DNA of 64,000 bases, from NCBI GenBank assembly GCA_016839745.1, contig JAEOTS010000157.1:1-64000 (forward strand). Direction: 5' to 3'. A program made the position numbers and the translations under genes. This document shows positions 1 through 64,000 of the stretch, piece after piece. Source of the stretch: Promethearchaeota archaeon (GTDB taxonomy: Archaea > Asgardarchaeota > Lokiarchaeia > Sigyniarchaeales > SOKP01). The notes under the pieces were generated by a model. That model was not told the origin of the DNA. It saw only the letters and a list, made by a program, of their open reading frames with translations, and did no database searches. Every line of letters begins with the position of its first letter. Within the stretch, counting starts at the first letter, position 1.

Positions 1-267
1 AGGAATCTCGCGGTTTTTCGCAATTTGAAGAACTTTATTATTTATATCAACAGCAGTGATAAATTTTGAAACAGATGCAATTGTCTTAGTCCAATAACCA
101 GTTCCACATGCAACCTCAAGTACTATACGACCGCTTAATAGGTTCTTTAGCAATTTTTGAAGCTTTTTAATATCTTTTTGGCGTTCAGGTCTCAAATACG
201 TCTTATCATATTCATATGCTCTGTCTGCATAATACTGCTCGATATCTTTATCAATTTTTCTTGACAT
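1..267 (-). CDS. Class I SAM-dependent methyltransferase, 5' part (runs off window edge)
   Basis: Manual translation from ATG 267: MSRKIDKDIEQYYADRAYEYD...VLEVACGTGYWT...ITAVDIN (motif I and acidic motif II). Not in the ORF track. Confidence 0.85.
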   Translation of the reverse strand, partial: MSRKIDKDIEQYYADRAYEYDKTYLRPERQKDIKKLQKLLKNLLSGRIVLEVACGTGYWTKTIASVSKFITAVDINNKVLQIAKNREIP

Positions 268-290
268 GTATATGCAATTTTAGTTAACTA

Positions 291-515
291 TTACAATATA
301 TAGTCACATAATCTTATTTTATACTGAAATGAAAAATTTTCTGATTTACGAACTGTTTTGTGCCGATGACCATCAGGAATCGAAAAAGGAAAGACAACAG
401 CAGAAACCCCTTCGAAATTTTTTCCATCTCTTCTAAAATTATATTCTTCTCTAACTGTGAATGTGTCCCATTTAGCTTTTCCCTGACTTGCATGTTTATT
501 ACCAACTATAGCCAT
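291..515 (-). CDS. Hypothetical protein (74 aa)
   Basis: ATG-started ORF in a run of short minus-strand ORFs; no recognisable motif. Confidence 0.35.
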   Translation of the reverse strand: MAIVGNKHASQGKAKWDTFTVREEYNFRRDGKNFEGVSAVVFPFSIPDGHRHKTVRKSENFSFQYKIRLCDYIL

Positions 516-519
516 ATAA

Positions 520-711
520 TTAAATGGTTATTTCACTTAGCGCAATTACGCTTGTCATGTGAGTTCTATCCCTTTCCTTAAAATTTTTTATAGCTTGTTC
601 CAATTCAGGATTTTTATAATCTAATGGTAGATTCTGATCACAGGTAAAACATGCTAAACAACGTAATCCATTTCTAATATTTTTATCTTTTATTGTATGT
701 TTTTCGTCCAT
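520..711 (-). CDS. Hypothetical small protein with CxxCxxC
   Basis: 63-aa ORF containing CLACFTC; co-oriented with neighbours. Confidence 0.45.
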   Translation of the reverse strand: MDEKHTIKDKNIRNGLRCLACFTCDQNLPLDYKNPELEQAIKNFKERDRTHMTSVIALSEITI

Positions 712-761
712 TTTTTAATAATTCTATCTTGTTATTAATATTTTATCCTCTAAAAAGGGTT

Positions 762-935
762 TTAAGATTTATCTTTTACTTCTTTATATTTTGTTAATTT
801 TCTTAGCCTAATTTCGTATAATGCATTTGGATCAATTATTCCTTCTGTAAGTAAATCTGGTGGAATCGCAATTTTATAATAATTTCCTTGTTTTTGTGGT
901 TTTGCAGGAAAAATTATTGCTTCTTTATTTACCAT
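762..935 (-). CDS. AbrB/MazE-like swapped-hairpin small DNA-binding protein (57 aa)
   Basis: Manual translation MVNKEAIIFPAKPQKQGNYYKIAIPPDLLTEGIIDPNALYEIRLRKL...; KQGNxxxIxIP pattern is typical of AbrB folds. Confidence 0.6.
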   Translation of the reverse strand: MVNKEAIIFPAKPQKQGNYYKIAIPPDLLTEGIIDPNALYEIRLRKLTKYKEVKDKS

Positions 936-1098
936 GTATAAATTATATATTCATTATATAAAAAATTAACGCACTCAATATATCAAGCGTATATAATATA
1001 CAAAAGTGTTAAATATCAAAAATGAATATCTATTATTTGTTAAGGAACTAAAACGTTCATTATATTATTAAGAAATTAAGAAAAAAGGTGACTAAAAA

Positions 1099-1221
1099 AT
1101 GGTTAAGAAAAAGAAAGAAAAGAAAAAGAAAGGGAAGCAAGAAGAGAAAGAAGAAGTAAAAGAGGAAGAGAAAGAGGAAGAGAAGGAAGAAGAAGAGAAA
1201 GAGGAAGTGAAAGAAGAATAG
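1099..1221 (+). CDS. 40-aa Lys/Glu low-complexity peptide
   Basis: MVKKKKEKKKKGKQEEKEEVKEEEKEEEKEEEEKEEVKEE; SD AGGTGA just upstream of the ATG. Confidence 0.6.
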   Translation: MVKKKKEKKKKGKQEEKEEVKEEEKEEEKEEEEKEEVKEE

Positions 1222-1588
1222 TAATTACTTAAATGTATATTAATTTAGAATTCTCTCGTTGTTTCCAAATAATTATTGACTTTTCCATAACCTTAGTAAA
1301 TATACTAATAATAATAAAATTACAATTTATTGAATCATATCCATAAAATGAAAATGTTTTAATATTTGTATCTATAAAAATGGGGAAGGGAAATTTATTT
1401 CAAGATAATTTGAGCTGATATTGGATTTCGCCCTCTATTAAACTCTATTGAGTTTAATCTCTCCCTGATTTTTTTGTAACGGTTCGGATTTCTTTTCTCT
1501 TCCCTTCTCCTCATAAAAGAATTTAGGAAAATAATAAAAATTAAATTTAAGTGAATCAGGATTAATACAAGGAAGGGAAGTGACTTAA

Positions 1589-1759
1589 ATAAGGCTAAAA
1601 GTATGTTTTAAATGTCATGAATATATACCTATTCTTGAGGATAATTATATCAATAAAGAAAAATTGGAAAAGTTTGATTCATTATATTCTGGCCATTCTG
1701 TTCAGATTGTAAATGAAGAAGAGTTAGAGAATAAAAGAGAATGGAAACCATTTTTATGA
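1589..1759 (+). CDS. Small CxxC protein (56 aa), probable ATA start
   Basis: Open frame (M)RLKVCFKCHEYIPILEDNYINKEKLEKFDSLYSGHSVQIVNEEEL...; stop immediately upstream; SD-like GAAGTGA. Confidence 0.5.
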   Translation: MRLKVCFKCHEYIPILEDNYINKEKLEKFDSLYSGHSVQIVNEEELENKREWKPFL

Positions 1760-1784
1760 AAATAAGAAGAAAAAGGAGATGAGA

Positions 1785-1952
1785 ATGAAAAAAGAAATTG
1801 TTTTATCTCTAATCAATGCCTTGAAAATGCTAAAAGATATAATGATTAACCATAATAAAACATTTAGGGGTTACTTAGATGTTCGATCAATGTTTATGAT
1901 GAATAGAATTCTCTATCAAGAAGAGGGATTTAAAAAAATAACTGAAGATTAA
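1785..1952 (+). CDS. Hypothetical small protein (55 aa)
   Basis: MKKEIVLSLINALKMLKDIMINHNKTFRGYLDVRS...; SD AGGAGA upstream. Confidence 0.55.
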   Translation: MKKEIVLSLINALKMLKDIMINHNKTFRGYLDVRSMFMMNRILYQEEGFKKITED

Positions 1953-2035
1953 ATTTTAAACAGTTTATGTAGAAAAATAAATCTTAATGTTGAATATAAT
2001 GTGAAAATTTGATGGAAATTTCTTTTTCATTTTTC

Positions 2036-3238
2036 TTATTCTTTGTTTATATTCGTATTGTTAAATTCCTTTATTAAAATTGGAATAACTTCATTAAGGT
2101 CGCCTACGATTCCATAATGAGCAACATTAAAAATAGGGGCATCGGGATCTTTATTAATTGCAACGATAACATTGGAATTTTCCATACCTACAATATGTTG
2201 GATTGCCCCAGAAATACCGCATGCAATATAAAGTTTAGGAGAAACGGTTACACCTGTTTGACCGATTTGTCTATCTGGTTCAAGCCAATTTAACTCAACG
2301 GTTATTCTTGACCCTCCCAATTCTGCGCCTAATACATTTGCTAATTCTTCTATAAGTTTAAAGTTATCTTTAGAACCTACTCCTCGTCCCCCTGCTACTA
2401 TGATTTTTGCGTCTTCGAGGTTTACTGTAGTTCTACTCGTATTTATTACTTTTACAATCTTTGAAACGGAATCTTTTTCTTCAAACGAGTAATCAATTTT
2501 TCTGATAGATGCTTTTTTTTCCCCTTTCTTAGGTGCTTTAAAAATCCCAGGTCTTACTGTAGCCATTTGTGGTCTACTAGAAGGAGTTCTAATCGTAGCC
2601 ATGATATTACCTCCGAAAGTAGGACGGGTTTGAAGAAGATTTTTCGTCTCGAGATTAATGTTTAACCCCGTACAGTCTGCCGTTAAACCCGCATTAAGTC
2701 TTTTAGCTACTCTTGGTGCAAAATCTCTTCCTGTAGGAGTAGCTCCAATTAATATTATCTCCGGTTTATTTTCAATTATTAACTCTGAAATTACCTTTAC
2801 GTATAAATCTGAATAATAATCTTTCAATATAGGCGAGCGCACGTAGATTATCTCATCCATCCCATATTGACTAAAATCTTCCAATTTTTCGTCGAAACTA
2901 TTTCCTAATATTATAAATGTTAAATTAACGCCTAATGCATCTGCTAATTCTCGTCCTTTTCCTAATAACTGGAACGCTACACTATGGATCCTTTTTTTGT
3001 AATGTTCAGCAATAACCCAAACGCCTTTGAACTGAGATAGATCTATTTTCTCAACTGTGTCTTCATCGCGTTCTAGCGATATTGCTTCTACAGGACAAGC
3101 TTCAACACATGCTCCGCATAGATTACAGTTTGGTAACAATTTCGCTTTTTCGTTTTTTAATTCAATGGCTCCAAAGGGACAACTGTCTACACAGTTTCCA
3201 CACCCAGTACATAGCTCATCGTCAATGATAATACTCAA
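2036..3238 (-). CDS. etfA: Electron transfer flavoprotein alpha subunit with N-terminal 2x[4Fe-4S] ferredoxin domain
   Basis: CTGCGNCVDSCP and CNLCGACVEACP; GLTADCT, RPTFGGN, QIGQTG, GISGAIQH, AINKD motifs. Confidence 0.95.
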   Translation of the reverse strand: MSIIIDDELCTGCGNCVDSCPFGAIELKNEKAKLLPNCNLCGACVEACPVEAISLERDEDTVEKIDLSQFKGVWVIAEHYKKRIHSVAFQLLGKGRELADALGVNLTFIILGNSFDEKLEDFSQYGMDEIIYVRSPILKDYYSDLYVKVISELIIENKPEIILIGATPTGRDFAPRVAKRLNAGLTADCTGLNINLETKNLLQTRPTFGGNIMATIRTPSSRPQMATVRPGIFKAPKKGEKKASIRKIDYSFEEKDSVSKIVKVINTSRTTVNLEDAKIIVAGGRGVGSKDNFKLIEELANVLGAELGGSRITVELNWLEPDRQIGQTGVTVSPKLYIACGISGAIQHIVGMENSNVIVAINKDPDAPIFNVAHYGIVGDLNEVIPILIKEFNNTNINKE

Positions 3239-3251
3239 TTATGGCGTCCTC

Positions 3252-4058
3252 CTAAAAGATTTTATCGTTTTTTAAATTTTGGCATAATTTTAGAGCTATT
3301 TCTTCAAGCGTTCCTTTTAAAATAATGTGATTACCCTTTCTTTCAGGAGAGAAAATTTTCCAAACTTCAGTATTCGAACCATTTAAACCAATTTTCGATT
3401 TGTCAGCGTTTAAAGCGTTGGCATCAAAGTGAATAATTTTGGAATCATCATGAGCTTTCAAAATTCCAGCCATGCTAGGATACCTAGGTTTATTAATATC
3501 GTTTAAAACGGATATTAATGCAGGTAACTTCGTTTCAATTACTACGATCTCGACTGCTCTAAATTTTCTTTCAGCAACTATTTTATCCCCATTTAATTCT
3601 ACGCTTAAAACATACGCAACCTGTGGAATTCCTAACTCTTCTGCTAATTCTGGAGGAACTTGTCCCGTATCTCCATCTATAGCTTGAGCACCACAAATGA
3701 CAAGATATTTTTGTTCAGAATCAGATTCACTCAGTATTTTTTTGATTGCTAATGCTAATGTGTAGGATGTAGCAAGCGTATCTGCTCCAGCGAAAGCTCT
3801 ATCCGTTAATAGAAATCCTTTATCTGCTCCCATAGCTATGGCCTCCCGCAATATTTCTTCTGCCTGTGGAGGGCCCATACTGAGAACTACAACCTCAGCA
3901 CTATGTTTTTCCTTTAAAGTTAAAGCTAATTCAATAGCATTTCGATCGTTAGGGTTGATTACAGATAAAATCCCCTCTCTTACAAGCGTATTGGTTTTAG
4001 GGTCTATTTTTACTTCTGATACGCCTGGTACTTGTTTTACGCAAACAAATATTTTCAA
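3252..4058 (-). CDS. etfB: Electron transfer flavoprotein beta subunit
   Basis: VCVKQVP, FAGADTLATS, GAQAIDGDTGQV. Confidence 0.95.
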   Translation of the reverse strand: MKIFVCVKQVPGVSEVKIDPKTNTLVREGILSVINPNDRNAIELALTLKEKHSAEVVVLSMGPPQAEEILREAIAMGADKGFLLTDRAFAGADTLATSYTLALAIKKILSESDSEQKYLVICGAQAIDGDTGQVPPELAEELGIPQVAYVLSVELNGDKIVAERKFRAVEIVVIETKLPALISVLNDINKPRYPSMAGILKAHDDSKIIHFDANALNADKSKIGLNGSNTEVWKIFSPERKGNHIILKGTLEEIALKLCQNLKNDKIF

Positions 4059-4218
4059 ATCGAAATACCTTTTTATTTTTAGCTCTCTTTAGAATAAAAA
4101 CTATCAATATTTTATTTAAACGAATAATTTATTTAAGAAAAATAAATTTATCGATATTAAATCAAAAATATGAAAGAAAAATTAGTTAAATAATAATAAT
4201 GAATAGCATTTGAATCAT

Positions 4219-5373
4219 CTAGGCTCCTTTTCTTAATAAATTAGTAGCGATTACTAATCTTTGAATTTCGCTCGTTCCTTCGTAAATCTCGCCCATCTTT
4301 GCGTCTCTAAAGTATCTCTCTACGGGATATGCTTTCATCAATCCATAACCTCCGTGAATCTGAACCGCACCATGTGCAGCTTGCATTGCTGCTTCAGAAG
4401 CAACTAACTTCGCCATGGAACTAGCCATTCCGAAATCTGATCCCTTATCGTGTAAATAAGCAGCTTTATAAGTAAATAACCGACCCGATTCAATAGCAAC
4501 CGCCATATCGGCAATTTTCCATTGAATAGCTTGGAATCTTCCGATAGGTTTGTTAAACTGGACTCTCTCATTTGCGTATTTAATTGAAGCTTCTAGTGCT
4601 GCTTGTCCTAAACCGACACATTGCGCGGCTATACCTATTCTTCCAAAATCCAAGATTTTCATTGCCATCTTAAACCCTTCACCGGGATTTCCTAAAATAT
4701 TCTCCTGAGGCACTCTTACGTCTTGGAACACGAGCTCTGAGGTGTTAGATGCCCGAACGCCCATCTTATCTTCTTTAACTCCCACTGAATAACCTGGCGT
4801 ATCAGAATCCACGATAAAAACGGTCATTTGTTTCCTACTATCTTTTTCACCCGTTTTAGCTACTACAAGTAGTGTCCCCGCAATACCCCCCGATGTTGCG
4901 AATATTTTGGTTCCATTAAGTATGTAATCGTCTCCATCTTTAACAGCGGTTAATTGAACTCCTCCTGCGTCGCTTCCAGCATTAGCCTCTGTAAGGCAGA
5001 AAGCTCCCACTTTATTACCTTTTGCGAGATCGATTAAAAATTTTTGTTTTTGTTCTTCCGTACCATATTTATAGATAGGGTACGCAGCAACACCATTGTG
5101 TACTGCTGTTGTAATTCCCCAAGCAGCGTCTGCTCGTGCGATCTCTTCTATAACGATGCTAAAACCTATTGTATCGTTATGAAGTCCTGCTCCTCCATAT
5201 TCTTCTGGTATACAGCCACCAAAAAAATTCATTTCTTTCATTTTTTGAAAGACTTTATCGTCCAATTCTTGCTTCTCATCGCTCTCTCGAGCGACAGGTA
5301 CAATATACTCTTCAGCAAACTGTCGAGTTATTTTTTTTAGCATTTTTTGCTTTTCAGTAAGCGAAAATTCCAT
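4219..5373 (-). CDS. Acyl-CoA dehydrogenase (butyryl-CoA dehydrogenase-like)
   Basis: FCLTEANAGSD, GRIGIAAQ, QIHGGYG, IYEGTSEIQR. Confidence 0.95.
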   Translation of the reverse strand: MEFSLTEKQKMLKKITRQFAEEYIVPVARESDEKQELDDKVFQKMKEMNFFGGCIPEEYGGAGLHNDTIGFSIVIEEIARADAAWGITTAVHNGVAAYPIYKYGTEEQKQKFLIDLAKGNKVGAFCLTEANAGSDAGGVQLTAVKDGDDYILNGTKIFATSGGIAGTLLVVAKTGEKDSRKQMTVFIVDSDTPGYSVGVKEDKMGVRASNTSELVFQDVRVPQENILGNPGEGFKMAMKILDFGRIGIAAQCVGLGQAALEASIKYANERVQFNKPIGRFQAIQWKIADMAVAIESGRLFTYKAAYLHDKGSDFGMASSMAKLVASEAAMQAAHGAVQIHGGYGLMKAYPVERYFRDAKMGEIYEGTSEIQRLVIATNLLRKGA

Positions 5374-5492
5374 AAAATCACTATTAAGTCTTGTTATTTT
5401 TATTTTTTAAATATATACTATAATTTAAATTATCATTTAAGATAAATTCATTCTTGTTATAGAGTATTAGTGCAGCTTTCTCTAACAAATAT

Positions 5493-6257
5493 TTACGATC
5501 TTTCTAAGAATTCTTTTAGTTTTCTTTTTGGTTCTCCAGAAGAAAACCGCTCTTGAAACGCTTTTCCTTCCATTTGAAATCCCTCCTCGTTGTTGTAGAT
5601 TCCCATTTGAATCAATTTCTTGCTTAATGCAATAGCTCTACCTGAACACTTTACTATTTCGCCAGCTAATCCTTTTACTCTTATTTCAAGTTCTTCCAAT
5701 GGCACGATTTCATTTATTAAACCAATATTGAAAGCTTCTGAAGCATTGATGATTCTTGAAGTGTAAATAAGCTCTTTTGCCTTCATTGGACCGACTAAAC
5801 GAATTAATCTTTGAGTAGCTCCAGCAGCGGGAGTCATGCCCCATTTCGTCTCAACTTGTCCAAATTTCGCGTTGTCAGCAGCAACAATTATATCGGCACA
5901 CAACATAAGCTCAAATCCCGCAGTAAGATTCAATCCTTTTACTGCTGCGATGACTGGAATTGGAAAATTTTCAATTTTAGCAAATACCTTCTGTAAGTAT
6001 CTCGTCATTTCTTTCGCTTTAGAATTTTCTAATGTCACTAACCATTTTATATCAAGCCCTACAGTAAAAATATCATCTAAAGCAGTGGTGATTACTAAAA
6101 CTCGGAGGTCGCTGTTATGTTTAATCTCATCATCTAAAATTTGTTCTAATTCATTGACGACAGTGATGTCAAAAGCGTTTTTTTTATTAGGGTTATTAAG
6201 GTATAGCCAAAAGATGTGATCCTCTACTTTAGTAAGCCAGAATTTAAAATCTACCAT
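5493..6257 (-). CDS. Enoyl-CoA hydratase/isomerase (crotonase family)
   Basis: PVIAAVKG..AGFEL, FGQVETKWG, GATQRL. Confidence 0.9.
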   Translation of the reverse strand: MVDFKFWLTKVEDHIFWLYLNNPNKKNAFDITVVNELEQILDDEIKHNSDLRVLVITTALDDIFTVGLDIKWLVTLENSKAKEMTRYLQKVFAKIENFPIPVIAAVKGLNLTAGFELMLCADIIVAADNAKFGQVETKWGMTPAAGATQRLIRLVGPMKAKELIYTSRIINASEAFNIGLINEIVPLEELEIRVKGLAGEIVKCSGRAIALSKKLIQMGIYNNEEGFQMEGKAFQERFSSGEPKRKLKEFLERS

Positions 6258-6353
6258 GATTAATATTATATTTTTTTGTAATTTAATATCTTTTGACTAA
6301 TATCTTTTAAGATTCCAATAATAATCGAACTGAACTTGTATTAGTATGAGAAT

Positions 6354-7166
6354 TTAATTGAGAATTTCAAAGGGCATCTCTGAATCTGGTTTTCTCGACA
6401 ATTTTTTTGGGCCAGCGTATATTATAACAATGATTAAATATATTCCAATCAATATTCCGCCACCAATATAGAATACCATTTGAGGTAATAATCCAAGATA
6501 TCCAGTAATAAATGCGCCGTTAAAATTAAAGCTAAAATGGAAAATTACAGTGATGATCAAGCTACCTTTTGTATTATTATATGCCCATGTTATTAATATT
6601 GAGATTACAAGATTGAGGAAAATAAATATATAAAATGGCAACCGGGTTTCAACAAAGTGTAAAGGGATATGCCAACAAGCCCAAATAACTCCTAAAATCA
6701 AACTAGAATATAAAGCATTAAACTTTGATTCAAGTCTAGGTAAAGCAAAGCCTCTCCATCCTGCTTCCTCACTTAAAGGACCAGATAATAGTGTAGTTAA
6801 CAGATAAAATAAGAATAAGGGAAAATTTAATCCTAATACTGCACCAGGGGCGGTTCCTCCAAGTAAAAGATATATCCCGGCAAAAATTAGTGGAACTATC
6901 ATCAACAAAAATCCGGCTAAATACCATTTAAAACCTACCTTCCACTTTAAAAATCCTTTCAATAAATTTTTAACTTCTTTCCAACCTCCAATTAGCCAAG
7001 AAACAACTATAGCTGATATGGTTGGATTCCAAACTGACAAAAACCAATAAACAATGAAGGATAAATTGCAAAATAATCTAAGAACAACAGTAGTAATCAT
7101 TATAAGATAAGTTAATACAAAAAAGACAGTAAGTGAATACTTTTTTATAAATTCTAAAGATTTCAT
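6354..7166 (-). CDS. CPBP/CAAX-like intramembrane metalloprotease
   Basis: EEAGWRG, WACWH and HFSFN motifs; multiple TM segments. Confidence 0.9.
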   Translation of the reverse strand: MKSLEFIKKYSLTVFFVLTYLIMITTVVLRLFCNLSFIVYWFLSVWNPTISAIVVSWLIGGWKEVKNLLKGFLKWKVGFKWYLAGFLLMIVPLIFAGIYLLLGGTAPGAVLGLNFPLFLFYLLTTLLSGPLSEEAGWRGFALPRLESKFNALYSSLILGVIWACWHIPLHFVETRLPFYIFIFLNLVISILITWAYNNTKGSLIITVIFHFSFNFNGAFITGYLGLLPQMVFYIGGGILIGIYLIIVIIYAGPKKLSRKPDSEMPFEILN

Positions 7167-7252
7167 AAATAATATTTATCATTAATGTATATAAAATTTC
7201 TATAGGTCAATTTTTAGGTAGCATTAAATTTTATTTTTACATAATAAGATCT

Positions 7253-8068
7253 ATGATAAAAAGCAGTCAACACTTCAAAATTTCAAAACAAAAAGACTAT
7301 CTTTATGTTATTAATGAAAATATCTCTCTTATCAATTCTGTTTATACTAATGATCCACTAAACTTGTATTTAATTTTAGGCACACACACAGCTCTTCTAC
7401 TTGATACTGGATGCGGTCTTTTCCCGTTAAAACCAATTGTCGATGAGTTGAAAGGATCAAGAAAACTGCTTGTCTTCAATACTCATTACCATTGGGATCA
7501 TCCTTTGGGTAATTTAGATTTCGGAGAGGTTTATATTCATGAAAATGAAGTTGATCTTGTCTCGAAACCTTATGATGTTTCCTATTTTAAAGATTCTCCT
7601 AATGAAATTGTAAGGGTATACGCTGAGCAAAATTATTTGATTCCCCCTGCGGAAGTAATTAAACCTTTAAAAGATGGAGAAATTTTTGACTTAGGTGAAA
7701 TAGTGATTAAAGTTTTACATTGTCCCGGACATTCTCCTGGCTCTATTTGCTTATTATCATCCAAAGGAGAACTTTTTACTGGCGATGTAGCCTATTATGG
7801 GGATCAGTTTCTACCAAAAAGAGAGGAATTTCATATTGTTCTCAAAAGTCTTTCTAAATTAATTAATATATGTAAACAGAATGAAAAGGTTGAACTTTAT
7901 CCGTCACATAGAAATTTTCCATGTAATATTTCACTCTTAATTGATCTATACAAAGGAATTAAGAACATTGAAAATTTATGGGAAATTAGAGAGGCATTTG
8001 ATTTCTTCCAAGCTTGGCAGATTGATGATCCCAGCGGAAAGTTTCGATACTTTATTTCAAGAAATTAA
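7253..8068 (+). CDS. MBL-fold metallo-hydrolase
   Basis: THYHWDH, PGHSPGS, FTGD. Confidence 0.9.
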   Translation: MIKSSQHFKISKQKDYLYVINENISLINSVYTNDPLNLYLILGTHTALLLDTGCGLFPLKPIVDELKGSRKLLVFNTHYHWDHPLGNLDFGEVYIHENEVDLVSKPYDVSYFKDSPNEIVRVYAEQNYLIPPAEVIKPLKDGEIFDLGEIVIKVLHCPGHSPGSICLLSSKGELFTGDVAYYGDQFLPKREEFHIVLKSLSKLINICKQNEKVELYPSHRNFPCNISLLIDLYKGIKNIENLWEIREAFDFFQAWQIDDPSGKFRYFISRN

Positions 8069-8394
8069 ACTTTTGAATTTACCATGTCAAGCAATTCTAC
8101 AATTCTTTCTTCATCTATTTCACTGAGAGATTTAACTTTAACATGTCTCGTAAGTTTACCATCTCCTTCAAAAAGAGCTATTTCATCATCATTTAATTTT
8201 TTAATTGAAAATCCCAGATTCACATGGTTCTTTAAAGCCACAATATAGAATTTATCATCATAGTAAGGAACCCCATATTTCATTCGTTCATTAATTGAGG
8301 GATAATTGTTTAAAATAATGCTTTTTAATTTTTTACATATCTCTTTTTGAGGAGACTGCTGTTTTTCTATATATTCATTAACATTGCTACTCAT
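8065..8394 (-). CDS. DUF1801 (YdhG-like) protein
   Basis: VNEYI...ERMKYGVPYY...HVNLGF...EGDGKLTRHVK; start moved to the ATG at 8394. Confidence 0.8.
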   Translation of the reverse strand: MSSNVNEYIEKQQSPQKEICKKLKSIILNNYPSINERMKYGVPYYDDKFYIVALKNHVNLGFSIKKLNDDEIALFEGDGKLTRHVKVKSLSEIDEERIVELLDMVNSKV

Positions 8395-8534
8395 ACGAAG
8401 AATTATAATAATCTTTGATTTAAAATTTATTAAATTAAGGTTTGATAAATTATAATCCAAATTATAAAATATAATAGGCTCTAATTTTAATAATTGATTT
8501 TAACATAAAATATAAACAAAAAGGTGATAATTTA

Positions 8535-9044
8535 ATGGCAAAAATAGCAATTATAGCTACAGATGGCTTTGAGGAAGCAGAACTTATATACCCTTTTTAT
8601 CGGTTAAAAGAAGCGGGGCATGAAAGCGTAATAATTAGCCTTGGAAAAAGACCAATTGAAGGGAAATTTGGATATGTAATGAAACCTACATTTAGAATTG
8701 ATGAAGTGAGCCCCAATGATTACGACGGAGTTATCGTACCAGGTGGAACCAAAAATCCTGATTATTTAAGAAGAAATAAAGATGTTCTTGACTTCGTGCG
8801 TACAATAGACCAACAACATAAGCTAGTTGGTGCGATCTGTCATGCGGGATGGGTACTAATTTCTTCAAAGGTCATAAGAAATAGAAAAGCAACAAGTTAT
8901 TATGCAATAAAGGACGATATGATTAACGCTGGAGCAAATTTTGAAGACACATCGGTAGTGGTTGATGGAAATTTAATAACATCAAGGAAGCCAGATGATT
9001 TACCTGACTTTATGAAAGAAGTCTTAAAATTTATACGAGGTTAG
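8535..9044 (+). CDS. pfpI: DJ-1/PfpI family deglycase/protease
   Basis: DGFEEAEL, VPGG, AICHAG, ITSRKPDDLP; SD AGGTGA. Confidence 0.9.
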   Translation: MAKIAIIATDGFEEAELIYPFYRLKEAGHESVIISLGKRPIEGKFGYVMKPTFRIDEVSPNDYDGVIVPGGTKNPDYLRRNKDVLDFVRTIDQQHKLVGAICHAGWVLISSKVIRNRKATSYYAIKDDMINAGANFEDTSVVVDGNLITSRKPDDLPDFMKEVLKFIRG

Positions 9045-9234
9045 TTCTACGACCGTTTTACACCTACATCTAGGGTGAAACTTTATATTTAAAAATTATT
9101 ATCGAATTTTATGTCAAACCTATAATCTTGAGCGCTTAGAGTATTATAATTCTGAGCCCCTATCTTTAAAATGTTTATTAAACATGAACTATAATTGAAG
9201 TAAATAAAAATTTAAATGAAAAGGTGAAACTAAA

Positions 9235-9765
9235 ATGAATTTAACTTGTACTGGCTGTGGAAATGAAATTGAAACGTTACCTATACAATGTGCACATAGT
9301 CTTAGCAAAAATACCGAAACCAATCAGATGGAGTGCTATATGGAAAATTGCGGAGTTATCTCGATTAATGAATTTATATGTGAGAATTGTTGTACCAAAA
9401 GGAATATCATGAAACTAAACAAAACTTTCGAGCGATTATCCTCAGAAAACGAAGAATTCAAGGAAGAGCTAGCATTTTTCGATAAAAATATCATCCAAAT
9501 AAATACTCCTGACTCTGATTTTAAATTCTGGGTCGAGTTTGGAAAAGGAGTTTATTTATGTGATAAAGGTGTAAAAGATGATGCTCCGATAACATTCATC
9601 ATCCCTAAGAAAAACATGAATCTAATTCTTGAGGGAAAACTGGAAGCTTTCGATGAGTTTTTCAGTGGAAATCTTAAAATTGAAGGGGATCTCCAATACG
9701 GAATAGTTTTTTTTGATATCGTAAAGCTAGCTTCAGAGATTATAAATGAAACAGGAGGGGCTTAA
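9235..9765 (+). CDS. Cys-rich (Zn-binding) domain fused to SCP2 sterol/lipid-binding domain
   Basis: N-terminal CTGC...C..H...C...C...CENC; C-terminal FFSGNLKIEGDL SCP2 signature. Confidence 0.75.
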   Translation: MNLTCTGCGNEIETLPIQCAHSLSKNTETNQMECYMENCGVISINEFICENCCTKRNIMKLNKTFERLSSENEEFKEELAFFDKNIIQINTPDSDFKFWVEFGKGVYLCDKGVKDDAPITFIIPKKNMNLILEGKLEAFDEFFSGNLKIEGDLQYGIVFFDIVKLASEIINETGGA

Positions 9766-9766
9766 T

Positions 9767-10516
9767 TTGAACAAAACAATTATATGGGGTCATCGAGGGA
9801 CTGGATTCACAGGTACACAAAATACATTCTCTTCTTTTAAGAATGCAATTGATATGGGGGTCGACGGAATAAAAACTGAGCCAAAATTATCAAAAGAAGG
9901 CGAAGTCGTTCTATCTTATTTCAATACGCTAAAAATAAACGGGGAAGACGTTCCAATCCAAGAGTTAACCATAGAAGAAATCAAAAAGTTTAAACTCGAA
10001 AATAACGAGTCAACCCCTACTCTACGCGAAGTTCTCGAAGCGTTTAAAAGCTCAGATATTAAATATAATTTTGATATCGCGAATCCGGAAGAAGGAATAC
10101 AAATCATCAAAACTGCTAAGGAGTATGGATTATTAGATCATGTAGAACTCGCTAAACCTTCCACGCGCCCAGATTCTCTCAGCGATTTTTTTACTGAAAT
10201 TAGAAATTTCGATAAAAATGTTATGTTGGTCAATTCTGTGTTTCTCAAATATTCAGTAATTGAAGATGAACATTTTGAACTCGAAGATATGAGAAAATTA
10301 AACATCAAAGGAATTAATGTTAACTATAATTACGCAGATTTCGAACTTTTTAAAAGAGTTAAAGACCACGGTTTCAAGTTTTGCGTATGGGGCGTTCTTT
10401 TTAAAAGATCGATGCAAAAATTGCTTACCATGAAATATAAGGGTGAATACATTGACGCAATAATGTCAAATCAACCAGATAGATTAGTAAAATTCCGTAA
10501 TGAATTTCAAAGCTAA
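9767..10516 (+). CDS. Glycerophosphodiester phosphodiesterase family protein
   Basis: IWGHRG, NTFSSFKNA, PTLREVL, IMSNQPD; TTG start after SD GGAGG. Confidence 0.85.
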   Translation: MNKTIIWGHRGTGFTGTQNTFSSFKNAIDMGVDGIKTEPKLSKEGEVVLSYFNTLKINGEDVPIQELTIEEIKKFKLENNESTPTLREVLEAFKSSDIKYNFDIANPEEGIQIIKTAKEYGLLDHVELAKPSTRPDSLSDFFTEIRNFDKNVMLVNSVFLKYSVIEDEHFELEDMRKLNIKGINVNYNYADFELFKRVKDHGFKFCVWGVLFKRSMQKLLTMKYKGEYIDAIMSNQPDRLVKFRNEFQS

Positions 10517-10602
10517 AAATTTTTTTTGTTTTCTACTTTTTTTAACAAACCTTGAAATTAAAGAATTCCGGCCTAATTCTCTATTATTTATTATCACATA
10601 TT

Positions 10603-10797
10603 TTATAAATTTTGAATCAGTCCTAAAATAAAAGGAATTAGAAAAACAATTATTATCCCAAGTAAACTGAAAAGGATAAGTTGATCATTTGGGGGTTTTC
10701 TAATCTCTTCTATAATTACTTTTGTCATTAGTATCAGAGCAATCATTAAAAGTCCAATAAAACTTATTATCAAGAAAAAGGGGGAAGTATTGACCAT
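10603..10797 (-). CDS. Small two-TM membrane protein
   Basis: Two hydrophobic stretches; SD GGTGA before ATG 10797. Confidence 0.55.
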   Translation of the reverse strand: MVNTSPFFLIISFIGLLMIALILMTKVIIEEIRKPPNDQLILFSLLGIIIVFLIPFILGLIQNL

Positions 10798-10868
10798 TTT
10801 ATCACCCAATTATTATTTTTCTCGATACAATGTATTTTTCTAAAGAAATTAAAAAAAAAATAATAGAT

Positions 10869-11252
10869 TCACTGGGAACTAAAAGTTATAGGTCTGATTT
10901 TTTCTCTTTCCGCTAATTTTGCTGAGTGATCTTTCTTCAGATCAGCTAATTTATTTTGTTTTCCAATTATACTTTTATTTATTTCCATGACATCAGTTTC
11001 AAGATTAGCTAAATCTTTCTGAATTTTAAGATAAGCTTCCTTTGCTTTAGAAATCTTCTCCAACTTAATCAAGAGAAACTTCAGGTTATTCATGATGAAT
11101 TAAAAAGTGTAGATGATAATGGGATCTCAGAAGTATCAAACCAGTTTGAGAAAGAGTTAGTTTCCTTAAATGAAGATAAAGCTAAACTAGAAAAAGAAAT
11201 AACCGACATCCAAGATGAAATTTTGCAATTAAGAAAAATTATTGAGAAATAG
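10869..11252. pseudogene. Two back-to-back coiled-coil fragments on opposite strands
   Basis: Minus 10869-11093 (KLEKISKAKEAYLKIQKDLANLETDV...) and plus open frame 11013-11252 (LQLNQEKLQVIHDEL...LEKEITDIQDEILQLRKIIEK); both heptad-rich. Confidence 0.35.
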
Positions 11253-11319
11253 ATCTCAATATTTACATCGAGATGGTTAAAGCATATTTTAATTTGAAAT
11301 ACTATAATTCTACTCAATC

Positions 11320-12423
11320 TCACAGCCATCTTTTTCTTTTGAAATAATAAAGCATTATAAAGGCTATTATAATCATTATGAATATTAAGATTGGGTATGC
11401 AAAGGGTTGGGAAATTTCAGGCATATAAGTGAAGTTCATACCATAAAATCCTGCTAAAAACGATAAAGGGATGAAGACTGTTGAAATAATAGTAAGCACT
11501 TTCATAATATCATTCATCCTATTGCTTACACTAGATAAATACATATCTAACATTCCAAAAATTATATCTCGGTAGTTTTCTAAAAGATCAGAAATCCTAA
11601 ATATATGGTCATAGATATCTCTTAAGTAGATTTGCAAATCATCTCTGATTAGATTCGATTGCTCTCGCTGAAGTTTGTTGATTACTTCTCTTATCGGCCA
11701 AATTGATTTTCTTAATTCAAGTGAAGACCTTTTCAATCGATAAACAAGCTGTAAAGTTTCTGGTTCAGGATTTTTTATGAGATTATCTTCCATATTTTCT
11801 ATATCCTCACCTACTTTTTCCAACACAATAAAATAATTATCAATTATAATATCTAGCAAAATGTAAAATAGGTAATCCGCTTTCATTAAACGAACTCTTC
11901 CTTTTGGTACTTCTATTCTCTCGTAAATTGGACTAAAAAGTTTGGTTTCCCGCTCTTGGAAAGAAATTACATAATTCTCTCCTAAAATCAAACTAATTTG
12001 CTCATATTCAAATTCGTCCTCTTCTTGATTCCATACTAGTTTTTTAATAACAACAAAAATATAGCTCCCATAATCTTCTAATTTAGGTCTCTGATTTGGG
12101 CTTAAAATATCTTCTAGAACAAGGGGGTGTAAGCTAAATTGACGACCAATTTCTTCAATGACCTTTACTTCTGCAAGACCGTAGATATCAATCCATCTAG
12201 TTATTTTTTTTTCAATTTTGTTAAGATCTTTCTGAATTTCGCTCAATTCTTGAAAATCATAAAGTTCTTCATTATAATCTGTTATCTTAATTTTAGGTTT
12301 TTCCTTTACCTTATCTCCAGTATATATTAAAGACCCTGGAGGTAGACCAACCTTTTTTTTCCTCTTTTTACTTGACGGAATCACATTTTTTAATGGTTTT
12401 GAAAATATCTTCAAAATTTTCAC
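11320..12423 (-). CDS. corA: Magnesium/cobalt transporter CorA
   Basis: GLPPGSL, LHPLVLEDI, QRPKLE, GFYGMNF (GMN motif), MPE loop. Confidence 0.95.
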   Translation of the reverse strand: MKILKIFSKPLKNVIPSSKKRKKKVGLPPGSLIYTGDKVKEKPKIKITDYNEELYDFQELSEIQKDLNKIEKKITRWIDIYGLAEVKVIEEIGRQFSLHPLVLEDILSPNQRPKLEDYGSYIFVVIKKLVWNQEEDEFEYEQISLILGENYVISFQERETKLFSPIYERIEVPKGRVRLMKADYLFYILLDIIIDNYFIVLEKVGEDIENMEDNLIKNPEPETLQLVYRLKRSSLELRKSIWPIREVINKLQREQSNLIRDDLQIYLRDIYDHIFRISDLLENYRDIIFGMLDMYLSSVSNRMNDIMKVLTIISTVFIPLSFLAGFYGMNFTYMPEISQPFAYPILIFIMIIIAFIMLYYFKRKRWL

Positions 12424-12553
12424 CTTAATAATATAAAGGGAGGGATAACTAATAATTTAATTAACCAAATTTTAAAATAAAAGTTTTCTTAAAATTGTAA
12501 TATACAACTTATTATCTAAAAGTAATAAAAACCGCGGAGATAAAGGTTTTCTT

Positions 12554-13465
12554 ATGAAAAGAATTTATAAAATAATTGGATGGATATTAATTTTAGGGAT
12601 ATTTGTATTAGTCTACTATTATTTTGGCTTTGAGCAATTATTATTAAATGTTATACTTTTAAATTTGGTTGCCTATGTTGTAAGATCAGTCTCAATTGAT
12701 GTTTTTCAAAGTTTGGTTAAAAATTTATTAATTCGTTATATAATCATGCTAATTATAAATATCGTATGGCTTATATTTCCATTTTGGTTGATTTTTCTCA
12801 TTTCACCAATTTACTTTGTAGCAATTATTTCTTTTCTGGTTGTGGCAATATCTCTAACATTTCAAAATGTAATTAATAATATTGCCTCAGGAGTAATGCT
12901 TTTATCATCAGGGGGTTTTGAGGTTGGCGATCTAGTTGAAACTAATGGAATTATAGGAATTGTAAAAGAAATTACTTTAAACAATTTGAAATTAGTAGAT
13001 TTTGATGGATCAATCACTTATATTCCAAACAAAATCGCCTTTAATTCATCAGTAGTTCGTTATACTCACAAACCAATTCAAAAAGAAAAAAAAATAGAAA
13101 TTTCAGATGTTGTAAAAAATATAGGAAAAATTATTACTGGTGAAAAAAAGTTAACTCGTTATATTAAAGTAGTTGAGCTTTTAGGTTCGATAGATTCCGA
13201 GCAACTTGAAGAATTATTAAAGCCAATATTTGATAAATATGAACCGATTTTTGGAACGCGACCTTATTTCTATGCTAATAACACTGTTAGTGCAATAAAT
13301 ATTCGATTAAGTATTACCATTCAAATTCTTACAGAGGACCCCAAATTAATCTTAACCTACATAGATCCCTTTATGAAAGAAATTCTATTCAAAATTTATG
13401 AAAAAGATATAAATTATGGATGGAAAGCAAATGAAAAAAATAATCAAGAAATAGCATGGAGGTAG
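12554..13465 (+). CDS. MscS-family mechanosensitive channel protein
   Basis: FQNVINNIASGV...FEVGDLVE...GIVKEI...IPN. Confidence 0.85.
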   Translation: MKRIYKIIGWILILGIFVLVYYYFGFEQLLLNVILLNLVAYVVRSVSIDVFQSLVKNLLIRYIIMLIINIVWLIFPFWLIFLISPIYFVAIISFLVVAISLTFQNVINNIASGVMLLSSGGFEVGDLVETNGIIGIVKEITLNNLKLVDFDGSITYIPNKIAFNSSVVRYTHKPIQKEKKIEISDVVKNIGKIITGEKKLTRYIKVVELLGSIDSEQLEELLKPIFDKYEPIFGTRPYFYANNTVSAINIRLSITIQILTEDPKLILTYIDPFMKEILFKIYEKDINYGWKANEKNNQEIAWR

Positions 13466-13472
13466 GTTATAA

Positions 13473-14378
13473 ATGGCTCTTTTTAGTTCAGATTTAGAAG
13501 CACTAATTTATCTACTGATTATCGGGGTAGGGCTATATCTTCTGAATAAGTTGATTTCTGCGACCTTTGGTAAAAGTAAAAAAATCTCTCTTAAACAAAA
13601 AATGATCTTCAATTTTTCTTTAAAAATTGCTACTGTTCTCATAGTAGTATTTTTAGTAATTGAAGGATTTCCAGTTGTTTCTCTTATTGATCCAACTTAC
13701 ACAGCTGTATTTACTGGAGCGATTAGTACCGCTATAGCATTCGCGTCAAGCGGTATATTTGCTAACTTCTTTTCGGGAATTATCATGATGTTAATAAGAC
13801 CTTTTGAAATCGGCGATTTAGTCAAGATTGACGGAGATAAAGGTATTATACGAGAAATAAGTCTAACGAAAATGAAATTAGAAACATTTGATAACTTAAT
13901 CATTGAAAAATCAAATGCCCAAGTTATTTCATCAAAAATAGTAAATTATACAATCAAACTAGGTAAGAAGAAGACTCTTGAAGCTTTTAAACAGAAAATC
14001 TTAGCCCCTCAAGATATTGGTTTCAAGGGTCTTTATGAAGGTATTTCGAGTTCAAAGAACGAATTCGAAGATAATTTAAAAAAAGCCTACGAGTCCTTTT
14101 CAACGAAGATATATCCAAAATTATATAATTTTACTTTTAGAATGTCATTTCCATATCGGGGATTTCGAGTAATCATCGATAAAGTAGCACAACTTTGTGC
14201 TTCATACCATGAGAAGAACATTTTTAGAATAAAACCCCAATTTGATATAGTAGATTATAATGTAAGCATAGTAGTTAAATTTCGATTATTAACATTTAAT
14301 GCCCAAAAAATATTTGATTTTCAACCAAAATTTGCTAACGATGTTTTTAATATAATTCATGAATTTAGAATTCCGTGA
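13473..14378 (+). CDS. MscS-family mechanosensitive channel protein
   Basis: ANFFSGI...RPFEIGDLVKIDG..GIIREISL. Confidence 0.85.
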   Translation: MALFSSDLEALIYLLIIGVGLYLLNKLISATFGKSKKISLKQKMIFNFSLKIATVLIVVFLVIEGFPVVSLIDPTYTAVFTGAISTAIAFASSGIFANFFSGIIMMLIRPFEIGDLVKIDGDKGIIREISLTKMKLETFDNLIIEKSNAQVISSKIVNYTIKLGKKKTLEAFKQKILAPQDIGFKGLYEGISSSKNEFEDNLKKAYESFSTKIYPKLYNFTFRMSFPYRGFRVIIDKVAQLCASYHEKNIFRIKPQFDIVDYNVSIVVKFRLLTFNAQKIFDFQPKFANDVFNIIHEFRIP

Positions 14379-14596
14379 GGGATCCTTACTTGAAAATTTT
14401 TATAATTTTCATTTATTATTAAATTTCCTCCAGAGTTAAAAACAAAGAAGAAATCAAAAAGAAATTTTTAATCGCTTCAAAATTTTTATTTGGAATCGTG
14501 TTTATTGTCTTACTTATACAATTTTATGAAGGATTCAAGAAAAAAATTAATAGAAATGATATTATCAAAAAAATTACTATTTTGATCGAAATTCTT

Positions 14597-15619
14597 TTAG
14601 TACTTAATATTTTTGAGTTTTTTTTTAACTTTTTTTGCTTTTTTAGGTTGTTTTTTACCTATTTTTACACCCAAACTTAATTGACCTACCTTTTCCTCGG
14701 GGCCTTCCCAAAAAATGTATTTTTTTTCTAAAATTTTAATTTTTTTAATTTTAAATATCAAATATGCCATGAAATTAATAGCAAGAACATTTGATATTAA
14801 AAGAACAAGACTCCCAAATGATAAAAGTGTATTTCCATAAATTAAAGAGACTCCGATATTAACTGCAGGAGGCATCAAGGATACTGCAATAGCAATACCT
14901 ACTAAAGAAGATTGTAGTTTTCCTGTGATGGCAAATCCTACTGCTAAACCCGCACTGATAGATACGATCAAATCAAAAATCGTCGGAAAATTTCTAATCA
15001 TCATTTCATGTGTTATGGAAGGTGTACCAAAAATAAGGAATGCTAAGCTTGCGAGTAAAATGCCTATTAAAATTGCTATTAAAATACTAATTATTTGCCC
15101 AAATATTCCTTTATTGACTAATCGATAATTTTTGCTTATTATTCCATATGAAACACCTAGAATAGGACCCATTAATGGAGATATGATCATTGCCCCGATA
15201 ATAATCGCAGAAGAATTTAAAATTAGCCCTGATCCTGCGATAAGAGCAGCTATTATAATGAAGAAATAATAATCAAATTTTAAATCCATTCCCTCCTTTA
15301 TTGAGGATTTGATTTCTTCTATGGATACTCTGCTTGAAAGCTCTTCGGAAAGTTCTGTTTGTTCTTCTTTTTGTTCTGGAATCGTTGCTTGTAATTTTAG
15401 TATATCTATTATCCCAAATTCGATTCCTACTCCGATTTCATTCAGTGTTTCAAGTACTTTAGGAACCATATTCCTTGGGCAACGGATTATGACTAATGAA
15501 TTATTAGCACCCTCCAATAAAATAATACTTTTAATATTAAGCGTTTCATTTAGAGCTTTAATTAAGGATTCTTTATTTTTTACTGGTTCATTAGGAAAAC
15601 TTATCTGAATTTGACTCAT
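14597..15619 (-). CDS. DUF389 / TIGR00341-family membrane protein
   Basis: IIGAMIISPLMGPI, GIAIAVSLMPP. Confidence 0.85.
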   Translation of the reverse strand: MSQIQISFPNEPVKNKESLIKALNETLNIKSIILLEGANNSLVIIRCPRNMVPKVLETLNEIGVGIEFGIIDILKLQATIPEQKEEQTELSEELSSRVSIEEIKSSIKEGMDLKFDYYFFIIIAALIAGSGLILNSSAIIIGAMIISPLMGPILGVSYGIISKNYRLVNKGIFGQIISILIAILIGILLASLAFLIFGTPSITHEMMIRNFPTIFDLIVSISAGLAVGFAITGKLQSSLVGIAIAVSLMPPAVNIGVSLIYGNTLLSFGSLVLLISNVLAINFMAYLIFKIKKIKILEKKYIFWEGPEEKVGQLSLGVKIGKKQPKKAKKVKKKLKNIKY

Positions 15620-15737
15620 TTTTTAACACATGTTTTACTTTTTCGAAGGAGTTTCTCACAAGTTTATTTTAAATATTTTTCTAAAGAGTTAAATTAATTT
15701 ATACAAACCAATTTAAAACTTTTTTCTAGATTTTTTC

Positions 15738-15830
15738 TTCGTTATAGATCCTGAAATTCATGTAAAGAGGTTATCCACTCAACTAGATATTAAAGGGGAT
15801 TATTTAGACACTGTAGACTTTCACGGTAAA
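15738..15830 (+). pseudogene. Degenerate copy of the N-terminal part of the acyl-CoA mutase gene
   Basis: FVIDPEIHVKRLSTQLDIKGDYLDTVDFHGK vs FVTDSEIPIKQLYTPLDVKGDYLGSIGFPGE at 16811-16903; 17/31 identical, ungapped. Confidence 0.8.
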
Positions 15831-15953
15831 AATTTCATTAAGAATAGAGTACTTATTTAATCTCTAATTTCAACTAAGCACATTATTATGAAGTTTTACC
15901 ACCTTTTCTTCCAATTCGGCTTAGATATTTTTGTTTTTTTTGGTTTAACGGTT

Positions 15954-16289
15954 TTACATAAATAGTAAATCGTCGAAGACTACTATTTGATCTAACTGAG
16001 GGCGAAATATAAATTTATAATATTTTTTTTTCCAATAAAAACGCAGACTATTAAGGTACACTTTTAATTCTGAAATTTGCTCGGGTTTAATTTCTGTAAA
16101 TGAACTTATTATGGGTTCTTCCGTAGTAAATTCTATAATTCTTTTAAGTAAAGAACCATCATTTTTCAAAAGATAGATTGTTCCATTTAAATAAGCGTTA
16201 TTTTCCTCATTGTAAGTTAGCCCGAGATATTGAGCATATAAGTGAAAATACTGGCGAATCTTAGCTATTAGTTCATATATTTGAATTAT
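15954..16289 (-). CDS. Hypothetical protein (frame open to 16292; start uncertain)
   Basis: The 71-aa track ORF extends about 40 codons upstream without ATG/GTG/TTG (IIQIYELIAKIRQYFHLYAQYLGL...). Confidence 0.45.
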   Translation of the reverse strand: MIQIYELIAKIRQYFHLYAQYLGLTYNEENNAYLNGTIYLLKNDGSLLKRIIEFTTEEPIISSFTEIKPEQISELKVYLNSLRFYWKKKYYKFIFRPQLDQIVVFDDLLFM

Positions 16290-16405
16290 TACTCACACAT
16301 AATCAACATAAATCCATTGCTAAACAACTTCGAAATAAAACTGATAAAATCGATAATAGGATTGTATATATTTGGGAGGGTCTTAGCAATGAAATAATTT
16401 TAGAA

Positions 16406-16648
16406 TTGAATCGTAGGTTTCGAGACAGACAAATGCTATCTAAAGGTGAATTTCTTATGAAATATTACAAAAACTTTTATGCACATAAATATAAACCACA
16501 TTTTAAAAAAACTGAAGCTGATTGCCCCAATTTCTGGTTTTGGTACAAAAATTACTATTTGAGGGAAAGAAAATCTTTATTTTATAAACTCAACAGATTC
16601 TATAAAAAGAGATTTAAGAATGACAATTTTTTAATTAAAAATCTCTAA
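16406..16648 (+). CDS. Hypothetical basic/aromatic protein
   Basis: 80-aa ORF, no recognisable motif. Confidence 0.35.
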   Translation: MNRRFRDRQMLSKGEFLMKYYKNFYAHKYKPHFKKTEADCPNFWFWYKNYYLRERKSLFYKLNRFYKKRFKNDNFLIKNL

Positions 16649-16720
16649 ATTTATTAAATTTTTTTAGATGTAAACATTTCTATTACTTAAATTAAAAAAA
16701 ATATATAGTGATTTTAAAGT

Positions 16721-18425
16721 ATGTTCGATAAGAACTTTTTAAATAAAATTAGCCAAGAAAAAGCGAAATGGGAAGAAAAACATAAAAATGCGAAAGAACG
16801 AGATGTGAAGTTTGTAACCGATTCTGAAATCCCTATCAAGCAATTATATACTCCTTTAGATGTAAAGGGTGATTATTTGGGAAGCATAGGCTTTCCTGGA
16901 GAGCCTCCGTACACCCGGGGTGTATACCCAAATATGTATCGTGGTCGCCTATGGACGATGCGGTTATTCTCGGGACATGGAAAAAGTATTTCAATTTAGA
17001 AATATTTCTGGATCACCCGAAGAGACCAATTTGCGATGGAAATACCTATACGAAAACGGCGAAACCGGGTTTAGTGCGGCTGTAGATGCGTTAACATTTA
17101 ATGGGATTGACCCAACAAATCCAGATGGCGCACCTGAAGTTGGAACATCCGGTGTTCCTCTCTATTGCATTGATAGTCTTTTTGCACTAACAGAAGACAT
17201 TCCTATAGATAAAATTAGCGTAGCATTGGTCGTAGAGCCTTTTACAAGCGCTCCTGTATGTGCTATGTATTTCAACATGGCCCAAATGCGTGGATACGAT
17301 ATAAAAAATCTAATGGGAACAACACAAAACGATATATTAACGATGACCGTCGGTTATATCCCTTACAAGAACAGTCCACCAAATCATTTATTACGAGTAG
17401 CGTGCGATTTTATTGAATGGACAGTGGCTCAAAAGAATGTTCCGCTTTGGCATCCTATTAACTTTACTGGATATAACTATAGAGAGGGTGGCATAGATGC
17501 AATTCAAGAGCTTGGATTTGTTTTTGCTAGCGCTTGTTCTCATATTGACAACTTAGTCGAAAGAGGATGGAAGGCTGACGATTTTGTTGGAAGGTTAGCT
17601 TTTCATTTGGCTGCTCATAAGGATTTCTTCGAAGAAGTAGCAAAGTACCGAGCAGCTCGAAGGATTTGGTATAAACTCATGAAGGATAAATACGAAGTGA
17701 AAAATCCCAAAAATCTTGGTTTTAGATTCCATGTCCAAACTGCGGGAAGCTCTTTAACCGCACAATTACCAATGATTAATATCGTACGCACTGCGATACA
17801 AGGACTAGAAGCTAATTTAGGGGGATGCCAATCTCTTCATACAAATTCGTACGACGAGGCGATCTGTCTACCATCTGAGCAAGCAGCCTTGGTTGCCTTA
17901 AGGACCCAACAAGTGATCGCAGATGAAACGAGAATCACTAATACTATAGATCCTTTAGCAGGAAGTTATTATGTTGAGTGGTTGACCGATGAAGTTGAAG
18001 AAAGAGTTTGGAATTACATGGATAAAATTCAAAAAGTAGGTTCCATAGATAAAGCATTATCGACAGGTTGGCTCTATAAAGAGATGAGAGACGCGTTCCA
18101 TAAAAGAAGGACTCGCATAGAAAAGGGAGAAGAAATCATGCTCGGCATCAATAAATACAAGGTCCCTTACGATACAGTTACCGATGTTTTCAGGACATCG
18201 CAAGAAGCTATAGATATTGAAGTGAATAGGATCAAAAAGTTAAAAGAAAGAAGAGATAATGCAAAACTGGAGAAAATTTTGGACAAGCTAAGGGAAGTAT
18301 GTGAGAAAGAGGAGAATGTTATGCCCATTATTATGGAAGCTACAAGAGAAGGAGCAACTGTAGGAGAAATATGTGATATTTATAGAGAGATATGGGGCAT
18401 TTGGGAACCACCCTTAGCCATTTAA
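16721..18425 (+). CDS. B12-dependent acyl-CoA mutase large (substrate-binding) subunit, interrupted by a 31-nt insert
   Basis: GFPGEPPYTRGVYPNMYRGRLWTMR in one frame; PEETN, QNDIL, FFEEVAKYRAARR, FHVQTAG, QSLHTNSYDEA, DPLAGSYYVE in the +1 frame. Removing 31 nt gives a 557-aa protein. Confidence 0.92.
16983..17013 (+). other. Candidate 31-nt archaeal (BHB/BHL-type) intron
   Basis: 9-bp hairpin 16984-16992/16999-17007, AAA bulge, short central helix, outer stem TCGGG/CCCGA; removal restores SGHG-TPEETN. Confidence 0.6.
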
Positions 18426-18439
18426 GTGAGGTGTTAAAT

Positions 18440-18838
18440 CTGAGCGATAGAAAAATAAGAGTGTTAATGTCAAAACCCGGAATCGACGGTCATTGGAGAG
18501 GTGGTATTGTAGTATCCAGAGCTTTAAGAGATGCTGGAATGGAACTCATTTTTGGAGGATTCCAAAATGTTAATCAAATCGTTGAGGCAGCAATTCAAGA
18601 GGATGTAGATGTACTTGGCTTATCAATACACAGTGGAGCTCACTTCGCATACACTAAACAAATAATCGATTTATTAAAAGAAAGAGGCGTGTTTGATAAC
18701 ATATTAATTTTAGTTGGAGGAGTAATCCCAGCAGTAGACTTTCCAAAACTAAAAGAAATTGGCGTAGCAAATGTGTATGGTCCTGGTTCAATGACTAACG
18801 ACATAGCTGAATTTATTAAAGCACATGTCAAAAAATAA
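18440..18838 (+). CDS. Acyl-CoA mutase small subunit (cobalamin-binding domain)
   Basis: KIRVLMSKPGIDGHWRG (DxHxxG), GLSIHSGAH, VGGVIP; probable CTG start after SD GAGGTG. Confidence 0.92.
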   Translation: MSDRKIRVLMSKPGIDGHWRGGIVVSRALRDAGMELIFGGFQNVNQIVEAAIQEDVDVLGLSIHSGAHFAYTKQIIDLLKERGVFDNILILVGGVIPAVDFPKLKEIGVANVYGPGSMTNDIAEFIKAHVKK

Positions 18839-18989
18839 AATTTCCTTTTATTCTTTCTTTTATATTTTAAATTATATATTAGGTTTTTCCTTATGATTAC
18901 GGCTATCGCCCGTATGTAATGCTCTAATATTTATAATCTTTATAAAATTATAAAAAGTAGAAAGCAATATAAGATGGGAAGTTTAAAAC

Positions 18990-19658
18990 ATGAAATATTT
19001 CTTGGATAGTGCTAAAATAGATGAGATTAAGTATGCCCTGGTAAAATGGAAAATAGATGGAGTTACTTCCAACCCAAAACATATTAAGAGTTCAGGCAAG
19101 CCCTTTTTCACAGTTATAAAAGAATTTGCGGAGGAATTTAAAGACATGGATTTCCCGATCTCTGTTGAGATTGATCCTCACCTAGAAGACGCGAAAGATA
19201 TGATTAAGATGGCAACTGAGATTGCAGGTATATCTAAAAATTTCGTGATCAAAATTCCATGCACAGAACAAGGGCTAGTTGCTACTAAAAACCTAGTTGA
19301 GGAAGGTATAAAAGTAAATGTAACTTTAGTGTTTACAACATCACAAGCTATTCAAGTAGGGCGATTAGGGGCGAAATATTGCTCTCCATTTGTCGGATGG
19401 CAAGAAAGTGTTGGAGTAGATTGTTATGGTTTAATTAGCGATATAAAAACAGTTTACCAGAATTACGACTTCGAAACCGAAATAATAGTTGCCGCAGTTA
19501 GATCTGCGAAGCAAATCGTTGATGCCGCGTTAATTGGAGCTGATATAGTTACTGCCGGATTCGAGGTCTATAAGGATAGTTTTTATCATCCTTTTACTGA
19601 TAAGGGATTAAAGATTTTTCAAGATGCTTGGGATGATACCGAGTTAGGCTCTCTATAA
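18990..19658 (+). CDS. sqvA: Sulfofructose transaldolase (SqvA/SftT type)
   Basis: Transaldolase fold (FLDSA, GVTSNP, VIKIP, NVTLVF) with SPFVGW rather than SPFVGR; adjacent to an isomerase and a GH31. Confidence 0.8.
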   Translation: MKYFLDSAKIDEIKYALVKWKIDGVTSNPKHIKSSGKPFFTVIKEFAEEFKDMDFPISVEIDPHLEDAKDMIKMATEIAGISKNFVIKIPCTEQGLVATKNLVEEGIKVNVTLVFTTSQAIQVGRLGAKYCSPFVGWQESVGVDCYGLISDIKTVYQNYDFETEIIVAAVRSAKQIVDAALIGADIVTAGFEVYKDSFYHPFTDKGLKIFQDAWDDTELGSL

Positions 19659-19672
19659 AATGGTGAATATTT

Positions 19673-20989
19673 TTGAAAGAAAAAATTAAAGTTGGAGTTG
19701 TTTGTATAGCAAGAAAGACTTTTGATTATAATGCCGCAGGAGAAATTTTTAAAGATATTCAATCAAATTTAAAAAAAATTGAAACTATCGAATGGGTAAT
19801 CAACACAGAATTAATAATTGAAATTAAGGATGCTCAAGCAACAGCTCAGGATTTGAAATCAAAAAATATTGATGGATTAGTTTGCATTAGCGGAACTTTT
19901 GCATTAGGACACTTGATTTTAGAATTAAATAAAGTACTTCAAAAGCCAATTTTACTGTGGGGTTTAGAGGAATTACCATACGACGGAGGAAAAATTCGTC
20001 TTAACTCGGTATGCGGAATAAATTTAAACTCAAGTAATTTGTATAAAGCAGGAGTAAAAAACTATCATGTTATAATTGGAGACCAAATAGACGAAGATTG
20101 GTTAGATGCGTTAAGAATTATAAAAGCTTTCGCAACAAAACATATTGGGATAATAGGTTACAGAGCTAAGGGGTTTTTTAATTTAGATATTGATGAATTA
20201 GATTTATATAAAGAACTTGGTCTTCTCATTGATCACTACGAATTAAATGAAATTTATAATTTTGATGTTGATGCAGATAAAGTTAAAGAAGGAATTGAAC
20301 AAATAAAGAAAATTTTTGATGTTTCAGCTATTTCTGAACAACAATTAGGTAAGGTTGCAGAACTTACAATTAAGTTTACTGAATTTATGGAAAGTAATCA
20401 ATTAGATGCTTTAGCTATTAGATGTTGGCCTGAATTTGCCGCTGATTTTGGTATTGCTCCATGTGCTGCAATGTCAATATTACAAGCTGAAGGTAAAATA
20501 TTAACGTGTGAAGGGGATATACTCGGGTGTTTATCTGTGGTTGCACATTCTGCAATTGGAGCAGAAACACCTTATTTAGCGGATTTTTCTCAAGTAGATT
20601 TTAAGGAGAGTTTCGCTTTATTATGGCATTGTGGAGTAGCTCCTTGTAATCTCTGGGATGGAAATTGTAATCGATCTTTGGAACCCTATTTTGCAGGAGG
20701 AAAAGGAGTGACCGCTGATTTTGTCATGAAATCTGGACAGGTCTCATTTTTAAGAATTGATTACGCTCCTAGAGAGTATCGTCTCTTTTTGCAGAAGGGA
20801 ATTATAATTCCGATGGAAAAAGAATTGAAAGGTACTTATGCTAAAGTAGTTTTTGAAGATCATGTACGGGATGTTTTGAAGAAGATAATTGATAATGGAA
20901 TAGCTCATCACTTATCTGTTGTATATGATGATTATATCCGACCATTAGAAATATTCGCAAAGATTAAAGGATGGGATGTAATTCAATAA
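19673..20989 (+). CDS. L-fucose/arabinose isomerase-like protein, probable sulfoquinovose isomerase (SqvD/SftI type)
   Basis: LNSVCG, AIRCWPEF, CEGD, WHCG, GIAHH; operon context. Confidence 0.75.
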   Translation: MKEKIKVGVVCIARKTFDYNAAGEIFKDIQSNLKKIETIEWVINTELIIEIKDAQATAQDLKSKNIDGLVCISGTFALGHLILELNKVLQKPILLWGLEELPYDGGKIRLNSVCGINLNSSNLYKAGVKNYHVIIGDQIDEDWLDALRIIKAFATKHIGIIGYRAKGFFNLDIDELDLYKELGLLIDHYELNEIYNFDVDADKVKEGIEQIKKIFDVSAISEQQLGKVAELTIKFTEFMESNQLDALAIRCWPEFAADFGIAPCAAMSILQAEGKILTCEGDILGCLSVVAHSAIGAETPYLADFSQVDFKESFALLWHCGVAPCNLWDGNCNRSLEPYFAGGKGVTADFVMKSGQVSFLRIDYAPREYRLFLQKGIIIPMEKELKGTYAKVVFEDHVRDVLKKIIDNGIAHHLSVVYDDYIRPLEIFAKIKGWDVIQ

Positions 20990-21007
20990 TAAATTAAAAT
21001 CTGATTA

Positions 21008-22990
21008 TTGTTAAAAATGTTAAAAATTGAATCAATAGATAGCGGTTTTAAGCTGTATTATAAGGACTATTTTATTTTAGAACATTCCAACCAAAATCCG
21101 TGTGTAAAAATTGGGAGTGGGAAAGGAAAATTCAAATCACATCACGGTCACTTTAAAATAAAAGAAAAAGATGTTGTTGAACTACAGCTTCGAGAGTATG
21201 AAATATTAAGTCAAGAAGACAATAAAATTGAAATGGCGTTTAGAGCCGGAGAAAATATGCTTAATATCTCGTATAGCATAATTGAAGATCGCCTAGAAAT
21301 TAGATCTTTGTCGAAAAATATAGATATCAATAGATTTTGGCTTAAGATACGGGCAAATGAAAGTGAAGCAATATACGGATGTGGAGAACAATTTTCTGAA
21401 GTAAATTTAAGAGGAAAAAAAGTCCCTTTATGGGTTGAAGAACAAGGCGTAGGACGAGGTGATCCTCCTATAACAGGTGATTGGTATACAACTTATTTTC
21501 CTCAACCAACCTTTGTTTCGTCAGAAAACTATTATTTCCACAGTGAGAGCTTCTGTTATGCTGTGTTTGATTTTACTCATCCTGAGTACCACGAGTTATA
21601 TTTCTGGAATATCCCAGATAAAATTATAATTGGAAAGTATCAAACTGCTCTTGATACTGTCTCTCATCTTTCAAAATATTTAGGAAGGCAACCAGAATTA
21701 CCTGAATGGGTTTATGATGGAGTATGGTTGGGGATACAAGGTGGAAAGAATATTGTTATGGAAAAAATAAGAAAGAGTTTAGAGAAAGGGGTAAGCATTG
21801 GAGCCGTATGGTGTCAAGACTGGCAAGGAGTGAATATTATTGGGCCGACTAAAAGGTTGCTATGGAACTGGGAATACGATGATATATTGTATCCGGATTT
21901 ACCAGCATTCATAAAGAACCTTAATAGTGAGGGGATAAAATTTCTTGGATATATCAATTCTATGCTTGCTCCTAACGGAAATCAACATAGAGAAGCTATT
22001 GAAAAAGGATTATGTATCAAGGATCAAAATGGAAACGCCTATATTATTAAAACTGATAGTGGAGATAAAATTTTGCTAGATCTCAGTAATCCTGATACTC
22101 TTAAATGGTTAAAGGGCGTAATAAAAGAGAACATGATAAATATCGGATTATCTGGTTGGATGGCTGATTATGGAGAATATCTTCCAACTAAAGTTGTGTT
22201 ACACTCCGGAGAGGATCCCAAGGACTTTCATAATAAATACCCTGTAATCTTTGCAAAAACTAATTTGGAAGCACTAGAAGAAGCCGGGAGGTTAGGTGAT
22301 ATAGTGTTTTTCACAAGAGCGGGTTATTCTCATCTATCACAATATACAACCCTATTATGGGCTGGAGATCAACTTGTTAATTGGAGCATGCATGATGGAT
22401 TACCAACAGTAATTGTTGCGGGAATCTCGTCAGGAATTTGTGGAATAGGGTATTATCATTATGATATTGGTGGTTTCCATTCATTGGATAATATTTATAG
22501 AGATAAAGAGATTTTCATGAGATGGGCTGAAATGGCCGTTTTTACAATGACAATGCGAACTCACGAAAGCATTAGACCATACGATAATTGGCAATTTGAT
22601 TCTGATGACGAAACTCTTGAATTTTTTGCAAAAATGAGTCAAAGATTTTCTTATTTAAAACCATATTTGCAATATATATCAAATGAGTATATAAAAAAGG
22701 GATTTCCACCCATTAGAGCATGTTATCTCCACTATGAAAATGATCCTAAACTTCATAAAATCAAATATCAATATCTTTTTGGTCAAGATTTGTTGGTAGC
22801 CCCTGTAATAAAGCCAAATTCAAGTGAAGGGGAAGTTTATTTTCCGGATGATATTTGGATTCATATTTGGTCAGGGATAGAATTTAAAAAAGGTGTTAAA
22901 AAAGTTAAAGCTCCTATAGGACAACCTCCGGTTTTTTATCGAAAAGATTCAAAATTTTCCGAGTTATTCTGTAAATTAAAAGATGTATAG
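21008..22990 (+). CDS. yihQ: GH31 sulfoquinovosidase-like glycosidase
   Basis: YGCGEQFS, EQGVGR, LGIQGG, WCQDW, RLLWNW, WMADYGEYLP, WAGDQ, MRTHE. Confidence 0.8.
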   Translation: MLKMLKIESIDSGFKLYYKDYFILEHSNQNPCVKIGSGKGKFKSHHGHFKIKEKDVVELQLREYEILSQEDNKIEMAFRAGENMLNISYSIIEDRLEIRSLSKNIDINRFWLKIRANESEAIYGCGEQFSEVNLRGKKVPLWVEEQGVGRGDPPITGDWYTTYFPQPTFVSSENYYFHSESFCYAVFDFTHPEYHELYFWNIPDKIIIGKYQTALDTVSHLSKYLGRQPELPEWVYDGVWLGIQGGKNIVMEKIRKSLEKGVSIGAVWCQDWQGVNIIGPTKRLLWNWEYDDILYPDLPAFIKNLNSEGIKFLGYINSMLAPNGNQHREAIEKGLCIKDQNGNAYIIKTDSGDKILLDLSNPDTLKWLKGVIKENMINIGLSGWMADYGEYLPTKVVLHSGEDPKDFHNKYPVIFAKTNLEALEEAGRLGDIVFFTRAGYSHLSQYTTLLWAGDQLVNWSMHDGLPTVIVAGISSGICGIGYYHYDIGGFHSLDNIYRDKEIFMRWAEMAVFTMTMRTHESIRPYDNWQFDSDDETLEFFAKMSQRFSYLKPYLQYISNEYIKKGFPPIRACYLHYENDPKLHKIKYQYLFGQDLLVAPVIKPNSSEGEVYFPDDIWIHIWSGIEFKKGVKKVKAPIGQPPVFYRKDSKFSELFCKLKDV

Positions 22991-23101
22991 GATTTTTATA
23001 ATTTTGAAACATTTAGTCTTTAGTATTGGTATTAATTACATTAAATATTTAGATCATTTGAACAATTTTCCTATTTGCCCAATTAAAAAGATGATACTTT
23101 A

Positions 23102-24304
23102 ATGGATATTTACGATGAAATTTTTAAAATGTGTTCTGAGCATGGTATAACTTTCTATTCTACTCTACCTTGCTCACATAATTTACAATTTATACAAAAG
23201 CTTGAAGAGCTTGATGGAAAAACCTTAGAAAATACAGATAAGCCATTGATTCACATTCCCCTTGTAAGGGAAGAAAGTGGAGTGTCATTGAACGCCGGAG
23301 CTTATCTTGGAGGTAGAAAAACCGCCATGGTAATTCAAAACCAAGGTCTAGGCAACATGCTCACCCAGATGCTTTCGTTAAATAGCCATCTTGATGGTTC
23401 ATACAGAATTCCTAATTTATTAATAATAAGTCATCGAGGGTTAGAGAATGAAAAAATCAGTGCTCAAAAGCCTGTTGGTTCAAAATCAAAAGAGATTCTA
23501 GATTTAGTTGGATTTAAGCATTGTTCTGTTAAATATATTTCAGATCTTAAAAAGTTTCAAGAATTATTAGAAGAATATGACAAAGGACAACATATAGCAT
23601 TATTAGTAGAACCTGATCATTCTAAACCTCTTTATAGAATTGAAAGTAAGAAAAATATAACAAGGAATTTCAAAGGCACCACAATTCCAATGAAAAGAGT
23701 CCAAGTTAATATGACCAGACATAAAGTGATCTCTGAAATTGTAAATCAAATAGAAAAAGAATTTATTCTTTCTAATATCGGTCATCCAAGCAGAGAATTA
23801 CATAAGTTAAAAGATAGGGAGAGAAATTTTTATTTTACATCGTGTCTAGGACATTCCTATACCTTAGCGCTTGGACTAGCGTTAAGTTTAGAGGATATAA
23901 ATCAGAAGATTATATGTTTTGAAGGTGATGGAGGACTATTGATGAATGCTGGGTCTTTATCGATCTTAGCTCATAAAAAACCAAAGAATTTAATTGTAAT
24001 CCTTCTGGATAATGGAGTATGGGGGTCCACCGGAAATACTGAAACCTATGCTTTAAATGATGTAAATTTAAGCGGTGTAGCTCAAGCTTATGGATTTCCA
24101 GAATCTAATATCAAAATTATATCAAAATCAGAATATCTAGCAGAATGTTTGAGAAAGGCTCTAAAAAACGATGGTCCTTTTCTATTTCATGTTATTATTA
24201 CAGATGAGTACGAAAATGTTCCTATTTTGCCACTTTCTGTTGTGGAGATTAAGGAAAGATTCATGAAATCAATTGAAGATGCTAGAGCATCTAAAGATTC
24301 TTAA
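23102..24304 (+). CDS. comDE: Fused sulfopyruvate decarboxylase alpha+beta (ComD-ComE-like, TPP-dependent)
   Basis: REESGVSLNAGAYLGG..QNQGLGN..SHRG..EKISAQKP (alpha); SNIGHPSREL..DRERNFY..GDGGLLMN..DNGVWGSTG (beta). Confidence 0.8.
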   Translation: MDIYDEIFKMCSEHGITFYSTLPCSHNLQFIQKLEELDGKTLENTDKPLIHIPLVREESGVSLNAGAYLGGRKTAMVIQNQGLGNMLTQMLSLNSHLDGSYRIPNLLIISHRGLENEKISAQKPVGSKSKEILDLVGFKHCSVKYISDLKKFQELLEEYDKGQHIALLVEPDHSKPLYRIESKKNITRNFKGTTIPMKRVQVNMTRHKVISEIVNQIEKEFILSNIGHPSRELHKLKDRERNFYFTSCLGHSYTLALGLALSLEDINQKIICFEGDGGLLMNAGSLSILAHKKPKNLIVILLDNGVWGSTGNTETYALNDVNLSGVAQAYGFPESNIKIISKSEYLAECLRKALKNDGPFLFHVIITDEYENVPILPLSVVEIKERFMKSIEDARASKDS

Positions 24305-24422
24305 TAAGTTTTTAACAATTCAAAGAACAAAACCAAATATAATACTTTTTTTTCTCTTAAACATTTTTCTATCCAAATATTTTATTTTACTACTACGAAT
24401 CTGAGGATCAAGGCAAAAGATA

Positions 24423-25637
24423 GTGACTGAAGATAGGGTGCAAGTTTATGCATATCGTTGGTTTCTTTTAATTGTTTTTATGTTAGGAAATTTATCATTG
24501 CAGATTTTGTGGATCTCTTATGCGACGGTAACTTTAGAAGCGGCTAACTACTATAATGTAGGTGAATTTGAGATTCTTTTTTTATCGACGATTTTTATGA
24601 TTGTCTATATCCCTGTTTCGTTTTTTGCGACTTGGTTTATCAACAAATTTGGTTTCAGGATAGGTGTTGGATTAGGAGCTATGATTAATGGAGTTTTTGG
24701 GTTCCTAAGAGTTTTAGCTGGACCAAATTATCTTTTAGTTCTATTCATTCAAATCATGATATCTGTAAGCCAGCCGTTTTTCCTAAACAGTGTTTCATTA
24801 TTATCCGCAAATTGGTTTCCCGAATCGGAACGCAATACAGCAACTGGTCTTTCAGTAATCTCTCAACTTTTAGGTATTGCTCTTGGTATGGTTTTAACCC
24901 CAATTATAGTTATAACCTTCAATCTTGAAGTAATGTTACTAATTTATGGATTATATTCGTTAATTATTGGAATACTTTTCGTAATAATAGCTCGGGATAA
25001 ACCGCCCACATCACCATCAATCACGGTTAAAAAAGAGCGTACTGAGTTAAAAGGTGGTTTAAAAATGCTCTTACTTAATAAACAGTTCGGGATTATAATT
25101 ATTATATTTTTTGTAGGTCTTGGAGCATTTAATATGGTATCAACTTATATTGAGCTTATTGTTGTTCCCAGAGGTTTAAAAGCTATCGAAGTCGGGAATC
25201 TTGGGGGATTATTGATTTTGGGTGGGATAATAGGAGCTGTATTGATGTCAACCTTAGCAGATAAATTGAGAAAAAGGGCATTGTTAATAAAAATCTCGCT
25301 ACTAGTTGCCGTTACTTCTTTTTTCGTCATATCATTTGCGAGTACTACAGTTATGCTGTATATTTTCGGATTTCTATTAGGGTTCGGCTTATTATCTGTT
25401 GGTCCTGTTTTATTAGAATATGCCGTTGACATTACTGTGCCTGTTCCGGAAGCAAGTTCCAACGGGATGTTAATGGTGGTAGGTTCGATTAGTGGGATAT
25501 TGTTCATTTTGGGATTTGAAGGATTCACTACTCCATCCGGAGATTATTTTCCGGCATTGATGGTATTATCTGTCCTTTCGCTAATCTCATTTCTTCTCTC
25601 CTTTATTCTAAAAGAAGTTAAAAAAGAAGGAATTTAA
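24423..25637 (+). CDS. MFS transporter
   Basis: About 12 TM segments; WFPESERNTATG, ADKLRKR. Confidence 0.9.
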   Translation: MTEDRVQVYAYRWFLLIVFMLGNLSLQILWISYATVTLEAANYYNVGEFEILFLSTIFMIVYIPVSFFATWFINKFGFRIGVGLGAMINGVFGFLRVLAGPNYLLVLFIQIMISVSQPFFLNSVSLLSANWFPESERNTATGLSVISQLLGIALGMVLTPIIVITFNLEVMLLIYGLYSLIIGILFVIIARDKPPTSPSITVKKERTELKGGLKMLLLNKQFGIIIIIFFVGLGAFNMVSTYIELIVVPRGLKAIEVGNLGGLLILGGIIGAVLMSTLADKLRKRALLIKISLLVAVTSFFVISFASTTVMLYIFGFLLGFGLLSVGPVLLEYAVDITVPVPEASSNGMLMVVGSISGILFILGFEGFTTPSGDYFPALMVLSVLSLISFLLSFILKEVKKEGI

Positions 25638-25770
25638 TCCCTCTCATTTTTTTCAGATAACCGATCTTATCAAGCATATCAAAACGATTGTCAAAAAATA
25701 AAAAAGACATGTAATATTTCTTTTCTCAAATTATTATTTTGTAGCTAATTTTTATTGAGGATGTATCTAC

Positions 25771-26748
25771 TTGACAAATGATAAAACTATTGAGTCGCTC
25801 GTTGATAGGTTTAAGAAGAAAGATAAAATTGCTTTAGCAAGATTAATTACCATTGTTGAAAATGAACCTGAGAATGCGTATAAGATTTTTAAGCATTTTG
25901 AAGATATAAACAACGATTCTTATATCATTGGATTGACTGGCTCTCCGGGAGTTGGCAAAAGTACTTTAACAGGAGCTATTTCTCAAAAAATATTAGATGA
26001 AGGAAAATCTGTAGGGATTATCTCTGTAGATCCAACGAGTCCTTTTAGCGGAGGAGCATTTTTAGGAGATAGAGTCCGCATGACTAATATCTCATTGCAT
26101 CCTAATGTGTTTATGCGTAGCCTTGCGTCAAGAGGGTATAAGGGAGGAATATCAAGAGCGGTATTTGACATTAGTATGTTGTACGAAGCTTTCGGTATGG
26201 ATATAATCATTATTGAAACGGTTGGAGTTGGACAAGCTGAATTTGACATCTACAATTTAGCATACACAGTTGTAGTTATCTTAGTTCCTGGTTACGGCGA
26301 TGTTATTCAGATGCAAAAAGCGGGGATTATCGAGATTGGAGATATCTACGATGTAAACAAAAAAGATTTAGGAGGAGAAGATATCGCTGTGCAAATTGAA
26401 ATGATGTTAGACGATACAACATTTCAAAGCGGTTATAGACCCCCAGTTGTATTAACTGACGCTATAAACGGTGAAGGCATCGACGAACTGCTCCAATATA
26501 TTTGGGATCACAAAGAACATCTTGAGTTATCCGAGCTTCTTAATGAAAAGAAAGAAAATAGATTCAATTATAAAATTACTGAATTAATTTATTCTAAAGT
26601 AGAGCAAATTGTTAAAAAAAGCTTCTTTAACCAAGGAAAGATCACAGAACTAGTTCAGCATGCAATGGATAATGGAAAGTTTAAAATTTATGAGATAATT
26701 CACAACAAGTTTGAAGTTATGAATTTAGAGATAAAAGACAAAGAATAA
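25771..26748 (+). CDS. meaB: MeaB/ArgK GTPase chaperone of B12 mutases
   Basis: GLTGSPGVGKST, VDPTSPFSGGAFLGDRVRM, ETVGVGQ, VNKKD. Confidence 0.93.
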   Translation: MTNDKTIESLVDRFKKKDKIALARLITIVENEPENAYKIFKHFEDINNDSYIIGLTGSPGVGKSTLTGAISQKILDEGKSVGIISVDPTSPFSGGAFLGDRVRMTNISLHPNVFMRSLASRGYKGGISRAVFDISMLYEAFGMDIIIIETVGVGQAEFDIYNLAYTVVVILVPGYGDVIQMQKAGIIEIGDIYDVNKKDLGGEDIAVQIEMMLDDTTFQSGYRPPVVLTDAINGEGIDELLQYIWDHKEHLELSELLNEKKENRFNYKITELIYSKVEQIVKKSFFNQGKITELVQHAMDNGKFKIYEIIHNKFEVMNLEIKDKE

Positions 26749-26844
26749 TCTTCTGGTCCTAATTCTTACCTACTTATCTTTTTACTTTAGATTTTAACTT
26801 TTTAAAGAATTAAAGATAAAACTTTTATAATTTTTTTCTGAATC

Positions 26845-27771
26845 GTGACTATGTCCCAGAAAATTAATCGAATTACACTTGAAGGAAAAATGGACGATTG
26901 GGGTCCATTTGGTAAAAACGAGGGGAAGTGGTTGATTTTTTCTATTGGTAATCCTGTAGAAGGTCATGGATACGCGTTACCAAGAAACATCGACGATTTA
27001 CATTCCCAACGCGTCGCTCATCTTATTTCATGTAGAACTGGAGCGAGATATGTCGCTCATATACCATGGGCAACTGATAATTTCACGGCAATTGCGAAAG
27101 ATTGGGCGCCCAAATCCATACCAGTTGAAGAAATCGTTCCAAATATCATAGATTTTATTAGATTTCATATTGAAATTTATAAAAAAATGAATTTACCGAC
27201 ATCATATATTTTTATTTATTCAGGACATGGCGGAAATAGACCTCTCGTTCACTATACTAATGAAATTCAAGATGCATTAAATTTAAAAAAACTAATTATT
27301 TCTGCTTCAGAAGATTTTGCTGAAGAAATCGAAGATAGAGTTTTAGATGAAGTAACTAAGCTTTCGATAGAACTCGCGAGAGAAGAAGAAAATCCAAGAC
27401 AGATTAAAAGAGAATTAATACAAATATTATTAAGCATCGCACATGCGGGTCATTTTGAACATTCACTCGGAGCTGCGTTAGGAGTATTGGATGAAACAAA
27501 ACTTGAGATTATGAATAAAGAGTTAGAAAGAGATTTCGAAGCGGCTCTTAATAAGTGGCCTCCGCTTGGTGGTTTAGGGGGTTTCTTACTTGCAGGAGAG
27601 GAGTATACAGAAGCATTAGGTACTAAAGATAACGATAAATTTGGGTTGTGGAAATGTTTAAAGCGTTTACGGAGACTAGACAATGGTAAAGTTAAAGTGT
27701 TCAAGAAATTAGGAGAATTAATGATTATCCTCTTAGTCGAATACTATTCCGACATGATTATGAATGTTTAA
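26845..27771 (+). CDS. Creatininase/ArfB-like metal amidohydrolase
   Basis: EGHG..LP...D, GHGGN, HAGHFEHS. Confidence 0.7.
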   Translation: MTMSQKINRITLEGKMDDWGPFGKNEGKWLIFSIGNPVEGHGYALPRNIDDLHSQRVAHLISCRTGARYVAHIPWATDNFTAIAKDWAPKSIPVEEIVPNIIDFIRFHIEIYKKMNLPTSYIFIYSGHGGNRPLVHYTNEIQDALNLKKLIISASEDFAEEIEDRVLDEVTKLSIELAREEENPRQIKRELIQILLSIAHAGHFEHSLGAALGVLDETKLEIMNKELERDFEAALNKWPPLGGLGGFLLAGEEYTEALGTKDNDKFGLWKCLKRLRRLDNGKVKVFKKLGELMIILLVEYYSDMIMNV

Positions 27772-27928
27772 AAAAATTACTTCTTTTATGGATTAGATCA
27801 ATCTTATTCCTAAATTACTAAAATTTTTTTTTAAAATATAACTTTAAATTAGTTCCAAACGTAAATTCATTTATTTAAAATATTTAAAATAAAAAAAAAC
27901 TCACTAAAATTTAATCGAGGTAATACAA

Positions 27929-29344
27929 ATGGAAAAAGAAACGATAGAGATTAAACACTCTAAAAAGAGTATGGTTTCTTATGGATTCGGGAAGTTTATT
28001 ACTGAATTCTTTAATATGTGCTTTGGTGCGTATGTTTTCTTCTTTTACGAACGCGTAATAGGCTTGGATGGGTTGTTTACTAGTATGGGATTTATCATTT
28101 TTGCCATATGGAATGCGGTGAATGACCCATTAGTAGGCTGGCTAACTAATAGACCGTTTAAATTTACAAAAAAATGGGGACGTCGTCTTCCCTGGGTTCT
28201 AATAGGAGGAGTTCCTTGGATATTAAGCTATTTGCTCATATTCACGCCCCCCGTTGTAGATCCAACCGAAGGTGCTTTCATTTTGTTTGCATGGATCGTG
28301 ATTATGACATGTTTATATGATACTTTTGCTTCAATATTTGGCGTCAATTTTTACTCAATCTTCCCAGACAAGTTTCGTGGCGATAGTGAACGTAGGAATG
28401 CCTCAATTTTAAGCACTCTAATTGGGGCTGTAGGAACTGCCTTTGGATCTATTATTCCTAGTCTTTTTATAGTATGGGATCAAAGAGATTCATATATACT
28501 CCAAGCAGGGGTAGTAGTTATTATCTGTATGATTGCATTAGCGCTTGCAATCCCTGGGAGCCGCGAGGATCAAGTGCGGATTGATTGTTATCTCGAGAGC
28601 TGTGAAGAGGGCATGGATAGGGAACCGTTTTTTAAAGAATTTAAAAGCGTCTTAAAACATAAAAACTTTATGGCTTACGTAATTTCTTTTATGTTTTATC
28701 AATCGTTAGTAGCTACTATGATTGGATCCATCGCATATGTTGCAGAATCTGTTGTACGTGTGGAAGCAAGCGATGTTATGCTAATAATGGCGTTTCTACT
28801 CATAGGAATGTTTGTTTCAATGCCTATTTGGGGAAAAATTGCGGATAAAACAAATAACGATCGAAAAACAATGATTATTGCTGCTGCTGTATTAACGATT
28901 GGGACGTTACCGCTCTTCTTCATTACTGATTATGTTATAATGATTATCTTTATATTCATTTGGGGTTTTTGTGAAGGCGGGTATTGGGTCATGATATCAC
29001 CAGTTTTTTCAATTACAATAGATGAAGCCGTAGTTATGGCTGGTCGAAGAAGAGAGGGAATATATCAAGGTTTTCAAACCTTTGTTAGCAGAGCAGCGCT
29101 AGTTTTTCAAGCTCTTACTTTCTACATTATACATACTGTTACAAACTTCGTCCCTGGCTCAGGAATTCCTGGTGATCCACTTCCTCCCCAACCACCTGAG
29201 GCAGTATTGGGGATTCAGATACATTTTGCAATAGTACCTATGATTTTCATGTTTATTGCGACTATCATTCTTTGGAGATTTTTTAATATAACGCCTGAGA
29301 AAGTAAAAGAAAACAAAGAAAAGCTAGCAGAATTGGGAATATAA
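27929..29344 (+). CDS. MFS transporter, GPH/MelB-like
   Basis: IWNAVNDPLVG, WGRRLPW, RREGIY. Confidence 0.9.
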   Translation: MEKETIEIKHSKKSMVSYGFGKFITEFFNMCFGAYVFFFYERVIGLDGLFTSMGFIIFAIWNAVNDPLVGWLTNRPFKFTKKWGRRLPWVLIGGVPWILSYLLIFTPPVVDPTEGAFILFAWIVIMTCLYDTFASIFGVNFYSIFPDKFRGDSERRNASILSTLIGAVGTAFGSIIPSLFIVWDQRDSYILQAGVVVIICMIALALAIPGSREDQVRIDCYLESCEEGMDREPFFKEFKSVLKHKNFMAYVISFMFYQSLVATMIGSIAYVAESVVRVEASDVMLIMAFLLIGMFVSMPIWGKIADKTNNDRKTMIIAAAVLTIGTLPLFFITDYVIMIIFIFIWGFCEGGYWVMISPVFSITIDEAVVMAGRRREGIYQGFQTFVSRAALVFQALTFYIIHTVTNFVPGSGIPGDPLPPQPPEAVLGIQIHFAIVPMIFMFIATIILWRFFNITPEKVKENKEKLAELGI

Positions 29345-29493
29345 TATATTAAATAAAACACATTAAAATTTTCAATTTTTTTATTTCTTTCTTTTGATAT
29401 TTTTGTCAATTTAAGATAAGTAAATTACGATTACTTCTTTAGAAATCCACACTTTTACAGTAATAATTAATATCAAATAATTTAAAATAAAAT

Positions 29494-31005
29494 ATGATGA
29501 AAATGGATAAATCGGATATAATAAATACCACTTCTGGAAAGATACAGGGTTTTAAAGAGAACGAATTAGTAATATTTAAGGGAATTCCCTATGCAGAACC
29601 TCCCGTAAACGAATTACGATTTTCTCCTCCCGTTGCGAAAAAACCTTGGGATGACATATTAGATGCTACTAAATATGGACATTGTTCGTACCAAGGCTAT
29701 ACTCAGCTCGAAGATTTTACGGGTAAACTTCTACCTGAAAGCGAAGACTGTTTGAATCTTAATATTTGGACCCCTGAAATAGACAATAAGAAACGTCCAG
29801 TGATGTTCTGGATTCACGGAGGCGCATTTCTTATGGGAGGGGGGATTGACCCCATGTACGATGGCTCAGCCTTGGCCAAGCGTGGCGATGTTGTGGTAGT
29901 TACTATTAATTATCGGTTAGGCGCTTTAGGTTATTTATATATTCCCGGTGTTACGGCTAATGTTGGACATTTAGATCAAATTTTAGCACTTAAATGGGTC
30001 CACGATAATATCGAATTATTTGGAGGGAGTTCAAATAATATTACGATTTTTGGTGAATCTGCTGGGGGTTATTCAGTAGTTGCTTTAGCCGCAATGCCTG
30101 CTGCGAGTGGACTTTTTAATCGTATAATAGCTCAAAGTGCTCCAGCAATTGGCTCAAAAGTAACAAAGAAACCTTCAAAAAATTTAATGAAGATGCTCGG
30201 CATTGAAAAAGGAAATCTTGATGCGTTACGAAAGATTTCTCCAGAAAAAATAATTGATGCCCAAAATAAGTTATTAGCTCAAGATTCTGGAAACCTTCTT
30301 GCTTTTCGACCTCTTATAGATGGTGAAACATTGCCAATACATCCCTTAAAAGCGTTTCAAAATGGTGATTGTAAGGATATTGAATTTATGATAGGCACGA
30401 ATCTGGATGAGGCTAAATTATTTACTGCTCTTAATCCTGAAATAAATAATTTAAATTTTGATGATGGGGATAAACTTTTAATCGGGTATTTGGGTCAGTT
30501 AGGTATTGATCTTAAGAAGGCTAAAACGATGGTCGATACTTACATCCAAGCAAGGGAAGGTAATTTTTCTACAGAGATAAAGGAAGTTTTGAATGCTCTA
30601 ATTACCGACTATATCTTCCGCATTTCTACAATACGATTGCTTGAAGCGCAGAGTAAACATCAAACCAATACGTATAATTACTTATTTACTTGGCCCTCTC
30701 CAGGTCTTGACGGAGTTTTAGGAGCATGCCACGCTCTTGAGATACCTTTCGTTTTTAACACACTAAATAATCCTAGTTTTGAAGATTTTGTAGGTAAAAG
30801 TCCAGGTTTAAATGCCATTAGCCATAAAGTTATGGACGCTTGGATTGCTTTTGCTCGTACTGGAAACCCAAACCACGAGGGTATACCTAAGTGGCCGTCG
30901 TACGATATTGATAAGAGATCAACGATCTTAATAGATCACGAGTTTCAAGTAGCTGAAAAATTCCTCGATAAAGAACGGGCTGCTTGGGATGATATTATTT
31001 TGTAA
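29494..31005 (+). CDS. Type-B carboxylesterase/lipase
   Basis: FKGIPYA, SEDCLNLNIW, WIHGGAF, FGESAGG, GACHALEI. Confidence 0.95.
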   Translation: MMKMDKSDIINTTSGKIQGFKENELVIFKGIPYAEPPVNELRFSPPVAKKPWDDILDATKYGHCSYQGYTQLEDFTGKLLPESEDCLNLNIWTPEIDNKKRPVMFWIHGGAFLMGGGIDPMYDGSALAKRGDVVVVTINYRLGALGYLYIPGVTANVGHLDQILALKWVHDNIELFGGSSNNITIFGESAGGYSVVALAAMPAASGLFNRIIAQSAPAIGSKVTKKPSKNLMKMLGIEKGNLDALRKISPEKIIDAQNKLLAQDSGNLLAFRPLIDGETLPIHPLKAFQNGDCKDIEFMIGTNLDEAKLFTALNPEINNLNFDDGDKLLIGYLGQLGIDLKKAKTMVDTYIQAREGNFSTEIKEVLNALITDYIFRISTIRLLEAQSKHQTNTYNYLFTWPSPGLDGVLGACHALEIPFVFNTLNNPSFEDFVGKSPGLNAISHKVMDAWIAFARTGNPNHEGIPKWPSYDIDKRSTILIDHEFQVAEKFLDKERAAWDDIIL

Positions 31006-31034
31006 GGTTAATAATCTTAAATCTTTTTTTTACT

Positions 31035-31823
31035 TTAATTTTTTTTAAGCCATTCTTTAAGTGCTGCTTTAACTGAACGACGCATTTCTATTGAAAAGTC
31101 TGCACCAATCTTACCAAGATAGAATTGTTGCCCCATATTTTGAGCTTCTTTTACTATCATTGGTCTCTCTTCGTCCTTTAGCATCTCTTTAAAGTCTTCT
31201 TCGCTTAGTCTTGAATATTTATCTGTGAACTGTATAAATTTTTGAGCATAGCGCGATGTGAGGGGAATCTTGTTTTTATCTCCTCTAGGATACCCAAAAC
31301 AAATCAATGTTATGGGAAATACCCATCTCGGCAGATCAAACATCTCGCGGTGAATTTCATAATTTTCCATAATATCTCCAATATAGCAGGAACCTATGCC
31401 TAGTGCCTCAGCAGTTATTACAGAGTTTTGGGCTGCGATTAACGCATCACAACAAGCAAGAAGCAAATCAGATTCTTGGGGTGTTTGATATTCTTTCCCT
31501 ATTTCATTACATTTCTCCTCGACTTTGCTTAGCTTAAAGTAATCCCACCATCTTTGCATGTCGGCTAAAAATAATAGGACTAACGGCGCTTTAGCTATAT
31601 GGGGTTGGTTATCGCAAGTTTTTACTAATCTATCTTTTAATTTTTGATCGCTTACTTGAATTATGGAATACATCATCAAATTTCCGGCTGTAGGAGCTCT
31701 CATTGCGCCGTGAATTATGGTGTCTACTGCTTCCTGAGAGAGAGGTTTAGGATCGTAGGCGCGTATCGTTCTCCTATTTTTTATTAACTCCAATGTCTGA
31801 TCTTTTCGGTTTTTCTCGTCCAT
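31035..31823 (-). CDS. Nitroreductase/flavin reductase (NfsA-like)
   Basis: RRTIRAY, APTAGN, LGIGSCYIG. Confidence 0.9.
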   Translation of the reverse strand: MDEKNRKDQTLELIKNRRTIRAYDPKPLSQEAVDTIIHGAMRAPTAGNLMMYSIIQVSDQKLKDRLVKTCDNQPHIAKAPLVLLFLADMQRWWDYFKLSKVEEKCNEIGKEYQTPQESDLLLACCDALIAAQNSVITAEALGIGSCYIGDIMENYEIHREMFDLPRWVFPITLICFGYPRGDKNKIPLTSRYAQKFIQFTDKYSRLSEEDFKEMLKDEERPMIVKEAQNMGQQFYLGKIGADFSIEMRRSVKAALKEWLKKN

Positions 31824-31975
31824 AGTTAATTCACATTATTTAATATTGTTCATTGTAAAAAAGATTAAGGAAACAGTTCTAAGTTGCTCTAAATCAAAAA
31901 ATTAAAATTTAATGGACTAAGTTCGTTAATAACTTAGAAAAGCTAAATTTCAATACAAAGAAAAATTGAAAAAGT

Positions 31976-32782
31976 ATGCCAATAATAGGAATCGATTACG
32001 AAAAATGCAACGATTGTAACATTTGCTTAACTGTATGCCCTAGATTATTTAGTCGAGATAAGGAACAGGATAAAATAGTATTCAATGACCCTCAAAATGG
32101 ATGCAATTTAGATGGGCGCTGTATTGCCATGTGCCCTTCAGACGCCATTCTCCACGAAGATCTTGGCGAGGTATTATCATTTAAAGCAGCTCAAAACCCT
32201 AGTACGTTAATCCCATATGAAACTATGCATAAGTTCATGAGTGCTAAAAGATCTATTAGAGGATTTAAAAACAAAAAAGTTCCAAGAGCTGTAATAGAAC
32301 AAGTCTTAAATTCTATGAAGTATGCTCCCACAGGTGCTAACATCCGAACTTTGGAATGTACCATCATTTCAGATAAAGCTATTATTAAAAAATTATCAGA
32401 CTCAGTTATAGATGCATTAATTGCTACAAATAGCCCAAATTATGCTGAAGGTGCTAAAAAAGCTCGAGAAATCGGCTTCGATACAATATTTTATAGCGCC
32501 CCACATGTAATGATTATTCACTCTACTAATCCAAACGATAGTATGAACTCTACTATAGCTCTAACATATGGGATGTTAAGCGCCCAATCTTTGGGATTAG
32601 GGACTTGCTGGATAGGGTTAGCTCATGGGGTTTTAGCAGCAAGTAAAGAAGTACGAGAGAAAATTGCGGGTATTAAGGGTAAAGTTTGGGGTGTTATAAC
32701 AATCGGTTATCCCGCTCAAAAGTTTTTCCGGGTACCACCCCGTCCTTCTCTAAAAATTAAAGGATTAGATGAATTAGATTAA
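31976..32782 (+). CDS. Nitroreductase with N-terminal 4Fe-4S dicluster domain
   Basis: CNDCNICLTVCP, CNLDGRCIAMCP, KRSIRGF, YAPTGAN, LGLGTCWIG. Confidence 0.9.
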   Translation: MPIIGIDYEKCNDCNICLTVCPRLFSRDKEQDKIVFNDPQNGCNLDGRCIAMCPSDAILHEDLGEVLSFKAAQNPSTLIPYETMHKFMSAKRSIRGFKNKKVPRAVIEQVLNSMKYAPTGANIRTLECTIISDKAIIKKLSDSVIDALIATNSPNYAEGAKKAREIGFDTIFYSAPHVMIIHSTNPNDSMNSTIALTYGMLSAQSLGLGTCWIGLAHGVLAASKEVREKIAGIKGKVWGVITIGYPAQKFFRVPPRPSLKIKGLDELD

Positions 32783-32791
32783 TCATATCAT

Positions 32792-35236
32792 CTATTTTTC
32801 ATTTAATTTAAAAGTTTTAATTTTCCAAGGTCTAATTTTTGTTATATTAGATTTATCGGATGTAATTTCATCTAAGAGAAAATTAACTTCTTTTACCTGA
32901 TTCCCAACCATTTTTCCTTTGAGGTTAACATCGATAACTTCATTAGTTGGATTAAATGTCCTAAAATACAACCCAGTTTTCCGTCTACATAAAGATACTA
33001 TTGGAAGTGGGGGTTTTATAGACAAGAAGGATTTTTCTTCATCATGAATGTCTCTCTGTGTATTAATACTGATCCCTACTAACCTAAAATAATAAGAATA
33101 AACAAATTTTAAAACGGAGAGGGAATCGCTTTTATCTGTAATAACTATAGCAAATTCGTATCTCCCTTTATCATAAAGAATGTTCTTAAGTTCAAAATTA
33201 CCTTGGTTGATCTCAAATCTTTGACTATTTTTTTGAATATAGATAATTTGTTCATTAATTCCCTTTAGCCATAAAAAGTCCAATGTTTGGATTTGTCTTC
33301 TTCTTGTTTCTTCGATTCCAAAAGGATAATTAATTAGAGATTTTAGTATATTAACTTTCGGTGTGATTATAACATGGTTCTTTGAGTTAGTTTCAAGGGT
33401 AAACTCAAGTCTATTTATTCCGCTGAATTGAGCTATTTCAACCGTAAAACTCTGATTTTTAGCATTTCCTCTAAAAATGTATTTCTCTTCTAAATCATTA
33501 CTATACTTTTCTTTTAGCTCTAAATTATATGAAATTAACGGAAGAAAGGACAATTCATAAATAGGCTTATTCTTATAGTTAACCTCAATTTTTTTCAATT
33601 CGTTTGAGATTTTTATGTCGTAGAGAAAATGTGGTTTTGATTTTAGTACTTGGTTGTGATCTTCACCAGTCGAATAGAATTTACACCCAAATCCTGGTAC
33701 TTCCGCAATGAATTTTCGGTGAATTTTTTTTTGGTCCATTGGTATGGAAACAACATCTCTTCTTGAATACGGAGTTGGATTAAAAACGAATAAAGTATTA
33801 GGATTTTTATCTATATCTATTCTATCTTTAAGAATTTCTGTGGCTATTTCTGAAAGTGCTACATTCATATGGTTATTACATGTGTCTTGTATTTCCTTGT
33901 GTATTTGAATACTTAACTCCGAAATACTATTTGGGTTTTTGGTTAGGTTTATCTTACGGAGCTCTTCTATATTCAATTGAGTTTGGGAATAATCTCCCGA
34001 TCTTATGTGGGGACCCACATAACAATCGTGAGCTTGGATAGGTAATAGTTTTTCCCATAAATTCTCAAAAAGTGTGTCTTTAGATTCTTTGTTAAAACAA
34101 TATAAGATTGTGTTTAAGATTTCACATACACTAATAAATATCTCAGAATTTTTATTATAAAGGAACAATTTGGATGACTGAAACACATAATCACTAAGAT
34201 GGAATTCATCTCTTATGTATTTAAAATCTCCATCTTTCTCAGTCAATTCAAAGAATTCAGAAAAACTTAAAAATTTTCCAAAAACATTTGAAAATTTAGA
34301 TAATCGCCAGACTTCTTCTTGGTAAGGCATGTAATTCATGAAATCTTCAAGATTGGAATAAACTATTCTTTTCATAAAAGGACGAGCAACAGCTTGAAAT
34401 AATAAATTTGGTAATTCTTGAAAAAAAGTACCATGCCAATACTCCCCATTGAATATCCCTGGCTGGTCTACGATAGCATCGACCGAGGTGTTGTCTAATC
34501 CAATCCAATTAATATGTGGTGAGATAGCGGTTGGATTAACTCCTAATAGGCGAGTTCTTAACGAAGCATATTTGATATTGAAGCCTTTTAATATTTGAGG
34601 AATCTGTGGGTGAATTGAACTTTCTGAGCAATAATACATATTGGAATCTAATCCAATTTTCTTAAGATTCTTTAATCCGTATTCAAAGTGTTTAAGATTA
34701 GATTCTTGACTTATGATTAAGCTATAAGGTTGAGAATATGAAGGATTAATTATTTCACACTTCCCCTGTTTAAATAAATTTAGAAAATCTTCAAACCTTT
34801 CCGATTCTCTTTCATTCAACCATTTTAAACAACTCACAGCTACTTCTAAATTATATGGCATTTGATTATCTAAAGCTAATCGCATACTCTTTAATATTCG
34901 ATCCAAAGAATAGCTTGGGTCATCAAATTCGCAGAATCCAGTATCTTTAATAATAATTCCTCCATGCCATCCTAAAATATATAGTAATTCAGGCACTACT
35001 ACTTTTTGGATGGTTGATTTCAGCTTATTTAATAGGTTTACAAAGTCTTTGCGTGTAATTTCCTCGTTTTGGTGAAGTTTTTGCTCAAAATTATCTAATT
35101 TCGCCCTAAATTTATCTGTATTGAATTTAGGTTTTTTAATGGGAAATTTATTAATAAAAATGAGAAATAAATCAAAAATGGATTTCAAAGCTTTGATATC
35201 CTCAATGAATATCTCTTTTTGTTCATTTTTTAACAT
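32792..35236 (-). CDS. Divergent GH38/GH57-like glycoside hydrolase/deacetylase-fold protein
   Basis: EIINPSYSQPY, HPQIPQILKGF, WIGLD, QAHD, VFNPTPYSR, IRPWKIKT recall alpha-mannosidase architecture. Confidence 0.55.
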   Translation of the reverse strand: MLKNEQKEIFIEDIKALKSIFDLFLIFINKFPIKKPKFNTDKFRAKLDNFEQKLHQNEEITRKDFVNLLNKLKSTIQKVVVPELLYILGWHGGIIIKDTGFCEFDDPSYSLDRILKSMRLALDNQMPYNLEVAVSCLKWLNERESERFEDFLNLFKQGKCEIINPSYSQPYSLIISQESNLKHFEYGLKNLKKIGLDSNMYYCSESSIHPQIPQILKGFNIKYASLRTRLLGVNPTAISPHINWIGLDNTSVDAIVDQPGIFNGEYWHGTFFQELPNLLFQAVARPFMKRIVYSNLEDFMNYMPYQEEVWRLSKFSNVFGKFLSFSEFFELTEKDGDFKYIRDEFHLSDYVFQSSKLFLYNKNSEIFISVCEILNTILYCFNKESKDTLFENLWEKLLPIQAHDCYVGPHIRSGDYSQTQLNIEELRKINLTKNPNSISELSIQIHKEIQDTCNNHMNVALSEIATEILKDRIDIDKNPNTLFVFNPTPYSRRDVVSIPMDQKKIHRKFIAEVPGFGCKFYSTGEDHNQVLKSKPHFLYDIKISNELKKIEVNYKNKPIYELSFLPLISYNLELKEKYSNDLEEKYIFRGNAKNQSFTVEIAQFSGINRLEFTLETNSKNHVIITPKVNILKSLINYPFGIEETRRRQIQTLDFLWLKGINEQIIYIQKNSQRFEINQGNFELKNILYDKGRYEFAIVITDKSDSLSVLKFVYSYYFRLVGISINTQRDIHDEEKSFLSIKPPLPIVSLCRRKTGLYFRTFNPTNEVIDVNLKGKMVGNQVKEVNFLLDEITSDKSNITKIRPWKIKTFKLNEK

Positions 35237-35293
35237 TTTAACAAGATAAAATATAGTTAAATAAGTATTTTTATTCTAAAGGGTAATTAATGA

Positions 35294-36526
35294 CTATTTT
35301 GGTAGTTGATTGCTACTTGGGAAAATTCCAACTTTGGGGGTATTTCCATACATCTTCTCTAACTCTCTTACTAATTCTTGAAAATTAGTATGAAAAATTG
35401 TAGTATCAGGATAATAATGCAACACATCTTTTCTATTAATATTTTGAGAAAATATGCCGAACTTCTTCTTTTTCAAAACCCCTTTAAATATAACTGTATC
35501 TCCCCAATTTTTGTACAGTTTCCCACCGGTTTCTCCTAATAAGGAATGAAATCCTCTTCCTTCACTAGCCGCAGTCAAAAGTACAACCGCCCCTTCTCGC
35601 TTAATGAAATTATTTGATTTAAAAAGGAAATTAAAGCCTTTTAAAGCTTGAGATAGTTCTGTATCTTCAGGGTATAGGTTAAAGAATCCTATATCAAGAT
35701 TTAATTTGGGGGGTAAATTCGTTGAGTATACTTCTTTTGCAAATTCCATGGCCTTTCGATGTGCTTTAATAAAATCACCCGCAAAAATCCCTCCTATCTT
35801 CCTTGTCATTGTTGGTATAATATTTATGGAAAAATCTAATCCTGCTTTTTTACATGTATCCTCGATATCTTTCCTTAATTCTGTAACAATTCCCAAACCT
35901 ATTCCTATCCCTCTTACTCCTGCTTTATGATTTGCCTCAATAGTCTGAATTCCACATAATCCTGGTAGGACCACTTTAGCTCCACCTCCATAACCAGCCA
36001 AAGGATGTGGTACTACGGAACCAATAGAAATCTTTACCTCAGCATCGTAATAAGTTTTGTTTAAATAAATTGGTGTATTTTTGTGTGAATCTCCGATGTA
36101 AATAAGATTTTCATAGGGATGGTGGTTTTCTATTTTAATTTTATCAACAACCTTTTGTCCTACTTTTTTAATTGAATCTTGTCTATTCATAGGTCGATGT
36201 GCGCCAAGTGCATATATTATAGTTATATCGTCGTTTGTAATTCCAGCCGTGTTTAGTTGGTCTAGAACTATTTCTAATATAAATTCTGCGCGAATTGGTC
36301 TTGAAATATCTTCAATCGCGATTACCGCGTTGCTTTTTCCCTTTGCTATTTCCTGAATTGTAGGTGTACCAATAGGTTTACTGAAAACATTTTTGATATC
36401 TCCTTGAGAGAGTTCAAGCGTATCTTGCATCTTATAGACACATACATCCCATGCATCTGGGAATTCGAGTTGCAAATCTTTATCCCCATACCATGCTGCC
36501 CAGGGAATATTAAAAGTTCGTACCAT
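35294..36526 (-). CDS. Lactate racemase (LarA) family nickel-pincer 2-hydroxyacid racemase/epimerase
   Basis: EDISRP, ALGAHRPM, PHPLAGYGGGAKVVLPG, NH. Confidence 0.85.
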   Translation of the reverse strand: MVRTFNIPWAAWYGDKDLQLEFPDAWDVCVYKMQDTLELSQGDIKNVFSKPIGTPTIQEIAKGKSNAVIAIEDISRPIRAEFILEIVLDQLNTAGITNDDITIIYALGAHRPMNRQDSIKKVGQKVVDKIKIENHHPYENLIYIGDSHKNTPIYLNKTYYDAEVKISIGSVVPHPLAGYGGGAKVVLPGLCGIQTIEANHKAGVRGIGIGLGIVTELRKDIEDTCKKAGLDFSINIIPTMTRKIGGIFAGDFIKAHRKAMEFAKEVYSTNLPPKLNLDIGFFNLYPEDTELSQALKGFNFLFKSNNFIKREGAVVLLTAASEGRGFHSLLGETGGKLYKNWGDTVIFKGVLKKKKFGIFSQNINRKDVLHYYPDTTIFHTNFQELVRELEKMYGNTPKVGIFPSSNQLPK

Positions 36527-36615
36527 TACTAAGCTTTTCCTTTGATTATTACTTTAATATTGAATTTTGAATAATCCTTTATTAATCTAATTAACCTAGG
36601 CTTTTTGAGTGGGAA

Positions 36616-36648
36616 TTGTTAGAAAAGTGCACCTTAAAGCTTTATAAA
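36616..36648 (+). promoter_or_regulatory. Shared promoter element, copy 1 (GAAAAGTGCACCTTAAA-N2-TTTATAAA)
   Basis: 17-mer identical to 37927-37943 and 39170-39186, followed by a TATA box. Confidence 0.85.
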
Positions 36649-36702
36649 CATTTTCTCTTAGTCATCATTATATGGTTATAATACCATAGAGATGAGATTA
36701 TT

Positions 36703-37839
36703 ATGAAGCCAAAAATTTTAGTTGTCTTTTATCCCCTAATCCTGTTTATATTTATTTATCCTACAAGCTACAGCGTTGCTGCAGAAAGTAATACTGAATA
36801 CTTAATCCTGGAACAAGTTAGTCAGATAAATACAGGGGAAGGTACATTTTATGTGGAAATAAAAGAAAACATCGCATATGTTTCTGACTTGACTTATAGA
36901 GGATTAAAGGTTATCAATGTTAGCAATCCTTCAGAGCCAGAAATAATAAGCCAATATAGGGATAATAGTTCTTTTGAGATCCCTCACATATTCTATATCC
37001 AGGGGGATATTTTATTTCTAGGAGATCATACTGATGGATTAGAAATTTACAACATTAGCGATCCTGCACATCTTCAAAAAATAGGTGATTGGTGGATTGA
37101 AGGTGTTACTGATGATGTTATTGTTGTAGATGATATTGCTTACACTGTAAGTTGGGATGAAGGGTTAAGAATAGTCAATGTTAGTGATTTTTCAAGTCCA
37201 TCTTTAATAGCTACTTATATTACTGAAAATAAAACTTACCCGCGCGTTCATCTAATAAAAGATTATATCTACATTTATGAAATAGGATTAACGGGCTCAA
37301 AAATGAAAATTATTAATATAAGTAATCCCAATACCCCTACAAGAGTGGGAGAGTATATGTGTGAAGCATTAGCTATTGATATAATTGGCGATATAGCTTA
37401 TATTGCAGCTGGGGTTCAGGGGTTTATCACTCTTAACATTAGTGATCCGTTAAAACCTACCGAGTTAGGGCATTATGAGCCTGGAGGAATAATAGGAGGA
37501 GTAGATATAGAGGGAGATCTAGCTTTCATTACAGATGGAGATCAAAGAAGGTTAATCGTACTCAATATAAGTGACCCTACAAAACCTACATTCCTTCAGC
37601 AATGTGGCAACTTCCATACTGCTTTTGATGTTTGTGTATTCGATAATTATGCCTACCTAGCTGATTTTCAAGAGGGTCTTAGAATCATACAAATTTGGGG
37701 AGATCAGCAGGATGATAATCAAAAAGATAAACCAATAGTAATAGGGTATGATAATGCTCTTGGAATTTTATTCCTAATGATGTTTACCTGTGGGATGATA
37801 ATTATCGTTTTCAATAAAAACAAAAACCGAAATGATTAA
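36703..37839 (+). CDS. LVIVD-repeat (beta-propeller) cell-surface protein with signal peptide and C-terminal TM anchor
   Basis: Repeats AYV....GLxIxNISxPxxP; C-terminal IGYD + hydrophobic helix + basic tail. Confidence 0.85.
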   Translation: MKPKILVVFYPLILFIFIYPTSYSVAAESNTEYLILEQVSQINTGEGTFYVEIKENIAYVSDLTYRGLKVINVSNPSEPEIISQYRDNSSFEIPHIFYIQGDILFLGDHTDGLEIYNISDPAHLQKIGDWWIEGVTDDVIVVDDIAYTVSWDEGLRIVNVSDFSSPSLIATYITENKTYPRVHLIKDYIYIYEIGLTGSKMKIINISNPNTPTRVGEYMCEALAIDIIGDIAYIAAGVQGFITLNISDPLKPTELGHYEPGGIIGGVDIEGDLAFITDGDQRRLIVLNISDPTKPTFLQQCGNFHTAFDVCVFDNYAYLADFQEGLRIIQIWGDQQDDNQKDKPIVIGYDNALGILFLMMFTCGMIIIVFNKNKNRND

Positions 37840-37920
37840 TCATTAGTTGAAATGTAGAAATTCATAATCTTACACTTTTTTTTATTCAAACTTTCTCTAT
37901 TGCTTTTGTTATTCTCTTTA

Positions 37921-37953
37921 TTGTTCGAAAAGTGCACCTTAAACCTTTATAAA
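37921..37953 (+). promoter_or_regulatory. Shared promoter element, copy 2
   Basis: TTGTTCGAAAAGTGCACCTTAAACCTTTATAAA. Confidence 0.85.
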
Positions 37954-38024
37954 TAAAATAATTTCTTATTTTTTAAGTAATCTTTCAAAAATTAAAATAA
38001 GCACTCAAAGATAAGTAAAGAAAA

Positions 38025-39125
38025 ATGAGTTCAAAGAAACCTTGCTTAAAGAAATTTCTCTTTATAATTATAGTATTTTTTATGGTTTTATCAAACGGTT
38101 ATAAAGTATATGCTGATTTAAATATATATCCACAAAAGATCGGACAATTTGATACTGTATTCGCCTGGGATGTTGTTCTAATCGATGATATAGCCTATGT
38201 TGGGGGAAATGAAGAGGGGTTACAAATTATTGATGTTTCTGATCCTCGAAATCCAACCGAGTTGGGTCACCTTGACCTCGGAGTAACTCACAGTATCGAT
38301 GTTCTCAATGGAGTCGCTTATTTAGCGAATTATTTTAGTGGTTTGCATATAGTCAATATATCAAATCCATTAAATCCTACAAAGATAAGTGATTTCTATG
38401 ATGGAGGACACGTTTCTGATGTTGTTACTGCTGGGGATCTCGTTTATTTATTGAGTTTGGAAAATGGACTAGAAATTATTAATTGTAGCAATATTAGACA
38501 TCCGGTTAAGATTGGTGAATATAATGATGGAGGAACTCCAAACAGGGTTTTTATTAATGAGGATTTAGCGTATATAGCAGATTATCATGCGGGGCTTGAA
38601 ATAATCAACATTTCAGATCCGTTCAATCCTTTCGAAATCGGAGGATACTTTAATGGGGAGGGAGCGTATAGTGTTAAGGTCGTAGAGAATATTGCTTATC
38701 TGAGTTACAGTTCAAAAGGTTTAGAGATCTTGGATGTGAGCGATCCATTCCATCCGATCACTTTAGGATCATTCAATAATGGAGGTAACGTATACTTTTC
38801 ATTCATTTTAGATGATCTAGCTTTCCTATCAGACGATAATGATGGGCTTGAAATCGTTAATATAAGTGATCCCTCTAATCCTTGGAAGATAAGCGGATTT
38901 AATGATGGAGGACACACAAGAAATCTCTTTATTGATAATAATTTAGTGTTTTTAACTGATTTAGATGATGGATTAGAAATAATCGAATTTACAAATGCAC
39001 CTCCACCTCAAAATCCTAATTTACCTCCACCTCAAAATCCAAATTTCATAATCCCGGTTATTATCATAGTTATTACTACAGGTTTAGTCACATTGATTAT
39101 TATTATATATAAATATAAAAAATAG
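38025..39125 (+). CDS. LVIVD-repeat cell-surface protein with signal peptide and C-terminal TM anchor
   Basis: About 7 repeats of AYL....GLEIINISDPxNP; Pro-rich linker; TM helix + KYKK. Confidence 0.88.
   Translation: MSSKKPCLKKFLFIIIVFFMVLSNGYKVYADLNIYPQKIGQFDTVFAWDVVLIDDIAYVGGNEEGLQIIDVSDPRNPTELGHLDLGVTHSIDVLNGVAYLANYFSGLHIVNISNPLNPTKISDFYDGGHVSDVVTAGDLVYLLSLENGLEIINCSNIRHPVKIGEYNDGGTPNRVFINEDLAYIADYHAGLEIINISDPFNPFEIGGYFNGEGAYSVKVVENIAYLSYSSKGLEILDVSDPFHPITLGSFNNGGNVYFSFILDDLAFLSDDNDGLEIVNISDPSNPWKISGFNDGGHTRNLFIDNNLVFLTDLDDGLEIIEFTNAPPPQNPNLPPPQNPNFIIPVIIIVITTGLVTLIIIIYKYKK
39000..39047 (+). repeat. 24-nt tandem duplication encoding PPPQNPN(L/F) twice
   Basis: cctccacctcaaaatcctaattta / cctccacctcaaaatccaaatttc. 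Confidence 0.9.
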
Positions 39126-39163
39126 AATAATTATATATTACTTAATGTAACTAGCCACAGCTT

Positions 39164-39196
39164 TTGTTCGAAAAGTGCACCTTAAACCTTTATAAA
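39164..39196 (+). promoter_or_regulatory. Shared promoter element, copy 3
   Basis: TTGTTCGAAAAGTGCACCTTAAACCTTTATAAA, identical to copy 2. Confidence 0.85.
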
Positions 39197-39249
39197 TAAA
39201 ATTGTTTCTTATTTTATAAGTAAAATTTGTGTTTTGAAGGTTTTTATGA

Positions 39250-39843
39250 ATGTGTCTAAAAAGAAATGAAATCAAAATTAAATTAAGCTCGATTCTAACT
39301 AGCATCTCCTCTCTATTAATTTTGTTTCTGCAATATGTCCCTTGTACTGCAATATGGTTTGGTATAATGAGCGTTCCATTAATATCGTATTTAGTATGGT
39401 TTTTTCAAGACCCTAACATTCTATTATGCGACTTGAGATTCTTAATCGGGGCCCAAGGATTCTATGTTGTCTTATTCGGATTAATGTTATACATATACAG
39501 TTTGATCTATCAATTATCACACAGAGGGCGACTAATTACAAAAGGTCCATATAGGATAATAAGACATCCCCAATATCTAGCCTTTATTATTATGACATTA
39601 GGGATGACAATAGTGGCATTTCAGACATCCCCAATTTTTGAATTCCCAGTTTCCTATGAAAATCGATTTAACATTTTATTTATAATTTGGATAGGTGAAG
39701 TAGTAGCTTACATTTTATTGGGGAAGATCGAAGAATTTGCATTAAAAGCTAAATATGGAGATGAATTTCTAGAGTATAAAAATAGAGTAGCTTTTATTAT
39801 TCCATTCTTAAAAATACAAGGTAACAAAATAAATAAAGCGTAA
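39250..39843 (+). CDS. Isoprenylcysteine carboxylmethyltransferase/PEMT-family membrane protein
   Basis: LITKGPYRIIRHPQYL, EE..L..KYGDEF.EYK..V..IIP. Confidence 0.85.
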   Translation: MCLKRNEIKIKLSSILTSISSLLILFLQYVPCTAIWFGIMSVPLISYLVWFFQDPNILLCDLRFLIGAQGFYVVLFGLMLYIYSLIYQLSHRGRLITKGPYRIIRHPQYLAFIIMTLGMTIVAFQTSPIFEFPVSYENRFNILFIIWIGEVVAYILLGKIEEFALKAKYGDEFLEYKNRVAFIIPFLKIQGNKINKA

Positions 39844-40584
39844 TTGATAAAAAGACCAAAAATGTCGAATATCATTATACAATCAAGAAAGTTCAGACGG
39901 AATTTCATAATTAAATTAATTCTTTTTATTTTTTCTCTTGTTCTCCTATCAGGAATATCGTTCTGGATAATCAAATTGTATGAAGAAGATGTATTCGATC
40001 TTGATATAAAAGCGCTTAGGTCATTTTTAACATATCTATTAATACCAACTATTGCTTTTGTATTAACACTCACAGCTCTTTCAATACAAGAATATAGAGA
40101 CTATTTTATTCGACGGAGCTATATTAATGAAGGGAGATCCTATCTAACTCTCGCGGATATATTCCAAAACGAAAATCGTTTAAATATCCTAAGACAAATC
40201 CTTAATAATCCTGGAATTCATCACAATGAACTCCTCCGAAGCTGTGATTTGAAAAAAGGTCAATTGCAATGGCATATAGATACATTATTAAAGTATAGCA
40301 TTATTAAAAAGGAAATATACGGACAATACACAATTTATTTTCCTGTCACATCATCAGCAGAAGCAATCGAAGCCTTTAAAAATCAATTTACTAAATCAAA
40401 AACTACTCTAGAAATATTGAACATAATTAGGAAAAGGCCTGGAATTAATTCTGCCGAGATTTCCCGCATTCTAAATCGTTCTCGTAATTCGATCAAATAT
40501 CATATTGATAAATTGGTTGAAAAACACCTAATAAGGTTAGAGAAGAAAGGGCGTAACATCGAATTATATCTATTATATCCATAA
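39844..40584 (+). CDS. Membrane-anchored tandem winged-helix transcription regulator
   Basis: Two N-terminal TM helices, then NENRLNIL..I..NPGIHHNEL....GQLQWHI..L and a second wHTH PGINSAEISRIL..SRNSIKYHI. Confidence 0.85.
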   Translation: MIKRPKMSNIIIQSRKFRRNFIIKLILFIFSLVLLSGISFWIIKLYEEDVFDLDIKALRSFLTYLLIPTIAFVLTLTALSIQEYRDYFIRRSYINEGRSYLTLADIFQNENRLNILRQILNNPGIHHNELLRSCDLKKGQLQWHIDTLLKYSIIKKEIYGQYTIYFPVTSSAEAIEAFKNQFTKSKTTLEILNIIRKRPGINSAEISRILNRSRNSIKYHIDKLVEKHLIRLEKKGRNIELYLLYP

Positions 40585-40736
40585 GAGAATCCAGTAAAAA
40601 ACGAAGGAAGAGAATTTCATCATTACAACTTTAGTAAAATTAATTTGATAATTGAGTTATTATTACATATTAAATTTAAATAAAAAGAAATTTAATTTAC
40701 AATAGTAATAAAATCGTTGAATTGGTGATATCTAAA

Positions 40737-41087
40737 ATGGCAGATTTAGAAAAATCAAAAAAAATATTTGGAATTATATGGATTCCTATTTTAATATTTT
40801 TATGGATTGCTTTTCCTTTCTTTCCGGGAGACATCTTCTTTTGGATGTGGCTGGCTATAATTTGGAGTATAATCGGCGGAGTAATAGGCACGATATTTTT
40901 CATGAGCGAGAGTAAAAGAAATGAAAAACTAATTGGGACTATTTGGGCAGTTATATTAGTGATTTTATGGGTTTTTTACCCGTACTTCCCTGGTGATGTA
41001 TTGGCTTGGATGTTGACTGCGATAATTTGGAGCATCATCGGCTGTGTCTTAGCTATAAGCCTATTTTTTCTCAAAAGAAAGAAATAA
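40737..41087 (+). CDS. Small 4-TM membrane protein made of two homologous halves
   Basis: GIIW..ILIFLW..FPFFPGD...W...AIIWSIIG repeated as GTIW..ILVILW..YPYFPGD...W...AIIWSIIG; SD GGTGA. Confidence 0.75.
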   Translation: MADLEKSKKIFGIIWIPILIFLWIAFPFFPGDIFFWMWLAIIWSIIGGVIGTIFFMSESKRNEKLIGTIWAVILVILWVFYPYFPGDVLAWMLTAIIWSIIGCVLAISLFFLKRKK

Positions 41088-41182
41088 TTAAAGAAAACAG
41101 ATTATTTATCTCATCTTTAAATTAAATTCCTTTTTTTTTGATTTAACATTAACTATTCCTCCACATAGTAGAGATATTAAAA

Positions 41183-42064
41183 CTAGCTAGTAAGTAGTTT
41201 TGGAAATCGTTGTTTCATTGAAAGTTCTTTCTGGATTATTTCATCAAGTAATTCTTCTCTTTCTTTACCAGACAGTATTTCTAACTTCCGTATTTTTAAT
41301 GGATCAACTTTTTCTCTTAATACATTAATCTCTTTCACTGTTGGAGGATTTGTCTCTTGAACCTTCTCAGGGATGACCAAATCAAACCCGGTTGATTTTT
41401 TAACATTATCAATATCAACGCCAGGATGAATTGATACTAACCGCATACGCTTGGTTTTTTCGTCAAAATCCAAATATGCTAAATTAGAAACCATTGATTG
41501 TGGTCCTGCTCCACCACATATAGAATTTTTACCATCAAGGAACCCCACTCCGGAAATAAAATCTAATTTTTCGGTTGGAACAAATGTTCGTGAATCGTGA
41601 CGAGGTGTATACAGGAAAGATCCTCGAGTGTAAAACATACTAAAGTCAGCTATCCCCGCACAACCCGGTAATCTTATTTTTGGTTTGTTGTAGTCTCCAA
41701 TACAAATATTATTCGTGTTACCGTATTGATCTACTTGTGCCGGTCTAAAGAACTCAATGGTAGTAAGTTTATCTGAAGGAAGGGACTCTAACGTGCATTC
41801 CCCAGAATTTTGAAAGCGATAGGCTCTAGCAGTATTCATTTCTAAATAGAGTAAAGAAACTTGGCGAGGTTCGTCGACAAAAGTATTACCCATAATATAA
41901 TGAAATATAGCATTTGGTGCGTGGGTCATTTTTGCCAAAGTGAATGCCGCCCATACGCAAGGAGTCGCCACTCCGACAATCATTACATCATCATTTCGAA
42001 CTTCCCTTGCCATTAAAACTGTTATCATTTCATCAATGGTATAATCTTTAGAAGAATCACTCAA
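41183..42064 (-). CDS. CoA-transferase family I beta subunit (GctB/IpdB-like)
   Basis: AQVDQYGNTN..CIG..RLPGCAG, LDFISG, SIHPGV, TGFDL. Confidence 0.85.
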   Translation of the reverse strand: MSDSSKDYTIDEMITVLMAREVRNDDVMIVGVATPCVWAAFTLAKMTHAPNAIFHYIMGNTFVDEPRQVSLLYLEMNTARAYRFQNSGECTLESLPSDKLTTIEFFRPAQVDQYGNTNNICIGDYNKPKIRLPGCAGIADFSMFYTRGSFLYTPRHDSRTFVPTEKLDFISGVGFLDGKNSICGGAGPQSMVSNLAYLDFDEKTKRMRLVSIHPGVDIDNVKKSTGFDLVIPEKVQETNPPTVKEINVLREKVDPLKIRKLEILSGKEREELLDEIIQKELSMKQRFPKLLTS

Positions 42065-42226
42065 TAATTATCCACTTACAGGAGAGTATTTTTTTAATCG
42101 AGAATTTTAGTATTATATTTATTTGGGAGATAGAAAACATTTAAGATTTTCTAAGAGTCCAAATAATCGTAAAAGTGTTGAAAAAAGTAAAAATTGAAAA
42201 ATTATTTGATATTTATCTAAGTAATT

Positions 42227-42838
42227 ATGTACATTGTCTGTTTTGATTTAGAGGGCGTTTTTACTCCTGAAGTATGGATTGCGGTAAGTAAAGCTACTGG
42301 AATTGATGATCTTAAATTAACTACCCGAGATATCTCTGATTATGATGTCCTTATGAAAAATCGAATCACAATACTGAAAAAAAATAACATAACTCTTAAA
42401 GATATTCAAGAAATAATATCGAATATGGATCTATTACCTGGTGCGAAAGAGTTTTTAGATTATATTCGAACTGTAGCACAATTTGTTATTGTAACCGATA
42501 GCTTTATCGAATTTGTAATGCCTTTTATGAAGAAATTGGGATTTCCTACTTGTTTTTGTCACAATCTAGAAACTAATGACGAAGGTCTAATAATTGATTA
42601 TAAAATTCGAACTAGTGAGATGAAAAAAAAGACAGTTTTGGCTCTAAAAAAATTAAATTACGAAGTGATAGCAGCAGGGGATTCGTACAACGATGTTTCT
42701 ATGTTATTAGAAGCAAAACATGGTATTCTGTTTAGACCTCCAAAAAATGTTGTTGAACAATTTCCAGAACTCCCGGTTGTTAATGAATATGATGAATTAA
42801 AAGATATGATTTCTAAATATTTAGAATCTTCTTATTAA
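42227..42838 (+). CDS. thrH: Phosphoserine phosphatase/homoserine phosphotransferase (HAD)
   Basis: FDLEGVFTPEVWI, TTRDISDYDVLM, AAGDSYND, GILFRPP. Confidence 0.9.
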   Translation: MYIVCFDLEGVFTPEVWIAVSKATGIDDLKLTTRDISDYDVLMKNRITILKKNNITLKDIQEIISNMDLLPGAKEFLDYIRTVAQFVIVTDSFIEFVMPFMKKLGFPTCFCHNLETNDEGLIIDYKIRTSEMKKKTVLALKKLNYEVIAAGDSYNDVSMLLEAKHGILFRPPKNVVEQFPELPVVNEYDELKDMISKYLESSY

Positions 42839-42854
42839 GTTATAATCAATAGCT

Positions 42855-44213
42855 CTAATCTTGAAACTCTTTTAATAAAAATTCTTTAAAGTCTGAATAA
42901 TTACTAATTTTTTTAGGGTTTGGAAACTCGGGCTTGTCCTGTATTAACTTCAAGGATTGTGGCATTTCTGGAATGATATTGATTAAATTTATTATATCTT
43001 TAGGAAATTTTGAAGGATTAGCAGTTTCAAAGGTAATTGATTTCACATCATTATTTTTCGGATAATTATTACGATAGTTCTGGAGTGCAGCCCATCCAAC
43101 AGCTCCGTGAGGTTCTATTATTTTCTTATATTCCTTATAAAAATTTACAATTGTTTCTTTAGTTAATTCATCGCTTATGGAATACGAAACGATATCTTTA
43201 CGAAGTTCCTCCATATTTGGCATTCTATGTATTAGCCCTTTCTCGTCTATTTGACCTCCATAAAGATCAAATATTCTTGCTAAGTTGGAAGGATGACCAA
43301 CATTCATTGCATTAGATATGCAATTTATCGATGGTTCGACTTTAGTATAAACTCCCGTCCTTAGAAATGTTGGAAATTCGTTGTTTTCATTAACGGCTGA
43401 GATAAATTTCTTAATAGGAAGGCCCATTTTCTTAGCAATTAATCCTCCAGTAAGATTTCCGAAATTTCCTGAAGGAACTGAGAATATAACCTCTTCGTTC
43501 TTTTTATCAATAATTCTGGAGCAACTCCAAAAATAATAGAGTGTTTGAGGTACCAATCTTCCAAAATTTATAGAATTCGCGGATGATAAATTAATATGAC
43601 TCAGCTCTTTATCAGCGAAAGCAGTTTTTACTAGCCTTTGACAATCGTCAAATTTACCTTTAATACCAAGAGCACTTACATTTTCACCTAGCGTCGTCAT
43701 TTGTTTTCTTTGTAAAATACTAATCTCATTTTTAGGATACAAGACGACAACTTTAATTCTAGACATTTTATAAAATGCTTGAGCAACAGCTCCTCCAGTA
43801 TCTCCTGAGGTCGCCGTTAAAATTGTTATATTCTTGTTGTCGATTTCAAGAAAATGTTCCATTATTCTAGCTAACATTCTAGCTCCAAAATCTTTGAAGC
43901 TACTTGTAGGACCCCGATCTAAATAACAGATGTAATCATTATTTGCAATCCTTTCTAAAGGGATATTAAAATTTAAGGCATTGTTAACGATTTGCTGAAG
44001 TTTCTCTTCCGATATAATATTTCCAATGAATTTTAAAATAACTTTAATAGCGATATCAGGAAAATTCATGTATTTAAACGATTCAATCGTTTCATCAGTT
44101 AAGGTAGGAACGCTATTTAACATATATAAGCCATTGTCTAAAGCTTGACCTTTTAAAACTACATTTTTGAAATCTACATCTGAGGAATTATAATTTGTGG
44201 AGTGAAAACTCGT
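42855..44213 (-). CDS. thrC: Threonine synthase (E. coli-type), probable ACG start
   Basis: GPTSSFKDFG, ATSGDTG, SANSINFGR, VPSGNFGN; the conserved N-terminus FHSTN...GQALDNGLY lies upstream of the track start at 44123. Confidence 0.92.
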   Translation of the reverse strand, partial: TSFHSTNYNSSDVDFKNVVLKGQALDNGLYMLNSVPTLTDETIESFKYMNFPDIAIKVILKFIGNIISEEKLQQIVNNALNFNIPLERIANNDYICYLDRGPTSSFKDFGARMLARIMEHFLEIDNKNITILTATSGDTGGAVAQAFYKMSRIKVVVLYPKNEISILQRKQMTTLGENVSALGIKGKFDDCQRLVKTAFADKELSHINLSSANSINFGRLVPQTLYYFWSCSRIIDKKNEEVIFSVPSGNFGNLTGGLIAKKMGLPIKKFISAVNENNEFPTFLRTGVYTKVEPSINCISNAMNVGHPSNLARIFDLYGGQIDEKGLIHRMPNMEELRKDIVSYSISDELTKETIVNFYKEYKKIIEPHGAVGWAALQNYRNNYPKNNDVKSITFETANPSKFPKDIINLINIIPEMPQSLKLIQDKPEFPNPKKISNYSDFKEFLLKEFQD

Positions 44214-44231
44214 ATCAAATACCTCTTCTTC

Positions 44232-45269
44232 TTAACTTTCTTCTCTATTTATATATTCTCTTTCTTTAACTATACTAATAAGATCGTTTAAGATCGCAGC
44301 ACCCGCTTCAAGACCCCCCGCTCCTTTTCCCATTATTATTATTGATCCTGCGTATTTCGTTTGAAGTTCAATAAGGTTTAATGTTCCTTGGACATTCAAG
44401 GGGGAATCTCGTTTAACCAACCTTGGTTCTACGACTAAACTATCATTTTCAGCAATAGCTAGATGTTTTATTACGTAACCGTCTAATTTAGCTAATTCTA
44501 ATGCATGTGGGGTGATCTCAGTAATTCCTTTAATACTTACATCTTTAATAGATTTTGACCATCCTAATAATTCGTTTGAGAGAATTACTAGTTTTCCCGC
44601 TGTGTCATAACCATTAATATCTAAGGTTGGATCCGTTTCCGCATATCCTAATTCTTGTGCTTCCTTTAATGCTACTGAAAAAGAGATGCCTTCAGCCGTC
44701 ATCCGGCTTAGAATGTAGTTATTTGTGCCGGTCAATATTGCTCTAATTCGAGAGATAGTATTTCCTATAAGATTATGTTTTATAGATAAAGCAGGAACAC
44801 AACTTGCTACCGTTGCTTCAAATTTTACCAGACAACTCATCTTATCGGCTAAATTTTTAATTTTATTGTACTGCAAATAAAAAGGTGCTTTATTTGATGA
44901 AATTACATCGATATTATTACTTAAAGCTTCTAATATGTGGGTTAAACCGGGTTCTCCAGTGTCTGGATTTGTAGGAGTGGTTTCAATACAAATATCTATC
45001 TCTAGAGTAGAAATTAAATCTTGAGCTTTCAAATTGCTTTTCCAGTATTGGTTTTTCCTTAAATTAGATTGGTCCCTTAAAAGATCATCTATATCTATTC
45101 CATCACTATTAATCAGAGAGCCATCGTGTTCGAAAATTGCTACTAATTTGGTGTTAAAATTGAATTTATCTACAATGTTCTCTCGTTTTTCCTTCAATAG
45201 TTTAAGAAAATTAGTTCCAACATTTCCCATTCCAATTAAGCAGATTCTTACTTCCATACCTTTACACAT
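44232..45269 (-). CDS. hom: Homoserine dehydrogenase
   Basis: GMGNVG, SNKAP, FEATV, AQELGYAETDPTLDING.D.AGK. Confidence 0.93.
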   Translation of the reverse strand: MCKGMEVRICLIGMGNVGTNFLKLLKEKRENIVDKFNFNTKLVAIFEHDGSLINSDGIDIDDLLRDQSNLRKNQYWKSNLKAQDLISTLEIDICIETTPTNPDTGEPGLTHILEALSNNIDVISSNKAPFYLQYNKIKNLADKMSCLVKFEATVASCVPALSIKHNLIGNTISRIRAILTGTNNYILSRMTAEGISFSVALKEAQELGYAETDPTLDINGYDTAGKLVILSNELLGWSKSIKDVSIKGITEITPHALELAKLDGYVIKHLAIAENDSLVVEPRLVKRDSPLNVQGTLNLIELQTKYAGSIIIMGKGAGGLEAGAAILNDLISIVKEREYINREES

Positions 45270-45279
45270 TAATAATTTA

Positions 45280-45771
45280 TTAGGACCGTATCAAAAAGAG
45301 TTTCTTCTCTTTACATATACTTTCTATTTCATTAACTAACTCGAATTTTGCCATAACTTCAGGAAATTCTACTTTCATTATAACACTACTTATTTCTTCA
45401 ACTTCAGTGAATTTAGCGTGTAATTCAAGAACTTTAATGTTCTTTGAATCCAAGCGTTTGATGGTTTCTGTTATATCTGTGTCGAAAACATGTCCAGTTA
45501 ATATAAAAGTCAAAGTTTTATTTTTGGAGCCTACTGAAATTTTAGTAATCTGAATATTTTTATCCGTCAAATCTTTTTTTATGTTCTCTAGCGATACTTG
45601 AATTAGATCCTCACTTAGTTCAAACCATATATCTACGGGGATCATGTTATTAATTTTTTTATCATGATGGTGTAATACACCATAGATATTTCCCCCATAC
45701 TGGGAGACTGGTCTAATCAATTCTATTAAACTTCCCGGAATATCCGGTAATTTGACTTCTAAATAAATCAT
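45280..45771 (-). CDS. Tandem ACT-domain regulatory subunit of homoserine dehydrogenase
   Basis: LPDIPGSL...GGNI...H; GHVFDTDI.ETI; directly upstream of hom. Confidence 0.8.
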   Translation of the reverse strand: MIYLEVKLPDIPGSLIELIRPVSQYGGNIYGVLHHHDKKINNMIPVDIWFELSEDLIQVSLENIKKDLTDKNIQITKISVGSKNKTLTFILTGHVFDTDITETIKRLDSKNIKVLELHAKFTEVEEISSVIMKVEFPEVMAKFELVNEIESICKEKKLFLIRS

Positions 45772-45966
45772 TTTTGATATAAATCCTAATTTTTTTGAGC
45801 AATAAATTCAAAAATTAATATCATATATAATAATCCATTTGGTTTACAATTACAGTATCAAAATACACTTTTTAACTTTTCTACGAATAATCTGGAATTC
45901 AAAGGCTTGAATAATTAGTTAATCTCTTATGAATTATACCTAATAGCTTAAGATTAGGCTATAGTT

Positions 45967-46827
45967 TTATAATAAAATGTTTAATATCATTTCTGCGCCA
46001 CCCGCATTATCTAAATATTCGGCGTTCGATTTTACATCAATGAATTTACGTTTGTATTCTTCAAAATTCAATTTAAGATATTCTTGGATATGAAGTGCAT
46101 CGAATGTATAACGGTCGTAACACGAAGTGGGATGAGCTCCAAATGGTATTTTAACAACAGCGTCACAAGTTTGCATAGGTAGTTGTGCTTTCCCTTGTAA
46201 ATATCTGATGTCTTCCGTTTCAACTAATCTTTCGCAGGTAATTATTGTTTTTTTTGCAGTTTTGGCCATATCATCATCCATCCAAACTGCTCCTGCTATA
46301 TTTCCATTACCAGATTCATCCGCATAGGGGACATGTAAAATTGCAACATCTAAGTCTATTTTAGGTAAAGCCATCAATTGAGTTCCAGAACCTAAAGGAT
46401 CTTCAAATTGAATAATGTCTTTTCTAACTTTGGGAAAATCTGTTCCAATAATCCCTTTTAAAGGCATGAAAGGAACTTTTAAATAAGAACCTTTCAACCC
46501 TAAAGCTATGGATGCTTCACTCTCCTCAGAAACTTTAATATTACCCGATTCAACAGCTTTACGGTAATATGGAGCCATACCAAAGATTTCCATTCCTACA
46601 AAACACGCTCTAACTTCTGAAACACAATTAGCCGCAACCAGCATATCTACTTCAATTCCTCCTACAAATGTGCATATTGACAAATTCTTTTTTTTTTGTC
46701 TGATAATCTCCCTACACGCACTTATTGGTTTTCTCCAAAAAGAAAGCCCTCCAATTCCAACCAGATCACCATCTTGAACATAAGTAGAAATTGCATCATC
46801 TAAGTTCATTATTTTGCTTTTTCGAAT
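45967..46827 (-). CDS. CoA-transferase family I alpha subunit (GctA/IpdA-like), probable ATT start
   Basis: SKIMNLDDAI...VQDGD..GIGG, PFMP..G..GTD, DVAILHV..AD..GN, PFGAHPTSC. Confidence 0.88.
   Translation of the reverse strand: MRKSKIMNLDDAISTYVQDGDLVGIGGLSFWRKPISACREIIRQKKKNLSICTFVGGIEVDMLVAANCVSEVRACFVGMEIFGMAPYYRKAVESGNIKVSEESEASIALGLKGSYLKVPFMPLKGIIGTDFPKVRKDIIQFEDPLGSGTQLMALPKIDLDVAILHVPYADESGNGNIAGAVWMDDDMAKTAKKTIITCERLVETEDIRYLQGKAQLPMQTCDAVVKIPFGAHPTSCYDRYTFDALHIQEYLKLNFEEYKRKFIDVKSNAEYLDNAGGAEMILNILL
46769..46811. repeat. Direct repeat copy A (5' end of the CoA-transferase alpha gene)
   Basis: 41/43 nt identical to 56551-56593. Confidence 0.9.
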
Positions 46828-46870
46828 TTTTTATCTCCTCACTTCATTAAATTTATAGAATTCTATTGCC

Positions 46871-47638
46871 TTAATTTTTTTTTGTTTTTTCTAATTGCTT
46901 CTTTAATTTTACAAAATACTCCGGTGTAGATACCTGATAAGGAATCGGATATCTTGTTCCTGCTTTATGAGTTTCCTCCATTCCGTGAACAATTTCATCT
47001 AAAATGTCAATAGGTATTGATGCTATTAAATCGGAATCCGTTGCCTTCCCGTATCGACGATCACCAAGGCAAGGAAAAGCAATCTGCAAATCACCTGTAA
47101 GCATCGCATTTGATATCGTATCTGCGCATACACCATCACAGAAAGTAGTCATTGAAATCCTTCCTCCTCTTTTCCATAAATAACCTTGAATTATTCTCAT
47201 AATTTGAGCAGAATTCCCCCATATTAAGATTAGATCAGGTTCAAAGTCTACACGACCCAAAGTTCCTGAAACTATAGCATTATATTGTCCAAATGGTAAC
47301 TTAGGCATTGTAGATGTGGTTTTTTTAGCCGCTTCTTTTGTTTCATTGTATCGTCCAACAAAAAAAGCACCCTCTTCGAATAGTTTGTGCGATTTTTCAA
47401 ATCCAAGAGATATTCCAGCTAAGGGGCATACATTATCCTCCTTTACACACCCTATTGTCCATCCGTAATACCTAGTATAACTGAATATTTGACATAGTGC
47501 AATTTTCTTTTCTGGTTTTTTTAAAAATTTAATATCATTCAATTCTTTGGGATTCTGTAGCAATTTTACGGCAACGGGGAAAGTAGCTAACCGAAGATAT
47601 TTATTTAGGTTGTTATCTATTTCTTTATATTTACTCAT
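46871..47638 (-). CDS. DUF169 family protein
   Basis: LRLATFPVAVK, CQ...R..G, CP.....LG, PD, C.D, PCLGDR. Confidence 0.85.
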   Translation of the reverse strand: MSKYKEIDNNLNKYLRLATFPVAVKLLQNPKELNDIKFLKKPEKKIALCQIFSYTRYYGWTIGCVKEDNVCPLAGISLGFEKSHKLFEEGAFFVGRYNETKEAAKKTTSTMPKLPFGQYNAIVSGTLGRVDFEPDLILIWGNSAQIMRIIQGYLWKRGGRISMTTFCDGVCADTISNAMLTGDLQIAFPCLGDRRYGKATDSDLIASIPIDILDEIVHGMEETHKAGTRYPIPYQVSTPEYFVKLKKQLEKTKKN

Positions 47639-47721
47639 ATAATCACATTTAATTCATTTATTGATTAATTTATTTCTTCACCTTTCAACATATACTCTTC
47701 AAATCACTGAAATTAAATTTT

Positions 47722-48690
47722 TTAAGGAGGATATCTCAGTTCATATATACTTTTTCCACCATTGAGTGGTCCCTTAACATAAGCTTCAATTTCTTTAGGA
47801 TTTCTCTGTGTAATGCCTTCGATCGGTGGTAATTCTCCTGGCGGGAATGTTTTTAATATATCATTAACTAATTTTTCTAAATAATCTAAAAATGCTTCCA
47901 TGCCCGGCTTACCTTTTTCAAAACTTGCCTTACTTGGACATCCTACATGACCTTCAGGATATGCTGCAACCTCAATTGGACCAAACCCTACTTGACCATA
48001 CCATTTAATTGGTTTTTGGTATATATTTCCAGCCTTATCAACATGTCCATCAGGCATCCAACCAACTACTTCATTATCTTCACAAGAATCAATTTTCTTT
48101 ACCATTTCAGGAAAAAGTGTCATTGAAAATGAGGTTTCTGCCTCATCTGCATGAATAAAAGGCGTCTCAAAAGGACCTCCATGTTCTTTATCCATACAAT
48201 CCTGTGGAATTGCGTGATACCAATTAACATTACAAATGACAGCTGGTAATTGATAATTTTTTGCCCATTCATGAATAGCGCTAGGAATCACATATTCTTG
48301 TCCATGACCATTTAAAAGAATTATTTTTCTAAAACCCATGTTCCATAAACCAGTTATAATTGCCCGTAAAAGTCCTTTAAATATTTTTTCCGGTACAATA
48401 ATAGTTCCTGGCATCCCCATATGATGATATGGATGTGAACCGTACCATGTTGGTTGAGCAACCGTACATCCTGTTTTTTGTGCTACTAATTCTGCCATTC
48501 TAGTTACAAGAAATGTATCTTCCCCAATACATGCTGCAGGACCGTGATTTTCTGTAGAACCAACAGGTATAATGATTACATCATTCTTTTTAACACGCTC
48601 ACGAATCTCAGCAATGCTCATATTTTGCAGATAAATTCCATCAGCTTTATCTAAGTGTCCTCCTTTAGGAGGTAAGTTCCATTTACTCAT
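47722..48690 (-). CDS. iolN: 3-dehydro-scyllo-inosose hydrolase (creatininase family)
   Basis: PVGSTENHG...GEDT, WYGSHPYHH.GMPGT, NGHGQEY, FETPFIHADEAETS. Confidence 0.8.
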   Translation of the reverse strand: MSKWNLPPKGGHLDKADGIYLQNMSIAEIRERVKKNDVIIIPVGSTENHGPAACIGEDTFLVTRMAELVAQKTGCTVAQPTWYGSHPYHHMGMPGTIIVPEKIFKGLLRAIITGLWNMGFRKIILLNGHGQEYVIPSAIHEWAKNYQLPAVICNVNWYHAIPQDCMDKEHGGPFETPFIHADEAETSFSMTLFPEMVKKIDSCEDNEVVGWMPDGHVDKAGNIYQKPIKWYGQVGFGPIEVAAYPEGHVGCPSKASFEKGKPGMEAFLDYLEKLVNDILKTFPPGELPPIEGITQRNPKEIEAYVKGPLNGGKSIYELRYPP

Positions 48691-48843
48691 AATATCTCAA
48701 TTACTATAATTATTTTTATGATTTGTTATAATTCGATTTCTTTAATAAATTTATTAGTTTAGAGCATTTTTGGTAAGATGTCGCAAGCTCTTGTACAGAA
48801 ATTGTCCTTTTAAGGCATGTTGAGGTTCATTTAATTAAACTCA

Positions 48844-50088
48844 TTACAAAAATAACTTACTAAGATGTCTTTCGTAAATATTTTCAGTAACATTACTACC
48901 GATGATTTCATCATACTTATTTAAAGTATCTATATACCGTGAGCCCATTTCTGCAGCAATTTTATAAGCTATGTGAAGTAGTTGTCGAAAATCTCGATTA
49001 TAATAAGTACATGATAAATCATGTCGTAAGACTCTTGCAAAATCTTCACTAGTCCATTTGATTACCTTTTCTGGATCAGGCAATTTATCTGTATCAATAT
49101 CTACTACTGATGCGTATGGTGCACATAACTCATCTAATCGACTGTGAGCTTTAATATAGATTTCCTTAGCAAGCTCTAAGCCTTCACCTCCAGCTATCGC
49201 CAAACCAATTAACTCCTCTAACCAAGTTGTTCCCGAAGTTTTTAAATGGAACCCTGTGTCAAACTCTTTAATAGCTTTATTTATATTGTTATATAATGAA
49301 AATTTATCACTTCCAGAGTGAAGACTTATTTTTAAATTATCAGGTAAGGAGAATTTATTTATCGCAAATTGGATTACAGCTAAGATAATCTCTAGTTCTT
49401 TTGAAAACTGCTCAATATCTCCTTCATAATCCACTCCTTTATTAAATCTACCAGAAAATTTGGGAGCTATTGTTTGAATAGGAATTTTTTCGTTTGCTAT
49501 TGCAGCCAGAATAAATAATATTTCAATTGGTGTTTGAGGTTTGTTCGTTTCATCCATTGAAACTTCAATAATGAAATTATCTTTGCCTTTTTTATCCTCA
49601 ATCTTGCGATACATCCTTCCTGCTTCCTTTATGGCAAAAAGATATTTTTCTGCAATTGTTCTTAATTGTGTTTTATTGATCTTTAAGGGCTTTTTGATAT
49701 TTGAAATGATTATTTCTCCTATAAACTCTTCATGTTTCTCAATGAAGTTGTTTATCTCGGCTACAGAAGCCTTTTTATTAATATACTCAGCTACATCAAG
49801 AGTAAAATAATCACTCGAATCAATAAATAAATCAATATTAGAAATTCCTACGTGATCGGCGTCAATATAATACTTACCTTTCCAATCTAAATCTTTCACA
49901 GCATTTTGGGCTTCTTCTAAAACATCACTAGGAGCCGTATTAGTGATTAAATGCTCTCGGTGAGATTTATTCCATACGATTGCGATGTCGATACCATTCT
50001 CATGTGCTTTTATGATTGCTTTTAATTGAGCTTTTCCTTGACAGCCAAACCGATCTCCGGTTCCAATTGAATATTTTTGTAATCTCAT
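48844..50088 (-). CDS. uxaE: Tagaturonate/fructuronate epimerase
   Basis: GTGDRF, DADHV, EVSMDET, APKF, SLHSGSDKF, HLKTSGTTWLE. Confidence 0.88.
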   Translation of the reverse strand: MRLQKYSIGTGDRFGCQGKAQLKAIIKAHENGIDIAIVWNKSHREHLITNTAPSDVLEEAQNAVKDLDWKGKYYIDADHVGISNIDLFIDSSDYFTLDVAEYINKKASVAEINNFIEKHEEFIGEIIISNIKKPLKINKTQLRTIAEKYLFAIKEAGRMYRKIEDKKGKDNFIIEVSMDETNKPQTPIEILFILAAIANEKIPIQTIAPKFSGRFNKGVDYEGDIEQFSKELEIILAVIQFAINKFSLPDNLKISLHSGSDKFSLYNNINKAIKEFDTGFHLKTSGTTWLEELIGLAIAGGEGLELAKEIYIKAHSRLDELCAPYASVVDIDTDKLPDPEKVIKWTSEDFARVLRHDLSCTYYNRDFRQLLHIAYKIAAEMGSRYIDTLNKYDEIIGSNVTENIYERHLSKLFL

Positions 50089-50124
50089 TATTAAGATACT
50101 CTTATCTCTTGAATTTTATAATAA

Positions 50125-51543
50125 TTATAACATCTTAAAGTAGTCAACGGCATTATTGTAACAAATATTTTCTATTGTTTTTCTGAGTAATTCCATATCA
50201 TTAGGAATTTCTCCATTCTCTACCTCAGATCCGATCATATTACACAATATTCTTCGAAAATATTCATGCCGAGGATATGATAAAAAGCTTCGGGAATCAG
50301 TTGTCATACCAATAAAACGACTCAACAATCCTAAATTAGAGATTGTGTTAATTTGCTTAGTTATTCCATCAATTTGATCCAAAAACCACCAACTAGGTCC
50401 AAATTGCATTTTCCCGGGATAAATTGCGTCTTGAAAACTGCCAATAATAGAAGCTATTAATTCGTTATCTCGGGGATTTATATTATAAAAAATAGTTTTG
50501 GTCAGCTCTCCAGATTGATCAAGGCTGTCGAGAAATTTAACCAATTTACTTCCAAAAATAGTGTCACCAATAGCATCACATCCTATGTCTGGTCCAAGTT
50601 TATTGAATAATCTTGTATTAGTGTTACGAAAAGGTCCAATATGAAATTGCTGGACCCAACCACGATTGAAATTCAATTTAGCACATTCATATAAAAGAGC
50701 TGATTTAAATTTTAATGCTTCTCCTTGAGTGAAATCATTTCCTGAGAGAATATTAGCAGTTATTCTTTCTATTTCTCCGCTAGTATAGGGTTCAACCCAA
50801 AAAGTTAAGATTCCATGATCAGCAATTCGACATCCCATACTATGGAAAAATTTATGGCGTACATCTAATGCTTCAATTAGACTTGAGAAGTTTTTTATTT
50901 CAATACCAGAGATATCGCTTAATTTAGAAATATAGCTAACATATGATGTAGTATTTTCTATCGCCATTGCTTTGTCTGGTCGAAATGTAGGAATTACTTT
51001 AACTTTGTAACCATCTTCTTTGAGTTTTTTATGATGTTCTAAAGAATCAATTGGATCGTCTGTTGTACAAATAAGATTAACATTCATTTTAAGAAGCAAA
51101 TTCTTGACTGAAAAATCAGGTGATTGGAGCAGAGTAGAGCACTGGTAATAAATTTCTTTGCAAGTTTTTGGGCTTAATATGGTATCAATATTAAAATATC
51201 TCTGAAGTTCTAAATGAGTCCAATGATACAATGGATTACGTATTGCTATTGGAACTGTTTCTGCCCATTTTTCAAATTTTTCAAAATCAGTAGCATCACC
51301 AGTGCAGAATTTCTCTGGTATTCCATTACTGCGCATTAATCTCCATTTATAATGATCTCCATCGAGCCATGCTTGTCCAATATTTTCATAGCAAACATCC
51401 TCAGCTAAATCTTTCACCGGTAAGTGACAATGATAATCAAAAATTGGCATCTTTTCCGCGAATTCATGATAGAGATTCTTCGCTGTTTCTGTTTGTAAAA
51501 GAAAATTCTCATCTATAAATTTTTTCATTTTTACATCCACCAT
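50125..51543 (-). CDS. uxaC: Uronate isomerase
   Basis: DYHCHL, GDHYKWRLMR, CTTDDP, WWFLD, TDSRSFLSYPRHEYFRR. Confidence 0.96.
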   Translation of the reverse strand: MVDVKMKKFIDENFLLQTETAKNLYHEFAEKMPIFDYHCHLPVKDLAEDVCYENIGQAWLDGDHYKWRLMRSNGIPEKFCTGDATDFEKFEKWAETVPIAIRNPLYHWTHLELQRYFNIDTILSPKTCKEIYYQCSTLLQSPDFSVKNLLLKMNVNLICTTDDPIDSLEHHKKLKEDGYKVKVIPTFRPDKAMAIENTTSYVSYISKLSDISGIEIKNFSSLIEALDVRHKFFHSMGCRIADHGILTFWVEPYTSGEIERITANILSGNDFTQGEALKFKSALLYECAKLNFNRGWVQQFHIGPFRNTNTRLFNKLGPDIGCDAIGDTIFGSKLVKFLDSLDQSGELTKTIFYNINPRDNELIASIIGSFQDAIYPGKMQFGPSWWFLDQIDGITKQINTISNLGLLSRFIGMTTDSRSFLSYPRHEYFRRILCNMIGSEVENGEIPNDMELLRKTIENICYNNAVDYFKML

Positions 51544-51556
51544 TTTTTCTAAATCT

Positions 51557-52600
51557 CTAATGTGTCTTACTAATTCCTTCCCAAAGACCTACAAGATACA
51601 TAACACCTAAAGCGCGATCATGTAATCCATACCCAGGCCTACCTTTTTCCCCCCATATCATTCTTCCATGGTCAGGACGTATAAATCCATCAAATCCAAT
51701 ATCTATTAATGTTTTTACTACTTCATACATGTTCACATCTCCGAATTCTGTAGGATGCTTACTTTCATAAAAATTTTTCCCTTCAATATGTTTAACATTT
51801 CGGAAATGTACGAATGGAATGCGATCTAATGAACCAAATTTTCGAATAGCTTTTACAATATCCATTTTTAAATTTGCACCAAAAGATCCTGTACAAAAAG
51901 TAATACCATTTGAGGGACTATCTATCATTCTAACTAAACGATCTAAAGCAGCTTCATTAGTAATTATCCGAGGAAGACCAAAAATTGACCATGGAGGATC
52001 ATCTGGGTGAATAGCCATTTTTACTCCAAAATCCTCGGCAACAGGGATTACTTTTTTCAAAAAATATTCTAAATTTAACCACAAAGTTTCATTATCAACT
52101 TTAGAATATGCAATTAAGTATTTCTGTAATTCTTTTTTAGTATAATGGGTTGCCCAACCCGGAAGATCTAATGCCATTTCTTCAAAATCAATCTCTCTAA
52201 GCTTAGCGTTATCAAAACTTAAGCTATTAGATCCATCGGAATATTTCATTGCCAAATCAGTACGCACCCAGTCAAAAACTGGCATAAAATTATAACATAA
52301 AACTTCAATACCTAGAGAGCCCATATTTCGGATGTTTTGACAATAATTACCGATTAAAACATCTCGATTTGAACTACCTAGCTTTATATCTTCATGAACT
52401 GGTATGCTTTCGATAACTGAAAATTTTAATCCTTCTGCTTCGATTTTTTCTTTAAGGTGTTTAATTTCATTATTTGGCCAAATATCTCCTACTGTGACAT
52501 CATATAACGCTGAAACAATACCTGTAACTTTGGGAATCTGTTTTATATATTTGAGAGGGATTTGATCTTTATCTCCATACCATCGAAATACTATTTCCAT
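51557..52600 (-). CDS. uxuA: Mannonate dehydratase
   Basis: FRWYG, ESIPVHEDIK, CYNFMP, HPDDPP, RPDHG. Confidence 0.96.
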   Translation of the reverse strand: MEIVFRWYGDKDQIPLKYIKQIPKVTGIVSALYDVTVGDIWPNNEIKHLKEKIEAEGLKFSVIESIPVHEDIKLGSSNRDVLIGNYCQNIRNMGSLGIEVLCYNFMPVFDWVRTDLAMKYSDGSNSLSFDNAKLREIDFEEMALDLPGWATHYTKKELQKYLIAYSKVDNETLWLNLEYFLKKVIPVAEDFGVKMAIHPDDPPWSIFGLPRIITNEAALDRLVRMIDSPSNGITFCTGSFGANLKMDIVKAIRKFGSLDRIPFVHFRNVKHIEGKNFYESKHPTEFGDVNMYEVVKTLIDIGFDGFIRPDHGRMIWGEKGRPGYGLHDRALGVMYLVGLWEGISKTH

Positions 52601-52632
52601 TATTGCACTACCATATTATTTAAACTTTAATT

Positions 52633-53490
52633 TTAAACTCCAGAATACGCAGAAAATCCACCGTCAACAGGGATAATAACGCCATTAACAAAACCAGAAG
52701 CTTTTTCATCAACTAGCCAAAGAAGTGTTCCAATTAATTCTTCCGGGTTTCCAAATCGTCCTATAGGTGTTTGATTTAATATTTTTTTTGCTCGTTCTGT
52801 AAGGGAACCATCTTCATTTGTCAAAAGCGAGCGATTTTGCTCCGTTAAAAAAAACCCAGGAGCAATTGCATTAACACGAATGTTAACTTTAGAAAAATGT
52901 ACCGCAAGCCATTTGGTAAAATTACTAACAGCAGCTTTTGCCCCACTATAAGCTGGTATCTTAGTTAAGGGTGTAAAAGCATTCATGGATGAGATATTAA
53001 TGATGCTCGAACCTTCTTGATTAATCATATGCTTCGCAAAAACTTGAGTAGGTAAAAGCGTACCGATAAAGTTTAAATTAAAAACAAATTCTATTCCTTT
53101 TTGATCTAGGTCAAAAAAAGTGAAAATATCTTCTTTTTTACCATTTAAATCCTCTAAAGTCAAAAATTCGTTTGAAGTTGTTCCTCTGGGATGATTTCCG
53201 CCAGCCCCATTAATGAGTATATTACACAAACCAAATTCTTTTTTTACAATCTTTTCAGCTTTTATTAGACTTTCAATTTCTAATACATTTGCTTCAATTC
53301 CAATTGCAGATCCACCATTTTTTATAATTCTGCCTGCTAGATCCTCAGCTGCTTCTTTTCGTAGATCTAATATTGCTACTTTTGCGTTACATTTCGCTAG
53401 AGCCTCAGAAAAACAACCACATAATTCTCCAGCACCACCAGTTATCACGACAGTTTTATCTTTCAAATCAATATTAAGTGAGACTTTCAT
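52633..53490 (-). CDS. uxuB: SDR-type D-mannonate oxidoreductase (fructuronate reductase)
   Basis: INGAGGNHP, SSMNAFTPLTKIPAYSGAK, NAIAPGFF, VDGGFSAYSGV. Confidence 0.85.
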   Translation of the reverse strand: MKVSLNIDLKDKTVVITGGAGELCGCFSEALAKCNAKVAILDLRKEAAEDLAGRIIKNGGSAIGIEANVLEIESLIKAEKIVKKEFGLCNILINGAGGNHPRGTTSNEFLTLEDLNGKKEDIFTFFDLDQKGIEFVFNLNFIGTLLPTQVFAKHMINQEGSSIINISSMNAFTPLTKIPAYSGAKAAVSNFTKWLAVHFSKVNIRVNAIAPGFFLTEQNRSLLTNEDGSLTERAKKILNQTPIGRFGNPEELIGTLLWLVDEKASGFVNGVIIPVDGGFSAYSGV

Positions 53491-53532
53491 TGGTCCTAGT
53501 TTATATTTATCACATTATTATTTAGCTTTACT

Positions 53533-54711
53533 CTATCCGATTATAGTAGAAATTTTGCAATTTTCTCTATCTGTTTGCAAGAGAGTAAGGTTTTCGGGTA
53601 CTTCATCTAATGATATTTCTTTTGTAATCATTGCTGTCATATCCATACCACCTGCCATTGAACTTATCACATTTGGAAAAGTTCCATGCCCAGAATGACC
53701 TTGTGCTCCTACAATTCGAGCTCTTTTAACTTGAAAATATTCTCCGCATACAGGCATATTTTGTTCTGCTCTTGCTACAATAACTACTGTGCTATTTACT
53801 GCAGTGCATTCCCAGATTGAATTTTGAATGTCTGGGGTTACAACCTGGGGTAATCCAGTAGCTTCAAGATATAATGCTGCGCCTTCATTATCTGTAAGAT
53901 CTTTTATTCTTTCCACAAAATTTTCTTTAATTGGGTTGAATACATAATCAGCACCCATTTTTTTTGCCAAAACTGCCCGGTGTTCTTCTGGTTCTGAAAC
54001 AATTACAACTGCAGCACCAGCTGTCTTCAAAATTTTCGTCGCTGCTAATCCAATTGGTCCCGCACCTAAAATCACTACATTTTCTCCAGGACGAATTCCA
54101 CCACCTCGTTCTATAACTGCATTATAGGCTACTGAAGTTGGTTCTACTAAACTGCCTATTTTGTAAATATCGTCATACTTTTCCTCTAATTTTCTTAAAC
54201 TCCAACACAATTTTGCAGGAACTGCAATGTATTCCGCAAATGCCCCATTTATAGAAAAACCGATTTCCTGTAATCGTTCGCAATGATTTGGATATCCGTC
54301 ACAACATGGCTTGCATTCTCCACACCATACCATTTCTTCTACTGTTACAGGCTCTCCTTTTTCGAATCTTTTACTTGTTCTTTTATTTATTGCCCTTTCG
54401 CCTATTTCTACGATCTCTCCAGAAAATTCATGGCCAAGGGTAACTGGAAATGCAGTTAATCCCGGATAAAAGATGTATCCATCATCATAACTTTGGTTCA
54501 TATGCACATCCGAACCACAAATTCCACATCTTTTAACTTTGACTAATACTTCATTTGGTTTTATTTGTGGCTTTTGTTTTTCTGCAACTTTAGTAACAGG
54601 ATTTCGCCATACTTGAGAACCCAAGTAGGTTAATTTACCATCAATATCTTTAAATCCAAGTTTGAAATCAGGTTTCGGATCCCAACTTGCTGATAATTCT
54701 ACTACTTTCAT
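53533..54711 (-). CDS. iolM: Scyllo-inosose 3-dehydrogenase (Zn-dependent MDR)
   Basis: CGICGSDVHM..D.GYIFYPGLT.FP.TLGHE, EEMVWCG.C..C...YPNHC, QGHSGHGTFP. Confidence 0.82.
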   Translation of the reverse strand: MKVVELSASWDPKPDFKLGFKDIDGKLTYLGSQVWRNPVTKVAEKQKPQIKPNEVLVKVKRCGICGSDVHMNQSYDDGYIFYPGLTAFPVTLGHEFSGEIVEIGERAINKRTSKRFEKGEPVTVEEMVWCGECKPCCDGYPNHCERLQEIGFSINGAFAEYIAVPAKLCWSLRKLEEKYDDIYKIGSLVEPTSVAYNAVIERGGGIRPGENVVILGAGPIGLAATKILKTAGAAVVIVSEPEEHRAVLAKKMGADYVFNPIKENFVERIKDLTDNEGAALYLEATGLPQVVTPDIQNSIWECTAVNSTVVIVARAEQNMPVCGEYFQVKRARIVGAQGHSGHGTFPNVISSMAGGMDMTAMITKEISLDEVPENLTLLQTDRENCKISTIIG

Positions 54712-54846
54712 TATTTTTGCATTCTTGTAATAAAGTTTTTAATTTAACTAATTGCAAATTTAAAATAAGGTTATTGGAGAAAAGAAATATTTTTAATAAT
54801 TACCACCTATTGAGTTCTTTAATTAATCTAAATAAATGTAAAAAAT

Positions 54847-55659
54847 ATGCTATTTAGTATAGTTTCGGGATTGAATGAATCCAAGAGTAATAAAAAGGAT
54901 GTAATAAAGAAATTTACTTCTTCATGTCAATTCTTGAAATCTTTGAATTATGATGGGTTAGAGCTAAGCCTTTTAGAACCAGAAAAAATTGATGCAAAGA
55001 AATTAACTGAGATAAGTGAATCATACGAAATGAAGATTCCCGCTTTAGGCACTGGAAGTACTTTTATTCGTTTTGGATATTCTTTAGGTAATACCCAAGA
55101 ATCTCTTCGTAAAAAAGCGATTGAAAGGATTGAGAAATATATTGAATTTGCTCGAGAAACCCAAGCTAAAGTAATTATTGGATTAATAAGAGGGCGTTAT
55201 AAGCATGATAGTAATCCGCAAAAAGAAAGATTAAATATTATCTCTTCGCTCAAAAAATGTTGCTCGTTAGCAGAAAACAGTGACGTCCAACTAATATTTG
55301 AACCTATTAATCGTTTTGAAATTGACTCTTACAATACAATTTCGGAATCAGTTGAATTGATTGAAGAAATAGGTTCGAATAACTTGAAATTATTAGTTGA
55401 TTCTTTTCATACATACCTAGAAGAAGATCCTATATATATATGGGAATATCTTAAAGAAATTGCACATTATGTGGGACATATTCATCTAGCAGACACAACC
55501 CGCAGATCACCAGGTTCAGGACATTTTGATTTCAAAAAATTTTTAAATATTTTTAAAAACATGGGATATACCGAATTTGTTTCAGTTGAGACAATTATGA
55601 AACCTTCTTTTGAAATAATAGCTAAAAACTCAATCGAATATTTGAGAACAATTTTATAA
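54847..55659 (+). CDS. iolO: Sugar phosphate isomerase/epimerase (TIM barrel), probable 5-keto-L-gluconate epimerase
   Basis: ALGTG, VIIGLIRG, EPINRFE, DSFH, HIHLAD..R..PGSGH. Confidence 0.75.
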   Translation: MLFSIVSGLNESKSNKKDVIKKFTSSCQFLKSLNYDGLELSLLEPEKIDAKKLTEISESYEMKIPALGTGSTFIRFGYSLGNTQESLRKKAIERIEKYIEFARETQAKVIIGLIRGRYKHDSNPQKERLNIISSLKKCCSLAENSDVQLIFEPINRFEIDSYNTISESVELIEEIGSNNLKLLVDSFHTYLEEDPIYIWEYLKEIAHYVGHIHLADTTRRSPGSGHFDFKKFLNIFKNMGYTEFVSVETIMKPSFEIIAKNSIEYLRTIL

Positions 55660-55686
55660 TTTCTTTCAAGAAAAAGAAAAGGAAAA

Positions 55687-56523
55687 TCAAATATGTTTAT
55701 CTAACCAATTACTAAGATCATTGAGGACATTCTCTCTTTCTTTCTTCGTTTCATTATAGACTTCATGATATAATCCATCATAAATAAGAATAGTTTTATC
55801 TTCCATATTGAAAGTGTTTCTGAGTACTTCCTCAGATCCTTTAATAAGAGAATCTTCACCTCCACATTGAACCAATAGAGGTAATTTTAAGGTGCTTGTA
55901 ATTGAGTCATATGTTTCAAAGTATTTCATTAATTCCCATCCCAATCGTATTGTAATTTTATCAGCATTAACTAAAGGATCGTTTTCATATGCTTGTACAA
56001 CTTCGGAATCATGGCTTAACTTATCAGCCTTGAGTCCGGGATTTATATATTTTTTTGGCGTAATTTTTGCTAATAGTTTTACTATCAGTTTTAGGGTTTT
56101 ACTTGTACTCTCTCCCGCTCCTGTACCCGTACCTGATAAAATTAATCCTCTTAACAAGGATTCATAATTATTTGTAAAAACTAAAGCAATCATGGAACCC
56201 ATAGAATGTCCTAACATAAAAATTGGCAGATTAGGATGTTTATTCTTTATTAAATCATATAAGATTTTTTCATCCTCAATAAATTGATCGAAGGTATCGA
56301 CATAGTTTCTTTTTCCATCAGACTTTCCATGACCACGGTGATCATTGGCATATATCACATACCCTAAGGGTGTTAATTGATTTACTACATTCATATATCT
56401 TCCTGAATGTTCAGCAAATCCATGTACAATTTGAATGACTGCTTTAGATTTTTCAGGTATCCATGCCTGATAAAATATCTTAAAATTCTCTGCCCCTTTA
56501 AATTCTCCTTCAATATGATCCAT
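55687..56523 (-). CDS. Lysophospholipase/monoacylglycerol lipase (alpha/beta hydrolase)
   Basis: HGFAEHSGRY, DHRGHG.S, GHSMG, YHE. Confidence 0.92.
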   Translation of the reverse strand: MDHIEGEFKGAENFKIFYQAWIPEKSKAVIQIVHGFAEHSGRYMNVVNQLTPLGYVIYANDHRGHGKSDGKRNYVDTFDQFIEDEKILYDLIKNKHPNLPIFMLGHSMGSMIALVFTNNYESLLRGLILSGTGTGAGESTSKTLKLIVKLLAKITPKKYINPGLKADKLSHDSEVVQAYENDPLVNADKITIRLGWELMKYFETYDSITSTLKLPLLVQCGGEDSLIKGSEEVLRNTFNMEDKTILIYDGLYHEVYNETKKERENVLNDLSNWLDKHI

Positions 56524-56550
56524 TTATTCATCACAAATTAAATCAGATTT

Positions 56551-56593
56551 CCATCTTAAACATAAGTAGAAATTGCATCATCTAAGATCATTA
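56551..56593. repeat. Direct repeat copy B: orphan copy of the CoA-transferase alpha 5' end with a premature stop
   Basis: Minus strand reads MILDDAISTYV* vs MNLDDAISTYVQ. Confidence 0.9.
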
Positions 56594-56710
56594 GAAACAA
56601 TTTTTGCTCTGTTAAAAATATTGTTTATGAATCCACATTAATTGATTTATTATGATGGTTTTTAATTGATTAAGTATTACATCATATTATATTAAGCTTA
56701 GAGGTAATGT

Positions 56711-57247
56711 ATCATTAGAAAAAGATTAAAACAAGGACTAGTGCAAGTTTATTTCGGTCGCGGCAAGGGTAAGACTACTGCAGCATTAGGACAAGGTTTA
56801 AGAGCAACAGGGCATGGATTTAAGGTGTATATGATTCAATTCATGAAGGGATATCCACAATATGGAGAAGTTAAGGCTGTAGAGAACACGCCTAACTTCG
56901 AACTGAAACAGTTTGGCACGCCAGATTTAATAGCAACTCCAGGAGATATTGATTTCGAAGAAGGAAGGAAAGGCATGGAGTTTGCAGAGAAAATAATTAT
57001 GTCCGATGACTATGACATAGTAATTCTTGATGAAATCGGGGTAGCAGTTGAATATGGGATTGTAAATATAGATGATGTATTAAAATTAATTGACAATAAA
57101 CCTGAAAAAGTCGAGCTTATTATAACAGGAGGTCCTAAGATGCATCCGAAAATAAAGGAGCGCGCCGATTTGCTCACTGAGATGAGGATGATAAAACATT
57201 ACTATTCCTCAAAAGGTATTAAAGCTCGTTTTGGTATAGAACATTAA
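56711..57247 (+). CDS. cobO: Cob(I)alamin adenosyltransferase (CobO/BtuR), probable ATC/ATT start
   Basis: QGLVQVYFGRGKGKTTAALG, IQFMKG, ILDEI, ARFGIE. Confidence 0.92.
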   Translation: MIRKRLKQGLVQVYFGRGKGKTTAALGQGLRATGHGFKVYMIQFMKGYPQYGEVKAVENTPNFELKQFGTPDLIATPGDIDFEEGRKGMEFAEKIIMSDDYDIVILDEIGVAVEYGIVNIDDVLKLIDNKPEKVELIITGGPKMHPKIKERADLLTEMRMIKHYYSSKGIKARFGIEH

Positions 57248-57256
57248 CGAGATATA

Positions 57257-58402
57257 GTGAACATAGATATGGGAATTAAGAATGTAAAGATAAAGAATAT
57301 TTTCATAGATCACCACAAATATCTGGGTAAACGCGAAAATTCGCTCAAGATTTACGACCAACCACCTAGAAACATGATTTTATCCCCTTTTAACATGATG
57401 TTTGATCTCATGGATCGATTACTTGTCGTTAATTTTGAAGATGATCCTATTTACTACGGTATAGAGCTCCAAATTTTCCACAAAATAGGCAAAGAATATC
57501 CGCTTGTAATCATGTATCGAAAGGATAACATGATGGATATTTATTATACTAATGAGATTGTATTAAAAGATAGAAAAAAGATGGTCACAGATTTATATTC
57601 AAATGTTTCGTTCAATCAGCTTGAAGATATTGAATATAAATTCCAATTTGATGAGATGGGCTTGGACGCTTACCTTTTTTTAAAAGATAAGTTAGAACAA
57701 GAAATCGAATTTAAAATTAAAGAAAATACTCCTGGGAGAGAATTGACTTCGATTTTAATCCCAATTGGAGCCGTCAGTAAGAAACCCAAATACTTCCCCA
57801 TCGTTTTCCTCAACAAGTTCGGTATGATAATCAAAAAAAACACAGAAATCTGTGTAAAGATTCATGGTATTTTAAGAGCTACGACAGAAATGCCAGTTCA
57901 AATGAATAAAATGAAGGTGTACATAGCTCGCTATTCTTTAGAGCCAATTATTGGTAATTGGAATAATGCTTTTAGTGGTATCATAACTCCTGTGTTATTA
58001 AAATCACCAATTCTAACTGTATCAGATGAAAATATGACTTACGAACTTGTAAATAACTCTGATTACTACGAAATTAAACAGATCTCTGGAAACGACGAAG
58101 AAGGTCACTCTATTTCTTTCGAATTTTCTCCCGCAATTCCAAATTTTATATCTTTAGGAAATGATTCGAAAATAAAAGGTAGATTTTCTTGTATAATTGA
58201 TGAAAAAAAGGGGATTTTCGCAGGGGAATATTTTTTAGTTCGTACTCGAGATATTATTGAGTTTCATATTACACCAAATAAAGGATGGCAGCCATTCCCT
58301 GGCAAGTTGTGGCTAAAAACTTATAAATGGAACTCAAAAATACAAATCCGAAATATCGGAGATATTAAAATCACTTCTTATTGGCGAAAAATAAAAGGAT
58401 GA
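57257..58402 (+). CDS. Hypothetical beta-rich protein
   Basis: 381-aa ORF, no motif recognised. Confidence 0.7.
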   Translation: MNIDMGIKNVKIKNIFIDHHKYLGKRENSLKIYDQPPRNMILSPFNMMFDLMDRLLVVNFEDDPIYYGIELQIFHKIGKEYPLVIMYRKDNMMDIYYTNEIVLKDRKKMVTDLYSNVSFNQLEDIEYKFQFDEMGLDAYLFLKDKLEQEIEFKIKENTPGRELTSILIPIGAVSKKPKYFPIVFLNKFGMIIKKNTEICVKIHGILRATTEMPVQMNKMKVYIARYSLEPIIGNWNNAFSGIITPVLLKSPILTVSDENMTYELVNNSDYYEIKQISGNDEEGHSISFEFSPAIPNFISLGNDSKIKGRFSCIIDEKKGIFAGEYFLVRTRDIIEFHITPNKGWQPFPGKLWLKTYKWNSKIQIRNIGDIKITSYWRKIKG

Positions 58403-58497
58403 TATTTTACCTAGAATTTATTCTACCATATAATAAAGATAATAGGCAATCGCTCTAACGATTTTACGTTATCCGCGTTTGTATATTAACAAGTATT

Positions 58498-59670
58498 TTA
58501 ATAAAACTTTCTTTCAGGAAAAATTTCCATAATGTTTCGAATTTTATCTTTCATTTCATTAAAGATATCTAGTGAACTAGTAAATTTATTCGATACTCCA
58601 TCTTTTAGATGCATATAAAGAAATGATTCCAATGAATCCAATTTTTCAATATTTCCTTCTGTAATACAATATAAATAGAACTGATTTTCGAGTTTTTTAA
58701 TCGATAAAAAATAATATTTTTGGAAACCTGATTTTATTGAAATCCATCTTGGATAACCTTTCATGTTTGCTAGAATACTTGCTAAAATCGCTTCAATTTT
58801 TGCAGTCAAGGCTGATTCGCCAAAATCAATAATTTCTTCAACTAATCGAGAAACACTTTTTTCAGAATCAGGCTCAAAGTGAGTTTGCTCGCCAAATTGT
58901 AGAATATTCTCTTTATCTAAAAGAAGCGAAATAACACCAACCGATTCAGATGATAATCCAAAATAATGTAATCTGAGCCAATTATCAATATAATTAAAAT
59001 TTGGTTTCTCGAATTTAACTTTTAATTCGACTGCTTCTTCTAGATTATTTAAGAATAAATTCATTTTAATTGAAATCTCACGCTTTTCAATTTTAGCCAA
59101 TTTTTCAATATCAATCCCCCCCCTTTGCAGTATATCATTGAAAAACATTGAAACTTTATTAAATATCCAATCGCTCTCTTTATCTGAAAAATTTCCTATG
59201 AGAATGTGTATAATTCCATTTTTCTCAAAGAAACGAGCGATTATCTTCTTTTGTTCTACATTGTCCTCGTTTCCTAAGAATATCAACATTTTGTCAAGCG
59301 TTCCAGATAAAGTGCTCGTAGAAATATAATCTAAATTATTGGTTAACTCTAAAATATACTTCCATTTTTTATCGTTATAAAATATAGGAATTCTCTCTTT
59401 TGAAACAATTCCGTAAAAATAAAGGTTCTTAGGAATCTTTGATATCTTTTTCTTCTCTCCTCCTTTAATATTTTTACTCGATGATTTTAAATTTTTAACT
59501 TCTACTTCATTAAAAGAAAAGTTATTCCCGTATTTAAAACGAAAAAGGTTTATCGAAAAAAGATTACAATTTCTACAGATACAATCATCTTGATAAGGAG
59601 CAACAAAAATTTTTCCACAATGGTCGCATTTTACTCTACGATATTTTCTCTCTTCATTTTCCATTTTCAA
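58498..59670 (-). CDS. Hypothetical protein with N-terminal Zn ribbon and two alpha/beta domains
   Basis: CDHCG...CICRNC; 390-aa ORF. Confidence 0.7.
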   Translation of the reverse strand: MKMENEERKYRRVKCDHCGKIFVAPYQDDCICRNCNLFSINLFRFKYGNNFSFNEVEVKNLKSSSKNIKGGEKKKISKIPKNLYFYGIVSKERIPIFYNDKKWKYILELTNNLDYISTSTLSGTLDKMLIFLGNEDNVEQKKIIARFFEKNGIIHILIGNFSDKESDWIFNKVSMFFNDILQRGGIDIEKLAKIEKREISIKMNLFLNNLEEAVELKVKFEKPNFNYIDNWLRLHYFGLSSESVGVISLLLDKENILQFGEQTHFEPDSEKSVSRLVEEIIDFGESALTAKIEAILASILANMKGYPRWISIKSGFQKYYFLSIKKLENQFYLYCITEGNIEKLDSLESFLYMHLKDGVSNKFTSSLDIFNEMKDKIRNIMEIFPERKFY

Positions 59671-59816
59671 TATCTTCTTTTAACCATTATAGCTATTAAT
59701 TAAATCATATTCTACCAATAATTAAACTTGTTTTTGTTAACTTTTATGTTTAATCAGTTAAAATAAAAATTATTGAAAGTATCAATTAATTTAAGTAGAA
59801 AAAAAAAGAAAAAAAA

Positions 59817-60251
59817 TTACATGAATACTATTGTGCCTTCTCCCGAAGTTACAACTTCATCATTCTGATTTTTGACAATTGTTTCAGCAATGATAAATTT
59901 TAATTTTCCATCTTTTTTAGTAAATTTTTCTTTTACTGTACCAATTGCGGTTAATGTATCTCCAAAAAACACGGGTTTTATGAATTTAACAGTTTGTCCA
60001 CCGTATAATATACCCGGACCAAATAATTTAGTCCCTAAAACTGCTGAAATTAACCCTGAGCTCAAAGCTCCATGAGCAACTTGTTTTCCAAACATTTGAG
60101 TCTTTGCATATTCAGGATTTACATGAATAGGATTGAAATCCCCAGTAACTTCTGCAAATTTCATGACATCTTCTTCTGTTATAGTTTTCGTGAATTTTGC
60201 CGAATCGCCAACGTTATAATCTTCGTATTTAACGGGTTCTAAATTTGACAT
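59817..60251 (-). CDS. MaoC-family (R)-enoyl-CoA hydratase
   Basis: FAEVTGDFNPIH...AHG...PGILYGGQTVKFIKPV; start placed at ATG 60251. Confidence 0.92.
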   Translation of the reverse strand: MSNLEPVKYEDYNVGDSAKFTKTITEEDVMKFAEVTGDFNPIHVNPEYAKTQMFGKQVAHGALSSGLISAVLGTKLFGPGILYGGQTVKFIKPVFFGDTLTAIGTVKEKFTKKDGKLKFIIAETIVKNQNDEVVTSGEGTIVFM

Positions 60252-60414
60252 AAGTAAATATATGATGTTATGGATAAAAATATTCACTTAGAAAAAAATC
60301 TCAAATCTCTTGATTAAAAAGAAAAAATAAGAAATAAAACAATTCGAAAATTTATTAAATTTAATTCTGAATTTAAAAAAATTTAGAGTAAAAATAAAAA
60401 TAAAGGTAAATAAA

Positions 60415-61674
60415 ATGGGAAAGTTATCGAAACGAGTTGCTATCGTAGGGGCTGGGATGTCGCAGTTTGGGCGTCTTTACCCCCTCAAACGTAATCCCGA
60501 TCTCTGGGTCGATGCTTGGGTTGATGCTGTTAAATCTGTCGACAACGGTATAGAACCAAAAGATGTGGACGCATGTTATGTTGGAAATTATTCTTCTGAT
60601 TTATTTAATCATCAGGGTCATTTGGGGCCTCAAATGGCAAATTTGGTGGGACTTACGCCTAAGCCCGCCTCTAGATTTGAAGGAGCTTGTGCTAGCTCAG
60701 GAATTGCTTTAAGACAAGCAGTTATTGCAGTAGCTTCTGGTATTCATGATGTTATCGCCGTCGCTGGAGTTGAATGTATGAATGAACTTCCAACAAGTTT
60801 AGTTACAGACGCATTAGCTACGGCAAGCGATGCTCTTTTTGAGTATCCCGCAGGAGCAACATTTCCAGGGTTATATGCTACTGTTGCGACAGCGCATTTT
60901 CACAAATACGGTACAACTTCAGAAGATTTAATGAGAATAGGAATTAAGAATCATATCAACGGAGTTGAGAACCCCTTTGCCCAAATGCAGAGATCTATTA
61001 AACAATTGATGCAAAGCAAATTAAAGAAATTGGAAGAACAAGGAAAAGAACTTCCTGATTGGAAAGACGAATTTGATTATCTTAAAAGCGCTTCAAATCC
61101 TATGATTGCTTATCCTCTGAGGTTATTTGATTGTAGTTTAGTCACAGATGGCGCAGCATGCGTCTTTGTCGCTGCTGAAGAGGTTGCCAAAAATTTTACA
61201 GATACTCCAATTTGGATTTCTGGAACGGGCCAAGGAAGCGATGCGTTATCAATCCATGACAGAAATGATTTAACAGGTTTTAAAGCCACTCGAGAGGCAG
61301 CAAGACAAGCGTATGAAACGTCAGGATATGGACCAAAAGATATTCAAATAGCTGAACTTCACGATTGTTTCACTATAGCAGAACTTGTTGCTTTAGAAGA
61401 CTTAGGATTTTATGAGAAGGGAAAAGCCGCTCAAGCAGTTAAAGAGGGAGAGACTAAGAGAGATGGAAAGAGACCTATAAACACATCTGGTGGTTTAAAA
61501 TCAAAAGGTCATCCTGTTGGTGCTACTGGAGCCGCTCAAGCTGTAGAAATCTTTAAGCAAATGAGAGGAAGAGCAGAACGAAATAGGCAAGTAAAATTTG
61601 ACGTTGAACGGGCATTAACTCATAACTTAGGAGGTAGTGGTGCTACATGTGTAGTCACTATTTACGAGAAATAA
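60415..61674 (+). CDS. Thiolase (archaeal/SCP2-type acetyl-CoA acetyltransferase)
   Basis: EGACASSG, DCSLVTDGAA, ELHDCFT, GHPVGATG, HNLGG. Confidence 0.93.
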   Translation: MGKLSKRVAIVGAGMSQFGRLYPLKRNPDLWVDAWVDAVKSVDNGIEPKDVDACYVGNYSSDLFNHQGHLGPQMANLVGLTPKPASRFEGACASSGIALRQAVIAVASGIHDVIAVAGVECMNELPTSLVTDALATASDALFEYPAGATFPGLYATVATAHFHKYGTTSEDLMRIGIKNHINGVENPFAQMQRSIKQLMQSKLKKLEEQGKELPDWKDEFDYLKSASNPMIAYPLRLFDCSLVTDGAACVFVAAEEVAKNFTDTPIWISGTGQGSDALSIHDRNDLTGFKATREAARQAYETSGYGPKDIQIAELHDCFTIAELVALEDLGFYEKGKAAQAVKEGETKRDGKRPINTSGGLKSKGHPVGATGAAQAVEIFKQMRGRAERNRQVKFDVERALTHNLGGSGATCVVTIYEK

Positions 61675-61688
61675 GGTGATTAGAAAAA

Positions 61689-62111
61689 ATGACTGAAGAA
61701 GAAAAAGAATTTACAATTCAAAATTATTTAGAGTTTATTCAAAATAAGAAACTTATGGGTTCAAAATGCAAAGATTGCGGTACTATAAATGTTCCCGTTA
61801 GAAAATTATGCACAACCTGTAATTCATTGAATATGGAATGGGTTCCATTGTCTGGAAAAGGCGAACTTGCAGCATTTACTTCTATCACAGTTGGTACTCC
61901 CTACTTTATAGAACTAGGATATGATAGAAACAGACCCTACTGTTTCTCAGTTATAAAACTCGAAGAGGGTCCAATGGTCTCAGCTCAATTAGTTGGTGTA
62001 GATGAAAGCAAACCTGATACTATTAAAATCGGCACACCTTTAAAGGTTAAGTTCTTAGAAAATGAACTTAAAGGTGAAACCAAAATAGATTTAGGTTTTG
62101 AACCCGCTTAA
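61689..62111 (+). CDS. DUF35 Zn-ribbon/OB-fold thiolase partner
   Basis: CKDCG...P.R..CTTC, LEEGP; directly after the thiolase. Confidence 0.9.
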   Translation: MTEEEKEFTIQNYLEFIQNKKLMGSKCKDCGTINVPVRKLCTTCNSLNMEWVPLSGKGELAAFTSITVGTPYFIELGYDRNRPYCFSVIKLEEGPMVSAQLVGVDESKPDTIKIGTPLKVKFLENELKGETKIDLGFEPA

Positions 62112-62176
62112 ACACAATTTTTTTATTTTTTATTTTAATTTTGTAATGTAATATTTAGTAATTTCAAGCAAAAATA

Positions 62177-63343
62177 TTGGTGATTTTAATAAAAAAAGCT
62201 TACAAACTAATTATAATCGCATGCATTATGTCAATAGTAGTTATTTCTATCATTTTTCCAATTTTCCTTTTACTGAATGATAATAAGTTCACAAATATTG
62301 ACATTGAATTACACTTCGATGGCGATACTGCATACAGTTATGTAGCTGACCAAATGAACATCAATTCAACCCATTATAGAATACCTGGTACTCAAGGTAG
62401 AGAAGATTGCGCCCAGTATTTTATTTCTAAATTTCAACAAATCGATCCTTTGATTAATTACACACTTCATAATTTTACAATTCTTTCAGTGGAATGTCAA
62501 AATGTTTTGTTTAAAATTAACGAAAACTTTTCAAATATTGTGATCTTAAGCGCTCATTACGATTCTAGAGCTAAAGCTACAAAAGACTTGACAAACCCTG
62601 ATTGGCCTGTGCCTGGAGCGAATGATGGAGCTAGTGGAAGCGCGGTTTTAGTAGAGCTTGCCGAAGTTTTATATGAAAGAAGACAAAATCTTTCGGTTCA
62701 AATTTGGTTTTTGTTTTTCGATGCAGAGGATCAAGGTAATGACCCTGATGGTCCAGGAATATCAGGATGGAGTTGGTGTGAAGGTTCTAGTAAGTTCGTT
62801 CAAGACATCGAAAATTTCTATAATTCTTCCAAAGAAACATTTGATGCCATGATCTTATTGGATATGGTGGGAGGATATAATCTCCGTTTTATTAGTGAGC
62901 AACACTCAACCTCTTCACTTTTAAATGAATTGTTTGAGACTGGTAGGCAGCTAGGATTTACAAGCGCATTTCCTTCCGATCCAACTGTTGGCACAATTTT
63001 TGACGACCATGTAGCATTCGTGAATTATGGGATTCCCTCAGCTGATTTAATTATTAAATTTTGGAACACCCCTGTTGAATGGCCGTATCATCACACAACA
63101 AACGACGATCTTTCACACATCTCAAATAACAGTCTTGAGATAACTGGAAAAACTGTAGAGCAATTTATTTATAATAATTACTACGAGATTAACAACCAGT
63201 TTCAAGGAAGCTTCCCTTGGAGCGGTGATCTTAACCTTCTAGATTCTGATTTATTCCTATTCGTTATAATATTAATCTCAATAGTAAGTATAGCTGTTGT
63301 TGTCTTATTTTTGCGTTCACGATCAAATAGAGATAAAAATTAA
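62177..63343 (+). CDS. M28-family peptidase/glutaminyl cyclase-like membrane-anchored protein
   Basis: AHYDSR, GANDGASG, FDAED, LLDMVG, DDH, HHT..D; N- and C-terminal TM. Confidence 0.88.
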   Translation: MVILIKKAYKLIIIACIMSIVVISIIFPIFLLLNDNKFTNIDIELHFDGDTAYSYVADQMNINSTHYRIPGTQGREDCAQYFISKFQQIDPLINYTLHNFTILSVECQNVLFKINENFSNIVILSAHYDSRAKATKDLTNPDWPVPGANDGASGSAVLVELAEVLYERRQNLSVQIWFLFFDAEDQGNDPDGPGISGWSWCEGSSKFVQDIENFYNSSKETFDAMILLDMVGGYNLRFISEQHSTSSLLNELFETGRQLGFTSAFPSDPTVGTIFDDHVAFVNYGIPSADLIIKFWNTPVEWPYHHTTNDDLSHISNNSLEITGKTVEQFIYNNYYEINNQFQGSFPWSGDLNLLDSDLFLFVIILISIVSIAVVVLFLRSRSNRDKN

Positions 63344-63371
63344 TTCAATAATAGCATTTCGAATAAAAATC

Positions 63372-63998
63372 TTACATCTTAATTTTTTGACCTAAAATAG
63401 CACGATGGTTAGTCTTATCGATATATATTTCCGATAAGTCAAAAGCGCCAAAAATTCTTTTTATTTCTGAGATTGTAAAAAAATGGTGTGGAAGTCCCTT
63501 TTCTTGGCCTTTTAACGGAATGTAAGTTCTTTTCTCAATTTTTTTCATATTTTGCTTTTTAACATGAAAACTTTGAAGTATGGGGAACGTAAGAAATATT
63601 AAGCCGTCTGTTTTTAAAATACGGTTTATTTCGTTTACAGTAAAAACAATATCTTTTATCAAGTTATGGTGTATTACTTGAATTGAGATAACAGCGTCAA
63701 AAAAACCATCCTTATACGGAAATTTTTCCTCAATTTTTTGACAAACTAGTTCTGAAGATAGATTCTCTTCAGCTAACCAGTTTTTTGCTATTTCTAAACC
63801 ATTCGAAGACCCATCAAGACCATAAACTTTGAATCCTTTTTTGGATAAAAATAGAAGATGCCTTCCAGTTCCGCATCCCAAATCTAAGACTCGTCGAATC
63901 CCATTTTCGCTGAAAATACTCGCTAGTCTCTCCATATCGGGGTGAGATTTTGTGAAGTATTTACCTTTTTTAGCGAATATGTCGTCCCAGTCAGGCAT
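63372..63998 (-). CDS. Class I SAM-dependent methyltransferase
   Basis: VLDLGCGTGRH, FDAVIS. Confidence 0.9.
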   Translation of the reverse strand: MPDWDDIFAKKGKYFTKSHPDMERLASIFSENGIRRVLDLGCGTGRHLLFLSKKGFKVYGLDGSSNGLEIAKNWLAEENLSSELVCQKIEEKFPYKDGFFDAVISIQVIHHNLIKDIVFTVNEINRILKTDGLIFLTFPILQSFHVKKQNMKKIEKRTYIPLKGQEKGLPHHFFTISEIKRIFGAFDLSEIYIDKTNHRAILGQKIKM

Positions 63999-64000
63999 AA

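What the first reader, a model, noticed from the sequence alone, without database searches (positions are those of the whole stretch)
16970..17020. Candidate endonuclease-type (bulge-helix-bulge) intron inside a metabolic mRNA
Seen: the mutase gene is split across two frames exactly at the conserved WTMRxxxGxG|(S/T)PEETN loop by 31 extra AT-rich nt that carry an in-frame TAG. The RNA can fold as an outer exon-exon stem (UCGGG 16970-74 / CCCGA 17016-20), a short central helix (UGG/CUG: G-C, G.U, U.G, plus an A-G mismatch), a 3-nt AAA bulge (16981-83) and a 9-bp hairpin (AAGUAUUUC/GAAAUAUUU) with a 6-nt loop. Established: archaeal splicing endonuclease cuts after the 2nd nt of each 3-nt bulge, and crenarchaeal cbf5 is the classic mRNA intron. 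Inference: cuts after A16982 and U17013 remove exactly 31 nt and give TCG GGA CAT GGA ACA CCC GAA (SGHGTPE) and a 557-aa subunit of normal length. The rest of the gene, the small subunit, meaB and cobO all look intact, which argues against decay. This would be mRNA splicing in a probable Asgard archaeon, possibly gating a B12 enzyme. The 3' side is a relaxed loop, not a perfect BHB. Alternatives: a 27-nt palindromic insertion with a TGGA target duplication (16978-81 / 17009-12), or an A5 homopolymer error or +1 slip that leaves a 10-aa insertion.
Basis: partly seen in the sequence, partly recalled or inferred. Interest (0 to 1): 0.88.

Follow-up and report, generated by a model that had tools for sequence, protein, structure and literature searches.

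The report
tRNA-type mini-intron in Asgard mutase mRNA
A working B12-dependent mutase gene of an Asgard (Loki-type) archaeon is split by a 31-base hairpin insert shaped like a tRNA intron, so its messenger RNA very probably has to be cut and rejoined by the tRNA-splicing enzymes, a kind of splicing that published work confirms inside the coding region of only one other archaeal gene (cbf5).

Summary
The acyl-CoA mutase large-subunit gene (PF01642/TIGR00641) is split at window 16982/17014 by 31 nt carrying an in-frame TAG. Contigs from four DNA runs show the same sequence, so it is not a homopolymer error.

The intron reading is supported by comparison, not by RNA.
- All 77 distinct uninterrupted orthologues examined read GHG|TPEETN. 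Removing exactly 16983-17013 restores the Thr codon.
- The same 31-nt insert sits at this site in at least 11 other distinct alleles. An unrelated 30-nt hairpin sits at the same position (5 loci), and a third, 32-nt insert lies 8 nt downstream (one genome).
- In all three types the borders deduced from orthologues fall 1 nt before and 6 nt after the inner hairpin. These are the canonical bulge-helix-bulge (BHB) cut sites.
- Pairs of insert-bearing genes show dN/dS of about 0.04-0.05.
- The genome encodes two EndA paralogues and RtcB.
- uppS, rpl11 and a hydrolase carry the same kind of insert.

New here: the gene is a mosaic. Exon 1, and probably the intron, was imported, and a decayed relic of the native exon 1 lies about 1 kb upstream.

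No RNA run was available. This scan has reported the same phenomenon on other Asgard DNA.

The parts
16721..16982 (+). Exon 1 of the acyl-CoA mutase large (substrate-binding) subunit: 87 codons plus the first base of the Thr codon. It is of foreign type, imported from another lineage.
   Evidence: ORF and Pfam/NCBIfam match to profile positions 2-54 and 1-59. Its nt identity to the clade that exon 2 belongs to is only 70-74%, against 84-85% in exon 2. The AU test rejects exon 1 grouping with that clade, p 0.0008.
16983..17013 (+). 31-nt BHB-type intron (type A) with an in-frame TAG at 16997-99.
   Evidence: Absent from the 77 distinct uninterrupted orthologues. The borders are fixed by the conserved GHG|TPEETN. 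The same insert is found in L073, L075, L088, L137, L150, L162, L176, L205, L220 and L231-L235. It is present in the DNA contigs of four runs.
17014..18425 (+). Exon 2 (bases 2-3 of the Thr codon, 469 further codons and the stop). It is of native type.
   Evidence: PF01642 positions 58-512. 97% aa identity to the closest same-genus orthologues. It groups with clade A at SH-aLRT support 98.9.
16970..16974 (+). Outer exon-exon helix, 5' strand (UCGGG). It pairs with 17016-17020.
   Evidence: Sequence and MFE fold. The flank TCGGGACATGGA occurs in 5/5 insert-bearing A/B alleles of the sample not selected for flank sequence, against 1/77 intronless alleles.
17016..17020 (+). Outer exon-exon helix, 3' strand (CCCGA).
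16977..16980 (+). Central helix, exon strand (AUGG).
   Evidence: It pairs with 17008-17011 (CUGG) as G80-C08, G79.U09, U78.G10 and A77xG11. In relatives the partner is CUGU, CUAU or CCAU, which gives 4 pairs.
17008..17011 (+). Central helix, intron strand (CUGG).
16981..16983 (+). 5' bulge AA|A. The predicted cut is after A16982.
   Evidence: Geometry: the cut lies 1 nt before the hairpin, as in the type B and C inserts and in the uppS and hydrolase introns. The cut-after-second-bulge-base rule is from PMC2738675.
17012..17014 (+). 3' bulge AU|C. The predicted cut is after U17013. Together with A17015, and with A16975-C16976 opposite, it forms a 4x2 internal loop, so the motif is relaxed.
   Evidence: The cut lies 6 nt after the hairpin, as in all other cases.
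16984..17007 (+). Intron hairpin: 9 bp (16984-92 / 16999-17007, one G.U pair) with the 6-nt loop 16993-98.
   Evidence: In L088, L176 and L233-L235 a U-to-C change turns the G.U pair into G-C.
18392..18838 (+). Small B12-binding subunit, intact. Its start overlaps the end of the large subunit.
   Evidence: PF02310 and TIGR00640.
15738..15830 (+). Decayed relic of the native exon 1 (nt 91-183, aa about 31-61).
   Evidence: tblastn and blastn matches to clade-A exon 1. It is closest to L008, L003 and L036, which are also the nearest relatives of exon 2. It differs at 11 of 62 clade-invariant sites, against 21 of 930 in exon 2.
15855..16289 (.). DNA that in relatives lies upstream of the mutase gene (it holds the stop-to-stop open frame 15954-16292 on the minus strand). 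Here it sits between the relic and the imported exon 1.
   Evidence: blastn identity of 71-75% to the upstream DNA of L090, L005, L092, L032, L074 and L061. No convincing Pfam family.
25771..26748 (+). MeaB-type G-protein chaperone of the mutase, intact.
   Evidence: PF03308, E 3.6e-75.

Best explanation
The 31 nt at 16983-17013 are an archaeal bulge-helix-bulge (BHB) intron inside the coding region of an acyl-CoA mutase large-subunit mRNA of a Promethearchaeota (Loki-type Asgard) archaeon.

How the RNA folds. In the transcript the insert and its exon flanks form a relaxed hBHBh' motif:
- exon-exon helix UCGGG/CCCGA;
- central helix (A)UGG/CUG(G);
- bulges AA|A and AU|C;
- a 9-bp intron hairpin.

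How it is removed.
- The heteromeric splicing endonuclease (two EndA paralogues, one with and one apparently without the catalytic His) cuts after A16982 and after U17013.
- RtcB joins the exons to give GGA-ACA-CCC, that is GHG-T-PEETN, and a 557-aa protein.
- The 31-nt intron is probably released as a small circle.

Shown here:
- the DNA is real;
- the borders coincide with canonical BHB cut positions;
- the same and unrelated inserts obey the same geometry in other lineages;
- insert-bearing genes are under strong purifying selection;
- the enzymes are encoded;
- other genes of the genome, including rpl11, carry the same kind of insert.

Inferred: the actual cleavage and ligation, and the circle.

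Origin, also inferred. The intron reached this genome by recombination together with a foreign 5' part of the gene. Exon 1 is of another lineage, and a relic of the native exon 1 decays upstream. The site is a hot spot because the Ser-Gly...Pro-Glu codons (UCNGG/CCNGA) can already form the outer helix in many intronless alleles.
For: 1. Borders. All 77 distinct uninterrupted orthologues examined read GHG|T(ACN)PEETN. Only removal of 16983-17013 restores this.

2. Recurrence at the site.
- Type A (31 nt, homologous to this insert) occurs in L073, L075, L088, L137, L150, L162, L176, L205, L220 and L231-L235.
- Type B (30 nt, unrelated sequence, identical position, in-frame TAA) occurs in L105, L158, L169, L208 and L218.
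- Type C (32 nt, 8 nt downstream) occurs in G003 (L018, the same record as L086).

3. Geometry. In all three types the 5' border lies 1 nt before the inner hairpin and the 3' border 6 nt after it. This is the cut after the second base of each 3-nt bulge across a 4-bp helix, the rule stated in PMC2738675. The central helix has 4 pairs in relatives: AUGG/CUAU, AUGG/CCAU and CCUG/CAGG. MFE folds recover the motif with z -3.7 to -5.6 for L088, L105 and L158.

4. Changes that improve pairing. The hairpin G.U becomes G-C in L088, L176 and L233-L235. The intron strand of the central helix runs CUGG, CUGU, CUAU.

5. These are genes, not wrecks.
- Exons are intact in the six loci, and exon 2 has no stop in the ten metagenome loci.
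- dN/dS is 0.037-0.050 between insert-bearing pairs at dS 0.34-0.47.
- In G000 itself the displaced native exon-1 relic has changed at 11 of 62 clade-invariant sites, but exon 2 at only 21 of 930.

6. Machinery. There are two EndA paralogues (C86 and C93) and RtcB (C181). Asgard EndA is reported as the (alpha-beta)2 type with the L1 loop that gives broad specificity (PMC5829648).

7. The same kind of insert in other G000 genes, checked against relatives.
- uppS: 30 nt, also in G015 and G008, absent in G017, G018 and G003.
- rpl11: 29 nt here, and a corresponding 28-nt insert in G017 and G008.
- A hydrolase: 33 nt with an in-frame stop, in 5 species.
- The hairpins differ between species but keep their pairing.

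8. The DNA is confirmed in contigs of four runs.
Against: - No RNA evidence. No RNA run holding this DNA was listed, so neither the spliced junction nor the circle has been seen.
- This copy has the weakest motif of its family. The central helix has one G-C pair, two G.U pairs and an A.G mismatch, and the 3' cut site lies in a 4x2 internal loop rather than a clean 3-nt bulge. Its fold z-score is only -1.8 to -2.6. It may be spliced inefficiently.
- Covariation inside the type A family rests on very few changes. The near-identity of the intron between lineages with dS of about 0.45 could reflect recent lateral spread rather than long-term function.
- The metagenome alleles were found with a pattern that fixed the exon flanks, so they say nothing about flank conservation.
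- My genome-wide structure-plus-ORF screens showed no excess over shifted geometries.
Confidence: 0.85

Rival explanations
1. Programmed translational bypassing (hopping), as in phage T4 gene 60 or the mitochondrial 'byp' elements. Peptidyl-tRNA-Gly would take off at GGA 16979-81, skip the hairpin and land on GGA 17010-12, giving GHG-S-PEETN.
For: In this copy a GGA codon precedes the insert and a second GGA lies 31 nt on, in the right register. A hairpin lies between them, and a TAG stop lies in the gap, 15 nt after the take-off codon. The comparison with T4 gene 60 and the byp elements is from my own knowledge.
Against: - The matched pair exists only here. The homologous inserts have GUA, AUA or GAA at the 'landing' position, and type B has AUA.
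- The product would carry Ser where all 77 uninterrupted orthologues have Thr.
- For type C the only matched codon pair (AGC...AGC) would add three residues inside the conserved TPEETN loop.
- Bypassing has not been described in archaea, to my knowledge.
Confidence: 0.03
2. +1 ribosomal frameshift (or transcriptional slippage) on the A5 run GGA-AAA-AG. This would read through the insert in the exon-2 frame and give a 10-residue insertion (KVFQFRNISG, followed by Ser in place of the Thr) in the substrate loop.
For: The exon-2 frame is open across the whole insert: the ORF 16920-18425 spans it. An A5 run sits at the junction.
Against: - Type B inserts are 30 nt, in frame and hold TAA stops, so one shift cannot rescue them. 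In type C the window for a shift is about one codon wide.
- A 10-aa insertion would fall in a loop that is invariant in length in all orthologues.
- The rpl11, uppS and hydrolase inserts have no such slippery runs.
Confidence: 0.03
3. A dead or dying gene. On this reading the insert is the scar of a small palindromic or mobile insertion, with a TGGA target duplication, or a by-product of the recombination that imported exon 1. The cell would rely on its paralogous mutase (C177).
For: The gene is a recombinant, with a decaying duplicate of exon 1 upstream. A 41%-identical paralogue exists in the genome. This copy's BHB motif is the weakest of its family.
Against: - Both exons are intact. Exon 2 has changed at only 2.3% of clade-invariant sites, while the true pseudogene fragment next door has changed at 18%.
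- Insert-bearing alleles in other lineages show dN/dS of about 0.04-0.05.
- The TGGA repeat is not conserved in the homologous inserts.
- The insert is single-copy in the genome. Across 154 genomes of the order it occurs only in this gene.
Confidence: 0.05
4. Sequencing or assembly artefact: a homopolymer miscount or a chimeric join of two strains.
For: The source is a MAG of 192 contigs with 5.8% contamination. The gene is a mosaic of two lineages.
Against: - Per-run contigs of four runs give the identical sequence across 16515-17600. One contig spans 15500-17600. No indel was reported.
- The same 31-nt insert with the same A5 run is present in independent assemblies from other studies.
Confidence: 0.01

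Closest known systems
BHB intron in the cbf5 (pseudouridine synthase) pre-mRNA of Crenarchaeota (Desulfurococcales, Sulfolobales): Watanabe 2002; Yokobori 2009, PMC2738675
   Same: - A short intron inside a protein-coding region, with a relaxed BHB motif.
- Cut sites after the second base of each bulge coincide with the exon borders.
- It is processed by a heteromeric (alpha-beta)2 endonuclease.
- Its distribution among species is patchy, which was read as gain and loss.
   Different: - A different phylum (Asgard) and a different gene, a metabolic B12 enzyme rather than an RNA-modification enzyme.
- Three different inserts are packed within 9 nt of one site.
- There is evidence that this copy arrived laterally with a foreign 5' exon.
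- It is one of several interrupted protein genes in the same genome.
- Splicing has been shown experimentally for cbf5 but not here.
Non-canonical tRNA introns of Asgard archaea (PMC11291895; bioRxiv 10.64898/2026.10.13.758758)
   Same: - The same size class (about 30 nt) and the same architecture of inner hairpin, 4-bp helix and bulges.
- The same presumed enzymes.
- Repeated gains at sites whose exon sequence already allows the motif to form.
   Different: - The host RNA is an mRNA, so excision must also restore a reading frame.
- Those papers treat tRNA genes only. The searchable text of the preprint has no mention of mRNA.
BHB intron in the 5' UTR of HVO_1309 of Haloferax volcanii (PMC7714728)
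   Same: An mRNA substrate of the archaeal splicing endonuclease. There the excised circle was seen and cleavage was confirmed in vitro.
   Different: That intron lies in the untranslated leader and does not interrupt the protein. The enzyme there is that of a euryarchaeon.
Unconventional HAC1/XBP1 mRNA splicing in eukaryotes (Ire1 endonuclease plus the tRNA ligase Trl1 in yeast or RtcB in animals)
   Same: Spliceosome-independent removal of a short intron from a coding region that changes the reading frame. In animals the ligation is by RtcB (own knowledge; RtcB/XBP-1 is mentioned in the abstract of PMC8718801).
   Different: The endonuclease is Ire1, not the tRNA-splicing endonuclease, and it recognises stem-loops rather than a BHB motif. 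It is a regulated stress switch. Nothing here shows regulation.

Membership tests
Archaeal BHB (splicing-endonuclease) intron | [quoted passage not shown] | tested here: met
   This copy meets the relaxed form.
- Central helix: 3 pairs (one G-C, two G.U) and one A.G mismatch.
- 5' bulge: AAA.
- 3' site: in a 4x2 internal loop.
- Outer helix 5 bp, inner hairpin 9 bp.

Homologous and neighbouring inserts have 4-pair central helices: AUGG/CUAU, AUGG/CCAU and CCUG/CAGG.
Archaeal BHB (splicing-endonuclease) intron | Cuts after the second base of each bulge reproduce the exon borders (rule as in PMC2738675). | tested here: met
   The borders were fixed independently by the 77 distinct uninterrupted orthologues (GHG|TPEETN). 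They equal the predicted cuts after A16982 and U17013. The same holds for the type B and C inserts and for the uppS and hydrolase introns. In rpl11 there is one extra unpaired base at the 5' bulge.
Archaeal BHB (splicing-endonuclease) intron | The host encodes a splicing endonuclease able to take relaxed motifs, and an RtcB-type ligase. | tested here: met
   - There are two PF01974 paralogues.
- The C86 protein keeps the Tyr, His and Lys expected of a catalytic subunit (my reading of the sequence). Its best solved relative is 3p1z_B, which I recall as the Aeropyrum pernix catalytic chain.
- The C93 protein appears to lack the His (my reading of the sequence, not an alignment).
- RtcB is on C181.
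- The (alpha-beta)2 assembly and the L1 loop were not tested here. They are reported for Asgard in PMC5829648.
Archaeal BHB (splicing-endonuclease) intron | A spliced RNA and/or a circular intron is observed; cleavage by EndA in vitro. | not testable with these tools
   No RNA holder of this DNA was listed. Only DNA contigs could be laid.
Archaeal BHB (splicing-endonuclease) intron | Helices are kept through evolution (compensatory or pair-improving changes). | tested here: inconclusive
   - Within type A there are only a few changes. They improve pairing in several alleles (G.U to G-C; CUGG to CUGU to CUAU), and one allele (L220, CUGA) keeps only 3 pairs.
- Types A, B and C share the structure without sequence similarity.
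- In the rpl11, uppS and hydrolase introns the hairpin arms differ between species but stay complementary.
- No formal covariation statistic was obtained. The MAFFT alignment A1 did not align the types by structure.
Programmed translational bypass element (T4 gene 60 / mitochondrial byp) | Matching take-off and landing codons flank the gap. | tested here: not met
   The GGA...GGA pair exists in this copy only. Relatives with the same insert have GUA, AUA or GAA, and type B has AUA.
Miniature transposon-type insertion (MITE-like) | Multiple copies in the genome, terminal inverted repeats and a conserved target-site duplication. | tested here: not met
   - It is single-copy in G000 at up to 3 mismatches.
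- In 154 genomes of the order it is found only at this site of this gene, plus one chance-like 1-mismatch hit.
- The TGGA repeat is not conserved.
Acyl-CoA mutase large subunit (MM_CoA_mutase, PF01642 / TIGR00641) | A full-length match to the family profile once the insert is removed, with a partner B12-binding subunit and a MeaB chaperone. | tested here: met
   - Exon 1 matches profile positions 2-54 and exon 2 positions 58-512 of 512.
- TIGR00641 scores 459 bits against a cut-off of 304.
- The small subunit matches PF02310/TIGR00640, and MeaB matches PF03308.
- The substrate (methylmalonyl-CoA or another acyl-CoA) was not determined. The equivalog model NF006944 scores below its cut-off.

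The most novel reading that the evidence does not exclude
BHB micro-introns in Asgard protein genes behave as a laterally spreading population, not as static relics.
- This site is an intron-gain hot spot. Two or three unrelated introns lie within 9 nt, where the Ser-Gly/Pro-Glu codons already form the outer helix in about half of the intronless alleles.
- Type A is nearly identical between lineages whose exons differ at dS of about 0.45.
- Type A occurs in 5 of 54 genomes of a sister genus, but in the window's own genus only in this genome.
- It entered this genome on a recombined foreign 5' gene segment that displaced the native exon 1.

If this is general, ordinary homologous recombination between lineages, rather than a homing enzyme or reverse splicing, would be a main route by which endonuclease-spliced introns spread through the protein genes of the closest archaeal relatives of eukaryotes.
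Probability: 0.4. Interest if true: 0.85.

Novelty: new member of a known kind. Interest (0 to 1): 0.72.

Why it matters
1. Scope of mRNA splicing in archaea. Papers I could search state that the only BHB intron known inside an archaeal coding region is in cbf5 of Crenarchaeota, plus one in a 5' UTR in Haloferax (PMC2738675, PMC7714728). Here a metabolic enzyme gene needs the same treatment, and so do rpl11, uppS and a hydrolase in the same genome. Splicing of mRNA by the tRNA machinery would then be routine in a lineage close to the origin of eukaryotes.

2. Annotation. Such genes are called as frameshifted or split ORFs, here 92 aa and 501 aa. That distorts pseudogene counts, metabolic reconstructions and completeness estimates for Asgard MAGs.

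3. How introns are gained. This locus shows a pre-adapted exon helix, several independent inserts at one spot, and arrival by recombination that left a visible relic of the replaced exon.

This scan has already reported the same phenomenon on other Asgard DNA. This locus adds the mosaic-gene evidence and the hot-spot picture.

Tried and rejected
1. Genome-wide screens of G000 for hairpin plus 4-bp helix plus ORF fusion.
- Canonical geometry gave no more candidates than shifted control geometries: 907 against 897-1019, 22 against 26-35, and 400 against 385-503.
- Hairpins at ordinary gene junctions swamp the signal.
- The first, stricter version missed the mutase intron itself, and the rpl11 intron does not fit the strict 1/6 geometry.
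- The screen is useless as evidence, and no total count of mRNA introns was obtained.

2. RNA evidence. No RNA holder was listed. Only DNA contigs could be laid.

3. G002. It looked like a contig break at the site, but it is a plain overlap of two intronless contigs.

4. MITE or repeat reading. There is no second copy in the genome.

5. A homing-endonuclease or other mobile gene between the relic and the imported exon 1. The two open frames there have no convincing Pfam family, and the DNA is single-copy in G000.

6. Relics of a displaced exon 1 upstream of the other insert-bearing alleles. None was found within the roughly 1.2 kb held for four of them; for L073 only 218 nt upstream are held.

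7. Structure-based alignment of types A and B with MAFFT. It aligned them by sequence only, so no pair-count statistic was run.

8. One contig joint in run X1 (15805 to 16952, depth 5, 22-nt side). I judged it a partial match from another organism and did not use it.

Full report
OBSERVATION

The window carries an acyl-CoA mutase large-subunit gene in two frames. The first ORF (16721-16999) ends ...WTMRLFSGHG-KSISI-stop. The second frame resumes at ...SPEETNLRWKYL and runs to 18425. Pfam PF01642 matches the first piece at profile positions 2-54 and the second at 58-512. TIGR00641 matches them at 1-59 and 62-523. So one gene is interrupted by about 31 nt exactly in the conserved loop.

- outer helix 16970-74 / 17016-20;
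- AAA at 16981-83;
- the 9-bp hairpin 16984-92 / 16999-17007 with a 6-nt loop;
- the weak UGG/CUG helix;
- the TGGA repeat.

ViennaRNA recovers this architecture. For this copy alone the energy is only modestly better than shuffles (z -2.6 for 71 nt and -1.8 for 57 nt).

IS THE DNA REAL?

Per-run Logan contigs of four metagenome runs (four samples of one marine-sediment study) cover 16515-17600 with no difference and no indel. One of these samples is not flagged as a possible source of this DNA. One contig spans 15500-17600. The A5 run is therefore not a miscount, and the exon 1 / insert / exon 2 join is not an assembly chimera. No RNA run was listed.

ORGANISM

Record titles of the orthologous loci name Promethearchaeota/Promethearchaeia MAGs, that is Loki-type Asgard archaea. 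The genome held is a 3.5-Mb MAG of 192 contigs.

COMPARISON WITH ORTHOLOGUES

Among about 100 orthologous loci (83 distinct alleles) from whole genomes, 77 distinct uninterrupted alleles read GHG|TPEETN, with Thr encoded ACN. That fixes the insert as 16983-17013, because only this excision restores ACA. Excision of 16982-17012 would give Ser.

The insert is not private. Three types are found around this site.
- Type A (31 nt): the same insert, with 1-4 differences, sits at the same place in L073, L075 and L088. A pattern scan of metagenomes found it in L137, L150, L162, L176, L205 and L220. It is also present in five genomes of a sister genus, L231-L235.
- Type B (30 nt): an insert of unrelated sequence, in frame but with TAA stops, sits at the identical position in L105, L158, L169, L208 and L218.
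- Type C (32 nt): a third insert lies 8 nt downstream (TPE|...|ETN) in G003.

GEOMETRY

In all three types the border deduced from orthologues lies 1 nt before the first base of the inner hairpin, and 6 nt after its last base. Those 6 nt are a 4-nt strand that pairs with exon positions -6 to -3, plus two bulge bases.

This is the BHB rule: two 3-nt bulges across a 4-bp helix, each cut after its second base. PMC2738675 states that rule for cbf5.

The central helices are:

| Allele | Central helix | Pairs |
|---|---|---|
| this copy | AUGG/CUGG | 3, two of them G.U |
| L073 | AUGG/CUGU | 4 |
| L088 | AUGG/CUAU | 4 |
| L158 | AUGG/CCAU | 4, all Watson-Crick |
| G003 | CCUG/CAGG | 4, all Watson-Crick |

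MFE folds of L088, L105 and L158 give the motif with z -5.6, -3.8 and -3.7.

A rough chance estimate follows; it is my reasoning, not a tool result. A hairpin can sit at about 8 offsets inside such an insert, and random 4-mers reach 3 or more pairs about 15% of the time. Three independent inserts here, plus uppS and the hydrolase, all hitting offset 1/6 with 3 or more pairs is therefore very unlikely by accident.

FUNCTIONAL GENES, NOT WRECKS

- Exons 1 and 2 are intact in the six insert-bearing loci. Exon 2 has no stop in the ten metagenome loci.
- Pairs that both carry the intron have dN/dS of 0.050 (L073/L075, dS 0.47), 0.037 (L162/L205, dS 0.45) and 0.039 (L158/L208, dS 0.34). Their introns are identical.

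MACHINERY AND CONTEXT

G000 encodes two EndA paralogues. The one on C86 keeps Tyr, His and Lys, and is closest to the solved chain 3p1z_B. The one on C93 appears to lack the His; this is my reading of the sequence, not an alignment. RtcB is also present. This fits the (alpha-beta)2 enzyme with broad specificity reported for Asgard (PMC5829648).

Following leads from earlier notes of this scan, I located three more interrupted protein genes in G000 and compared them with five same-genus genomes.
- uppS (30 nt) splits DG|NRRW. It is also present in G015 and G008, and absent in G017, G018 and G003.
- rpl11 (29 nt) splits GPTGI|NIKD. G017 and G008 carry a corresponding 28-nt insert; G015, G018 and G003 have none.
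- A hydrolase (33 nt, in-frame stop) is split inside HPHPxYGG. The insert is present in G000, G015, G017, G008 and G003.

In all three, the hairpin arms differ between species but stay complementary. rpl11 is an essential gene (own knowledge), so these inserts must be removed or bypassed in living cells.

RIVALS

- Bypassing needs matched take-off and landing codons. Only this copy has GGA...GGA.
- A +1 shift on the A5 run could read through this copy, giving a 10-residue insertion. It cannot rescue the in-frame type B with its stops, nor realistically type C.
- A MITE-like scar is excluded by copy number and by the TGGA repeat not being conserved.
- Decay is contradicted by the selection data above and by the relic comparison below.

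HOW IT GOT HERE

- Exon 2 of G000 is 84-85% identical in nt (97% in aa) to a clade of same-genus orthologues (L008, L003, L036 and others). Exon 1 is only 70-74% identical to them. Its best matches are L067, L095 and L096, at 80-83%.
- The exon-2 tree places G000 inside that clade (SH-aLRT support 98.9). It rejects a grouping with L067, L095 and L096 (AU p 1e-103). Exon 1 rejects the native clade (AU p 0.0008) and accepts the other grouping (p 0.41). The groups were named after I had seen the identity tables.
- Upstream, at 15738-15830, lies a fragment of exon 1 (nt 91-183). It is closest to L008, L003 and L036, and it has changed at 11 of 62 sites that are invariant in that clade. G000's exon 2 has changed at only 21 of 930 such sites.
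- Between the relic and the present exon 1 lies DNA that in relatives is found upstream of the mutase gene (15855-16289).

The simplest reading is that a foreign segment replaced the native 5' part by recombination, with one end near the intron site. That segment held upstream DNA, exon 1 and probably the intron. The native exon 1 has decayed since, while the intron-bearing gene stayed under selection.

This fits the distribution of type A in the 154 genomes of the order searched: 5 of 54 in a sister genus, and only G000 among the 42 of its own genus. On the exon-2 tree, types A and B are scattered among intronless alleles.

WHY THIS SITE?

The codons Ser-Gly (UCNGG) and Pro-Glu (CCNGA) are mutually complementary. 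40 of 77 intronless alleles can already form all five pairs of the outer helix. Insert-bearing A and B alleles all carry TCGGGACATGGA...CCCGA (5/5 in the sample not selected for flank sequence, against 1/77 intronless). This reflects either selection for the motif or co-transfer of short flanks.

KNOWN OR NEW?

- The papers I could search know one coding-region BHB intron (cbf5) and one 5' UTR case (PMC2738675; PMC7714728).
- Work on Asgard introns treats tRNA genes only (PMC11291895; bioRxiv 10.64898/2026.10.13.758758).
- Searches for Asgard or Lokiarchaeal mRNA BHB introns found nothing.
- This scan has reported the same phenomenon repeatedly on other Asgard DNA.

VERDICT

- It is a new member of a known kind.
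- Confidence in RNA-level excision by EndA and RtcB is about 0.85.
- The missing piece is RNA or enzymatic evidence, and this copy has the weakest motif of its family.

Noticed in passing
window 15738-15830 (relic) and 15855-16289: A decayed fragment of the native mutase exon 1 lies about 0.9 kb upstream of the present exon 1. It is followed by DNA that in relatives lies upstream of the gene. The mutase gene is therefore a recombinant with a foreign 5' part.
   Followed up: yes
G000 contig C51, minus strand, plus-strand coordinates about 9764-9817 (locus L116): uppS is split inside the catalytic DG|NRRW by a 30-nt BHB-type insert. The same insert is present in G015 and G008 and absent in G017, G018 and G003. 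The hairpin arms differ between species but stay complementary.
   Followed up: yes
G000 contig C98, minus strand, about 2739-3038 (locus L118): The ribosomal protein gene rpl11 is split (GPTGI|NIKD) by a 29-nt frameshifting insert. It has a perfect GCAU/AUGC central helix and one extra unpaired base at the 5' bulge. G017 and G008 carry a corresponding 28-nt insert; it is absent in G015, G018 and G003.
   Followed up: yes
G000 contig C44, minus strand, about 7414-7494 (locus L117): A hydrolase with the motif HPHPxYGG carries a 33-nt in-frame insert with a stop codon in its hairpin loop. It is conserved at the same site in G015, G017, G008 and G003, with compensatory changes in the hairpin.
   Followed up: partly
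window 16955-16969 (codons R-L-F): The residue aligned with the substrate-specifying Tyr89 of Propionibacterium methylmalonyl-CoA mutase (RQY) is Phe here (RLF). The NF006944 equivalog model scores far below its cut-off. The enzyme may therefore act on an acyl-CoA other than methylmalonyl-CoA. The Tyr89 comparison is from memory and was not tested.
   Followed up: no
G000 contigs C86 (locus L112, 1453-2055, minus strand) and C93 (locus L113, 1207-1815, plus strand): Two EndA paralogues of 200 and 202 aa. One has the catalytic His and the other appears not to, which suggests a heteromeric (alpha-beta)2 splicing endonuclease.
   Followed up: partly
G003, locus L018 about 2911-2942 on the minus strand (the same record as L086, about 1469-1500): A different 32-nt intron sits 8 nt downstream of the window's intron site in the orthologous mutase gene. 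It has a perfect CCUG/CAGG central helix but almost no outer helix, so it is bulge-helix-loop-like.
   Followed up: partly
window 15805 / 16952, run X1: One low-depth contig joins 15805 to 16952, skipping 1146 nt, with only 22 nt on the shorter side. It is probably a partial match from another organism's mutase gene and remains unexplained.
   Followed up: no

Follow-up and report, generated by a model that had tools for sequence, protein, structure and literature searches.

The window (the whole 64,000-nucleotide stretch that was analysed) holds three consecutive transcription units that share one promoter block (Table 1). The first two each encode a membrane-anchored LVIVD-repeat protein, and the third is an operon of an ICMT/PEMT-like membrane methyltransferase and a protein that combines two transmembrane (TM) helices with two winged-helix domains. 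Profile matches bear out the gene identities given in the original prediction. The two LVIVD proteins match Pfam PF08309 with E-values of 2e-31 and 2e-35 (107.3 and 120.1 bits against a cutoff of 20.2), in 3-4 separately scored stretches, which places them in the LVIVD repeat family; they are only 30% identical to one another.

Sequence reading and a pattern search located exact copies of the 17-mer GAAAAGTGCACCTTAAA at 36622, 37927, and 39170 on the forward strand. Each is directly preceded by TTGTT(A/C), from 36616, 37921, and 39164, and is separated by 2 nt (GC, CC, and CC, respectively) from the TATA box TTTATAAA, exactly as first described. In the pattern search control, none of 100 shuffles gave four or more matches at up to 3 mismatches. 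The proposed genome-wide scan was run on the assembly (3.53 Mb, 192 contigs, 32% G+C), where copies of the 17-mer with up to 2 mismatches are confined to these three sites. A weight matrix trained solely on other genomes scores them at 39-42.5 bits (Table 1), against 15.5 bits for the runner-up, which has no TATA box behind it. Promoters 2 and 3 resemble each other over about 65 nt, untranslated leader included, and therefore point to a recent copying event in addition to selection.

Table 1. Promoters, genes, and predicted transcription starts of the three units
Feature	Position	Strand	Description
Promoter 1	36616..36648	+	TGTT 36617-36620, 17-mer 36622-36638, TATA box 36641-36648; 38.9 bits
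Predicted transcription start, unit 1	36670	+	Inferred from conserved T-A-A
LVIVD-repeat surface protein 1, 378 aa	36703..37839	+	Signal-like N-terminus, C-terminal TM anchor
Promoter 2	37921..37953	+	17-mer 37927-37943, TATA box 37946-37953; 42.5 bits
Predicted transcription start, unit 2	37975	+	Inferred from conserved T-A-A
LVIVD-repeat surface protein 2, 366 aa	38025..39125	+	Signal-like N-terminus, C-terminal TM anchor
Promoter 3	39164..39196	+	17-mer 39170-39186, TATA box 39189-39196; 41.4 bits; block at orthologous position in ~50 genomes
Predicted transcription start, methyltransferase-regulator operon	39218	+	Inferred from conserved T-A-A
ICMT/PEMT-like polytopic membrane methyltransferase, 197 aa	39250..39843	+	PF04140, 34.1 bits vs cutoff 24
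Transmembrane transcription regulator (predicted), 240 aa	39862..40584	+	N-in, TM 19-37, acidic 15-aa outer loop, TM 55-73, two different winged-helix domains

The two hydrophobic segments of the regulator follow the positive-inside pattern and appear in its AF2 model as two long N-terminal helices. Its winged helices match PF24266 (63.5 bits, cutoff 31) and PF13412 (60.6 bits, cutoff 21.9), and the union of a DNA-binding domain and TM segments in one chain is the architecture of transmembrane transcription regulators (TTRs) (PMC10269533). A TTG at 39844 was rejected as the start codon, the ATG at 39862 being conserved in orthologues. Among 29 orthologues, both recognition helices are near-invariant and the TM part varies freely. 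Every genome of the order also contains members of a paralogous family (415-440 aa, 35-40% identity) that shares the tandem winged helices of the regulator, and profile comparison gives a weak likeness of the regulator to the SdpR autorepressor, ArsR, and penicillinase-repressor families. On the ArnR model (NCBIfam NF041016) the regulator reaches only 17.9 bits, far below the cutoff of 400, its domains run in the opposite order, and a HAMP or sensor part is missing; it is therefore not a member of that family. With an outer loop of only about 15 residues it also has no envelope-sensing domain of its own, which corrects the picture of a one-component envelope sensor. No protease gene, linked site-2 protease, or cleavage site was seen in the loci examined.

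The methyltransferase passes the gathering cutoff of PF04140 (Table 1) and falls below that of the NCBIfam equivalog for protein-S-isoprenylcysteine O-methyltransferase (28.3 vs 160). It is therefore a member of the ICMT superfamily, not an orthologue of ICMT. The cofactor-site motifs RHPQY and EEFALKAKYGDEFLEY (C-terminal EE...YGDEFLEY) are both present and align with the same motifs of the Methanosarcina acetivorans ICMT (4A2N), the overall match being weak (E 0.53). Like the ICMT family at large (Ste14, 4A2N), it is a polytopic membrane protein with RHPxY and EE...FG/YG...Y motifs. It differs in having no evident prenyl-cysteine substrate (none of the targets looked at ends in CaaX) and in having relatives that are fused to DNA-binding domains: in G121 and G098, proteins of 430-431 aa join the ICMT-like domain to both winged helices. 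These natural fusions lend support to the suggested link between methyltransferase and switch, and no description of an ICMT fusion to DNA-binding domains was found in searchable papers. A parallel in gene context is offered by CzcN and NccN of Cupriavidus, ICMT-like proteins encoded within a regulated metal-resistance (envelope-stress) cluster and without an assigned role (PMC7563307).

Genomes from three genera of a single marine-sediment family of Promethearchaeota carry the same block. In ~50 genomes it stands about 80 nt (60-120 nt) 5' of the methyltransferase-regulator operon, with at most one mismatch, and is kept there even when the regulator is only 45-50% identical. We collected 61 distinct instances on the 16-nt core alone, leaving the other columns unselected. 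TGTT at -6..-3 and TTT at +18..+20 are conserved in 59-61 of the 61 and C at +17 in 55; the columns upstream of -10 carry less than 0.4 bit each, so that the block has sharp edges in unconserved flanking DNA. An independent alignment of 45 regions 5' of methyltransferase genes, picked by protein homology alone, has a column identity of 80-99% in the block vs 20-50% upstream of it. Neutral promoter duplication, which had been named as the outcome that would overturn the proposal, does not account for conservation of this kind.

The motif also keeps company with the regulator operon, as anticipated, matching it by genus and largely by genome. It is present in 22 of 41 genomes of genus g1, all five of g12, and 45 of 54 of g22, and the methyltransferase orthologue in 32, four, and 42 of these genomes, respectively; in the other 21 genera of the order, the orthologue was found in only two genomes, one each in g21 and g23. 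The corresponding two-by-two table of genomes (63/19/18/54) overstates the association, since genomes that share ancestry do not count as independent. Operon, motif, and LVIVD protein 2 are all missing together from G016 and G057, both 100%-complete genomes of the same genus. Conversely, motif promoters occur in G145 (92% complete), G137 (95%), and G106 (79%), where no regulator orthologue was detected, only a 420-aa paralogue or nothing; these exceptions may reflect an assembly gap or another binder. In G002 and G008, the regulator is 61-69% identical and its recognition helices are unchanged, yet the site before its own operon is degenerate. Divergence of the site therefore does not track that of the protein, and there is no covariation that would prove the pairing.

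Of the 89 distinct motif promoters recovered across genomes, the methyltransferase operon accounts for 40, LVIVD genes and radical-SAM cassettes for 17 each, and genes of anchored 510-535-aa proteins for seven, including one whose product contains SBBP propeller repeats. Orthologues of LVIVD protein 2 (74-85% identical) stand downstream of the operator in 15 fetched promoters. In three loci (L093, L099, and L094), target cassette and operon form one transcription unit; at L094, from another genus, an orthologue of LVIVD protein 1 (89% identical) lies behind the same operator in one operon with methyltransferase and regulator. In relatives, small membrane proteins and a radical-SAM/SPASM cassette are also found downstream of the block. 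The proposal that the regulon consists of surface beta-propeller genes thus survives in part: propeller genes do follow the motif in many genomes, but the regulon is wider, because the radical-SAM cassette belongs to it as well. Separately, one 525-aa target gave a weak HExxH match.

The block always has one orientation and always stands 2 nt from TTTATAAA, and the operator is a median of 79 nt from the start codon. Counted from the first A of AAAAG, a T-A-A at +46..+48, about 26 nt past the centre of the TATA box, is kept in 45-52 of the 61 instances and gives the predicted starts in Table 1. Constant spacing and T-A-A both fit the layout of archaeal activator sites of the Ptr2/TFB-RF1/ArnR type, just 5' of BRE/TATA. 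Orthologous promoters that have diverged retain GTT at -5..-3 and G-N-ACC at +6..+10 and have lost AAAGTG. The palindrome AAAGTGCACCTT, originally put forward as the recognised element, is thus probably not the recognition unit. The most likely binder is the 2-TM tandem winged-helix protein, on an asymmetric two-part site GTT-N8-G-N-ACC beside BRE/TATA; an asymmetric site in constant orientation suits a chain that carries two unlike winged helices. Towards its 3' end the block has TTAAA-S-C, which falls at the BRE position and may be read by TFB instead of the regulator.

We consider the block to be, most likely, the operator of a small, family-specific regulon, bound by the 240-aa regulator and controlling the regulator's own operon and envelope genes. 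The N-terminal two-helix hairpin would hold the protein in the cytoplasmic membrane, with its two non-identical winged-helix domains facing the cytoplasm. These would read GTT and G-N-ACC, about one helical turn apart and directly 5' of BRE/TATA. In this way the regulator would autoregulate its operon and control the adjacent surface-protein genes, and in relatives also SBBP propellers, small membrane proteins, and the radical-SAM/SPASM cassette. The co-transcribed ICMT-like enzyme would be its functional partner and, given that the regulator carries no sensory domain, would probably serve as its input or sensor module. As to the sign of control, the position of the site fits an activator, but the strong, conserved TATA box that adjoins it fits a repressor too. 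Activation through recruitment of TFB/TBP from about -53..-37 is slightly favoured over repression by occlusion of the BRE.

A repressive circuit would differ from this reading only in sign. The regulator would act as an autorepressor beside or over the BRE, blocking TFB/TBP until a membrane signal, relayed by the ICMT-like partner, alters its affinity for DNA, a logic akin to that of SdpR/SdpI or BlaI/BlaR1. Archaeal promoters that depend on activators often have weak core elements, whereas here the block runs without a gap into a strongly conserved, near-consensus TATA box; the weak profile likeness to repressor families points the same way. However, the most specific predicted contacts, at about -52..-38 relative to the predicted start, lie upstream of the BRE in the archaeal activator zone, and it is GTT and G-N-ACC that diverged promoters keep, whereas the bases at the BRE position are lost. 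Ptr2, TFB-RF1, and EarA are archaeal activators with sites upstream of the BRE. The boxes of ArnR lie at -43..-84 (PMC6396743). Autorepression is, on balance, a somewhat unlikely alternative. We think it unlikely that the operator, while real, is bound by a different, probably soluble factor, with the methyltransferase-regulator operon as merely the most constant member of its regulon. The three genomes with motif promoters and no detected orthologue, the order-wide paralogue, and the absent covariation with the recognition helices would agree with such a factor. Yet the paralogue occurs throughout the order, whereas the motif is restricted to the three operon-bearing genera; a site before the regulator's own operon, as in ~50 genomes, is classically a sign of autoregulation; G016 and G057 have lost operon, motif, and targets together; and the three exceptions are draft bins.

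The two remaining explanations dispense with a dedicated regulator of this type, and both are highly improbable. One holds that the block is an extended core promoter for a specialised TFB or TBP paralogue, these being alternative general factors that work like sigma factors, which would suit its fixed distance from the TATA box and its single orientation. TFB, however, reads about 6-7 bp upstream of TATA, far short of the 24 bp conserved here, and the loci examined contain no linked TFB or TBP gene. Slightly more improbable still is that promoter duplication or gene conversion in a tandem gene cluster left the repeat behind as a neutral relic, without any dedicated factor. Promoter-to-promoter copying does occur, as follows from the likeness of promoters 2 and 3 and from two copies in G019 that are near-identical through +40. 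The comparative data nevertheless contradict a relic: the block is exact in dozens of genomes and three genera, before at least four unrelated kinds of gene, its flanks are saturated, and the LVIVD paralogues have drifted far apart. Divergent coding sequences also argue against recent horizontal copies of one element.

Returning to control by the membrane-bound regulator, several known systems offer partial parallels. In SdpR/SdpI of Bacillus subtilis and in BlaI/BlaR1, an autoregulated operon encodes a small winged-helix regulator together with a polytopic membrane protein through which an envelope signal is passed on, and the operon described here has a similar pairing. Regulators of the SdpR/BlaI type are soluble and are sequestered or cleaved, whereas the one in the window is itself embedded in the membrane and has no protease domain. 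The eukaryotic factors SREBP, ATF6, and plant NAC-TM, which the original prediction had offered as an analogy, resemble it only in logic, as transcription factors tethered by TM helices; they need proteolytic release and nuclear import, whereas here DNA and membrane share one compartment. Closer analogues are the prokaryotic transmembrane regulators ArnR and ToxR/CadC. ArnR and ArnR1 of Sulfolobus acidocaldarius are membrane-bound one-component activators, likewise archaeal DNA-binding proteins with two TM helices, which control surface structures via elements upstream of the BRE (PMC6396743). Their single HTH is N-terminal and is followed by a HAMP-like and sensor part and, at the C-terminus, by the TM helices, and they need two inverted-repeat boxes, TCGAC-N5-GTCGA. 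In the regulator of the window, by contrast, the TM hairpin is N-terminal, the two winged helices differ from each other, and a sensor domain is missing; its candidate site is a single asymmetric one that abuts the BRE.

TTRs, among them ToxR, CadC, and TcpP of bacteria, likewise combine a DNA-binding domain with a predicted TM segment. They act on DNA from the membrane, which the conserved operator 5' of its own operon suggests for the present regulator too. TTRs were reported in 367 of 404 archaeal species, at about four per genome (Demey et al. 2023; PMC10269533). In ToxR and CadC, the winged helix is of the OmpR type, there is a single TM helix, and sensing falls to a periplasmic domain; the present regulator instead has a 15-residue outer loop and an ICMT-like enzyme as partner or fusion. 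The terms "Asgard" and "Lokiarchae" are absent from the main text of that survey (PMC10269533), and the searchable papers yielded no description of the operator or regulon of an Asgard transmembrane regulator, or of a factor/operator pair from any Asgard archaeon. Judged from its sequence, the regulator would add to the TTRs an undescribed architecture of N-terminal hairpin, two different winged helices, and a single asymmetric site.

A more far-reaching and quite doubtful possibility is a positive-feedback surface loop, quorum-like or contact-like. The radical-SAM/SPASM enzyme and a 448-aa methyltransferase would modify small membrane-anchored proteins with a common, conserved C-terminal tail. 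Acting as the regulator's input domain, the ICMT-like enzyme would sense the product, or another membrane cue, inside the membrane, and the regulator would then switch on its own operon, the modification cassette, and the anchored beta-propeller adhesins. If true, this would be the first ICMT-fold enzyme to serve as the sensor of a transcription factor. Prokaryotic ICMT-like proteins generally lack an assigned function; that an ICMT-fold membrane enzyme repeatedly accompanies a DNA-binding domain, and is sometimes fused to it, suggests one.

A block that precedes the gene of a membrane-anchored DNA-binding protein, and often surface genes, makes a credible candidate for a gene switch in Loki-type Asgard archaea, for which hardly any such switch has been described. 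Sequence alone provides an operator some 24 bp long, a candidate binder whose soluble DNA-binding part comprises 165 residues, and a short list of targets, all of which can be tested in vitro without a culture. Anchored propellers and a peptide-modifying cassette are surface genes of organisms that are thought to live in close contact with partners, and the switch may therefore govern what these cells present on their surface.

The promoter element is present in the window exactly as the original prediction had described it. Read directly, the window holds three exact forward-strand copies of GAAAAGTGCACCTTAAA (the operator), each preceded by TTGTT(A/C) and followed two bases later by TTTATAAA. 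The assembly to which the window belongs (3.53 Mb in 192 contigs, 32% G+C, 89% complete) contains no further copy when scanned genome-wide with up to two mismatches, leaving three operator units only. A weight matrix trained on sites from other genomes only assigns 38.9-42.5 bits to the three in the window, and the runner-up in the genome, which has no TATA box, reaches 15.5 bits. Promoters 2 and 3 are similar over ~65 nt, and copying has therefore taken place.

The three units also encode the proteins that had been proposed. Units 1 and 2 each carry an LVIVD-repeat protein (PF08309) with a hydrophobic, signal-like N-terminal segment and a C-terminal transmembrane (TM) anchor followed by basic residues, the two being only 30% identical. 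Unit 3 opens with a 197-aa polytopic ICMT/PEMT-like protein, hereafter the methyltransferase, whose RHPQY and EE...YGDEFLEY motifs align to the Methanosarcina acetivorans ICMT structure 4A2N. It is followed after 18 nt by the ATG of the 240-aa regulator, a start that is kept in orthologues whereas an upstream TTG is not. The regulator combines two TM segments with two different winged-helix domains (PF24266 and PF13412). Just 3' of it lies a 121-aa ORF that matches the Acyl_transf_3 profile over the central part alone (160-258 of 326) and may be a gene fragment or have a mis-called start.

Source DNA of this kind is present in marine-sediment metagenomes, and the exact 17-mer occurs in many genomes of the same genus, ~80 nt 5' of the orthologous methyltransferase-regulator operon, a position kept even where regulator identity falls to 45-50%. 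In an order-wide survey of 154 genomes, allowing at most one mismatch, the motif was found in 22 of 41, 5 of 5, and 45 of 54 genomes of the genera g1, g12, and g22, respectively; elsewhere it is sporadic and no more frequent than a reversed-pattern control. The methyltransferase orthologue occurs in the same genera (32/41, 4/5, and 42/54), plus two genomes elsewhere in the order, and comparing motif with gene coordinates places the site 60-120 nt 5' of this gene in ~50 genomes. The expected co-occurrence thus holds for the distribution over genera but is incomplete genome by genome, with 19 genomes having the motif only and 18 the operon only (63 both, 54 neither), a table that is descriptive only because related genomes are not independent. 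Two genomes of the same genus (G016 and G057, both 100% complete) jointly lack the operon, the motif, and LVIVD2 orthologues. Mere neutral promoter duplication would have undercut the proposed regulon; despite the copying between promoters 2 and 3, the comparative data exclude a neutral origin.

Two side observations concern these relatives. Between genera (the window against loci L056, L059, L093, and L094) the LVIVD proteins are 74-89% identical, while at the same loci the regulator (45-60%) and the methyltransferase (~60%) are far more diverged; such conservation, unusual for surface proteins, points to strong constraint or inter-genus exchange. Furthermore, a contig with a 64%-identical regulator orthologue (L084, DATKTW010000023.1) is titled 'Candidatus Nanopelagicaceae bacterium' and is probably mis-binned or mislabelled.

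The fetched loci contain 89 distinct motif-bearing promoters, a tally that is descriptive and not a sample since motif or homology guided the choice of loci. Forty precede the methyltransferase(-regulator) operon, 17 LVIVD proteins, 17 a radical-SAM/SPASM cassette, 7 proteins of 510-535 aa with a signal segment and a C-terminal anchor (one of them with SBBP propeller repeats), and 8 small polytopic membrane proteins and unknowns. The radical-SAM/SPASM enzyme is closest to peptide maturases, below curated cutoffs, and is accompanied by one or two single-pass proteins of 82-120 aa with a common conserved C-terminal tail (YP-G-T-LYS-VK-KDF) and by a 448-aa methyltransferase-domain protein. The cassette resembles a system for modifying small proteins anchored in the membrane. 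Its orthologue is absent from the window's genome, where the best match is 33% identical. A 2-hydroxyglutaryl-CoA dehydratase D-component-like pair (383 and 429 aa), with a 124-162-aa ORF before it, recurs beside the module and would add a metabolic function to a gene set otherwise tied to the envelope. One exact operator with TATA box (L060) is followed by no ORF of at least 25 aa for >600 nt on that strand; it may be orphaned or may drive a non-coding RNA. Taken together, these comparisons give good support to the regulon and its conservation.

Coordinates of the operator copies and associated features (L numbers are loci fetched from the compared genomes)
Feature	Locus	Position (strand)	Remark
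Operator, unit 1	window	36622 (+)	predicted transcription start ~36670
LVIVD protein, unit 1	window	36703-37839 (+)	
Operator, unit 2	window	37927 (+)	predicted transcription start ~37975
LVIVD protein, unit 2	window	38025-39125 (+)	
Operator, unit 3	window	39170 (+)	predicted transcription start ~39218
Regulator start codon	window	39862	
121-aa ORF	window	40722-41087 (+)	
Methyltransferase-winged-helix fusion	L059	1697-2989 (-)	separate unfused methyltransferase copy precedes, same operator
Methyltransferase-winged-helix fusion	L069	2372-3667 (-)	separate unfused methyltransferase copy precedes, same operator
Radical-SAM/SPASM cassette	L036	1681-4410 (+)	behind operator
Radical-SAM/SPASM cassette	L048, L047, L057, L066, L068, L074, L075, L090, L104		behind operator
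Operator without ORF	L060	1388 (+)	
Dehydratase-like pair	L092	2370-4849 (+)	behind operator copy
Dehydratase-like pair	L101		behind operator copy
Dehydratase-like pair	L069, L071		3' of regulator

The anatomy of the site was derived from 61 distinct instances chosen solely by a 16-nt core, with positions counted from the first A of AAAAG in the 17-mer. Outside this core, TGTT at -6 to -3 is present in 59-61 of the 61, C at +17 in 55, and TTT at +18 to +20 in 59-61, whereas sequence 5' of -10 is unconserved. The same block emerges, without circularity, from an alignment of 45 methyltransferase-upstream regions picked by protein homology alone. All sites have a single orientation relative to the gene, at a median of 79 nt from the start codon. 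A conserved T-A-A at +46 to +48 (45-52 of 61), ~26 nt past the TATA centre, falls at the expected start point and therefore gives the predicted transcription starts in the table. A genome-wide compilation 5' of TTTAWAWA boxes, made in this AT-rich genome to tell BRE from operator, yielded no BRE signal, and the upstream regions of the tRNA genes (only 11 found) share no consensus.

Which bases are recognized is best read from diverged promoters of the orthologous operon. The palindrome originally put forward (GTGCAC/AAAGTGCACCTT) fares poorly as the recognition unit, since these promoters lose its AAAGTG part, along with the TTAAA at the BRE position, and since the C at +10, which breaks the palindrome, is invariant. 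They keep T(-4), G(+6), A(+8), C(+9), and C(+10), and nearly always G(-5) and T(-3); one of them (L026) reads GTTC-N7-GAAC. Because the GTT and G-N-ACC positions are those retained, the more likely recognition unit is a pseudo-dyad of two parts, GTT(C)-N7-G-N-AC(C), whose centres are separated by 11 bp. Such an asymmetric two-part site on one helix face would fit a single chain with two different winged helices.

The regulator itself is quite likely the protein that binds this site, an assignment made probable by its autoregulatory position, the shared distribution and joint loss of site and operon, and the pairing of invariant helices with an invariant site. Covariation between operator and recognition helices was sought and none was found; N-to-S changes in helix 2 coexist with an exact site, and in genomes G002 and G008 a degenerate site goes with unchanged recognition helices. 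Motif promoters also occur in three draft genomes in which no regulator orthologue was detected. In G002 and G008 the degenerate operator, TTGTTAGATAACTGTACCTCATT, lies 5' of the methyltransferase gene at the regulator's own operon (L016 and L017), and the radical-SAM cassette of G002 (L039) retains an exact copy, which suggests that autoregulation may vary in strength while target control is kept.

As for the sign of regulation, the regulator may act as an activator slightly sooner than as a repressor. The putative specific contacts lie ~-52 to -38 from the predicted start, a region where archaeal activators bind. ArnR boxes are located at -43 to -84 (PMC6396743). On the other hand, the block runs directly into a strong, conserved TATA box, an arrangement that would suit a repressor as well.

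The regulator begins with a basic N-terminus, followed by TM 19-37, an acidic loop of 15 residues, TM 55-73, a basic juxtamembrane stretch, and the winged helices; a sensor domain is absent. Its AF2 model (mean pLDDT 78) agrees with the TM and winged-helix elements, and the pTM of 0.34 leaves the relative domain orientation unfixed. A fold search turned up nothing more specific than generic proteins with tandem winged helices (ScpB, cullin, RPC34, PF0095, ArsR/SmtB; TM-scores 0.2-0.3), a PDB sequence search gave 5duk as its sole match and no informative homologue, and the papers searched contain no functional study of HVO_0163, the namesake of PF24266. Orthologues differ widely in the TM hairpin and hardly at all in the two recognition helices. 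Genomes G121 and G098 carry a second copy of the methyltransferase in fused form: joined to the winged-helix pair in place of the hairpin, it makes up proteins of 430-431 aa. Elsewhere, the radical-SAM cassette (L093 and L099) or an LVIVD1 orthologue (L094) runs straight into the methyltransferase-regulator genes behind a single operator. The simplest reading of the fusions, the variable hairpin, and the missing sensor is that the ICMT-like protein would supply the regulator's input. No CaaX-type methyltransferase substrates were found among the operator targets looked at.

ArnR and ArnR1 are the archaeal members studied among the transmembrane transcription regulators, an established and widespread class, and the 240-aa protein falls within the definition of that class. 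It does not belong to the ArnR family: its score is 17.9 bits where the cutoff is 400, and its domain order is reversed. Regulators of the class occur in 367 of 404 archaeal species, at ~4 per genome (PMC10269533), and in bacteria the ICMT-like proteins CzcN and NccN sit within regulated envelope clusters (PMC7563307). In the papers searched we found no description of an N-terminal hairpin joined to two unlike winged helices and paired with a putative asymmetric single site abutting the BRE, nor of an ICMT-fold partner, sometimes fused, for such a regulator. The proposed regulator-operator switch, though it comes from an uncultured Asgard lineage, lends itself to direct testing in vitro.
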